Positions 1 to 64,000 of a stretch of 64,000 bases of DNA are shown piece by piece; position 1 is the first letter of the stretch, and every line of letters begins with the position of its first letter. The DNA lies in contig OX597816.1 in assembly GCA_951406725.2 (NCBI GenBank), positions 3,286,001 to 3,350,000 of the forward strand, in the 5' to 3' direction. Below the pieces are notes generated by a model that ran no database searches, was not told the origin of the DNA, and was given only the letters and a program-made list of their open reading frames with translations. This DNA comes from Octopus vulgaris (taxonomy: Eukaryota). The translations under genes were made by a program, and so were the position numbers.

Positions 1-43
1 GACAAAAGATCAGTTGAAGGACGTTCAAAACGGTTGTTGTATA

Positions 44-1373
44 CGTGGTCTGATCAATAAGTATCCGGACTGTTGCTATAGTAACGAAGCTAAAGCACGC
101 AAAGTAAAGCCGCTTGGCACAGATTGACCTTGACCTCTCTGTTGTGCATGCGCACCAAGTTTTAACGTTCTAGCCCACATCCGCTGTTTACAGCAGTGCT
201 TGCAAGGAACGTGTGTAGCGTGTGATCATCGCATTGACCATGACAAAGAATGTCGAGCAGAGAATCTGCATCAAATTTTGCCAAACAACTTGGCGGTAGC
301 TGCTCAGAGACCTACGCAAAGTTTTTAAAAAGTGTATAGAGAGGAATGTATGATCCGAAAAAATGTCGATATTGACGAACGCTCTGGGAGAGCCGCAACC
401 AGCAGAACTGAGAAAACCATTGCAGATATGCGTACAGCTGTGAGGGGAAATCGTTGAATCACCATCCGTGAGTTATCAGAGGATGTGCAGATTAGTTACG
501 GTTCTGTTCAATCCATTATCACTGAAGAAACCAATTCTACTCTATGACTCAGAAACCTGGACGTTATCAAAGAAGCTTGAGAGGCGGTTGGATGGAACTT
601 ACACTCGCCTCCTTATGAGAGCTCAAAATCTCTCGTGGAAGCGTCATCCAACCAAAGTACAAATATATGGGAAATTACCACCTGTATCATCTCTTGTGAA
701 AGGTAGAAGATTCCAGTTTGTTGGACATTGTTGTAGAGCTGAAAACAAGGTAATTTCTACTCTTCTCCTCTGGAAGCCATCTGCTTGCGATACCAGAGGG
801 CGCACATTCTCCTACCCTGATGTAATCTCCAGGGATACAAGCATCCAGCAACAGTACCTCCGTAATGCTATGATGGACCGTGACGTCTGGCGTAACATAG
901 TAAATTCCATTGTCTCAACCCCGGCCAAACAATGATGATGATGATCATTGAAGATTTGGGTACAAGACGCGTGTCTGCCAAATTTGTGCCAAAACTACTT
1001 TCAGCTGACGACGTACCTGCCCATTCAGCGCGGCTTGTCCAGCAATTTTTGGCTAGGCACAGCATTCCCCAGGTCCGACAGCCACCGTATTCCCCAGATC
1101 TCGCCCCTTGCGACTTTTGCCTCTTTACAAAAATCAAGTTCCGCTTGAGAGGAAGATTTCAGAACGTCGAGGAAATCAAAGTGAATGCGTCGAGGCAGCT
1201 GCTGATTATCCCAGAAAACGAATTCCAAGAATGCTTCCATCAATGGAAACAACGCTGGATTAAGTGTGTGGCTTCCGAAGAGGACCACTTTGAAGGTGAT
1301 AAACTAACAAATTGGTACGTGCTGTAGTTTTGTTTTTATAGCACTAGTCCCTATACTTATTGATTAGACCTCG
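44..1373 (+). mobile_element. Mariner (DD34D-type) DNA transposon, defective, interrupted by a LINE
   Basis: About 28-bp TIRs (cgtggtctgatcaataagtatccggact / agtccctatacttattgattagacctcg) flanked by TA at 42-43 and 1374-1375. Transposase remnants: MTKNVEQRICIKFCQ from 240, EDLGTRRVSAKFVPKLL, PPYSPDLAPCDF, FHQWKQRWIKCV. Frameshifts are present and the region carrying the first two catalytic Asp is deleted. Confidence 0.93.
529..943 (+). mobile_element. 5'-truncated RTE-type LINE 3' end inserted in the mariner
   Basis: ORF text ILLYDSETWTLSKKLERRLDGTYTRLLMRAQNLSWKRH...AMMDRDVWRNIV is a typical RTE C-terminus. (ATG)n tail; target duplication atcactgaaga (518-528) / atcattgaaga (944-954). Confidence 0.88.
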
Positions 1374-2119
1374 TATGTTAAAATTCTCACAGAACAGTTA
1401 CACCGAATTATTGGCATGAAGTAAAAATAGTTATCTTTGATAGAAATACAAAGCTCAATGAGAAGAAAAGAGGAAGGAACGAAGGAAGAAGGTGTGCCGA
1501 TAATCTTTTACAGCTATTTCAAGAATAGCTGCGCAGATGGTGAGTTTCCCTGAAAACGATCGCCAGTCAACGTTGTATCTGCGATCTGTTCCATTATCGG
1601 AAGAATACTGAGAGAGAGAGTCTTAGTAGGAAGTGATGCTGACGGTGGAATGCAGAAATCGGTGAGTTTAAAAGAAGAGAGACAGAAAAATATAGTCATA
1701 AGCATAGGAAGTAATTGATGTATTAAGTTTGTGAGTTTAACTTAAATACGTAGACGGAAATGGTCAGTGTTTGTATGGGTAGGGAGGGATTCTGAGCGGG
1801 ATGGCGTGAAAGGGACCATGTGTAGAATAGCGACAGCGAATGGGACAAGTAAATACACATATAATTAGATAGGAAGGTATATAGACAGTTATATACACGC
1901 ATGTACGCATATATTGACAAACGTACTGTATTCTCTTAAAAAGGTGTAAAATTGTTCCCACAAAATCGCTTCAGATACTTTTTCAAAATCTTCGTTTTAA
2001 GTTGAAAAAAATGTCCAGAAAGGAAGAACTGGAAGCAATGCCACGAGCCTCGGACTTATTTCTCTGAGGTTATGAATTCATACGGTGGGGGTGGGGTAAG
2101 TGGGAGTCATAACATTCTT

Positions 2120-2500
2120 TGGAGTAAAATGATTTCCATAGCGACACTCCGGCCACGGTCAAGCTGTTGCATAAACCTTCTACGACATTACAATTGGGAG
2201 TTGCTACAGCTGTTCCTCTATTCAAATCTGGCTGCCGTATATCTCGACATTGCGAAGGCATTAAACAATGCCGAGCAGGGAATGATGGCATGGACTCTTG
2301 TGACCCCGGTGCAAGTGCAAACTAGCAGAGTGGCTGCATGACTTTCTGACAGAGAGAGAGAGAGGGGGGGCAAGCTGTTGCAGTCTGTCTTTTCAAAGAA
2401 TACAATAATTATGAACGGAGTCACACAAGGGACTGTTCTGGGGGACATTGCGGTTCGTAGTGGCTATTAAAACCGTGCTCTCGGTTAAACGAATAACCTC
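2120..2500 (+). mobile_element. Highly degraded CR1/L2-group LINE reverse transcriptase fragment
   Basis: Decayed RT motifs in correct order: RPRSSCCINLL (cf. FRPGRSCLTNLL), AVYLDIAKA (cf. VYLDFAKAFD), GVTQGTVLG (cf. GVPQGSVLG). Confidence 0.65.
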
Positions 2501-2585
2501 ACTTAATAGCTTTTCTGACACACAAAAAAATATCGAAAGCAACCAAGATATCAAAAACGCCCCGGGTAACATAATACGATATAGA

Positions 2586-2795
2586 AAGCGGCGACCTGTT
2601 TGAATCGTTACGGCGCCGGAGAAATTGCTTAGCAACATTTCTTCTGGCTTGAGGTTCTGAGTTCAAATACCACCGGCGCTGACTTTGCTTCTCATCCCTT
2701 CGAGCTCGATAATATAAGTACCAGCTGAACACTGGGGTCTATGTCATCCCCTTACACCCTACCCCTAAATTGTTGGCCTTTTGCCAAAATTCGGA
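2586..2795 (+). mobile_element. tRNA-derived SINE family A, diverged copy
   Basis: Head gcggcgacctg...gaatcgtta, B-box gagttcaaatacc, body taagtaccag...ctggggtc; same layout as cleaner copies at 40718 and 54284. Confidence 0.7.
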
Positions 2796-2805
2796 ATCAA
2801 TATAA

Positions 2806-3204
2806 TCTTTATATATAAAAGTCAAGTTGTGTGTCTGTCTCCTACGATTTAGATTCCTAACTACTCCCACATTTTGCGGTGCAGTTTAACCAAAACCGGA
2901 TATCTTATAGTCGTGATTCATATCGAGCCCTTCTGGGTATTAGCGCGCGTCTACGATGAGTCTACGATTAAAAAAAAAATTTACCATAATTTTTTTCCAT
3001 TTTAATGCATTTTTTTCGGTATTATATAAGGGATGTAACTCTCTAAAAATGTCTACGATGAGTCAACGGTTAACAAAAAAAATTACCATCATTTTTTTTC
3101 CATTTTTAATGCATTTTTTTGCTATTTTTTTGCTATAACTCTCTAAAAATGCTTATATAGTTATTTCCCTTACAAACCCGAGCAACGCCGGGCGATACTG
3201 CTAG
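2806..3204 (+). mobile_element. Non-autonomous Helitron (internal type 1)
   Basis: 5' TC and 3' CTAG, inserted between A (2805) and T (3205); subterminal hairpin cccgagcaacgccggg about 10 nt before the end; no TSD. Confidence 0.8.
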
Positions 3205-3231
3205 TATCATATATAATAAAATATATTTTTC

Positions 3232-3650
3232 CAGACATCATTCTGTGCTGGTCCCGGGCGCACATCATCAGTGATGGTTCTTGGGGTCATTAGCTGTTTC
3301 GTGTTTTTCAACGCCGGACACTCTCACGCAGGCGTCCCAGCTGGAGTTTATCGAGTTAGTTATCGTAGCACTGTCCCTTGACAGGGTTTAAGTTTCCTGA
3401 TATAAAGCCATATTTGCCCCCTGTTATGTTCATCGTGTTGTAAAGACTGCAGAGGGACTGACCTGCAAGCATTCTGCATCTCATCTCGGTAGGATTAAAC
3501 CTTGCTTGCCACTTATTGCTTTGGCATAGCCCCGGCAGCTCACCATATTTCCTTTTCTTCCCCTTCATTCGCTTCCTCGGTTGGGTCTTCCCAGCGAGCG
3601 GAGAGTTCTAACAAAATCACTTTCTTCGATGCTTCTGGCATCAGCACCAA
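3232..3650 (-). mobile_element. Hero-like (restriction-like endonuclease) non-LTR retrotransposon 3' fragment
   Basis: Minus strand reads SKKVILLELSARWEDPTEEANE / KKRKYGEL...WQARFNPTEMRCRMLAGQSLC (cf. LELTVPWEE..EEA.ERK..KY..L...GW.....EVGCRGF.GQSL), followed by 3'UTR tgacccc...catcactgatgatgtg. Confidence 0.7.
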
Positions 3651-3810
3651 CCTTAATACACTGTAATATATATAATATATATGATATCATTCATAGGCAC
3701 AGGCGTTGTACCTTGGGCAAGTGTCTTCTCCTTTAGTCTCGGGCCGACAAAGCGTTGTGAGTGGATTTGTAGACAGAAATTGAAAAAGACCCATCATATA
3801 TATATACACG

Positions 3811-3879
<69 letters not shown>

Positions 3880-3902
3880 GTATGAATGTATGTATGTGCG
3901 TG

Positions 3903-3944
<42 letters not shown>

Positions 3945-4429
3945 GTATAAATAATATATATATGCATATATGGGTACAGGACGTCACCAACTGTGTGAAC
4001 AACATGAAATGTGAAAACAAATGAGTTAAATACGCAAACGAGAGGAAAAATGGAAAACAGGACAAGTAATGCAAAGAATACAAAGAACAGCTCTTCATCA
4101 GTTGTCGGCTGTCAATCTGCTTCCCATTTCGAGCAATCAACAACAATATGAACATTCAATGTACATTTTTATCATTATTCTTTTACAAAAAACAATGCAA
4201 TTTTTTTTTTTCCCCTTTCTAATTTTTACAAAAAACTTCTTAAAACATAAATATTTTTGACAAGACATACAATGACGAAAACCGGTTGAATAAATATATA
4301 TTTATATATTTTATCATTTTCTCATTTTATTAAAATTTTCTTTCATTTGAGCATTCTGCATTTTTAAAAAAATTTTTCCTTACTTATCATTTCTCCACGT
4401 GCGGTCAATACAACCCCACCATTTATTGA

Positions 4430-4670
<241 letters not shown>

Positions 4671-4759
4671 ATATAGAGGTAGAATCAACAAAAATGTACT
4701 CCATCCACTAAGAGATGAATATCACTTTACTACACACCCGAAAGAGCTACTAATATAGA

Positions 4760-5042
4760 TGTGTGTGTGTGTGTGTGTTTTTGTGTCTGTGTTTGTCCAT
4801 CCCACCACCGCTCGACAACTAGCGTTGGTATGTTGGTATGTCCCCATAACTTAGCAGTTCGACAAAAAACCCCGATAGAATAAGTATCAGGCTTAACCAA
4901 AAAAAAAAAAAAAAGAAAGAATAATAAATTAAATAAATAAATAACAAGTACTGGGGGTCGATTCATCCGGCTAAAAATTATTCAATGCGCTGCCCCAGCA
5001 TGGCCGCAGTCTAATGACTGAAACAAATAAAATAAAAGATAG
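4760..5042 (+). mobile_element. SINE family B, 3' half
   Basis: (GT)n, then tgtcccc.taacttagc.gttcg...gatagaataagta...cagcatggccgcagtctaatgactgaaacaa, matching the full copy at 36797-37200. Confidence 0.8.
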
Positions 5043-5363
5043 ATAGCATGATATATATATGTGTGTGTGTGCATGTGAGTGTATGTTTAAATCTGAGCGT
5101 GTTTCTGTGCTTATCCTTGTGCGCGCATGTCTATACATGCATGTGGACGCTATTAATATACTCGCCAGACTAATGTCGTTAATTAACTCTAACAAAAGCA
5201 GACATTTTTTTCATTTTGGTGGATGTGGAAAGGCTGCCATGTTGTTGTTTATTGGCCACGCTTGTTCTTTTCGAGAATGGCTTCTGTGAAAACTCCCCAC
5301 TGGTTTTTGTCATTTGTCCCCAGTAACATTCTCTCAACCGTAGCCCGAGTGCACTAATAAAGA

Positions 5364-5419
5364 ATCATCATCATCATCATCATCGTCATCATGACCATCA
5401 TCATAATCATCATCATCAA

Positions 5420-5454
<35 letters not shown>

Positions 5455-5645
5455 ACATCATCAACGTCACCACGACCACGACCATCATCACGACCACCAC
5501 GACCACCACCATGACCACCACGAAACCACCACCACCACGACCATCACCACCACTACCACTCGCACCACCACAATACCACCACCACCACCACAATACCACC
5601 ACCACCACCACCACCATCATCATCATCGTTGTCGTCGTCGTTGTT
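5364..5645. repeat. (CAT)n/(CAC)n compound microsatellite
   Basis: Directly visible trinucleotide runs. Confidence 0.95.
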
Positions 5646-6342
5646 GAACATTTTGGCAACGACTCCGTGATTTATTTCTACAACTGTTAACATTGGCCTG
5701 GAATAGAAACATTAGTGTACCGAAACAGCAGTGACTACAGTGAATTACTAGCAGAAGCTGGGTAGTCGAGGGATTAAATCACTGGACTTTTTCCTTGCAA
5801 ATGACTCGTGTGTTCAATCTGTTGCAAGTTTAGAAATGTTTGTTTATTTTTTTTACGAGGAACAGAAAAAAATTCGACTGTTAAGCGCATGCGCATATTA
5901 CTCATCTGCTTAAACCCTGCGAAATTTATCTAAGTACAAGCTTTATAAACACTCAGTAGGAGACTTCAGAGGTATTTTCAGTCAAACGTTAGGGGCTGAG
6001 CGAATATATAGATTTTGTCAATAGTTTCGTTGAAGACTTGTCGTTGTTGTTTACCTCCCACACAGTCTTCATTAAACAAATGTATGTTTAAACGCGTTCT
6101 ATTCGTGACCATCCATCTTCTGTTTGTTATCAAGGAATGAATTATCCAATGTATTCTTCTCTGTCTAAAACAGTAGGATCTGATTGGAAAGAGATTTGGC
6201 TGCTGTTTCTAGCAGGTCGAGAACCATGTAGAGACTCCTTACTTTGCTAGTGTCTTTGTGTTTTGTTAAGGGAACGGAAGACAGAACTCTTTTAAAGTGC
6301 GTCGAATGATTCTTATCGTTAGAACTGCTGCTGCTGCTGCTG

Positions 6343-6403
<61 letters not shown>

Positions 6404-7129
6404 ACAAGTGATTTCAGCCATTGCAATAAGAGCTCCCATTCGATTGGAAGGCTGTAGGATATTGATTTCTAATCCAGACTCTTTAAAGAGATTAAAAGAT
6501 AAAGTTGCGACGCTAATTCTGACGATCCGAGCTCGAGACGTAAAGGGACATAACTAGATGTTTAGTGCACTCCGCTGACATCAGTAATAGTGATTCATGA
6601 CATTGTTACGACGTCGTAAATGGATCAACGGGTGGGGTTTAACCAATCAATTTGGCTGGAATACTTAACTTGGACTTATTTAAGCGACATCAGGATCGTT
6701 AAAAACAAGTTGATCCCGTCGAAATTTGAACTGAGATCGTAAAGTGTCGTAACTAAAATCTTATAAAAGCATTTTGCTCAGCGTTCCGATGTTTCTGCCA
6801 TTCTCTGCATTGGTAACCAAGAGTTTTCTTTACGTTTCTTAGGACCAAAAAATCTGCATTAGAAAGTTCCAGGTTCTTCTCCTGGCCCTGATAAGGGTTT
6901 CTAGAAGACTAGCAATTACCCATACCCGTAAGTGTCCCTTCTCCAAGAGAAAAGCAGGTAGCAATAGAACTCGGGTCCCAGCAAGGTCGCAGGCGTTGCT
7001 GCTAGAATGCTTAGAGCTGGAATAAATACTTCAAACCTGTCGTATGTCCAAATTTGGCCAAATGTGTTTTATTCAATATTTAATTTTGCTTGCGATTGTC
7101 GGTTCACTTGGCCAAACTATCGTATCTTC

Positions 7130-7595
7130 AGCTACCTCAGATGAAAATTGTTCTCGAAATGCGTCTCGAAACAAACTGATAGAAATTTCTCAAAAATCCG
7201 TTATTACCGCATTGGTCCCAATTTCGGGGTTAATTCATAAGAATTTTCCCCTCTTCAGCGATAAATACGTAAGACATAAATGAAATACTTACTCATACCC
7301 ATGGAAAAAGCAAACACTAAGTCCTGAGCAGACCTAAGTACCCCAAATATATCCAAAATAGAAAATCTTCGGCAAGTCTCGAGACACGTGTGATTCGAAC
7401 TAGGTTTGTTTCGAGACGCATAAGTTATAATGGTTATTGACAATTTTGTCTTTTTTTCGGCATGTTTGGCATTAGAATTTTTGTTTTGCCCTTATCTTGT
7501 AAATTATTTATAAATTTAACCTTTAAAGGTATTTTTTGATATGCTGGCCATTGATAATTTTTATTTCTCGGAAAAATTTTAGCCTACATTAGTTA
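7130..7595. mobile_element. Penelope-like terminal relic with internal inverted segment
   Basis: atgcgtctcgaaacaaa (~7160) is inverted at ~7405; 7413-7595 is homologous to 47795-48040; abuts a TA/CA tract. Confidence 0.5.
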
Positions 7596-7604
7596 TATAT
7601 ATAA

Positions 7605-7650
<46 letters not shown>

Positions 7651-7651
7651 G

Positions 7652-7684
<33 letters not shown>

Positions 7685-7899
7685 CTTATATAAACGTATG
7701 TATGTATGTACGTGTGTGTGTGTTCCCCTACCACCGCTTGATAACCGGTGTTGGTGCGTTTATGTCCCTGTAACTTTGCTGCTCCGCAAAAGACACCGAT
7801 AGAATAAGTATCAGGCTTAAAAAAGAAGAAAAACAAATGCTGGTGTGTGTGTGGGGTGGGGATCTATTCATTTGACTAAAAATTCTTCAGGTGGGTGCT

Positions 7900-8557
7900 G
7901 AATGATTGAAAGAAATAAAAGAAAGAAAAAGGCAAAACAAAGATAAAAAAGAAATGAAACTAAAAAGAACCAAACAATTAGAAGAAAAGGGAAAAATTGG
8001 AGAGAAAGAGAGAGAGAGAGGGGGGTAAAGAAGAAGAAGAAAAGAAGAAGAGGAGGAAGAAGAAGAAAAAAGAAGGAAAAGAAGAAAAAGAAAACGAAAA
8101 GAAGAAAAAGAAGAAAAGAAAAAGGAGAAGAAGAGGAGAAAAAGGAAAAAGAAAATGAAGAAAAGGAAAAAGAAAAAGAAAAAAAGAAAAAGAAAGAGGA
8201 GGAAGAAGAAAAAGGAAAAGAAGAAAATGAAGAAGAAGAAGAAAAGAAGAAAAAAATAAGAATAAGAAGTAAAAGAAAAGAAGAAATGAAGAGGAAGGGG
8301 AATAGGAAGAAGAAGAAGAAGAAGAAAAAGAAGGGGGAGGAGAAGAAGAAGAAAAAGAAGGAGGAGGAGGAGAAGAAGGAGAAGAAGAGAAGAAGAAGGA
8401 GGAGGAGGAAGAGAAGAAAAAGAAGAAGAAGAAGAAGAAGAAGAAGGGGGAGGAGAAGAAGAAGAAAAAGAAGGAGGAGGAGGAGAAGAAGGAGAAGAAG
8501 AAAGAGGAGGAGGAGGAGGAAGAGAAGAAAAAGAAGAAGAAGAAGAAGAAGAAGAAG

Positions 8558-8590
<33 letters not shown>

Positions 8591-8618
8591 AGGAAGAAGA
8601 AGTAAAGGAAGAAGACAT
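7900..8618. repeat. About 700-bp polypurine (GAA/GAG)n tract
   Basis: Directly visible; source of the poly-L/S/F/R pseudo-ORFs. Confidence 0.95.
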
Positions 8619-9329
8619 AAATCAAGGTGAATTTGAATCGGTGTTCGGTTGTTGCATTGTGGCTTTTCAGCCGGAGATGAAATATGTGGATTCATTCCAG
8701 CAGTTGACACCCGAAGGATTGAGAAAAAATGATTGTTTCAGTTGTTTTGTGGAGAGTCTACGTCGACGTTTTACGGATGACTGACTTGAGCAAAGAAAAA
8801 AGAAAAAAACACTCGCTCCGTGTTCGTTGTAAGCAGTTGTTAGACGCAGAAACCTACCTTGTTGCCCAAGAACAACACGGAGAGAACGACAGCGAAATAA
8901 CAAAAAACACACAAAGATGGCGGACACTCGGGAAGAAAAGTTTTAAGAAAATTGTTTCGAGGGTTTTTGCTTTATACCTTTTGTTGTTGTTGTTGTTGTT
9001 GTTGTTGTACTTGTTGTTGCTGGTGCTTGTGGTGAGGGTGGTGGGGATATGTTTTTCAGTTTTTTTAAATAAATGTTTTTAAATATTTCTATTAAAAAAA
9101 ATACCTCATTTTTCTTCCAGTTTTAATTACCGTGTATTCGTGTGTGTGTGTGTGAGTGTGCACGTGTATGTGTGTGTGTGTGTATGTGTGTATGTGCACC
9201 ATCATTCCCTTCGTTTTCATTGTATCCTTTCTTTTTCTTTTCAATTCCCTTCCTTTCTTCCTCGCGTTGCTCCTTTCTGTCTGTCTGTCTGTCTATTTAT
9301 CTCTTTCTCACCTTCTCTCTCGTTCTCTA

Positions 9330-9362
<33 letters not shown>

Positions 9363-9738
9363 ATTTATTATCAAAGTTTCGTTGATACTGGTTATCAAAA
9401 ATCGTCACGAGAAACCTCTATCGGCGAAACTTCATAGCATGCAGTTACTATCAATGATAAATCTTATGTTGACACACTACAATTAGTATTGAATCCTTTA
9501 TCCACTGTATATTTAGAGTTCATAAACAAAAGGCGAGCTGGCAAAATCGATAGAACGTCGGAAAACGGCGAAGCAGTTTTTCTTTTGATTCTTTACGATC
9601 TTTTGCCAAGGCTAACCTTGTTCCAGGGTCGATAAATAAAGTACCAGTTATTTTTGATTTCAGTACCCTCCCGAATAATATGAGAAGTTAGAGAGATCGG
9701 ACGCGAATTTACTGTAAGAGATTTAAAAAATTTCCCAA

Positions 9739-10335
9739 ATCCATCCATCCCTACCTATTATTCCTGTGAGGGCCGTCGGGGGTAGAGTCCTCAGGCATCT
9801 ACTTCTCCATTGGGTCCTCTTAGAAGTGACCCTTATTACACATTCCAGATGAATTCCCAAGCGTGATCAACTGAAACTAAGGATGTGGTCCGACCTTCTC
9901 ATTCTTAGTCCATGCCCAGGTTTCTTGCTAGTTGAATCGGCTCCAAGAATCTGTCTTTCGATCCTTCCCTTACCACATTCTAATCACGTCTGTGATCCCG
10001 GCTTTGTCACCTCTTAATGCAGAGAAGTAGCGACTCAACCTGGAGAGACTCTCGGATTGAGCCACGCACCATTTACTCCTGAAACCATTCGGATGGATCA
10101 CATTTCGGCCGCTTGCATTTGTGATCATACTCTTTCGGTTATTACCATTCACGACAATAAGTGAAGGAAGGCACAAAAACCGCATTAAAGATAACAAGTC
10201 CAGCTTTTTTTATATCAACCTCCTTCTCCTGAAGATCGAATACTGGAGCTGGTTCTTTACTGCACCATCACTTGCAATTCTCGCATCCAATTCAGCCTTG
10301 CGTATTCCATCCCTCTCAGATACGGTCTCAGATAC
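9739..10335 (-). mobile_element. RTE/Expander (Rex3-like) LINE, 3' part
   Basis: Minus strand reads FKYL..., DGIRKAELDARIA, ESLQVESLLLCIKR (cf. EELGVEPLLLRIER), LRTLPP (cf. LRLLPPRP), then a (GATG)n tail at 9739-9750. Confidence 0.75.
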
Positions 10336-10665
10336 TTAAAATTCTTCACTTGTAGGTATTGGACTTCGGCAAGAATGTGCATTGCCACCCCTCCTTTTTA
10401 TAATTGTTATGAGCAGGATTGACATGCGCAGCCGTTCTAGAAGTGGTGTCACAATCGTTGGGTGTAAGATCGGTCGGTTGATATTCGCAGACGACATGGT
10501 GCTACTCGGTTCATCAGAGAACGATCTCCAGCATGCAGGGAATGGTTTCCATGCCGAGTGTTGCAAAGGCAAGAATGAGAATTAGTCTTGCGAACACTGA
10601 GACATTGATTCCCTCAAAAACAAGTATTGGAACTCTGCATGCAAGTGGAACATCAGTGTAACCAA
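10336..10665 (+). mobile_element. RTE LINE RT core (inverted 5' part of the adjacent element)
   Basis: GLRQECALPPLLFIIVM...LIFADDMVLLGSSENDLQHA...FHAEC...MRISLANTE, i.e. the RT QG and YADD-type motifs. Confidence 0.85.
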
Positions 10666-10744
10666 GAGAAAGAAAAAAAAAACCCTTTTTTTTTAAATAT
10701 GGAAGACTGGAAGAGAAAACGTTTAGGAATAAAACCTAAGTCCA

Positions 10745-10955
10745 GCGGAATTTCCCCCAGAAATTAGCAAGCGGAAATACAAGTTGATGTCCTTTAGGAT
10801 AAAGGCGGGGAATCTGTGAGGGCCCACGGCCGAGTTGTGTTTTATTTCATTAATTGCCACAATGATAACCGTTCTTGCGAAAGTTATGTTCGGGAGGATG
10901 TATTTAGGATTTACTTCAACAATACTGGCTAAGTCTACCGTGTCAGGATGGGTGT
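10745..10955 (-). mobile_element. CR1-group LINE fragment (pre-RT region)
   Basis: VAINEIKHNSAVGPHRFPAFILK (cf. AI..L...SA.GPDG.PA..LK). Confidence 0.55.
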
Positions 10956-11109
10956 CCACACAGTTTCTATTGGTAGTAGAAGACATTTGCTCAAAGTGGC
11001 GAAGTGGGATTGAAATTGCGGAACACAGAACCCCGCGGTTGCGAAGCAGACTTAACCACTCAGCCATACACAATCGCAAGCAAACACACTCACACACACA
11101 CACACACAC

Positions 11110-11182
<73 letters not shown>

Positions 11183-11734
11183 CAAACTTATGGAATTAAA
11201 AATGAAAACGTATGTGTTGTCTTTAAGATACTTTGATATTTTATCTTTTGTTATGAACAGGACAGCATCAACAACAATAGCAACAACAATGATGATGATG
11301 GTGATGATGATAAGGATGATGATGATGACGACGGAGTGCAGTATGTCATATATTCAAACATATCTAATCTTCCGTATCCAAGCGAGAACAGAAGAGAATA
11401 GTTAAAGAAAAGATAAGAAACTGGTCGCCATTGTTGTTATGGTGCGTCGATTGTGTTGTTGGTCATCTAAAGATCTCCTCAGATGCTCGAAATAATTGTT
11501 CAGAATTAATACTAAGAAAAAAAACATATATATATATATATATAAATCACAGAAACATGAATAAGCACACACACACACACACACGCACACACACAAACAC
11601 TCATCGTAACACACAAAAGGCTCATTTGTAACCAGTAAGCATGACGAATTCATATTAAGTGAATACAAACGCATACAAATACATAAATACGCGCATATGT
11701 ATGTGTGTGTTTGTATTTATGTATACACATATAC

Positions 11735-11958
<224 letters not shown>

Positions 11959-12802
11959 GACGCACACATATGCATACACAGTCAAACGAACACGGTATGA
12001 ATGGCGTATCATATCAGTTGTGTCGCTAGACACTTGCAGTTGATGACCACATATTTAATCAGTAGATCAACCATTTCACCAAATTTTGTAATCCACCAGA
12101 ACACTTTACAACGTCCAATGCTTTTGCAAACGTCGTTATTGAAACAATTCATTTTATTGAGTCAACATCTTGTAATCAAAACGGTACCCTACCTCTATTG
12201 TATGTCCTGCTTCTATTGTATACCGTATCTCTATTGTATGAACGAACAATCTTTCTGTTAGATCTTGTCAATACAGATAAGAAACCTGGTGTATGTTTGT
12301 TGTCCGTGGACAGGCCAAGATCACCGTATCAACCTGCCCTCTTTAATCCTTTCGGGAATCTCAGAGAATGTTTAAGTCTGGTGTTTGATGCTCCATTTCC
12401 TAATGACAAACTGTGGAAATGTTAATAAAGATATATGTATGCTTTTGTTTCGCGGACTTGTTTACGGAAAAAAAACGCTAAAAAGCTGTGTAAGCGATCT
12501 TGCCCTTCCGTGAAGTACAACAAAGCTTTGAACACATGCTGCGGAAAAAGAAACAAAACAAAAAAAAGACAAAAAAAAAAAAAGAAAAGGAAGAAAAGAA
12601 AGAAAAGAAAGAAAGAGGAAGAAAAAGAGAGTTTCTTGCAAAACGTTGTTCGCTCGTCCATTTAACCTCAGCCTCGTAATGAGATCAACATATTGTGTCC
12701 GATTCGACAGACGAATTCTTTACTTCACACATTTGAGGTGTTTTACAGAAATTTCGAATCTGACACTGATCCCAAATAATTGTTTCAATTTATTGCCTCA
12801 TT

Positions 12803-12838
<36 letters not shown>

Positions 12839-12893
12839 TTATGCAGTGGGGATCAAACTTTTAGGACAACCCTGCTATATGGACATACATACA

Positions 12894-12929
<36 letters not shown>

Positions 12930-13139
12930 TCATATATACATACATACATACATACACACACACATACATACATATGCACAGACATATACACATACATACG
13001 CACATACATACATACATACATTCATACACACATACATACATACATACATACATACATACACACGTACACACACACACACACACACGCAAACGTATATACA
13101 TACATACGTACAGGTATACTTACACGTACAAACATTTCT

Positions 13140-13355
13140 TTTCTTTTCTATTATTTGCTTCAGTGATTCGACTGCGGCCATGCTGGAGGCACCGCCTTCA
13201 AGAGTTTTAGTCAGACGAATTGACCCCGGTACTTATACTTTAAAGCCTGGCACTTATTCTATCTTCCTCCCTTTTCTGAACCACTTAGTTACAGGGACGT
13301 AAGCACACCAACACCGATTCTCAAGCGGTGGTGGAGGACAAACACAGGCACAAAG

Positions 13356-13407
<52 letters not shown>

Positions 13408-13570
13408 GTATATACGACGAGCTTCTTTTACTGCCGCCTACCAAATCTACTCTCAAGGCTTTGGTCGACCCGGGGCTGTAGTAGAAGACGCTGGCCCAAG
13501 GAGTCATGTGGGATTGAACCTGGAACCATGTGTCATGGAAGCAAACTTCGTAACACACAGCCACACCTAC
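13140..13570 (-). mobile_element. SINE family B, near full length
   Basis: Reverse complement of the 36797 copy: tRNA-like head, internal (GT)n, 3' tail ggcggtgc..cagcatggccgcagtc. Confidence 0.85.
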
Positions 13571-14509
13571 ACATACAAGTACACATCCTCTGTAATTTAT
13601 GCACAAAATTCTGAGGTTTTGCAGATTTTTATTGTCCTAGATATCGTGATCTTGTCCAACGTATTGGTTGTTGAGAGAGATTTTCTCTCCAAAAATCCAA
13701 ATCCAGCCATATTTTAATCCAGCTGGGGCGGTACTTAACCTGTCTCTTTAATAACATTTGATACGAAGCTGAAAGTATAATGAGGGTGAAGGGTTTACAG
13801 ATTCCCCACCGATGAGCTATCCATATTCTCTTTCTCGCCCATTCTTTAAACACATTCATATGAAGAGGGGACCAAATCTCCCCAGCAAAGTTTTTTGCAA
13901 TTTTGCGGCCCTAAAAAACGATACGAGGCTGGTTGTGTTTTTATTTGGATGCTGTTTTTATTGTTCAGTTTTAGCAACACTCACACACTCACACACACAC
14001 ACACAATGATCAATATAGCTTGTTATCAGCCTTTTTCTCTTTCTCTCTCCCTTTTACTCTGTTTGTGTGTGTGTGTGTGTGTGTGTGTCTAGCGGTTGAG
14101 GAGACGCAGGTGTAAGAGTAGCTTAGAAACGCACTGAATTACTGGTTGGACTGGTCAGATTCTTGAGCTCTACCTTCCCAATCAGGGTGGGGAGGGGTGG
14201 AATAGTCCAGCCGGACAAGAGTTGGCTATAAGAAATGCAGAGCTTGAGTGCATAACAAATAGATAAAGCATGGACAAGCATTAATGAATAGTCCTATCTC
14301 ATTTATACAAGGTTTGACGTTACAGCTGTTTCGAAGATGCTATAAAGCACATTATTCAAACCGGCGTATAAGGCAATGATTATGCGCGGTAAATAAGCTC
14401 AAGGCAAAACTATTATCAACTCGCATAAAACTGGAGACAGCGAATATCTTCGTGGGAAGAAAGGGTTACATTTGCATGTTTTGCTTACTTGCAGTGTATA
14501 ATTATTGAT

Positions 14510-14680
14510 TTCAAATTTTGGCACAAGGCTAGCAATTTGGGGAAGGAGGTAGATCGATTACATCGACCCCAGTGCACAACTGGTACCTATTTCATCGACC
14601 CCGAAAGAATGGAAGGAAAAATCGACCTCTGCGGAAATTGAACTCAATGTAAAGACGGATGAAATGCCGTTAAGCATCCC
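14510..14680 (-). mobile_element. SINE family A
   Basis: cgattacatcgaccccagtg...ctggtac...atcgaccccgaaag...gaactca is the reverse complement of the family A body. Confidence 0.75.
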
Positions 14681-16854
14681 TTAGGACCTCCCCAAACTAG
14701 ACACCAGTGTTTAAGCCTGGTCCAAACCTTATTAGGTTATCTGTGAAGAAAACCAAACAATACCAAAGGGATTCCTACAAACTGTGTATCTACATACACT
14801 TTCCACTTTACAGAAATGAAAGACAACCAAGAATAACGAGACTAACATATATGAAATTCACAATCCACCATAACGTTTGTTCATTCCCATCATCAGTATC
14901 CAAACGGATATCATTATGGTTTCGACACCTGGGCGGTACTATTCAATCCAGCACTGGCCATAGCGTTAAAAATATAAACACTGCCTGGGAATCCTCCGGG
15001 GACAGAAGCCGGCGGGTAACTTAGAACTTAGAGATCCGGATTAGCTACGATAAAACATCTCGTCCGACGCTCTAATAATTCCGCCAATCCACCACCCTGG
15101 ATTAATACTTTATTTATTGGCCCCCGCCAAAAGGATGAAAGGTAAAACTGACTCCCGTGGGAATTGAACTCAGAACGAAAATATCGAAACAAATCTCGCA
15201 AAGTATTCTATCCGATGCTCTTCCAGTTCTTTCTATGCACGTACATCCTGCCTTTTATTTTTTCGTCTGGCGCAGTTCACCTCGGACTATATGATTTAAT
15301 GTGCTCGATTTTTTGTAAGATTGCACAAGGTGATTTGAGAGAGATTAATGCTAGCAGGTGGAGCTACGCCATAGAGACTGTCGTTGGCAGATAAATAGAA
15401 TCAGTAGAGCATCCGTTAGATGAAATACTCGGAGTTCTGAGTTCAAATCCCATTGATAACGATTTTCTTTGTGGGAACCATAAAATAAAAACCCTTTTAG
15501 TCCAAGAATTGAGTTAATCGATAGTTGAGTGGGTTTTGTGACCCTTTTGCAAATCAATATTGTGTGTGTGTGTGTACTAACATATTAAAAAGGATACAAT
15601 AGTTTGTACACACGTATATTAATACATACAGGCACACACACATACGTATATATACACACGATTATATGTTACGTAATATACTAATGTATATCTATCTGTA
15701 TGTTCATGTGTGTGTATATATATACATATATATATATGTACGTATGCTTGTGTGTATGTGTGTGTGTGTATGTGTGTGTGTGTGTGTGTGTTCTGTACAT
15801 GTACAGATGTCTCCCATGCAATTAAGCACGTGTCAAAGAGTCAAAGGAACACGCTGTAAGATGTCTGTATACAGCATATAAAATCTAGGTGGAGTTGTTT
15901 TATTTATGTACTTGTACCGTATTGTATAACCGAGAACAGGCATGTCTGCATGGCTGTCCTATAGATACGCTTCACCTAAACGTTTATGGTTGCTGTTAGC
16001 GGACGGCCATATTTTTCTTCTGTATTCTTTATACGTTATTTTTGCCCTCTCTGTATAGGAGAGCTTCTTTTCAACAATGGTCACATATGTAGAAATATTT
16101 TATTTTCTTTCTCCTTTCAGAAAAAAAGATTTCCTTCTGTTTTCTTTACAAAAACCAGTCAGAAGGGAAGGAGGGAAAGAAATTAGAAGAATATTATAAA
16201 ATTGTTTAAAAGCCATTTTATAATATGTTTGTTGTTTTTTTTTTTGTATGTAATTTTTGTTGTATTTTATTTTTCACCGTTTTCTTTTGACATATAAAGA
16301 AGTATTGAAGAGGTAAAAACTATGTCTAAACCTGTCCCGAATTAAACAACAGAAGTGTTAAAATGGTGATTATTAGCAAATAATGAACAGCCAAATTGTA
16401 AATATATAAATAAAATACAAAATAATGGAAAATATAATAAATAAAAAAAAAATTATTTGTTTTATTTGGTTTTTTTTTGTCGCCACCGATTTCATTTTTT
16501 TTTCTATATTGCTTTTGTTGTTGGTGGTTGTGATGGTGGAGACGTTGTTGCTGTTGTTGTTGTTGGTGGTGGTGGTGGTGATGAAGATGATGTATATGAT
16601 GATGATGATGATGATGATGGTTGTGATAGCGCTGTTGGTGGTTGTGAGGACCGTATCATTGGTAGCACTGGTGGTTATGATGTGGTGTTGATGGTTGCGA
16701 TAGTGCAGTTGATAGTGTTGGTAGTGGTGGTGGTGGTGGCGGTGGTGGTTGAAATGGCGGCGGTGGGTGGGGTGGGTTAGGATAATCGTAACAAATCGCG
16801 ACAATATTTCTAACATCAAAAACTTATTTAATTTTAAAAAATGTAACTAAAACC

Positions 16855-18130
16855 AAACCACCACCATCACCACCACCACCACCACCACCACCACTATCTC
16901 TTCCGCCACCACCATCACCTCTACGAACCACTAATGCCACCACTCGCACCACCACCACCACCACTACCACCACCACCACCACCACCACTACCACCACCAC
17001 TACCACAACCACCACCACCACCACCAACAACACCACCACCACCACCAAAACCACTATCTCTTCCGCCACCACCATCACCTCTACGAACCACTAATACCAC
17101 CACTCGCACCACCACCACCACCACCACCAACACCACCACCACCACCACCAACACCACTATCTCTTCCGCCACCACCATCACCTCTACGAACCACTAATGC
17201 CACCACTCGCACCACCACCACTACCACCACCACCACCACCACCAACACCACCACCACCACCAACACCACTATCTCTTGCGCCACCACCATCACCAACTAC
17301 GAACCACTAATGACGGCAATAAATAAGAAAGGTACGAGAAAGAAAAAAAAAGAATTAAAAATAAAGAGATAAAAAAACAGCACCACCACCACTAACACCA
17401 CCACCACTAACACCACTGATGAAAAGCATTTCCGCCACCACCATAACAACAAACGTCTACGTACCAGCCTAATGCCACCACTCGCACCACCACCACTCGC
17501 ACCACCACCACCACCACCACAACCACCACCACCACCAACACCACTATCTCTTCCGCCACCACCATCACCTCTACGAACCACTAATACCACCACTCGCACC
17601 ACCACCACTACCACCACCACCACTAACACCACTATCTCTTCCGCCACCACCATCACCTCTACGAACCACTAATGCCACCACTCGCACCACCACCACTAAC
17701 ACCACCACCACTAACACCACTATCTCTTCCGCCACCACCATCACCTCTACGAACCACTAATGCCACCACTCGCACCACCACCACTAACACCACCACCACT
17801 AACACCACTATCTCTTCCGCCACCACCATCACCTCTACGAACCACTAATGCCACCACTCGCACCACCACCACTACCACCACCACCACTAACACCACCACT
17901 ATCTCTTCCGCCACCACCATCACCTCTACGAACCACTAATGCCACCACTCGCACTACCACCACTACCACCACCACCACCACCACCACCACCACAACCACC
18001 ACCAACACCAACACCACCAACAACTACAACAACAACAACAACAACAGCAACATGACGGCAATAAATAAGAAAGGTACGAGAAAGAAAAAAAAAAAGAATT
18101 AAAAATAAAGAGATAAAAAAAACAGAAACA
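16855..18130. repeat. Complex minisatellite: ~55-bp constant core separated by variable (CCA)n
   Basis: About 9 copies of ctatctcttccgccaccaccatcacctctacgaaccactaat(g/a)ccaccactcgca, plus a ~70-bp A-rich block duplicated at ~17310 and ~18052. Confidence 0.9.
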
Positions 18131-18228
18131 AACAAACAAACTGGAGGAAATGATGAAAAGCATTTAAAAAATAACAACAAACGTTTATAGTACAGCCTCA
18201 CCGCCACAGCCAGCGACACCATCGCAGT

Positions 18229-18263
<35 letters not shown>

Positions 18264-18697
18264 ATGCCAAATATATGGTACCACACGTCATATGTAATTG
18301 TTTAAACGTAAAAGACGAGTTTAGGTGAGCGAGTTAATTCAACGTTTTTTTTTCAAAAAAAAAAGGTAACAATAAAATTTCTGGCCAGTCAGACATATTG
18401 AAAAACAAAAAAAATTACAAAAACAAACAAAAAAATTACAAAAACAAACAAAACAAAACAAAACAAAAAACCGTTTGGTCAATGGTTTGGATTCCATCTG
18501 TCACGAACCACTGTTAGAGCTTCACTGCCTGCCTGACTGTCTGCCTGCCAGTCTGCCTGCCTGCCTTGCCTGCCTGCCTGCCTGCCTGCTTGTCTGTATG
18601 TCAGTCTGGCCCTATATATCTATATACCTTGACTGCTTATTTCGGCTCTCCCTCCTCCTCTTCTTCCTCTCCCTTTTAATACCACACACTCTCTCTC

Positions 18698-18763
<66 letters not shown>

Positions 18764-18905
18764 GTTGTTGTTGTTGTTGTTATTATTATTATTATTTACT
18801 TTTTATTTTTGTTTTTGTTCATTTCCTTGCTCTTCTTTTATCGTTAATATTTATATTTTTTTCCACATAAATTTCAATCTGATCATTCTTTATCCAAAAT
18901 TAAAA

Positions 18906-18981
<76 letters not shown>

Positions 18982-19048
18982 ATTATTGATATATATATAT
19001 ATATGTATGTATGTATATGTATATATATATGTATATGTATATATATGT

Positions 19049-19094
<46 letters not shown>

Positions 19095-19349
19095 GTATAT
19101 GTTGTGTGTGTGTGTGTTTGTGCGTGCATATGTGTGTATACATACATCTATATATACACACACATCTATATATACACACACATAGTAGTGTATATATAGA
19201 TGAATGTATAATCATCATCATCAATATTATAGTTTCTGTTACTAATTACTATTTTATAAAAATGCTAATTATAATAATGATAATAACAATAAAAAAAGAA
19301 GAAAAAAGAGAGGTTTCAAAGAAAATTGTAACATGAACAGGCATGTGTG

Positions 19350-19423
<74 letters not shown>

Positions 19424-19508
19424 CATAAACATGTATGTATGTGTGTGTACGTCTGTGTATATACATATGTATATATAGATATATATATACATACATACAT
19501 TCATACAT

Positions 19509-19572
<64 letters not shown>

Positions 19573-19592
19573 GGTCCCTGGTTGAGTCGGGG

Positions 19593-19695
<103 letters not shown>

Positions 19696-20031
19696 TGCGT
19701 GCGTGTGTGTGTGTGTGTACATATATATATGTGTATGTACATGAAATTTTGCTTCACTTTCCGTCTTGAAAAAGTTAAAAAACAAAATACACAAATAATT
19801 TAAAAACAATACAATCACTTTAAGTAAAAACAAAAACAAAACAAAAAAACACAAAAACAAAAACAAAAAAAAAATATACAGACGACAAATATCGTAAGAG
19901 GAGAGAGGTGGAGGCGGAGGTGGGACGATTGACGAAATCTTTTCATATTTAATGTCCATTAAAGAGAACATAGAAGATGTCATTAACACGAACGCCATCT
20001 TGACGGGACGGTTTTGTTTCATAAATGAACG

Positions 20032-20075
<44 letters not shown>

Positions 20076-20240
20076 AAGTCGTCGTAGTAATGATTTATGC
20101 TGCTTGTACTGTGATATGATGTATTTTATATTGTTTCTACGTTGACTTTCACCCAACATCTCTCCCCTTCTCCTCTCCTCTTTTTTTAGTTATGTAGACG
20201 TAGATATATTTATATGTATGTATATATATTATACATACAC

Positions 20241-20289
<49 letters not shown>

Positions 20290-21184
20290 TATGTATTTAT
20301 CTTTGAGATTACCTATCTATACATACATACGTACATACAAAACACATACATTTACATGCATTCATGTATGTGTGTGTTTTTATATATATATATCCACACA
20401 CACTCCCACACATACTCAGACACACACACACACTCCCACACATACTCAGACACACACTCACACTGTCCGCTTCTCCATTCCTCTCTCTCTCCATCGGACC
20501 GACTGTTCATCTATTTCGTTTTCCTCTTTGATTCTTTGTGTCAAGGCCTGGCTTTCACCAGATCCGTTTCTGTTCGTTTTTCTCTCAATCTTAATCTCTT
20601 TTGTTAAACAAGGTTGACATGTTGTTCGCTTATTATAATCACAAATAAATAATCCAATATTTAATGTGATAATTATTAACTGGTATTTTCTGCCCCCCTT
20701 TTTTTTTCTCCAACTTTTATGAGTTTGATTTTGTTTTCCAAGCCTTCAAACAGGAGTTAATAGGGGGACCTCATAAAACAACAAGTAAACAAGACAGACA
20801 AACAATTAGACAGACAGAAAGACCGTTAATGACACCGGAACAAGCAACAACGGAAAGGAAACAAAAAAAAATAATGAACAAAAAAAAGAAACAAAAATAA
20901 GAAAACCAATAAAAGTTTTACGGAAAATAAGGAAAAAGAATAACAATCTTTGAGTAAATATTTAGAAAAGTATTAAAAAGTATGTTTAGTAGATTTATGT
21001 TTTTGTGTGTGTGTTTTCAAGCCAAGTACTTATTCTATCGGTCTCTTTTTGCCGAACGGCCAAGCTACGGGGACGTAAGCACACCTACATCGGTTGTCAA
21101 GCGATGGTTGGGGGAACAAATACAGACACACAAACACGCGCACACACATATACATATGACGGGCTTCTTTCAGTTTCTGTGGTC

Positions 21185-21708
<524 letters not shown>

Positions 21709-21709
21709 A

Positions 21710-21771
<62 letters not shown>

Positions 21772-22353
21772 TCCCTGGCTTACCATCCCTGCAAGAAGTG
21801 CAAAAGATTGTCTTAACTGGTACATCACACGTATTGAGAAGAGCATTGTCGATGTGAGAACTGTTGCTGCTCATATATTTTAATTTAACTTTAAAAAAAA
21901 AAAAAAAAAAAAAATGAACGAACTACTGAGTTTGGTTTAATGGCCTACCAATATACACTATGAGTTTCTTTGCCCTAGGAGTCGGGAAGACACTCGGCAA
22001 GAAATGGAAGAAAATTTGAAAGAAGAAAAAAAAATGTAATAATAATAATAATAATGACAACATAAACAACAACGACAACACCATCAGGAACCGTGGAAAT
22101 TCTACGAAATGAGAGAATATTTCGAAAAATGCATCGCAATAAGAAAGTAAAAAAAAAAAAACTTATAGAAAACTGTCTATTTTCTTATTTCAATGCCTGA
22201 ATCTGTACCCCTTGAAAATGCTTTTGATAAAATTGGTGAAAGTGTAACATTCGAACGCACGAACGTCATGAGAAACCACGTTTTAGATTCTAGGCGATTA
22301 GCATTAGTACCGGACGTTATATATTGTTGGCAGGAAGATCAACAATTGCATTA

Positions 22354-23536
22354 CAATGATCCCTTGCTACTTCGCGGTTCAACTATCGCGGATTCCCGTC
22401 TTCGCGGTTCAACTATCGCGGATTCACGACTTCGCGTATTTTAAAAATATATATATTGATGAACACCTAAAATTTTTCATTAAATCCATTAAAATATTAA
22501 TAATAAATATTATTTCCTAGTCTAGGAACAACAAAACAAGCGTAAAATAGCAAAAAAGCATATACAGGGGTATTTGAACTTAAGACGGGCTGTGATTGGT
22601 GCAATGGAGAGATACGACGAATCACAGCTTTCTATTTTGTAATCTGGCTTGTGATTGGTGCTTTGACCGATGCTCAGATCTGCAGCATCTTCCCTTGTCT
22701 CTGTCTCGCGGCCATTTCGCTTCAAGCTTTCTCGCTGAGTGGTTTACTGTACTACTTTACGCTGCGCTGCGTCTTCCAAGGCTGGAAGCGTGCTGCTTCT
22801 TCTAACGCGTTATTAGACTGCCACTCCCAGCCACTAATCGACGCAGACCTCGAAGACTTGACGAAGTCGGCCAGCAAAGAAGAAGAAGAAGAAGAAACGT
22901 AGCAAGAAACGGAAAAAGTTGTCGACCAAACTGGTCTGACTTTGGAACGGCTGGCCAAGCTCTGCAGCCTGGCTAAAAAATTGAAAGAGGGTTCAGAGGA
23001 ATGGGGCGACGATATGGTTCGTTCTGTGCAATTTTGCAACAAGGTCAACGAAGTCATGAATCCCTACAAGATGCTCTTTGAACAGAAAAGGAAGCAGCGG
23101 CAGCAACTTCCTATCAGAATGTTCTTGCAGCCTCGCAAAAAAGAGTCAGTTCCTGCTGCAACTACTACGGTTGCATCTTTGGAAGAAGTGGAAGAGGTGT
23201 CCTAGGAAAGGGCACCGCCGTCAGCTTCATCATCATCATTTCTACTGCGCAGCAAATTCATCACCATCATCATTCAAATTTTACTTCAACTTCTTTCGTG
23301 TTGAATTCAGTAACAATCTTTATTTTCTTTTTAAATCTAAAGTGTTATTGCTTAACAGTTGTCCTTGTTATTAATAGATTACTGTAATGGGTGGCTTGTT
23401 AACAGTACAGGGAGGGTTTTAAAAGTCCTAATACACGTTAGATAAATACTGTAAATATGGTGTCCCTACTTCGCGGAAATTCAGTTATTGTGGCCGGTCT
23501 CGGAACCAATCTACCGCGATAAACGAGGGATCGCTG
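22354..23536 (+). mobile_element. Tigger/pogo-family internally deleted DNA transposon
   Basis: TIRs caatgatcccttgctacttcgcgg / ccgcgataaacgagggatcgctg flanked by TA. Internal transposase C-terminus DCHSQPLIDADLEDLTKS...LTLERLA...RSVQFCNK...MNPYK...KQRQQLPIRMF. Confidence 0.85.
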
Positions 23537-24309
23537 TATATGAATAGGAGAAAGCATCAATTGGTGGAGTCATTAGAGAATAGGATAGATTGCAGCAATT
23601 TGTTTCGGCTTTTTATTTTCTGAGTTCAAATCCAACCGATGTCAAATTGTCCTTTCGGAATCGATAAGTCCCACTCATATACTGGAATCGATTTTTCTCT
23701 TTCTCTCACATTCTTTCTCACGGTCTGTCTTCCTAGCTTCCGGAAGCAACAGTTATTGTCGGATTTAGAGAGGGATAGGCTCCGCAAGGTTTAAAAAAGC
23801 ATTGCCCCAGACACGTCATGATGTCGCCGGACAGTTCCATCAAGGAGCTGAGGGTCCCAAGACAAGGATACAGCTAGTCCGTACAGTATTTGCCCCGAAG
23901 GCAAATAGTCTTCAGCGAAATTTGAATAAAAAGGATAAATTTAGATGTTACAAAGAATTTAACTCGATGTTCGGTCATGTCTACCTTGGAAACTACAGAA
24001 CTCTGCAACCAACTATCAACAGTCTTTGTGGTTTGGAGAGTACGTATGTGTTACAGAGTTCTGAATAGGCCCTGGCTTATTAACTGTTATCTTATTAACC
24101 CAGAAGATTACAAGTTACAGCCGACACCAAGAGGATTTGAACTGAAGCCACAGAAATAGTTTTAGCTTGTTATGTCAAGTGGACAGAATCTGAGGATTGC
24201 GCTTAAGGCAGTAGACGTGTTATGAAATACTAAGATGTTTCCATCGCATGAAATTATTAACAGCTCATAAAAGTATATACTGTGTTTATTAAGTAATGAT
24301 AATAATAAT

Positions 24310-24521
24310 CCTTTCTACTAAAGGCACATGACCTGAAATTTCAGGGGAAGCGGGTAGTCGATTAGATCGACCCCAGTATGCAACTGGTACTTGTTTTATC
24401 GACACTGAAAGGATGAAAGGCAAAGTTAACCTCGGCAGAATTTGAACTCAGAACGTAAAGACGGACGAAATATAGCAAAGCATTCTGTCCGGCTTGATAA
24501 CGATTTTTCCAGCTCGACGCC
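24310..24521 (-). mobile_element. SINE family A
   Basis: Full reverse-complement copy from tail (cctttctactaaaggcac) to head (ccagctcgacgcc). Confidence 0.85.
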
Positions 24522-24523
24522 TG

Positions 24524-24748
24524 TTGTCGATGAAAAAGGTAGTAGTAGTACCAATAATTGTCGGGAACCCTGGGAACAGTGAGCAAAAATCTCGAGAAGT
24601 ATGTGGAACAAATAGGGGCTGCAATAAGGATGGAACCGCTCGAATACTCCGGAAGGTGCTCGAAAAATAATGGGTGTTGCCTTAGTTCACTGGTGGTGAA
24701 CAGCTGATACCGCATTACCTCTCCAGCGTTAGAAGCTGTGCAAATGCA
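24524..24748 (+). mobile_element. R4/Dong LINE extreme 3' end
   Basis: Near-identical to ~55478-55728 (SMKKVVVVPIIVG...; 3'UTR ctccagcgttagaagctgtgcaaa), ending in (TAA)n. Confidence 0.85.
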
Positions 24749-24751
24749 ATG

Positions 24752-25141
<390 letters not shown>

Positions 25142-25274
25142 TGATGATGATGATGATAATAACAACAACAACAACAACAACAACAATAATAATAATAATA
25201 ATAATAATAGTGATAATAATAATAATAATGATGATGATGATGATGATGACAATAATAATAATGATGATAATAGC

Positions 25275-25365
<91 letters not shown>

Positions 25366-26088
25366 TGTGTGTGTACGTTTGTGTTACCCCATTACCGTTT
25401 GACAATCTGTGTTAATATGTTTACGTCCCTGTAACTTAGCTGTTCGGCAAAAAAAAAAAAACACCGATAGAATGAGTACTAGACTTTAAAAAAAAATGTA
25501 AAATCTGCAGTCGATTTATTCGACTAAAAAATTCTTCAAGGCGGTGCCCCAGCATGGCCACAGTCTGATGAGTGAAACAAGTAAAAGATAGATGAAGTTT
25601 TCCATGCTAACTACGAAAATCAGAACCATGGGTTTAATTAATGAGGGAGCAATTAACAAGGCTTTCAAATTTCGGCACAAAGCCAGCAGTTTTTGTAGGA
25701 AGTATTAGTAGACTACATCGACCTCAGTATTTAACTGGTACTTTATTTTTTAGAGGTCTCGGATGGGTGAAAGGTAAAGTGGACTGCAACAAAATTTGAA
25801 TTCAAAACATGAAGAGCCGGAAGAAATGCTGTTTAGTATTTTGTCCGGCACACGCTAATGAATCTGTCAACACACCGCCTTTGGAGCAATTAATAATATA
25901 AATCTGAAGTCAGAATTGATGAAATTGCAACAAAATTTCAATTCTTAAAAGCTTATGACTTATTTTTTAGCATTATATATATATATACACACACGCTCAC
26001 ATACATACATACATACATACATACATAAATACATACATACACACATAAATACATACACACATACATAAATACATACATACATACATAA

Positions 26089-26142
<54 letters not shown>

Positions 26143-26242
26143 TAACAATATAGTATGAAGTCCCTTTCTCTACAGAAAAGGATTCCATCAAAAAGCGTGG
26201 CAGAATATTAAAAAAACCTTTACGGTTGAAGTATAAACATCT

Positions 26243-26352
26243 TATAATTAAGGGCTAAAGAAGGTTATTCTAAAGCCAATACACTGATTTATCCACTTAA
26301 GTGGATAAATCAGTGTATTGGCTTTGGAATAACCTTCTTTAGCCCTTAATTA

Positions 26353-26354
<2 letters not shown>
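26243..26354. repeat. 112-bp loop-less palindrome
   Basis: tataattaagggctaaagaagg...ccacttaagtgg...ccttctttagcccttaattata; one mismatch; centre between 26298 and 26299. Confidence 0.95.
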
Positions 26355-26385
<31 letters not shown>

Positions 26386-26773
26386 CTAACAGTATCGCCC
26401 AGCGTTGCTCGGATTTGTTTTGACCCCTTAGAATTGGAATTTGTGAAAAGTAAATATTTTGCATTATGTAGCTTGTTATTCTCTTTAAGTGAGCATTTTT
26501 CTGGTTGAAATACACCGAAAATGGCGACACAGCAGTCAAACAATAGGGATTTTTATAGAAAAAAAGCACCTTTTTGATGATAAATAATTTTTGGTGTTAA
26601 CATGGTCTGATTTGAATTTTATCTTCTACGGAATGAAGAGCAAGCCTTCTTCTATCACATTCTCAATTTTAGTCAACTTGCGCCGCAGGATCTCGGAGGA
26701 GATAGTGTTACTTGAAGGCTACCAAACCTGCCATACACACACAGACAACTTCAGCTTTATATATATATATAGA
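26386..26773 (-). mobile_element. Non-autonomous Helitron (internal type 2)
   Basis: Reverse complement of the 29003/31070/41640 copies; TC start, hairpin, TTAG end. Confidence 0.8.
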
Positions 26774-26794
26774 AAATCGAAGCTAAGAAGAACA

Positions 26795-26970
26795 AACATG
26801 GAAAAACAGTAACGCGAGGACGTGGTACAAGTACTGTATTATCAAACGTTCAGGAAAGGAAAGAGAATTTAACGGTTCGAGCAAAGCTCTTCTTCAGAAA
26901 TAGAGGAAAGTCCAAAAGAAGGGAAGACGGAGGAAGAAAATCGCCAACGATTCACACGTGGTTACATCAT
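26795..26970 (-). mobile_element. Penelope-like terminal relic with hammerhead motif
   Basis: Homologous to 48088-48290. Minus strand 26868-26900 reads ttt CTGAAGA a GAGC ttt GCTC GAAC cg tt aaa. Confidence 0.6.
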
Positions 26971-27332
26971 GAAATGACCGGAAGGGAATGGGTGAAGAAA
27001 AAGTTCTTTCTAAGACAGGAGAGCGCAAAAGAAGGAGGTATGTGTGTGTATGTGCGTGTGTGTAATAATAGCACGTGTGTGTGCGTATGTGTGTGTGTGG
27101 TTTTGGCTGTTTATATGTGTGTGTGTGAGTGGACTTGTGTCGCTCAATGTCGGAGGAAGAATGTACAGTAAGAATTTATAGTAGGAGTGGCTGTCTTTTG
27201 TGTAGGAGAATGGTCAGTAGAAAGGTGTTTAACTGGTAGTTTGAAGTATGTGTGCGCGTGTATGTATATATTGTGTGTGTGTATTCTGTGTACAGTGTGT
27301 GCGTGTGTCTGTGTTTGCGTGTGTCTGTGTTT

Positions 27333-27567
27333 GCGCGTGGGGTTGTGTGTGCGCGTGGGGTTGTGTGTGCGCGTGGGGTTGTGTGTGCGCGTGGGGTTGT
27401 GTGTGCGCGTGGGGTTGTGTGTGCGCGTGGGGTTGTGTGTGCGCGTGGGGTTGTGTGTGCGCGTGGGGTTGTGTGTGCGCGTGGGGTTGTGTGTGCGCGT
27501 GGGGTTGTGTGTGCGCGTGGGGTTTTGTGTGCGCGTGGGGTTGTGTGTGCGCGTGGGGTTGTGTGTG
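27333..27567. repeat. 18-bp minisatellite (gcgcgtggggttgtgtgt) x ~13
   Basis: Directly visible near-perfect tandem array. Confidence 0.95.
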
Positions 27568-27852
27568 GGATTCACAATTTTTGTTAGTTGATATATGTTA
27601 GTCACATATTTCAACTGATACATAAATACAAAGTATGGGGTTTAGTTCACAGGTGATCTAAACGATTAGGTACGCTAGGTAAGCGCTGTAACGGATTACC
27701 AGGGCTCCAAGGTTATAGCCGAGACGGTATGCAATGGAGCCATTGCAGATTTCTGATGCAGCGGATGTATAATTGTTAAAGAGGACAACAAACATTAAGG
27801 CAAGGCAAACATCTCAAGTCATTTACATTATTATTATTGGAAAAAATTCAAA

Positions 27853-27908
27853 GTCTTACAGCTGTTTCTGGGATATCCCCGAGTATGGGATACTCCGTCA
27901 TCAGAGAC
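27853..27908 (-). ncRNA. Candidate minimal type-I hammerhead ribozyme (Penelope-type)
   Basis: Minus strand: GUCU CUGAUGA C GGAGUAUCCC AUACUCG GGGAUAUCC CA GAAA CAGCUG UA AGAC. Stem I GUCU/AGAC, intact CUGAUGA, GAAA and UH core, long stem II, palindromic stem III. Confidence 0.65.
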
Positions 27909-28158
27909 AAATAGGAACAAAATAGGGAAAATGAGAAAGGTATATGTTAATGAGATGACTACATAGAGGAAGGGGCTAAAAGAATGAGGAGATGGAGAGA
28001 AAGAAGAAGAAAGAAGCATAAAAGTTCATAGTTCAACTTTCTGATGTTGTAGAAACAAGAGCATAAGTCCTTAGGTGCAATCCTGCGTAGATCCAGGGGT
28101 GTTAAAATCCTGATGTTTACGCAAATCTCTCGACTGCTTGCCTGGCTTGCTATCAACT

Positions 28159-28676
28159 TATGTATGTATGCATGTATGTATGTATGCATGTATGTATGTA
28201 TGTATGTATGTATGTATGTATGTATGTATGTATGTATGTATGTATGTGTGTGTATGTATGTATGTATGTATGTATGTATGTATGTATGTATGTATGTGTG
28301 TATGTATGTGTGTATGTATGTATGTATGTATGTATGTGTGTATGTGTGTATGTATGTATGTATGTATGTATGTATGTATGTATGTATGTGTGTATGTATG
28401 TATTTATGTATTTATGTATGTATGTATGTATGTGTGTATGTATGTATGTATGTATGTATGTATGTATGTATGTATGTATGTATGTATGTATTTATGTATT
28501 TATGTATGTATGTATGTATGTATGTATGTATGTATGTATGTATGTATGTATGTATGTGTGTGTATGTATGTATGTATGCATGTATGTATGTATGTATGTA
28601 TGCATTTATGTATGTATGTATGTATGTATGCATTTATGTATGTATGTATGTATGTATGTATGTATGTATGTATGTG
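28159..28676. repeat. (TATG)n microsatellite
   Basis: Directly visible. Confidence 0.97.
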
Positions 28677-29002
28677 AGCGTGTGTATGTCATCTACACAC
28701 TGAATGCTGAATAAGAAACTAACTCACACCGTTGCTAAACAATAGTTTGTGTATTAACAGCAAGTTGGTTGATATGAAATAAATTAGTACAATTTAAGGC
28801 ATGTGGAGGGCGTGTAGGTAGTAATTCCTTTTTAAAAAATACGTCAAAATACAAAAGAGTGCTCCTTAAAGAACAAAATGTATAAAAAGAAAGTAGCCCT
28901 TGTCCCGTTGAATAAAAGTTAACCCCGAAATCTCCTGCACTTCAACGAATCAATCGCCATAAACTCTGACAAGTTGGTGAAATAAAAAGCACGGAACAAA
29001 AA

Positions 29003-29397
29003 TCTCTCTCTCTATATATAAAGCTGAAGTTGTATGTGTATGGCAGGTTTGGTAGTCTTCAACTAACGCTATCTCCTCCGAGACCCTGCGGCGCAAGTTG
29101 ACCAAAATTGAGAGTATGATAGAAGAAGTCTTGCTCTTCCTTCCGTAGAAGATAAAATTCAAATCGGACCATGTTAACACCAAAAATTATTTACATCAAA
29201 AAGGTGCTTTTTTTCTATGAAAATTCCTATTTTTTACGATTTTTCACTGCTGTGTCTCCATTATTCGGTGTATTTCAACCAGAAAAATGTTCACTTAAAG
29301 AGAATAACAAGCTACAGAATGCAAAATTTTTAGTTTTCAAAAATTCCAATTCTAAAGGGTCGAAACAAACCCGAGCAACACCGGGCGATACTGATAG
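29003..29397 (+). mobile_element. Non-autonomous Helitron (internal type 2)
   Basis: A|TC start, tatataaagctgaagttg 5' block, cccgagcaacaccggg hairpin, ATAG|T end (CTAG variant). Confidence 0.8.
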
Positions 29398-30386
29398 TAA
29401 ATAAATAAAATAAGAGAAAGAAAATGGTTGAAAAAAATAAAAGAAAAAACGCGGAGAATGGAAGCGAGTGACATCGGTTAACCAAAGTAAATCGGAAGAA
29501 TAAATTATAAAAAATTGGAATAAAAGAAATTGCATTTTCATATTAAATATGGATAAATGAATTAGAATTCAAGAAAAATAAAATAAAATAAAATATAAGG
29601 AAATAATAGAAAAATTTGAACCGAGAGAACAGAATTTGCTTTGTCTGACATCAAATGAACAAAAAGTATAATTAGGGATGTGATGTGAGTGACTGTTTGT
29701 GCATGTTTATGTGTGTGTGCATGTGTCTGTGCGCGCGCGTGTATGTGTATGTGTGTGTGTGTATGTGTGACTATAGGTAAACATATCTATCTACAATATC
29801 TAGCGTGGTTGTGTGGTAAGAAGCTTGCTTCCCAACCACAAGGTTCCGGGTTCAGTGGCCTTGTGACAGTGAATTGTGTCATGGTGCTGTTTTTCTCACA
29901 GACGGTGCCCAACTGACCCTACTATACTTTGTAGTTGACCAAATCAATGAAAAAAATGCGCATGCGCAAAATAAAAAATAAAAAATGGCGACAATTTACT
30001 CATCGCACCCAGGATATATTTATACTTGATGGATTCTCTCGTCATGAACGACAAACGAAAGAAACAAGTAGAGAAACGAGACACGAGACAGGCAACATAA
30101 AGAACATTCCCTTCATTAGTTGTCCTCTGATTTATCTACTCCGCGTTTCGAAGGTAGGAACAAGACGCGAATCAGTTAAAACAGTTCTTCCCGCAAAGCA
30201 ATTTAAATGAAAATTTGGATTTTTTGCGGAGGGTTAAATTGGTAACAAAAACAAAACAGTAAGAACAAAACAGTAAAAATAAACCGTGAGAGCTGTTAAA
30301 CCATAACAAGGTGAAGTGGGGAAAACGAGTTTTCAGAAGGGACAAGCAAATGCACGTCTTGCCTTTAGGAAGGAAGTGGAAGAAAG

Positions 30387-30425
<39 letters not shown>

Positions 30426-30779
30426 GGGTTTGTATGATTGTGTATAGAGGGATGTATATTATTCAAAGGAATTCCAACTCTTTTTATGTTTTATTTATAT
30501 TCTTTATAATATTAATGTAGAATATAGAATATATAATATAAATAATATATATATATTATTCACTAGGTGGTGCTATTAAGTTAGACATGGCCTGGGCCAA
30601 TAATGGCCGAAACCTATCAAAGTATCAAAGTATCAAAGTATATATATATAGTAAAATGAAATGAAGTATTGATTGTCTTATTGAATAGATGAAATATTGA
30701 ATATCAAATATTAAGGGACTAGTATACTTTCTTGCATTAAAGCAGTCTTCACAGTCCCAGGTTGTGACAGGAGTGTTTC

Positions 30780-30856
<77 letters not shown>

Positions 30857-30859
30857 GTG

Positions 30860-31067
30860 TGTATGTGTGTGTGTATGTTTGTCCCCCCAACTTCGCTTGA
30901 CAACAGATGCTGGTGTGTTTATGTCCCCGTAACTTAGCGGTTCGGCAAAAGAGACCGATAAAATAAGTACTAGGCTTACAAGAATAAGTCCAGGGGTCGA
31001 TTTACTCGAATAAGGCGGTGCGCTAGCATCGCCACAGTCAAATGACTGAAACAAGTAAAAGAGTAAA
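30860..31067 (+). mobile_element. SINE family B, 3' half
   Basis: gtccccgtaacttagcggttcggcaaaagagaccgata...cagtcaaatgactgaaacaagtaaaagag. Confidence 0.85.
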
Positions 31068-31069
31068 GC

Positions 31070-31464
31070 TCTCTTTATATAAAGCTGAAGTTGTCTGTGT
31101 GTGTGTGGCAGGTTTGGTAGCCTTCAACTAACACTATCTTCTCCGAGACTCTGCGGCGCAAGTTGACCAAAATTGAGAGTATGATAGAAGAAGTCTTGCT
31201 CTTTCTTTCGTAGAAGATAAAATTCAAATCAGACCATGTTAACACCAAAAATTATTTACATCAAAAAGGTGCTTTTTCTCTATGAAAATCCCTATTTTTT
31301 ACGATTTTCTGACTGCTGTGTCTCCATTTTTCGGTGTATTTCAACCAGAAAAATGTTCACTTACAGAGAATAACAAGCTACATAATGCACACATTTTTGC
31401 TTTTCAAAAATTCCAATTCTAAAGGGTCGAAACAAACCCGGGCAACGCCGGGCGATACTGCTAG
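31070..31464 (+). mobile_element. Non-autonomous Helitron (internal type 2)
   Basis: TC start; cccgggcaacgccggg hairpin; CTAG|T end. Confidence 0.85.
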
Positions 31465-32085
31465 TACTATATATAATAAAACGTGACAAAATTCAGCAGA
31501 CATGCGCTGAGTCTCTGAGAGTTTTTACTGCCATTTCCATTCGTTTGGCAGCGATTATGATAAGAGAGTTTTGTGACAAGAGTTGAGAAAGTGAAAGTTT
31601 TATTTCCTCTTATGTCTAAAGTTCAAATTTTATTTTTATATATTATTTATCTACTTAGATTTTTATATTCTATTTTGTTCATTTAAAGAATTATATCCAT
31701 TTATTTATTTATTTATTTATTTCCATCACTAGTTCCTTGTGTACAGGCGAACACAAGTCCTTTCTTTCAAGCCAAACGCTAACGAAAATTTACGACCGCT
31801 TTTCAGGAAATAAAGTGCACATGCGCCCTTATGTAGATCTGGAAATACTATACATGCATACATTATAGATACATATACAGAGAGGTTGCATGCGCACAAG
31901 CACTCATATATATATGTACATATACAAACATACATCATATATATATATATATACACACACACATATATATGTATATATGTATATATATATGTATATGTAT
32001 ACATATACATGCATACACACATACACACACATACATATATGTAATATACATGAATTAAATATATATATATTTACACATATATACT

Positions 32086-32138
<53 letters not shown>

Positions 32139-32419
32139 TATATACACACAGGTATATATTATATATATTTGTATATATGTATATATATATATAACAAGTG
32201 GAGTTGTAAGGATGCATATATATATACATATATATATATATAAATATATATATGCATATACATATACATATATATATATATACATATACATATATATATG
32301 TATATATATATATTTATATACATATATATACACATACATATATATATGTATATATATATTTATATACATATATATACATATACATATATATTCATATACA
32401 TATATACATATACATATAC

Positions 32420-32486
<67 letters not shown>

Positions 32487-33096
32487 TATGAATGTGTGTA
32501 TATAAAGGCGTGCGAGTGCGCGCGTGCTTGTATAACTTTCAGCGCCGAGTGTTCTGATTTTTGCACATGAAATATATTATAATATTAATTAATATAATGG
32601 AAGATTAGTGTTTGTGGTAAAGTTTGAAACTATTATCATTATCATCATCATTATTATTATTATTATCATTATTATTATCATTATCATTATCATTATTATT
32701 ATCGTTTTTATTATTACTATTATTATTATTATTATTATTATTGTTATTATTTGCTGCCTTTCCAGCCGTTTGGTTAACTCGCTTTTACTTAATTAGTAGG
32801 AATACACTGAGTGAGAGAAAGAGCGAGAGAGAGAGACACACACACAGACACCCACCCCCACACACACATGCACGCAATATATATATATACACTTCTCAAC
32901 TACTTACATATGCATACACCCACGATACACCGTTGCTGTATTTTCCACAATCCCTGTATATATACATTTTTTATTTCCTTATTCAATCTCACCCGTGCAC
33001 TCTCCCTCTCTCCCTCTCTCTTTCTCTCTACTTATTCGTTTTCCTATCCTCTTCACCATTGTCCTCTTAGTTAACGTTCACACACACCTACACACG

Positions 33097-33135
<39 letters not shown>

Positions 33136-33469
33136 GGGTGCACTACGTGCGTGCGTGCGTATGTGCATGTATATCTGTGTGTGTGTGGTGCGTGTTTCCT
33201 TTATGCCCGTTTTTATTACAATATCCATTTTGTGTCGGCTGTATGTATTCTCATTTTACTCGAACATTCGCCCCTTTTAGCTAGAAGGGTCCCCAGTAAG
33301 ATGGGGAACAACAGAAAGAAAAAATTACAATCAAAAACCTCCCCAAAAACGACCGGAGCCGATGATAGACGGGGCCTGGAACGGGATGAGAGGGAAACAG
33401 AGAGAGAGAGAAGGAGAGAGAGAAGGAGTAGAAAAAGGGTAGATATAAACAAACAGGTAAGAAATTCTA

Positions 33470-33805
33470 CCACAGGTGGTAAGACCCCTCGAGGGAGTAG
33501 GGCAACCGAATCCCTCCACCCCGTTCGCTGACTACAGATTGTCAGGGGTTCGGGCGCACGCGACCTGGTCCCGTGCATGACGGTTGCATTGCCAGGTGAG
33601 CGGAAGCGGCGCGTGCCGGAGCCATGGCGAACGTGCGTCTGCGCGGGAAGAGGCACGTGGCCATCTCCTTTCCCCCCTCTCCCCTTCATTGTCCAATGAG
33701 GACGGCTGGAGTAAAAGCAACATCGCCGAGCGAGGGAAAGGAAAACGTGCAAAAGTCTGTTTGTTGTTTTTCGGGAGAAGCGAGATGAAGAGGCGAGCGA
33801 AAGGA
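33470..33805. promoter_or_regulatory. CpG/GC-rich unique island, candidate enhancer or promoter
   Basis: Abrupt GC/CpG enrichment between long microsatellites, multiple RCGTG/CACGTG motifs and a CCAAT; no recognisable protein in any frame. Confidence 0.4.
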
Positions 33806-33834
33806 GAGGAAGAACGATGGATGTTCGCAGCGGT

Positions 33835-34131
33835 GATGATGATGATGATGATGATGAGGAGGAGGATGGTAGTGGTGGTGTCGAGGATAATGGCGAAGAT
33901 AGGGGTGGTGATGAGGATGATGATGATGATGATGGTAGTGGTGACGGTAATAATGTTGATGGTAGTGATAGGTACAAATGATGGTGAAGATGATAATGAT
34001 GATGATGGAGGTCATGATGATGTTGTTGTTGATGATGATGATGATGATGATGATGATAGCGATAATGAATGATAATGATGAGGTCGTGACGATGATGATG
34101 ATGGCGATAATGATAATGATGAGGTCGTGAC

Positions 34132-34177
<46 letters not shown>

Positions 34178-34580
34178 ATGGCGGTGGTGGTGACGGTAAT
34201 AATGATGATGGTGGTGATAGATATATATGATGATGATGATGATGATGACAGCGACGACGGTTTCGACGATAATGATGACATCGACGGCGATGCTGCTGCT
34301 GAAGGTGACTATTGTTGTAGATTATGAGACGGTGTTGGCGGAGGCGACAGTGATGGCAATAGCGGTGGTGGCGATGGTGGTGGTACTAATGGCAACAATG
34401 GTAGAGAAAGAGGTAGATGGTAGTAGTCTTGGCGGCAGTTGTAGTGGTGACGGTGGTGTAAGTGGTGTTGTGGTTTCGTCGTCGGTGGTATGGCGATGGT
34501 GGCGGTATTGACAGTATAGCTGATGATGATGCTGACGGTGATGTTATTGGTAGCGATGGTTGTTGTAGTGGCGGTGGTAG
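33835..34580. repeat. (GAT)n/(GGT)n degenerate microsatellite
   Basis: Directly visible. Confidence 0.9.
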
Positions 34581-34696
34581 CACTGTTGGTTGAACGAGCG
34601 ATTTGTTAGTTTCGTTCCGTTTAGGAACAGCAACAACTTCAACAACATCATCCAAACAGCAATAACGAGAGCCAAACTTTTGACAGTTCCGCAGAT

Positions 34697-34718
34697 ACAT
34701 ACACACATACACACATAC

Positions 34719-34792
<74 letters not shown>

Positions 34793-35036
34793 ATATATAT
34801 ACATATATATATACATACATACATATATATATATACATATGTATATATATCCATATATATATATATATATACATACATATACGTATATATATACATATGT
34901 ATATGTATGTATTTATATATGCATACATATATATGTATGTATGTATATATGTATGTATATATATGTATATATGTATGTATGTATTTATATATATATGTAT
35001 ATATATACATATATATATATACATATACATATGTAT

Positions 35037-35078
<42 letters not shown>

Positions 35079-35151
35079 TACATATACATATATATATATA
35101 CATATATATACATATACATATATATATATATACATATACATATATATACAT

Positions 35152-35190
<39 letters not shown>

Positions 35191-35385
35191 TATACATATA
35201 CATATATATATACATATATATACATATGTATACATATATATATATGTATACATACATATATGTATACATATATATATATACATATATATATACAAATATA
35301 TATATACATATATATATACATATATATACATATATATATACATATATACATATACATACACATATATACATATATATATATACAT

Positions 35386-35456
<71 letters not shown>

Positions 35457-35485
35457 ATATATGTGTATGTATATATATTATTATA
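34697..35485. repeat. (TA)n/(TACA)n compound microsatellite
   Basis: Directly visible. Confidence 0.95.
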
Positions 35486-35809
35486 TGTAGAAAAATACAA
35501 ACTAGGACAAGAACGTAGAACATTTAGAAGACGATACAAAACACACGGACGGGACATTCGAAGCCCTCAATCTTCAGTCAAGAACCGGATCATCGTAGCT
35601 ATTTCGGCTGATTAATCTATATATATACATACATAAATACATGCTTCGCGGCATTTCGTACGCCATTACGTTAGGAGTCTGAGTTCAAAAAACACCGAGG
35701 TCAACTTTGCCTTTGTCGATAAACTAAGTACCAGTGAAACACTGGGGTCGACGTGATCAACTAGTCCCCTCCCCCACGAATCTCAAGCATTATACCTGTG
35801 GTAGAAAGA

Positions 35810-36148
<339 letters not shown>

Positions 36149-36370
36149 TCTTTTTATTAAGGCAGCGAGCTAGCAGAATCGTTAGCACGCTGGACTAAAT
36201 GCTTAGCAGTAATTCACCCTTTGGTACGTTCTGAGTTTTCCACCAAGATCGACTTCGCCCTTCATCCTTTCGGGGTCGATAAAGTACCAGTTGAATACTG
36301 GGGTCACTGTTTTCGAGTAACCCCCTCACATTTCAGGCCCTGTGCCTTTGGTAGAAAGGATTATTAATAT

Positions 36371-36445
<75 letters not shown>

Positions 36446-36447
<2 letters not shown>

Positions 36448-36691
36448 TGTTGTGTCTGGGGAGAGTCATTTTATTTTTGTGCCTTATGATTTAACACACT
36501 CACCGGTAAAATTTCCACTTATTTCTTATTCTTATTTTCGTAAAATTTTTGTTGCGTCTTGCAACCTTTTCAATAGTTTTGAAACGAAAATTTTAGGAAA
36601 ATAAAAATAAGAAAAAAGTGGAAAATTTTACCGGTGAGTGTGTTACATAATAAGGCACAAAAAGAGAATGACTCTCCCCAGACACAACAGT
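36446..36691. mobile_element. Fold-back element with ~105-bp arms in (TA)n
   Basis: actgttgtgtctggggagagtca...cactcaccggtaaaatt / aattttaccggtgagtg...tgactctccccagacacaacagt; related copy at 40343-40525. Confidence 0.8.
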
Positions 36692-36747
36692 GTATGCTTC
36701 AACACACGAACTCACATAAAGAATCTTGCAAACCAAACCCCAAAACG

Positions 36748-36796
<49 letters not shown>

Positions 36797-36798
<2 letters not shown>

Positions 36799-37200
36799 CG
36801 CAGGAGTGACTGTGTGGTAAGTAGCTTGCTAATCAACCACATGGTTCCGGGTTCAGTCCCACTGCGTGGCATCTTGGGCAAGTGTCTTCTGCTATAGCCC
36901 CGGGCCGACCAATGCCTCGTGAGTGGATTTGGTAGACGGAAACTGAAAGAAGCCCGTCGTATATATGTATGTATATATATATATATATATGTTTGTGTGT
37001 CTGTGTTTGTCCCCCTAGCATTGCTTGACAACCGATGGTGGTGTGTTTACGTCCCCGTCACTTAGCGGTTCGGCAAAAGATACCGATAGAATAAGTACTG
37101 GGCTTACAAAGAATAAGACCTGGGGGCGATTTGCTCGATTAAAGGCGGTGCTCCAGCATGGCCGCAGTCAAATGACTGAAACAAGTAAAATAGTAAAAGA
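36797..37200 (+). mobile_element. SINE family B, full length
   Basis: tRNA-like head ggcgcaggagtgactgtgtggtaag...ggttcagtccc (A/B boxes), body, internal (TA/GT)n, 3' tail aaggcggtgctccagcatggccgcagtcaaatgactgaaacaagtaaaa. Confidence 0.9.
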
Positions 37201-37717
37201 GTATATATACATATATAGACAGGTACATGTTAGCCCAACCATCAAGACCCATGACAGTTTCAGCGTGAGCGTGGGACTAAGAAAGAGAGAGAGAGGGGAG
37301 AGAGAAAGACAGCAGCGGAAATGAAAGAGTGAATCGAAGATTATTCTTATTTCTTGGTGTTTTTAGTTTTATTTAATGTTTTAGTTCCACTTTTTTCTTT
37401 CCGCCATATTCGGTCTTTTTAAAGCGACACACCGACGTCTTGTTAATGTGAAAGAAAACCGTCTGTTTTGTTAATTTTCCAGTCATAATTTCTTTCTGGG
37501 GACAAAAAAATGGCTTATCGGAAGGTTTTAAACAAGAACCCATCAAAAATCTGTCGAGGTAAAACGCTGAATGTGGTTTTGTATAAGATGAATCGCAAAC
37601 GGAAACGTCGCAGATAACACACCCAGATCCTCCCACCACACACACACACGCTCGCACACATATAGACGATTACACGCTTACATACATACATATCCATCCA
37701 TCCTCACATTTGTATAC

Positions 37718-37759
<42 letters not shown>

Positions 37760-37760
37760 C

Positions 37761-37791
<31 letters not shown>

Positions 37792-37836
37792 CTATCATAT
37801 ATATATACGTATATATATATATATATATATATATAG

Positions 37837-37880
<44 letters not shown>

Positions 37881-37897
37881 TCCTCACATTTGTATAC

Positions 37898-37980
<83 letters not shown>

Positions 37981-37993
37981 TATATGCATAGAG

Positions 37994-38368
37994 TGGAGGG
38001 GCAATGGCCCAGTGGTTAGAGGAGCGGACTCGCGACCGAAGGATTGCAGTTTCGATTCCCAGGCCGGGCGTCGTGAGTGTTTATTGAGCGAAAACGCCTA
38101 AAGCTCCACGACGCTCCGGCAGGGGATGGTGGCGAACCCTGCTGTACTCTTTCACCACAACCTTCTTTCACTCTTTCTTCCTGTTTCTGTTGTCCCTGTA
38201 TTTCAAAGGGGCCAGCCTTGTCACTCTCTGTGTCACGCTGAATATCCCCGAGAACAGCGTTAAGGGTAACGCGTGTCTGTGGAGTGCTCAGCCGCTTGCA
38301 CGTTAATTTCACGAACAGTTGATCGGATCAACCGGAACCCTCGTCGTCGCAACCGACGGAGGACCACA
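37994..38368 (+). mobile_element. SINE family C, full length
   Basis: Head ggaggggcaatggcccagtggttag...gtttcgattccc (tRNA A/B boxes); matches 44141-44529 in reverse. Confidence 0.9.
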
Positions 38369-38568
38369 GATAGGCATTGAGAAAATATGCTGTGGTATTA
38401 AATTACTTGCATTTATGTTGTAGGTTCAAATCTTACCAATGTCCAGTTTGCTTGTTTTGTTTTTTAAGTAACAACTAAATCTTATGATGTCATCAACTCC
38501 AACCTACAAGGCAGACCCTAATGGTTGGATTCGAAACAATATACGCACACACATACACACACACAAAC

Positions 38569-38628
<60 letters not shown>

Positions 38629-38644
38629 GATTATTATTATTATT

Positions 38645-38820
38645 ATTGAGTGAGAGAGCAGTGCATGCCATCAAAGTGACACTGGGGTACAAATATACAA
38701 AGCCCAGTATACCCATCATATACCCATCTTTATCAGATGGGTAGTTATGATGGGTATACTGGGCTTCGTGTATTTTACCCCAGGGTCACTTTGATGGCAT
38801 GCACTGCTCTCTCACTCAAT
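38645..38820. repeat. About 175-bp palindrome flanked by (TTA)n and (AAT)n
   Basis: attgagtgagagagcagtgcatgccatcaaagtgac...gtcactttgatggcatgcactgctctctcactcaat; tiny loop. Confidence 0.9.
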
Positions 38821-38834
38821 AATAATAATAATCT

Positions 38835-39040
38835 TTTCTACTATAGGCACAAGGCTTGAAACTTTAGAGGCGGGGTGTTAAGTCGATTACATCAACCCCA
38901 GTGCTCCGCAGGTACTTAGTTTATCGACCCCGAAAGGATGAAAGGCAAAGTCGACCTCGGCGGAGTCTGTACTCAGAACGTAAGGACGGACGAAATGCCG
39001 CTAAGCATTTTGTCGCGCGTGCTAACGAGTCTGCCAGCTC
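38835..39040 (-). mobile_element. SINE family A
   Basis: Reverse-complement copy (atcgaccccgaaaggatgaaaggcaaagtcgacctcggcgga...gccagctc). Confidence 0.85.
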
Positions 39041-39524
39041 AGGTTTTGGCAAAAAATTAGCAAACTTGGGTTGTGGAGACAAGTATATAGATCTAGTGTA
39101 TGACTGGTACTTATTTTATGAATTCCTGGAAATATGAAAAGCAGTTGACTTCAGCGGGATTTGAAACTTCGAAAGAATTGCAGTAATTATTTTTTAAGAG
39201 TAAAACTCGAAGTAGATAAAGCTATAAATAATTGCGTGTAAATTTCGGTTCTAAAATTTCGTTGTATGGAAAAAAGAAGGTTAATAGGGAAGCAGTTACT
39301 TAGGAGGGCAAATAGGGCAAATAATAAATAATAATTCAACACTCTTCAGGACCAAAGGGCTTCTTCTTATCATTGAGAAAGGGTCATTTAGTTTTTTTCT
39401 TTATATATATATTTTATGCTGTTCCTATATTTTTATGACAGGGGGAGAAAGATTTGAGGGAGATTTAGCTGCTGTTTGTTACATGTCGAGCGATTACGTG
39501 GAGGTTTCCCCTTTTGACATTATT

Positions 39525-39555
<31 letters not shown>

Positions 39556-40342
39556 GAGAGAGGGGGAGGGAGAAAGAGGGAGGGGGAGAGAGGGAGAGAG
39601 AGAAGAAGAAGAAGAAGTCTGATGACAAGGCAGAGTTTTATAGTAACCCATCGATGTCGACTTTCGAATTTCCTCTTTTCGAGTTCGATAACATAATCAA
39701 TATAACACTGAACGAATATAATTAAAGAATCGTTTTGCTCAAGAATGAGAAATCAATACGGATAGAAACGTTAAAGTAGATATTGAACGTTAAATGCCAA
39801 TTTGTGACATTGGGCCTGAGTCAGAGATTGAATCGCTAACGAGCGACCATATTTCTGATATGGAGAACGAGTTTGACAGTTCTGTCTTTAGATAGGGGGG
39901 TCAGCAGACTTCTTATATCATTCACTTTGTCACAGAACCGTAGATAAGTTATCAGTCGCCGTCAATAAATTTTAAATTATTATGAAATAAAAGAAAACTC
40001 TTGAATTAAAGATCGCAGTTCCTTTGTTCTTTTGCGTCGGCGTTTTTTAAATAAGAAATATTTCAAGAAATTTTATGAAAATACTAAACGAAATTGATAA
40101 AGAATGATAAAAATTCAGTCATACTTCATTGATCTGATCGAAATATTTAATGATTACTAACCTTTTCGACAGCCACATTACGTAGACTTCCCCCACCCCA
40201 GGGCAATATGGATCTCTTCGTAAATCCTTAAAACGGTGAAAGTGGATCTCTCATAATGTTATTGTGAAACAGTTTTTATTTTACTTCGTTTTTGTATCCT
40301 GTTTGCAAGATTCTTAATGTGAATTCGTGTTTTGAAACAAAT

Positions 40343-40525
40343 TTTGTTGTGTCTGGGGAGAGTCATACTGCTTAATATATTGAACACACTCACCGGTTCA
40401 ATTTCCACTCACTTACTTATTTTTTTGTCTGTTTCAGACAAAATGAATAAATAAATGAGTGGAAACTGAACCGGTGAGTGTGTTCAATATACTAAGGTAA
40501 TATGACTCTGCCCAGACACAACAAA
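40343..40525. mobile_element. Fold-back element, same family as 36446-36691
   Basis: tttgttgtgtctggggagagtcata...cactcaccggttca / tgaaccggtgagtg...tatgactctgcccagacacaacaaa. Confidence 0.8.
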
Positions 40526-40717
40526 GTTATTATTTTACATCATTTTTATATAACACTGATGGTGATAAAAATAATAAAAATAATAATGATTGGTGAGGAG
40601 TTCTTTAGAAAAGTAATATAAAGAAGAAATACTTGAAAGAGAAAAATTTTTTGATTCAAAATATATATTTATTTTAATTCATTAAACAGGATGAGCGATA
40701 TATATACAGAAAGATAA

Positions 40718-40945
40718 GGCGGCGAGCTGGCAGAAATGTTAGCAGGCCGGGCGAAATGCGTAGCTGTATTTCGTCTGCCGTTACGTTCTGAGTTCAAATT
40801 CCGCCGAGGTCGACTTTGCCTTTCATCATTTTGGAGGTCAATAAATTAAGTACCAGTTACGCACTGGGGTCAATGTAATCGACTTAATACCTATGTCTGT
40901 CCTTGTTTGTCCCCTCTGTGTTTAGCCCCTTGTAGGTAGTAAAAA
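40718..40945 (+). mobile_element. SINE family A, full-length monomer
   Basis: ggcggcgagctggcagaa...gagttcaaattccgcc...taagtaccagttacgcactggggtc...tttagcccccttgt. Confidence 0.9.
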
Positions 40946-41639
40946 GATATATATATAGAGAGAGATATTAAACTCTGATGAATTCTAGGGAGCAAAAAAA
41001 AATGTAACAAAATACAAAGACTTAAACAGGACGGCCATGTCCAGAAAATCTTTGCTCCTTGAAAACTCTGTCGGTTGGGTTGTATCGTCGCTGTCATTTA
41101 AAGAAACCCATTCACTTAACTCGGGTGTTAATTCCTCCTTCTAAATTAACAGAATCGTTAGGACATCGGTCAAAAGAATTGCGACATTTAAATATGGCCG
41201 TCTACGTTATTAGTTGAAATCCCGTCGAAATCAACTTTGTCTTCTTTCCTTCTGGAGTCGACAATATAAAGTACTAATCAACTAATTGTAGGGTCAACTT
41301 AGTATTCTTACATCGCTACTAAAATTATTCGCGAGATAAGCACAAACGTAATGCAGTGTCCTGTCTCTATCGAACTTGGAGGCTTTATGTCTGGGGAAGA
41401 TCTTGGTCCTTTAATCGAAAAGGTTGGGAAAAGATGATTTCATGTTGAAATAGACTCAGTGATGTAACTGCAGCCATTTAGCTGGGTGCAAGAGCTTATG
41501 GTGTTCTCACAGCGGATATTTGCTTAGATTTACAGCATTCGATTGTTAGAAGCAACAAATGCAACGTCTACGAGGTCACCAGACCAGAGAGAAACAGCAA
41601 ACCTTTAAAAAGGTAAAGACATATTAGTTCTGTAATAGT

Positions 41640-42028
41640 TCTATATATAAATAAAGCTGAAGTTGTCTGTGTGGCAGGTTTGGTAGCCTTCAACTAACAC
41701 TATCTCCTCCGAGATCCTGCGGCACAAGTTGACCAAAATTGAAAGTATGATAGAAGGCTTGCTCTTCCTTCCGTAGAAGATAAAATTCAAATCGAATCAT
41801 GTTAACACCAAAAATTATTTACATCAAAAAGGTGTTTTTTTTCCTATGAAAATCCCTATTTTTTTACGATTTTTTAACTGCTGTGTCTCCATATTTCGGT
41901 GTATTTCAACCAGAAAAATGTTCACTTAAAGAGAATAACAAGCTACATAATGCAAAATTTTTACTTTTCAAAAATTCCAATTCTAAAGGGTCGAAACAAA
42001 CCCGAGCAACGCCGGGCGATACTGCCAG
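41640..42028 (+). mobile_element. Non-autonomous Helitron (internal type 2)
   Basis: TC start; cccgagcaacgccggg hairpin; CCAG|T end (CTAG variant). Confidence 0.8.
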
Positions 42029-44140
42029 TAGTTCTATACACCCTTTTGGAAAAATGGTTTGCACGTCGGATAAAATACTTTGTGTCATTTCTTCCTGCTC
42101 ATTACGTTCTGCGTTCAAATTCCGCCGGGGTCGACTCTGCCTTTCATCCATTCGGTGTCGATAAAATAAATTTCTACTAAAATGCCGAGTTTGACGTAAT
42201 CAACTTGTCCCCTCCCCTCAAAAACGTTGGCCTTGATCCCTGCAACGGACCGGTTTCCCGTTCAAGAGGATTGACCTGAACTCGAAAACCGGGTAACTGG
42301 TCTGATGAATTCTAGGGAGCAAAAAGAAAAAAAAAATGTAACAAAATACACAGACTTAAGCAGGACGGCCATGTCCAGAAAATCTTTGCTCCTTGAAAAC
42401 TGATCGATCAAGGTTAACTTAAAGGATAATCAACAGCGACATCAACATTCGGTTGAGGGTAGCTGTGCAAGAATAAAAAATAAATGTGTAAAACAAATGC
42501 TAAGTCGAGATTTTCATCTAAGATTTCTCCCCAAGTGAATCGCATCTGTTTTGATTGGCCAACACATTTCAAACGCTGCAATCGTTTGAAACGTGCGCCA
42601 TTGTGAAAAACACCAGGGTTTTATTGATATCTCGGTCTTAGTATTTTTCTGTTTGAATGTTTATTTATTCCCTTTTTAGTCACGTCGGCTTCTCTCTCTC
42701 TCTCCATTTCTCTCTCTCACTCTCTCTTTCTATCTCTCCTTCTTTCTCTCTCTCTACTTCTATCTCTCCTTCTTTCTCTCTCTCTACAGTTGAACCAATT
42801 CTGCAGATTCAAGTTTTGACGTTCAACAGTCTCCAACCTATTCGGTTGTCTTCATGACAGCTGCTATTTAATCGAAAGGCTCTAATGCATAAGCAATCCC
42901 CGACTGTCGACAGACCAGAAGGTTGTAGAAACAAAAAAGATAAAAACATTGGATCACACACAACATCATCCTTGGAAGCAGTGTTTTTGTGATGTTTTAT
43001 TTTTTTCTAATGAAAACTAAATCCTTCTGAAAATAAAGAATTTTGTATTTAATCTTTCAAAACAGGAGAATGTTTGATCTTCTAGGTAAAATGCTTTCTT
43101 TGTGCTTGAGTTTGCTTGTTTCTTAGTCTTTTTTTGTACTATCACTATTATTATTGTTGTTGCCTTTTATGTGTGTTTATGTATGTGTTTTGTTCATTTC
43201 TTTCTTCTCTACACTGTTGTTATATGGTCCCGAGGAAACAATAGACAACTGGTGGATTTGTGGTCTTTGGCTGTTCATTCACATGAATTTTATCAAGAAC
43301 ACACAAGTCTCAAATTATACACCTCCGTTTCAAATCCCTAAGCAAATAAATATACATAACGTTTCTTTACTTATTTAACCAGATCAAGATTTAAATATTT
43401 CACAATGATAATGGATAACTCACTCCTTCGATCTTGTAATATAATATGGTAGAATCTAGAAAGACCTTTAATTGAAGAAGTGTCTTGACTTCAATGACGA
43501 GTGCTTAAGACTAAATCTGTGTTGGTATTGAATATTTTGATATCCTTTATAGATAGGGTTGTAGGAGCCTTGTTACTTTAAAAGCCATAAAAAGTCCGTT
43601 TCTAAATCGCTGGCTCAACGTCGAACCCGTTTTCCCACGAAGTATTTCTTGATACAACAAACTGATCAGAAATTCATGTTCAAACTAATTTGAATTTTTT
43701 TTTTTACCTTGGATCAGTGCTGCACATTTTAAAGAGAAGCAGGAGTGTAAACGATCGAATTGACTCTCAGTATACTACTGCTATCATTTTCATTGACTTC
43801 TGGAAAGGGACAAAACAAAATAGATTCCTGTGGAATTAAAAGCCAGATTTTTCACGGTCTTCCTGAAGACATTTTAATGGGACTCTACCATTTCACTCAT
43901 GTACCATATTTCATTCGGACCAAAATAATTAAAAGCAAAAAACGAATAAGGACAATAAATATTTAATTAACCTAGAAGATATGACTAAAGTGGTTTTAAT
44001 AACAAACTGGTACCAATTGCAATATACTAAATGTGTATTTTAGAGACAAATCATAAAATTGATGATCGGAAGAATCTAAATTCGGTGACAGAATTAAAGT
44101 TTATGCGAAACAATAAAACTACAACTCTGTTATCACAAAT

Positions 44141-44529
44141 GGATGATGGAAGCACTCCGTCGGTTACGACGACGAGGGTTCCGGTTGATCCGATCAACGG
44201 AACAGCCTGCTCGTGAAATTAACGTGTAAGTGGCTGAGCACTCCACAGACACGTGTACCCTTAACGTAGTTCTCGGGGATATTCAGCGTGACACAGAGAG
44301 TGACAAGGCCGGCCCTTTGAAATACAGGTACAACAGAAACAGGAAGTAAGAGTGAGAGAAAGTTGTGGTGAAAGAGTACAGCAGGGATCACCACCATCCC
44401 CTGCCGGAGCCTCGTGGAGCTTTTAGGTGTTTTCGCTCAATAAACACTCACAACGCCCGGTCTGGGAATCGAAACCGCGATCCTACGACCGCGAGTCCGC
44501 TGTCCTAACCACTGGGCCATTGCGCCTCC
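44141..44529 (-). mobile_element. SINE family C, full length, with TSD
   Basis: Perfect 11-bp TSD ttatcacaaat at 44130-44140 and 44530-44540; tRNA-like head at the right end. Confidence 0.93.
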
Positions 44530-45034
44530 TTATCACAAATATTGAGTCCTCTAATAGACCTTAATGCAGAATGTTGTTAAAAAAAACTGGGAATGAGGTG
44601 TACATGTTTTTCGGTGGTAGGATTAATCCGTCATAAGGCTTATCACTATCACCTGGCCTCTGGGTGGATTCAATAGAACCCATCCACTTACAAGCAGTAT
44701 CTCTGGTTTCAGGATAATTTGATAATTTCATGCCATGATTCCGACCGTGACATCGCCACAGGTTATGGTTTTATTTCCCAAAGACAGCGAAATGGAAAGG
44801 GCGTTACGCTTCCGCCTTGGAACACACTGTACACTGACAAATGGCTGACAGGCAAACGAAAGGGCTGGCGGACGAACAGACGGATACACGGACGGACGGA
44901 CGGACGGAGGGACGGTCAGATATGATAACATTATCATGAAACTATTTGTCGACACAACGACAATGAAGAACAAGCAAAATGTGGAGTAGTACTTTGAAAA
45001 TCTAGACATACACACTCTCACAATGCGTGTGTGT

Positions 45035-45189
<155 letters not shown>

Positions 45190-45218
45190 CATGCAACATA
45201 CATGCAATACGCACATAC

Positions 45219-45257
<39 letters not shown>

Positions 45258-45383
45258 AGAATAAATGTTTTTATATATAAAGAACGTGAAATACAGGAAG
45301 GGACGAACACGGAACACAGACAAATCATTCGAAGCCTTCAATCTTCAGTCAGACACCGAATCATCATAGCAAATTTCGGCTGT

Positions 45384-45434
<51 letters not shown>

Positions 45435-45435
<1 letters not shown>

Positions 45436-46182
45436 ATCCAATGACCGGAAAGGAATAATCTACAGCTGAACGAGAACAAATTTGAATTAATCCACTTCGG
45501 AAAAGAGGATACCCTGAAACTCCCATACTCCCTTCCTTCTGGTGAAACTCTCATGGCATTCAACTACACCAGAGAGTTGGAAGTAATTATGGACAACAAC
45601 ATAAGCTGGGCCGCTCATATAAACAGCAATGTTGACATAGCCTGCAGAATGTTTTCCTGGATTCTCAGAACTTTCTAGTCGAGAGACATCCACACCATTA
45701 TCCTTCTCTTCTCTACTTTTGCCTGACCCCACCTTGAATACTGTTGTCCACTGTGGTCTCCCCACACGAAGCAAAGTATCATGAAAGTTGAAGCACCTCA
45801 AAGATCAATTACAAAAAAGATAGATGGCGTGACAGGTCTTGACAACTGGGGTCGACTAGAAAAGTTCAAGCTTTATTCTCTCCAGTGCTGCCGAGGGCGT
45901 TACATCATCTGCATGATGTGGAAAGTATTCCATCAGCATTGCCCAAATGATGTTGGCATCACTTTTAAGATAAACCAAAGACTTTGGCCCTGAGATATCC
46001 TGCCACAGCATAAATCATACTTGCATCACAGAACAACAATACGGCACAATTATTCCACCTCAGTTGGCCCCGTTCTCTTTAACATTACACCAAAACACAT
46101 TAAAGCAGGAACAGACCCCATAAAGTTCAAGATGTCTTTGGACAAATTCCTTCAAGAAATCCAGGATAAACCTCCTACATCA
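45435..46182 (+). mobile_element. CR1-group LINE ORF2 C-terminal fragment (pseudogenised)
   Basis: [17 protein letters not shown]...SWAAHINS...SWILRTF...PHLEYCCPLWSPH...KVEAPQRSITKKI...RLEKFKLYSLQ...FKMSLDKFL, with in-frame stops. Confidence 0.88.
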
Positions 46183-47476
46183 AGATATGCGCTATCGCTT
46201 AGACTGCGGACTTTTCAATCTCGCAAGCCTCCGCGCAAAGACGAGGACCTCTGCCATCTCAGTTCGTAAAATGCAGTATGCAGATGACAGTGCCACCCCG
46301 AGTCAGACCGGAGATGGCCTATGAAGGACAGCCGATCTTTACAACGTTGTTTGTTCCTTCTCAAGCCATGCCTGGCTCATAAGGGCCGGTTTCCCGGTTT
46401 CCTTGGCCGGTCCGTCGCAGGGGAGCTGCTAGATGCAGGAGGAAAGAGTGAGAGAAAGTTGTGGCGAAAGAGTCAGCAGAAGTTCGCCATTACCTTCTGC
46501 CGGAGCCGCGTGGAGCTTAGGTGTTTCGCTCACAAACACACACATCGCCCGGTCTGAGATTCGAACCCGCGATCCCTTGACCGCGAGTTCGCTGCTCTAA
46601 CCACTAGGCCATGTGCCTCCACAATCTTTACAACGTGGCTTACGAATGCTTCGGGATGCAGGTAAACACATTAAAGACCAAGACCCTGATCCATCCTGCA
46701 TCAGACCAGAACAGTCCACCCACGAACATTAGAATCAACAGCCAACCCCTAGAAGAAGCTGAACACTTCTCATACCTTGGGGGTATCCTTTCGAAGACCC
46801 CCACGTATGAAAAGGACGTGGAGCACCGGATCAGCGCTGACCATCCGGACAAAGATCATAGTCTTCCGTACCATTGTCCTGTCAACTCTTCTCTACGCTT
46901 GTGAGACTTGGACACTGTACCACCGTAACTTCAAGCGCCTTGAATGCTCCCAGCAATCCAAGCTACGACAGCTCCTCAATATACGATGGGAAGATCACAT
47001 TACCAACAACGGGGTTCTTCGCCGCGCCTCACTACCGAGCGTCGAAGCCATCCGCTAGGCAGATCACGTTCAGTGTATGGAACCCTCGCGTCTCCCAAGG
47101 ATCATACTCTACGGAGATTTTGCAATCGGAACAAGACCCAGAGAATGTCCGAAATACTGTTTTAAAGACCAGCTCAAACGGACTCTGGCTAAAACTAACA
47201 TCCAGCCATCCTCATGGAGACAGATTGCTATGGATAGGACAGCTTGGAGGACGGCTATCCGCAATGGAGCCAACTCCTTCGACCAGAAGAGACAAGATAA
47301 TGAGAAGAAAAGAGCGTCTTTAACATTCGTGGCCCGCACCGACCATCCTGTGCGAATTCTGCCCACGACTCTTTCACCACCGACTTGGACTCCAAAGTCA
47401 CATTCGGCAAAAACACCAGCCGAGGAGACCGGATAGAAACAGACGAACCTAATGCTCGGATACGAGCTGGAGTCGA

Positions 47477-47479
<3 letters not shown>
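46183..47479 (+). mobile_element. RTE (BovB-like) LINE 3' portion, interrupted by a SINE
   Basis: RYRLDCGLFNLASLRAKT, MQYADD, FGMQVNTLKTK, FSYLGGILS, STLLYACETWTLY, RLPRIILYG, AMDRTAWR. Confidence 0.9.
46348..46623 (-). mobile_element. SINE (family C-related head, different tail) with TSD
   Basis: 13-bp TSD atctttacaacgt at 46335-46347 and 46624-46636; head ggaggcacatggcctagtggttagagcagcg...ggttcgaatc. Confidence 0.9.
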
Positions 47480-47557
<78 letters not shown>

Positions 47558-47663
47558 TGTATGTATGTATGTATGTATCTATCTATCTATCTATGTGTGT
47601 GTGCGTGTATCTATATTTATCTATCTATACATTTATCGATCTGTACATCTCTCTCGTTCCCCC

Positions 47664-47700
<37 letters not shown>

Positions 47701-47731
47701 CCTACATAATACATACATAATACATACATAT

Positions 47732-47794
<63 letters not shown>

Positions 47795-47799
<5 letters not shown>

Positions 47800-48036
47800 G
47801 AGGGCAAGAGAAAAATTCTAATGCCAAATATGCCGAAAAAAAAAGACAAAATTGTCAATAACCATTATAATTTATGCGTCTGACAATTTTGTCTTTTTTC
47901 GGCATATTTGGGATTAGAATTTTTCTCTTGCCCTTATTTTATAAGTTATTTATAGATTTAACCTTTAAAGGTATTTTTTGATATGCTGGCCATTGATAAA
48001 AATTTTTCTTTCGAAAAAAATCTTATCCTACATTAG

Positions 48037-48040
<4 letters not shown>
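47795..48040. mobile_element. Penelope-like relic with inverted truncated copy, between (TA)n tracts
   Basis: Arms ~47795-47858 and 47881-47940; the right part continues with sequence homologous to 7440-7595. Confidence 0.65.
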
Positions 48041-48087
<47 letters not shown>

Positions 48088-48093
<6 letters not shown>

Positions 48094-48290
48094 ATCCAAA
48101 CATGAAAACACAAAGAGAAAACACAACAACGCGAGGACTTGGAACAAATATAGTATTATTGGACGCTCATGAAGGAAGAAAAGAAGGAGGGTTTAACGTT
48201 TCGAGCGGAGCTCTTCGTCGGAAACATAGGAGAAGGAAAGATCCAGAGAAGGGAAGACAGAGGAAAAAAAAACGCGGTCACATTTTGAAT

Positions 48291-48325
<35 letters not shown>

Positions 48326-48612
48326 CCTTCTTTACCTTTCTTCTTCTACCTCCATTTTTAAACATTATTCTTCCACCTTTCTACTTCCGTTCTTTCAATA
48401 TGTGACCACGTGAGTATCACTGGCGATTTTTTTCCCTCTGTCTTCCCTTCTCGGGATCTTTCCTTCTCCTATGTTTCCGACGAAGAGCTCCGCTCGAAAC
48501 GTTAAACCCTCCTTCTTCCCTTCTTTCCTGAGCGTCCAATAATACTTTATCTGTTCCACGTCCTCGGGTTGTTGTGTTTTTTGTGTTTTTTTTTGTGTTT
48601 TCTTGTTTGGAT

Positions 48613-48618
<6 letters not shown>
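48088..48618. mobile_element. Inverted pair of Penelope-like termini, each with a hammerhead motif
   Basis: 48088-48285 and ~48405-48618 are reverse complements. Each carries gttt CCGACGA a GAGC tcc GCTC GAAA cg tt aaac (48473-48507 plus; 48191-48225 minus). Flanked by (TA)n. Confidence 0.7.
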
Positions 48619-48672
<54 letters not shown>

Positions 48673-50184
48673 ACAGAAGTAGTATAGGATGAAAATAGTC
48701 ATCTGTCTATCATGCTTAATGCAGATGCATTGCGAGAGGCAAATTAAGTAGGTATTCGGCCGGGTATAATATCCCTTATGGATACGCTGTGTTGAAAAAA
48801 CCCCAGACTATAACAGTGGCGGCCGAAAATTCGTCCAACAGTAGTGGTAAGAATATTGGCTGTACATTTCTGCGTCTTAGCGCATTGTCAGTAGCATGTA
48901 ACCGACGCCAGCTGCAAGCTAAGACGGAATCCATCGTTACTGATAGAAGGAAACGCTATGCATATATTGTAGAAGCGGGTGAGGAAAATGGATGGAAGAA
49001 TTAAAGAAAGTCTTATTGCTGCCGACATAGTTTGTTTGACCTGGTATTAATGTGTATGGTATTAGGTAAGGGGAGGTAATACGGATGTACAGAGTGTCGA
49101 ATTAGCCATGATATTGTTGTTATTCCCGAGCTTCTTGTCCTCTTAAATAAACGTTGTCTCCCTCACCTCTACCTTCCAGCGGAAGTTAAGATCCACGTCA
49201 TCGTCACTTAGCTTGCGGGCCTAGGCGACCCACACACACACACATGCACTGTGAAATATATATATATATACATACATATATATATATATATATATAAAGT
49301 TAATCCACAAAAAAATAAAACAGAACAACGCGAGGACGTGGAACAAATATAGTATTATTGGACGCTCATATATATATTTATTTATATACACACGCATATT
49401 TATAAATTACACACACACACATACATTAATACGTGCACACACATATTGTGAAAGAAAGACTGGTAGACAAAATTGAGGCAGGATTTCTCACCGAAGCTAA
49501 TTAAATATAACAAAGAGAGTTAGTTTATGAGTCAAAGAAACGAGTCTTAATTGAATCATTATTGGTTATAAAGGAAGGAAATGGCGAAATTTATTTTCCC
49601 CGGAGATAAATGATATTTAATAGGTTATGCGCTGAGTAAACGCTCTTTGATTAATGGCCGTCCATTCTGAAGACAGGTCAGCATAGGAGAGGAACTTAGT
49701 TTTGTTGGGAAGTGACTTAGAAAAGGTTAAGGAGCTGGAAGGAAGGTAAATGCTTTGTTTGGTAATTAGTGCTGTGGCATGCCATGGTGCTCCCACGACT
49801 CCTTGATAGGGTCGTAGAGGAGTCAATGGGAAATATGAGGTGAATTGCGCAGTTTTAGACCAAGGGGTAGGCCAGCTCTCTTTAGGTCTGACCAACACCG
49901 ATTTCTTTCTCCAGATGGAAAGAGACAGGGAAGGAAACAGACGGAAAGAAAGAGTTAAAAGAAGAATGAAATTAACTGGTGTTTTTGTCTGTTGGTTTCG
50001 AAAAGGATGTAAAGCAAAGATGATCTTTGCTCGATTTGGACTCACAGCTCAGAGAACTGAAACAAACGCTGTAAAGGGATCTGTCTGACGCTCAGATGTC
50101 TCTGTTAATCGGTCGCCCACCGCAATTAGTAGCTTGAGATTATTGGAAAGATAAATGCTAAAATAGAGACACTAGTCTCGCTAG

Positions 50185-50254
<70 letters not shown>

Positions 50255-50428
50255 CGACAAAAACAAAAGACGAAGACAGGTGGTGTACAAAGAAACAGAC
50301 GTATTAGTATAACGCTCAGGAATAGAAAAGTCTTTTGTTTCGAGCCTACGCTCTTCTACAGAAAGGGACACAAGGAGAGAAACAAGGAGAGAAAAAAGGA
50401 GAGAAAAAGGAGAGAAACAAGGAGAGAA
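50255..50428 (-). mobile_element. Related Penelope-like terminal relic
   Basis: Minus strand 50332-50365 reads cttt CTGTAGA a GAGC gtag GCTC GAAA c; between (TA)n tracts. Confidence 0.5.
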
Positions 50429-51159
50429 TATATATATATGTGTGTGTATATATAAAACTAGTACCTCTATCTTAGCGGTTAACTTTCTAATAATCTCAAG
50501 ATATTATCTCAACGCCTCAACCGGTCCTCGCTCTATTTGACTACACCTATAATATCCCGTCATATTGCGCCAACCATCCGAGTCCTTGCCCTAGTGACTA
50601 CATCCAAAACATCAACCTTCTAAAATTCACTCCTTGGGTATATTTTTTCCGGCAGATATTTGTTTGGAAACTTTTCACCGGAAACATTAATCACGCCGAG
50701 CATTTCGGTCACGTGGGGGACTGCAAAAGCTATGGACACAGCCCCTTCTTTCAGCTTAATCAAAAGAAAAGCACAACCAAAGCCAAAAAGACAGAAAGGA
50801 AAAAAAATGTCAACAACAACAAAACAAAAAACAAAAGGGGATATGGAAGTCAAGGCTTTGCAGATTAGGGCCCAATATTATTTGTATTGGAGAGATTAAA
50901 TAAGAAATTGGTGAACAGAACTTCTTCTGTCAGAAAATTGGATGCAGTGATATATAAGATGTTTTCCTTGCATGTGTTAAAAACTGAACGATGAAGATGA
51001 GAGCAAGTTTAACCTGTGTTTTTTTTTTTAATCTGGAGTGAATCCGGTTGAAAAATTGGATAAATTAATTTTCAAAAAATTTTAGCGAACGTTTTCATAA
51101 TTTACATCATAATTTACAAGTTGAAGTTTGGATTATTTTCAATGGACAATTTCACCGTT

Positions 51160-51354
51160 GTAAAGATTGTTTGCCAACATAACATGACAGTCCTGGTTTA
51201 GGATGAATGTTGCTGTAATTTAGCCCCAGGAGACATCGTCTCCAGCCTGCTATACGACACTATCTGTGTCCTTATATTTTCGAACACGGGGCTAAATTAC
51301 AGCAACATTCGTCCTAAACCAGAACTGCCATGTTATGTTGGCAAAAATCTTTAC
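51160..51354. repeat. Inverted repeat with ~65-bp arms
   Basis: gtaaagatt...ttgccaacataacatg...gctgtaatttagcccc / ggggctaaattacagc...catgttatgttggcaaaaatctttac. Confidence 0.9.
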
Positions 51355-51901
51355 TCCAAAGTAATGGTGCTGAATATCTCTCGTTGTGAGATTTACAAAT
51401 AGTAATTTTCTAATTTCACCGTTGTTTTGTTTTTGTATTTATATATTTCTTACGCAATGCTACAAGAATGGTATCCATCATATGAGGGTTGTGCCAGGGA
51501 CATATTTTTCCCACCCTTGGTAATATCAGGTAATCTTATATAGAGGCAATCATTGGAATTTTACCTTCTTCAACTTTTATGGTGTATATGGCTTCAAATT
51601 CTGGCTCAGGGTCAAGCAGTTTTAATTGGGCAGATATGTCGAATGCATGGACATCGACTCTAGCACTGTACTGGTGGGTTTATAATTATTTTCTTGACTT
51701 CGAAAGAAAGGCAAAGTTGACATCGACGACATTTGAACTCAGAACAAGAAAAAAAGAAACAACAAAAAACCCGGAAGAAATGCCACCGACGTTATTAACC
51801 GACTCGCTTGCGATTCTGTTCAGCTCACCGCCTTCTTACGCATATAAAATAGTGATATGAATAATAAATTTAAAATAGTGATTTATACTGAATTAGAATT
51901 A

Positions 51902-52445
51902 CCGTATTTTCCGGTGTATAAGCGGTTATTTTTCACCTGGGAAATTTAGTGTGCGGCTTAGAGGATAGTGTGCCTAATGTGTGTATTTTTTATAAGTTTC
52001 AGGTGGAAAATAATTTGTGTATGGAGATCGAATGATTCCTCTGATTTTTTTTCAGAGGAATGGTCGTTCAGTGAACAATGTGAAAGACTACTGCTTTAGT
52101 ACATTGGTGCCCCGAAGAAAACAATGCATATTTGTTTTGTTTTACGTTCATGTTTTGATAATGTTATTTGTAATCTGATAAAGACTTTTATAGTGACGAA
52201 ATGTGTTTGTTGTTGATTATAGTAAGACGAAATCATGACAATAACAATACATCTCGTAGTTGCGAAATAAGGCATTTTGAAACTATATACACGTCAACAA
52301 CAAAAAAGCTAGCCGCGGACCCGTAGCTCCATAGGTCTTTTAAACATCGCTGCGCTTTATCTGTGAATAAAATTAAAATTCCCCACCCCACTAATTCGGC
52401 CCTGCGGTTTAAATACCGATGCGTTTTAAAGACCGGAAAATACGG
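51902..52445. mobile_element. Tc1/pogo-superfamily MITE
   Basis: TIR ccgtattttccggt / accggaaaatacgg flanked by TA (51900-51901 and 52446-52447); no coding capacity. Confidence 0.8.
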
Positions 52446-52499
52446 TACAGCAAATTAAACACATTTCTCATTTGTATATTTCCATACGTATATCACATA

Positions 52500-52923
52500 T
52501 GCCGTGACATACGCATGGAAGACCCTGGAAGGTCTAGCTCCAAACTTTGGAACTGAAAGCTATACCGATCTCCGAAATGGACGGTACAGCATAGTACAAA
52601 AGATCCTGTCTTTCCCATCTAGAATAAGGACTCATTACTGTAACAGATTGGATTTCAAAGGTCCACATCTATATACCATTCTGCCAAATAACCTCAGAGA
52701 TTTACGGGGAGTTGTTGTGGGGGTCATTGAAGAACGTCTGAACAATTTTTTTTTTATCTGAGATGTCAGATGAGCCCACATCGCAGTAGGGACACAAAGA
52801 GGAGAAACCCCGTCCATTTCACTACATCACCAGAATCAATATAGAAAAGAAATCCAAATGCACTGAAAGGTGGTGCTCCAGCATGGCCTCAGCCTCTGGC
52901 TGAAACCAGTAAAAGATAAAAGA
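52500..52923 (+). mobile_element. CR1-group LINE 3' end with intact tail
   Basis: YAWKTLEGLAPN...RNGR...FKGPHLYTILPNNLRDL...; tail aaggtggtgctccagcatggcctcagcctctggctgaaaccagtaaaagataaaaga. Confidence 0.75.
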
Positions 52924-53472
52924 TCTCAGTTAGCCATCGTTGTATTACAGGTAACACGTACCACACTTCCACTAAGTGTTTTAGGTGCCTGTATAACGAC
53001 GAACAAAGACAGGTACCCTCTTGACCCTTTCCATCCTTGACTTTGAGAAACATCGGAGTTGCGACGGCTGAACGGAGGGAGAGGTGCACCAGTAATAGAG
53101 TTTGATCCTCACTTACAGCTGAGCAGAGTGGAGAACATGAACCGAAGTGCCTTGTTCAAGGAGAAAACTTATCGATCGGACAAGGAAACGAACTCACGAT
53201 CTCATGTTAGCGAAACCAATACTTTAATCACTAGAACATCTGCCTACACACGCACGGACGTACACACACACACAGAGCAAGTGGAGCGAGGGAATGACGG
53301 ACGAGCGTATAATCATATATTTGGTCAAGTGTTCGAATCCATCCTTTGCTCTTGGATGTGTCTAAAGTCAAAACACTCAACTGTTGCTACATTATTTACA
53401 TCTAAACAGAAATAGGTTCCATGAGTAAGTACAGCGCTTCTTACCTTTGTCAGGAGAATGAGACACTGAAAT

Positions 53473-53548
<76 letters not shown>

Positions 53549-53836
53549 CGCGCGCGCATGCTTGTATATGTATGTGTGAGTGATGCTATCTATTTTGAAA
53601 AGTATAAAAAATACGAGAAATTCTTTAACACAAAATAATAACAATGATGATGATGATGACGACGACAACGACAATGATGATGATGAGGAGGAGGATGATG
53701 ATAAATTCCGCCGAGGTCGAACACGCCTTCATCCTTTCGGAGTTATTGAAAAAGTACCTGTCGAACACAAGGGTCGATGTAATCGACTTACCCCTACCCC
53801 GAAATTGCTGGCTTTGTGCCAACATTTGAAGTCAGC

Positions 53837-53889
<53 letters not shown>

Positions 53890-54116
53890 TAATATTTAGG
53901 GATTGATGTTACTCCCCCAGAAGGTAAAGAAACAATAAAGAAGAATGCGACTGTTATCGAATGAACAATATTTCGTCATCGCGTTGTGTCTTCCACAAGT
54001 TCATGATAAACATCCAAATCGACTCTATTTTGGTAATATTTAAGGATTGATGTTACCCCGCCCGAAGTGTCGAAATATTGTTCATTCGATAACAGTTGCA
54101 CTCTTCTTATTATTGT

Positions 54117-54167
<51 letters not shown>

Positions 54168-54216
54168 CACTAATAATAATAATAATAATGATTATTATTA
54201 TTATTATTATTCTTAA

Positions 54217-54756
54217 GGCGGCGAGCTGGCAGAGACGTTAGCGCGCCGGATGAAATGCTTAGCGGTATTTCGTCTGCAGAGAAGGCGGCGAGCTGGCAGA
54301 AACGTTAGCACGCCGGGCGAAATGCGTAGCCGTATTTCGTCTGCCGTTACGTTCTGAGTTCAAATTCCGCCGAGGTCGACTTTACCTTTCATCCTTTCGA
54401 GGTCGATTAAATAAGTACCAGTTACGCACTGGGGTCGATATAATCGACTTAATCCGTTTGTATGTCCTTGTTTGTCCTCTCTGTGTTTAGCCCCTTGTGG
54501 GTAGTAAAGAAATAGGTATTTCGTCTGCCGTTACGTTCTGAGTTCAAATTGCGCCGGGGTCGACTTTGCCTTTCATCCTTTCGGGGTCGATAAACTAAGT
54601 ACCAGTTACGCACTGGGGTCGATGTAATCGACTTAATCCGTTTGTCTGTCCTTGTTTGTCCCCTCTGTGTTTAGCCCCTTGTGAGTAGTAAAGAAATAGG
54701 TATTTCGTCTGCCGCTACGTTCTGAGTTCAAATTCCGATGAGGTCGACTTTGCCTT
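54217..54756 (+). mobile_element. SINE family A tandem multimer (184-bp period)
   Basis: Partial head at 54217, full head at 54284; repeat units start at 54332, 54516 and 54700. Confidence 0.9.
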
Positions 54757-54921
54757 GGTCGATTACATCGACCCCAGTGTTTCACTGGTACTTAATTTAT
54801 CGATCTCGAAGGATGAAAGGCAAAGTCGCCCTCAGCGGAATTTGAACCCGGAGCGTGCAAACGGGTGAAATACCGATAAGCATTTCACCCAGCGTGCTAA
54901 CGATTCTGCCAGCTCGCCGCC
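54757..54921 (-). mobile_element. SINE family A, inverted and abutting the multimer
   Basis: gtcgattacatcgaccccag...gccagctcgccgcc. Confidence 0.88.
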
Positions 54922-54997
<76 letters not shown>

Positions 54998-55024
54998 TAA
55001 TAATAATAATAATAATAATAATAA

Positions 55025-55728
55025 GCACTAAGAACAAACTACATAAAATACAGAATAGACAACACATCAGAAAGTGATAAATGCAGAATCTGTGGACAAA
55101 ACGGTGAAACAGTATGGCATGTTACCAGTCAATGTACGCCATTAGCCCAGAAGGAATATAAGACACGTCACGGCAATATAGCCAGGATTGTCCATTGGAC
55201 ACTTTGCAACAGGTACGGACTTGATAGAGCAAAGACGTGGTACGACCACAAACCTGAAGACAATGTCGAAAATAGAAATGCAAAGATCCTACAGGATGTT
55301 ATGATTCAGTGCGACCATGAGATAGAGAATAGGAAGCCGGACATAGTGTTAATTGAGAAAGAAAACAAACTATGCTGGATCATAGATATAGCATTCCCTG
55401 CTGACAACAAAGTATACGGTAAGGAAGAAAGAAAAGTTGATAGATATGAGAGGTTAGCTTGGGAAGTTAAGCAGTTGTGGTCGATGAAAAAGGTAGTAGT
55501 AGTACCAATAATTGTCGGAGCCCTGGGAACAGTGAGTAAAAATCTCGAGAAGTACGTGGAACAAATAGGGGCTGCAATAAGGGTAGAACACTTGCAGAAA
55601 ACAGCACTGCTTGCAACTGCTCGAATACTCCGGAAGGTGCTCGAAAAATAAGAAGTGTTACCTTAGTTCACTGGTAGTGAACAGCTGACACTGTAGTACA
55701 TCTCCAGCGTTAGAAGCTGTGCAAAGGC
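55025..55728 (+). mobile_element. R4/Dong-clade LINE 3' fragment: CCHC knuckle plus restriction-like endonuclease, in (TAA)n
   Basis: Uninterrupted frame 55025-55651: CRICGQNGETVWHVTSQC...YKTRH...RKPDIVLI...IIDIAFP...KVDRY...PIIVGALG...LQKTALLATARILRKVL*. 3'UTR ends in (AAT)n; (AAT)n also lies upstream. Confidence 0.92.
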
Positions 55729-55779
<51 letters not shown>

Positions 55780-55781
<2 letters not shown>

Positions 55782-56108
55782 ACCCTGGGAATAATAGCAA
55801 AAGGGGCTGATTGCTACCTAACTCAGATACCAGGAAACCCCCAAAATGGAAGAAATTCAAAAGATAGTGCTCATGGGAACTGCTCACATCCTACGCAAAA
55901 TACTTTCTATGTAATCTCAAATTTTAAAACAAACATAATTTTCGTATGGTTTTTTTAGACATTCACTAGTACAACACTAAGTACAAAACCAAATATGTGG
56001 CACCCTAGGCATAACACCAACACGAACTTCCAACTTGTTGTCTCTTGAGGTCTCTGGGTGAGACTTGGAGCCAACTTGTACAAATGTAAAGCAAAAGTCA
56101 GACATAAA
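55780..56108 (+). mobile_element. Second R4/Dong subfamily 3' end
   Basis: EEIQKIVLMGTAHILRKILSM* plus a different 3'UTR, bounded by (AAT)n. Confidence 0.75.
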
Positions 56109-56124
56109 ATAATAATAATAATAT

Positions 56125-56155
<31 letters not shown>

Positions 56156-57187
56156 GATGATGATGATGATAATGATGATAACAACAACAACAACGATGAT
56201 GATAATAACCAGCAATGAATTCCAGTGATGGCTAATCGTTGTTACAAAGTATTGTTTATCATTAAAAGCTGACATGTACTGAGAATGTTTGTCGGTAGAT
56301 AAATTTCTGTCTCACCTGCAAAACGTGTTCCATCTTCATTAATCGACAGCACGATTTTCATTTCATTCAGGTCAAGCGGTTATTTCCTCTCCTATTTTAC
56401 TTTCCATATTATTGTTCCACAACCGCAGAGCCCTTCACAGTGAAATTACACCCCTTTTTAAGTGCTATCACTAACAATAGGTGTAAAGTAACTTCATGAA
56501 ACTGTACAGGGTCACATCTGTCCAAACAGACAATAATATGTAACATTTTTATGGTTGTTGCTATTATTGTTTTTTTTTTTTTTAATTCTAGACAGGTTTT
56601 ATGATTAAGAGTTATTTTATGGTCTCATACTGCTTTGCTTCGAGTAATATTACCTGTAGGAACTTTTAGAATGAAGTCATCAAGTGACATTGAGAGACCC
56701 TTCAATAAAAATCTGGTTTGTTTCGATTGTTAGTTTGCTAAATGAAATAAATAGCTCAAAGATAGCCGAACGCAACGCCTGTCACTAGAGACAGACTTAC
56801 CACCCAAGTAACGAATTTAACTCTCACAAAAAACTTTATAGTTCATATCGAACAAAACTACCTGATCTTACCGACCGTATTTAGAAGCGCAATCAATACG
56901 ATAAGTGACGATAAAATAAGATAATGTTACGACAGGTTGCAACATTATTAATATATTAGAGTGATAGTGTCGTCAAATAATGACAGCTATTTTAATCATA
57001 ATCCGGATAGAAACTCCTTTCTTAATGTTTGAGTTTTCGCTGACTTTGCTTTGGATTTGGGCCGGTTTAAACCGGATTCTGTTTCAGCTGACAAAAGAAA
57101 TGTTGAATTTATGAAGACAAAGAACTAAAAAAAAAAAAAAAAACATTGAATACAATAGAATTTATTTAATTCTATTATAATTTGAAA

Positions 57188-57750
57188 GGCGGCGATCTGG
57201 CAGAATTGTTAGCACGCCGGGCGAAATGCCTAGAGGTATTTCGTCTGCCGTTACGTTCTGAGTTCAAATTCCGCTGAGGTCCTTTCGGGGTCGATTAAAT
57301 AAGTACCAGTTACGCACTGGGGTCGATATAATCTACTTAATCCGCTTGTCTGTCCTTGTTTGTCCTCTCTGTGTTTAGCCCCTTGTGGGTAGTAAAGAAA
57401 TAGGTATTTCGTCTGCCGCTACGTTCTGAGTTCAAATTCCGCCGAAGTCGACTTTGCCTTTCATCCTTTCGGGGTCAATTAAATACCAGTTGAACACTGG
57501 AGTCGATGTAATCGGCTTAATCCGTTTGTCTGTCCTTGTTTGTCCTCTCTGTGTTTAGCCTCTTGTGGGTAGTAAAGAAATAGGTATTTCGTCTGCCGCT
57601 ACGTTCTGAGTTCAAATTCCGCCGAGGTCGACTTTGCCTTTCATCCTTTCGGGGTCGATTAAATAAGTACAAGTTACGCACTGGAGTCAATCTAATCGAC
57701 AGGCCCCCTTCCCCAAAATATCGGGCCTTGTGCCTAAAGTAGAAAAGATT
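57188..57750 (+). mobile_element. SINE family A tandem multimer
   Basis: Head at 57188; units start at 57236, 57404 and 57584; the final unit ends with the alternative tail ggccttgtgcctaaagtagaaaag. Confidence 0.9.
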
Positions 57751-58946
57751 CTGTTATAATTTGAAAGAAAATCGGCAAGTTGGCAGAAACCTTAGTTCGC
57801 CGACAAAATGCTTAGCGGCATTTAACCCATCTTTATGTTCTGATTTCAAATTGCGGGGTCGATAAACTAAGTACTGATCAAAAACCGGAGCCGACGTAAA
57901 CAACTTTCTCTCCACCAAAATTTCAAGCCTTGTGTCTATATTAAAAGGAATTATCATAATTTGAAAGAGCGTCGAACAAAATGCTTAGTGGTATTCCGGA
58001 TCAAATAATTGACGAGTGAGAAAGAGAGAGATTCTCAGCATATTTGACAATTCCATTTTGATTTCTTACTGAAATGTCACGTGATTCCAAGCGATAAACA
58101 CTCTTAAGAAATTTATGACACTCATAATAATCTTTCATTCTCTCTTTTGTAAAATGGCAACGTTTCACGCGGATATTGAAAATTATATTTTAGTCAAGAA
58201 AGACAAATTTATATCCTTTTACTCGTTTATCTCATTTGATTGCGGCTATGCTGGAGCAACTTATATTTAAGTTACTGAGTACAGTAATTCAGGAATAGGA
58301 TATTGGTGAACGGAGTCAACGATTCGGTTTCAATCTTTAGAAGAAAATAATCGCAAATACATCTCAAATCTTCATGGTCAATGAAAGACTACAAAACAAT
58401 CTTCTTTTCTCTCACCCCAAGAACGATAAAGCTCTCTGTGCATATAAACAATCTTTGAGACGGTGCAAAGAACCAAATGCATTATTCTTTACCAATCACA
58501 AGTCTGCCAACCAAAGCAAATCATCAAAAATTGCTATCGACTGCCGCCGCCATAACATTTAGCAGCCTCCGTGAAAGTGCACAATTACCTCCCCTTTCCC
58601 ACATCTTTTGTGAAAAAAGGTACGGATGTCCAAGCACACTTCTGCACGTGACCGGCTGAACAAAAAGCCCGGTTCTCTTTCCCGTTCTTTTACCATGACT
58701 TTCTGAATATCATACGAGAGTGACCGTATGCGCGCGCGTGTATAAAGAGTGCATGTACGCTTGTATGTATATATCTGTGGATATATTAATGTTTGTTTAA
58801 TGTCGAAGTGTATATAAACGGTTTAACATCAAACTGAAGAAATGCTCAATAGTTTTAGTAGAGTGCACATTAAGTTGACAGTGACTTCGAAGCTTCAGCT
58901 TGCCCGCCTTTGTCAGACAGCACGCGCGCGTACGTACGTACAAACA

Positions 58947-59008
<62 letters not shown>

Positions 59009-59639
59009 TAAATAATACAAGCATTCGTCTATATGTGTTTCTGAACAAGATAAAATAGACGGACAAATAGATAGATAGGTCGACAGATGTTTAGCGAGGC
59101 AGATGCCGATAGACAGATAGAGACAGAAAAAAATAAAGAAAGAAAGAGAGAAAGAAAGAGGGGAAGACAGAAATGACAAAGAGAAAGAGGAAGTTATGAA
59201 TGAAAAAGGAACTTCAGTCTTTCACTTCCGATTAAGCCAATCTATGATCAAAAGCATTCCAGATGTGACTGTTCCATCTATTTTTCGTGCATAATATATC
59301 TAAGTCTACGTCATCGCAACATACAACTCTTCATTCAAGATTACAAGATGTAATCTGTGGCAGATTTGGCTGCTAATTTTAGCAGGATGAAGAACCACGT
59401 ATCGAATTCCTCTCTCAGGAGTTTCTCTGACAATGGTGAGTTTCGTGGATAAACATGTAAACGTCCAGTTGCCGATTCTTCAATTGTTCTAGTCCCAATA
59501 TTAAATCCATTTAATTTCACACGTGCAGCTTAATATTCTTCAGAAAAGCATAAACGTCACAACTTCCCATCACCTTCCTCTTGACTGTTCGTTAAGAGCC
59601 TAGAATGAAATACTAAATCCTACCAAAGCCAGTTTCAAG

Positions 59640-60853
59640 CCTCATAGTATGAGCCTTTGTTTGAAATAAGTTGAAAAAGGCGCTGATCCATGAAACATGC
59701 TAATTTCTGGGTCTCTTCTGATGTTATATCCCGAGATATACTGACTATCGCCTGCTACAGTTCATCCTTGCGCCTAAATTGGCATCCATTCTTGTAAACT
59801 GGTTGCTTTAGAATACTCCACAAGGTTTCTATTGGGTTCAGGTCAGGGGAACAGGCAGGCCACTTCATCTTCCGAGGCCCACGGAAGCCTAATTCTGTAG
59901 TTTTCTTCACTGAGTGTGAGGGCACATTATCTTGCATGAATATTATGGTTATCTTGAAGGTAATCCTCTGCTTCTTCAACCAAGGTTCAAAGTGCTCCCC
60001 CAGAAACGCTATGTAAGCATCCGCAGTCATTTTAACACGGCCAGGCACTTTCCAAAGACCACCCGTAATGCTTCCAATAATACCTGCCTAAATCATGATG
60101 CCTCTTCCCACTTGTTGGCCTTTCAAGCGTTGGTGACAATCTCGTCCATTTACAACCCATCCTTTGTTCCAGCCATCAGGTCAATGAAGGGTAGCATGAG
60201 TTTCGTCCGTAAACAAAACTTTTGAAAAGACGACCTTCATGTTATCTTCTGCCCATTTCAAACGATTTTCTATGTGCAATTTGTTTAAAGGAGGCCTTTT
60301 TAACTGATATCACAGGTTTACCGACCTTTTCCAGAAGACATCAGGTAGTTCTGGACACAGTTGTTTCGCCAATGTGCTTGAAAAGTTCTCTACTTGTAAC
60401 ACCTGGGTTTTTTAAGGCTTCACGCCCAATTTGTGAGAGAGCACATTGAGAGACATCCCTCGACTGGCCCTTATCGGCTCTCTTACGTATCTTCGTAGGA
60501 GCTCTAACTGATTTTTCACAGTTTGGTGATATCTTCCAATTATCTTACAAATTTCTTATGATGATTTACTTTTTGCAAATTCAGGAGTAATAACAGATTT
60601 CTCTGAAGCAATTAAGTCACATTTACGGCCCATATCATTAGACCACTCGTTAATAATTTGGAGCACTTAAAGTTCATGGAAATCATGCGAATGGCCATGG
60701 TTTTGTTTACATTTGCGCAAAACCTCACATTTTTTACACACTACGCACATATAGCTGCTGCCATTATTCTGCGGAGATTTCATTGAATTCCAGCCAGTAA
60801 TTTTTTAATAAAATAAAAAAAATATTATGTCGTTAATAATTTGAAACATAGTG
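59640..60853 (-). mobile_element. Tc1-superfamily transposon, TRT/DD37E-like, defective
   Basis: Minus strand: MGRKCDL (ATG at 60633), KVLFTDETHATL..PDGWNKGW...QQVGRGIMI*AGII, FMQDNVPSH...WPACSPDLNPIETLW. Probable 5' TIR cactatgtttcaaattatta; 3' end not resolved. Confidence 0.85.
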
Positions 60854-60854
60854 T

Positions 60855-60891
<37 letters not shown>

Positions 60892-61092
60892 ATCTAACGG
60901 AGGCCTCAAAAGACATCTTAAGATCCTCAAAGATCAGAACTTATCTGCAGCTCTTGGTGGTCCAAATCGGATGTGCAATCTGTGGATGTCTTTTCAGAAC
61001 ATCGTCTGGTTTAAAAAGCCACATCAGATGCCATGATGGTTCTAAAGGTGTAGGTACAGGAGGTGGTCGACAACCACCATATATGTATATAT

Positions 61093-61415
61093 AAAGAAAA
61101 AAGATGAAAAATCACAGGAGATCTGTTTCACAGGATTTAAGGGTATATAAGAGCCATGATAATAAAGATTTTATACAATTTTGTACAAAAATAAGGCTTC
61201 GTTCTTTCAACATGATTCAAGCAAGGACCAGTTTCACATTGTTTATCAAACAGAGAATTGAGCAACGCGAAACCGGTCCTCACTTCAATTATGTTGAAAG
61301 AACAAAACCTTATTTTGTACAAAATTGTATAATATAATATCTTTATTATCATGGCTCTTATATAGCCTTAAATCCTGTAAAACAAACCTTCTGTGTTTTT
61401 GCATCGGTTTTCTTT
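61093..61415. mobile_element. About 320-bp fold-back element with hammerhead-like apex
   Basis: Arms of about 150 bp (taagagccatgataataaagat / atctttattatcatggctctta); apex gagcaacgcGAAAccggTC and its decayed complement. Confidence 0.75.
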
Positions 61416-61481
61416 CTATATTTATTCACCATGTGTGTTTCACCACCAAAATATTTTCTACCTTTATATATATATATATAC

Positions 61482-61532
<51 letters not shown>

Positions 61533-61574
61533 TGTGTGTGTCTGTGTGTGTGCGTGTGCGTGTATGTGTGTGTG

Positions 61575-61784
61575 CATTTGTGTGTCTGTGTTTGCCCTCC
61601 CACCATCGCTTGAAAATCGATGTTGGTGTGTTTACGCTCCTGTAACTTAGCGGTTCGGCAAAAGAGAACGATAGAATAAGTGCAAGGTTTACAAAGAATA
61701 AGTCCTGGTGTCGATTTGTCCGACTAAAAAACAGTGCTCCAGCATGGCCACAGTCAAATGACTGAAACAAGTAAAAGAATAAAC

Positions 61785-61785
<1 letters not shown>
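61575..61785 (+). mobile_element. SINE family B, 3' half
   Basis: gtaacttagcggttcggcaaaag...gtgctccagcatggccacagtcaaatgactgaaacaagtaaaaga. Confidence 0.85.
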
Positions 61786-61878
<93 letters not shown>

Positions 61879-62113
61879 CACATATATATATATATGTGTA
61901 TGTGTTTTTGTGTGTGTGCATGTCTGCATACGTATGTGCCTATTCTGCATATGTGTGTATACATGTGCATATATGTATGTGCACAGAATATGCTTCCATG
62001 ATACGGATCGGTAATTTTTGGAGTCAATTAATGGAAAAATCGATGCAGTGAAAATATTTGAAGATGTTTTAGCTCTTGCGATATGCACCCTTTGTCTGTC
62101 TGTTTGTCTCTCG

Positions 62114-62168
<55 letters not shown>

Positions 62169-62258
62169 TTTCTTATTCTTTCTCTGTCTCACCCTCTCAT
62201 CTATTTCTCTGTCTATTCACCTTCAGACACATCATGCACTTCCGGTTCTATATAAATT

Positions 62259-62295
<37 letters not shown>

Positions 62296-62457
62296 ATTTG
62301 TGTGTACATATCTTTATTTGTTTGCATGTATATAAGTATACATGTGTGCGTGTATGTATGTAAGTAGATTTCTCTCTATATATGCACATATGCGTATACA
62401 TATATATGTATATGTATAAATATATGTATAAATATATGTATATATATATGCAGATTT

Positions 62458-63480
<1,023 letters not shown>

Positions 63481-63534
63481 GTGTGTGTGTGTTTGTGTGC
63501 ACGCGCGTGTGTATGTGTGTGTATGTGTGTACAT

Positions 63535-63765
63535 GCATCTCGGCGTCAGTGTTGTGGCAAGATGTAAGCCAACGCAGTTGTTGACAGAACCGGGGATTCC
63601 GCTCTCCCGGTTCACGTGCAGGAGCGCGCGCGCACGTCCGCACCGCCTGCAAGAAGACGTGGGCCAGCGCGCGTGTGCACGTCCGCGAACGTCGCCGAGA
63701 ACCGTGATGGCGGTGGTTCGAGTGTGGAAGGCGGGCGAGGGAACATTGCATGCTTCTACGCACAT
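63535..63765. promoter_or_regulatory. CpG/GC-rich unique island, candidate regulatory element
   Basis: Sharp CpG enrichment with CACGTG, two gcacgtccgc copies and gacgtgg; no recognisable protein. Confidence 0.4.
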
Positions 63766-64000
63766 GTATTATGTATACGTGTTGTGCGTAGGAGTGTGTT
63801 CCGACCAGAGATTTCTCGTCACATGATCAGTTTGTTTTTCATTTATATTGGGGTTTTTTCTTCTTTTCCTTTATATATATATACACATATATATATATAC
63901 GTATATTGTTATTAGTGTTATTATTATTATTTGTAGTAGTAATCGCAGTATTAGTAATCTTTTGTGTGTGTCGTAGACATCCGTTTCTTGAAAGTCTCTC

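Follow-up and report, generated by a model that had tools for sequence, protein, structure and literature searches.

A minimal type-I hammerhead motif in the remnant of a Penelope-like retrotransposon of Octopus vulgaris

Results

The window, i.e., the whole 64,000-nucleotide stretch of Octopus vulgaris DNA that we analysed, is rich in microsatellites, and its minus strand reads, from 27908 to 27853, GUCU CUGAUGA C GGAGUAUCCC AUACUCG GGGAUAUCCC A GAAA CAGCUG UA AGAC. A preliminary description had identified a complete-looking minimal hammerhead with all conserved core nucleotides at this site, and we found it as described: every position of the type-I core (C3-U4-G5-A6-N7-G8-A9, G12-A13-A14-A15.1 and U16.1-H17) is present at 27853-27908 and in type-I order. 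The helices previously described, i.e., a 4-bp stem I, a stem II of about 9 bp and a self-complementary stem III, were likewise all found around the core, stem III having 2 bp in a monomer and 8 bp in a dimer. The features of the locus, together with the other transposon fragments in the window, are as follows.

27853..27908, minus strand: minimal type-I hammerhead motif with a GUA cleavage triplet, predicted cut between 27857 (A17) and 27856 (sequence reading and descriptor scan; exact scaffold pattern found 621 times in the genome, the control pattern 0 times)
27905..27908, minus strand: 5' strand of stem I, partner 27853-27856 (sequence; monomer pair probability only ~0.16)
27898..27904, minus strand: core strand CUGAUGA, C3-A9 (sequence; family column counts)
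27869..27897, minus strand: stem II region, 29 nt, with an unpaired C (27897) opposite A (27869) at its base, then G-C pairs (family columns and folding)
27858..27868, minus strand: GAAA core strand and palindromic stem III, ACAGCUGU (27865-27858) (sequence; 8-bp duplex of -11.1 kcal/mol, in the two-strand minimum-energy structure)
27629..28114, minus strand: 5'-truncated 3' end (pLTR and long tail) of a Penelope-like retrotransposon, ~490 bp, flanked by microsatellite arrays (repeat search, family alignment)
27629..27765, minus strand: optional tail of ~140 nt, separating the nearer of the family's two favored 3' ends (~+90 from the cut) from the farther one (~+230) (3' ends of 80 copies)
896-1324 (plus), 59758-60087 (minus) and 10340-10582 (plus): two DDE_3 transposase fragments and one RVT_1 fragment (open-frame domain scan)

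The motif displays each of the traits of the minimal hammerheads that Penelope-like elements (PLEs) carry: a short helix I, a long helix II, an extra base after A9 and a palindromic helix III. Its stem II consists of nine pairs (two and seven around one A.C mismatch) above the unpaired C/A, so the Watson-Crick 10.1-11.1 pair directly beside G12 is absent, and a G-C pair follows the unpaired bases. Over the 56 nt of the motif the window copy differs from its family by one change, at 27893 in stem II, where A-U has become a G.U pair; the core is intact.

The motif was the sole match to a type-I descriptor in the 64 kb, and 100 local dinucleotide shuffles, our chance control, gave 0.06 (loose) or 0.01 (short stem III, strict) matches per window. 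Across the genome, core plus stem III matched 2271 times and the reversed control once; both this count and the 621 matches to the full scaffold are lower bounds that include sister lineages. Rfam named no hammerhead, either among the best 150 of 232 matches for the whole window or at E<=10 for 551 bases around the motif; the preliminary description's proposed check by type-I hammerhead models thus came out in favor of the motif by descriptor and not by Rfam, which misses hammerheads of this sort. Folding of the 56-mer was no better than that of shuffled sequences (z -1.08), and in the monomer stem I had a probability of ~0.16 and stem III of 0.03, whereas cofolding of two copies placed the 8-bp intermolecular stem III in the minimum-energy structure. 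Since Rfam and folding are silent on the motif, its support comes from the motif pattern and from the family.

The C opposite A at the base of stem II had been noted as non-canonical and as casting doubt on activity. It is present, but 41 of 60 family copies have C.A at this point and 16 have U.A; C.A is therefore the inherited state of the family and not a lesion of the window copy. The U.A copies fit CpG decay, with CAG variants also occurring. Sister lineages have A.A or A.G and less often A-U, U.U or A.C, followed mostly by G-C or G.U, and C.A recurs in an unrelated hammerhead (L100), as does A.C in a young family (L114). Judged from these sequences, a 1x1 mismatch is an architecture that recurs at the base of stem II. 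Passages of PMC3088659 report a U.U start of stem II, natural mismatch at this point, and tolerated core variants, and of the 56 core strings shown in Fig. S3 (supplement to PMC4209133) one reads AGAAA, in a row that is not assignable with certainty; this string is probably a precedent for an extra base before G12. In the light of these excerpts, a direct 10.1-11.1 Watson-Crick pair is the commonest, not an absolute, feature of hammerheads, and the mismatch counts as a minor variant seen before. The core itself also varies among relatives: U4C (CCGAUGA) was found in 11 of 25 sister-lineage copies, all selected downstream of the cut, and this speaks against a core that never varies. Roughly 50% or more of copies have the CCGAUGA core strand in the lineages of L091:7209, L078:3024 and many of L245-L274, and the CUGA copies in such lineages may be products of CpG decay.

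The repeat copy that carries the motif (27629..28114) is 5.8% away from the majority of its family columns. A search of the 2.8-Gb assembly returned 2538 first-look candidates, the best 40 of which, when scored, were 86-92% identical; this and the 621 scaffold matches supply the genomic copy number that the preliminary description had called for. Among 80 copies spanning the motif, 3' ends fell at +87..+93 from the cut in 35 and at +220..+240 in 36 (71/80 together), and in none within 10 nt of the cut. The 3' ends mostly abut TA-type repeats, and no target-site duplication was discernible within the flanking repeats. The family thus inserted into TA-type repeats and has two favored 3' ends. 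RNA reaching past the cut was the template of most new insertions, and cleavage by the downstream hammerhead therefore did not set the 3' end. Just beyond the 3' end of the window copy, at 27572-27617, a short piece matches loci L091, L233 and L090, by which a scrap of another repeat is seen to adjoin the element. The 44 nt ahead of the 5' junction had no match among the family and related loci compared.

The 5' ends of family copies vary, and by stepping upstream of the pLTR we reached a GIY-YIG-type endonuclease with a CNC..C linker and YYIG, CxLC and C.H motifs and, further upstream, an Asn/Thr-rich linker and a reverse transcriptase (RT) with YRDD, i.e., the endonuclease is C-terminal to the RT. 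Loci L087 and L089 contain the RT, the linker and, ~3 kb downstream, the same pLTR, and their truncated 5' end bears a piece of pLTR in inverse orientation; such an inverted piece occurs in 7 of the 29 loci of the repeat-copy search, and same-strand partial repeats in 2 of them. At L087, L089, L063 and L064 a hammerhead lies in a pLTR whose element has PLE RT and GIY-YIG. The linkage to Penelope RT and GIY-YIG frames that had been anticipated for the motif was thus found, and 5' truncation, inverted 5' pieces and an optional tail, all traits of endonuclease-bearing (EN+) Penelope-like elements, are present as well. Apart from the query, the 20 closest RT matches include 18 with internal stops and none with an open frame >366 aa, while relatives at ~44% RT identity have frames up to 1091 aa. 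The window's PLE family is dead. Among the loci examined, this exact family had no copy with the tandem pLTR-ORF-pLTR layout, but the young relative L107 has it, with hammerheads at 2583 and 7206 (+), one per pLTR and 4.6 kb apart, around a 976-aa frame. Protein-atlas neighbors of another young relative, L114, carry GIY-YIG, RVT_1 and HTH_animal; Pfam-A, applied to one RT piece and to two proteins of young PLEs, named no RT, GIY-YIG or other relevant family, and a PDB sequence search gave nothing relevant.

The family has what we take to be Neptune-type features, i.e., CNC...C motifs before YYIG and TA-type repeats after its 3' ends, both of which are shared with Nematis, the assignment between the two being by motifs. 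By the Cys linker and TA targeting as given in sections of PMC8557442, the clade is likely Neptune, or else Nematis. Naiad and Chlamys, which have an N-terminal endonuclease and no canonical hammerhead, were not matched, the endonuclease of the family being C-terminal.

Intact frames of 806-1091 aa occur in young PLE families (L107, L111:7395, L113:2772 and L114:7237) whose hammerheads have a 50-60-nt stem II and a palindromic stem III; these families are good material for tests of protein-assisted cleavage. Locus L126 has three close copies of another minimal hammerhead (402, 671 and 814), two of them 143 nt apart on one strand and one inverted.

Conservation was compared with four sister-lineage copies that were reached through an RT search and hence not picked for the motif. 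In each, 26-27 of the 27 scaffold bases are those of the window copy, while identity in the flanks is 0.56-0.60 over 100 nt upstream (shuffled 0.56-0.58) and 0.50-0.53 over 70 nt downstream. Within the family, the 673 core letters of 62 copies ascertained by BLAST or RT differed at 18 places, where base-matched flank columns outside CpG would predict 53 (45 if column medians are used), a test that counts letters among related copies and not independent events; 0 of 20000 draws were as low. Conservation falls on the cleavage triplet and the catalytic core, with variation at N7, in loop II and in the letters of the mismatch. In the family, the outermost pair of stem I is either G-C or G.U, and in the loci compared other PLE-linked hammerheads have different stems I that still pair and different palindromes; since the palindrome was a filter in that comparison, the list is no independent test of palindromy. 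The preferential conservation of the core, proposed earlier as a check on the motif, is thus borne out, and the sequences show purifying selection on core and stems, acting between master lineages.

A half-site, GAAA-CAGCTG-TA, had been reported to recur on the minus strand at ~14319-14332. The 12-nt string is present, at 14332-14321, but no CUGANGA (the 5' core strand) lies ahead of it, a profile of the sister lineages gives it E=0.033, and the 241 bp around it match nothing else in the genome. A second usable hammerhead, or a dimer partner for the first, is therefore ruled out at this site, and by its sequence the string is probably due to chance or a scrap too old to recognise.

Elsewhere in the window, tandem and dispersed copies of a tRNA-like SINE, which we take to be an octopus SINE, lie at 54215-54756, 57280-57665 and 14520-14700. 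An ACC-rich array with 88- and 103-nt higher-order units occupies 16857-18019 and, if coding, would give a Thr-rich, mucin-like repeat. A near-perfect, MITE-like inverted repeat of 114 nt lies at 40377-40490.

Discussion

We consider it highly probable that the motif is a minimal type-I hammerhead in the 3' pLTR of a dead, 5'-truncated Penelope-like element (likely Neptune), that an ancestor of the element likely cut its tandem transcript as a dimer, and that the window copy, with no partner nearby, is likely inactive and functionless. Considering the literature and the folding results, the hammerhead of the active ancestor would have cut the tandem transcript of the element slowly, with the two pLTR hammerheads of one transcript pairing through stem III and cleaving, perhaps assisted by the protein of the element. 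The pLTR would double as the 5' leader of the next unit in tandem, since in the sister lineage L096 a start codon, matched by eye, lies ~50 nt beyond the far 3' end; in relatives L107 and L096 the start codon lies ~200-280 nt after the cut. According to portions of PMC4209133, such minimal hammerheads in pLTRs show no monomer cleavage and low dimer cleavage, and portions of PMC11167929 state that an anole PLE cleaves only with the protein of the element, that its RT starts at two internal sites past the hammerhead, and that cleavage is dispensable for insertion in vitro.

The alternative that survives best is that the motif is kept in the PLE for a non-catalytic reason, e.g., as a protein-bound fold or as a promoter or RT-start signal, with no cleavage in this lineage. 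The mismatch at the base of stem II occurs in nearly all lineages and U4C is common in the sisters; since the stem II base departs from the direct G10.1-C11.1/G12 stack and U4C is frequent, selection may partly act on protein binding or fold. Nor are copy starts significantly enriched at the cut. In the window's family, two of eight copies appeared to begin there, which was suggestive, but when sister lineages were included the count was 24/72 against 12/60 (6/30 and 6/30) at two control positions (Fisher p=0.12, odds ratio 2), and the idea that copies begin at the cut site is not supported. These copies were classed by eye, from 72 of 75 matches at the cut site and 30 of 92 and 30 of 44 matches at the controls, and the 24 were reached from 29 starts called by script by removing three internal deletions, two ambiguous inverted joins and one upstream break and adding one. 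Insertions that run past the cut, and the lack of a clear excess of starts there, are in line with the in vitro result that insertion does not require cleavage, the anole element inserting unaffected when it carries catalytic mutations (PMC11167929, in part). Reads of RNA from a related organism fall on either strand of the family and are mostly <95% alike, and no pile-up of read ends at the cut site was seen in three runs, a weak negative given that these are fragmented libraries from a related organism. Against a purely non-catalytic role, the conserved positions coincide exactly with the catalytic core and cleavage triplet, leaving N7, loop II and the mismatch letters free, and natural mismatches at the same position and tolerated core variants are in print (passages of PMC3088659). 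We regard this alternative as rather unlikely, and prefer an ancestrally catalytic hammerhead.

Two further observations concern the RNA. Runs X21-X23 and X4 contain an expressed family copy in which 61 nt (27800-27860), the cleavage triplet among them, are skipped by a joint from 27799 to 27861; it is supported by 118, 44 and 146 reads and by one contig in another study, its ends are not GT-AG on the window, and it was absent among the joints listed for two DNA-like runs and in the family loci examined. This joint may come from cryptic splicing in the antisense direction or from a deletion in the genome, with microhomology of 2 nt. We also considered the GUAAGA at the cut site as a splice donor and rejected it, since no GT-AG joint from it occurs among the joints listed and young relatives have not retained the motif.

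The preliminary description had left the source as either a PLE or a retrozyme, and its first half holds. That the locus is a non-autonomous tandem retrozyme, with 150-450-bp repeats spread via circular RNA, is improbable: a ~490-bp non-coding copy with a type-I hammerhead would suit it, and retrozymes have been described in molluscs (PMC7229834, in part), but copies are single or inverted, have variable 5' ends and run on continuously into endonuclease and RT; no tandem array exists at the site, and same-strand partial repeats were confined to the two loci noted above. The RT and endonuclease linkage and the absence of head-to-tail 150-450-bp non-coding units largely refute it, and the motif belongs to the pLTR of an autonomous-type PLE family. 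Parts of PMC7229834 and bioRxiv 10.64898/2026.07.22.740005 depict metazoan non-LTR retrozymes as similar in having a type-I hammerhead in a short dispersed repeat; the window's family differs in being neither tandem nor unit-length and in being linked to its own RT and endonuclease.

Less probable still, indeed very improbable, is co-option of the window copy by the host as a regulatory ribozyme. Its intact core, its single change in 56 nt and the occurrence of family sequence in RNA reads could be so explained; however, about half of all neutral copies would still have an intact 11-nt core at 5.8% divergence, copies just as intact number in the hundreds, and stem III is not predicted in the monomer. 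Only 45 of 4503 aligned RNA reads were at least 99% alike to the window stretch, and a scan of 104 of the window's 244 open frames gave transposon pieces only, with no host exon family. Chance resemblance to the hammerhead consensus, with which the Rfam result and the folding z-score would agree, has a negligible probability and is refuted by the shuffles, the genome counts and the conservation across lineages.

The motif is an ordinary PLE minimal hammerhead, of a kind already known from the parts of PMC4209133 (Cervera and de la Pena, 2014) that treat metazoan PLEs, with two small twists, i.e., the free mismatch at the base of stem II and the long tail. As in those sections, it lies in a pLTR behind RT and endonuclease, with a short helix I, a long helix II, an extra base after A9 and a palindromic helix III, and mostly occurs singly, in remains of truncated elements; in their Fig. 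S3, the D. willistoni row has a similar stem I and an AGCU palindrome, and the Fig. S3 rows examined include no cephalopod. Unlike the hammerheads in those sections, the window's family has an extra base also between stem II and G12, which produces the 1x1 mismatch whose letters vary by lineage. Portions of the account of Neptune and Nematis EN+ PLEs by Craig et al. (2021; PMC8557442) match in RT, Cys linker and C-terminal GIY-YIG with a CCHH-type motif, and in 5' truncation, inverted 5' pieces, (TA)n insertion and optional tail; they differ in a tail of 30-40 bp, against ~140 nt here, and the window's family has a long Asn/Thr-rich linker before its endonuclease. The Poseidon element of Anolis (PAc), in the relevant sections of Frangieh et al. 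(2024; PMC11167929), also has a pLTR hammerhead and two preferred 3' ends downstream of the cut, which are explained there by internal RT starts on uncut RNA; it belongs to a different clade, and its ORF begins inside the hammerhead, whereas the relatives of the window's family start well after the cut. In the open literature, i.e., outside subscription papers and Repbase, our search for octopus or cephalopod PLE hammerheads found no description of the window's family, and a search of the same scope found none of its stem II base variant; nor did these searches yield an account of the long tail.

Tentatively, and with more doubt than confidence, the family may represent a lineage-wide variant in which a free, 1x1 non-canonical first step of stem II (C.A, A.A, A.G, A.C or U.U) above a conserved G-C was kept through several radiations, including a young family with intact 842-aa frames, together with the 140-nt tail. 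Alone, the window motif matters little, as it is one of thousands of leftovers from a described kind of retrotransposon with a ribozyme. It is useful for asking what PLE hammerheads do, since their catalytic letters are strongly selected and yet insertions run past the cut. If the variant cleaves only with the protein of the element, natural paired variants would test whether Neptune PLEs need cleavage.
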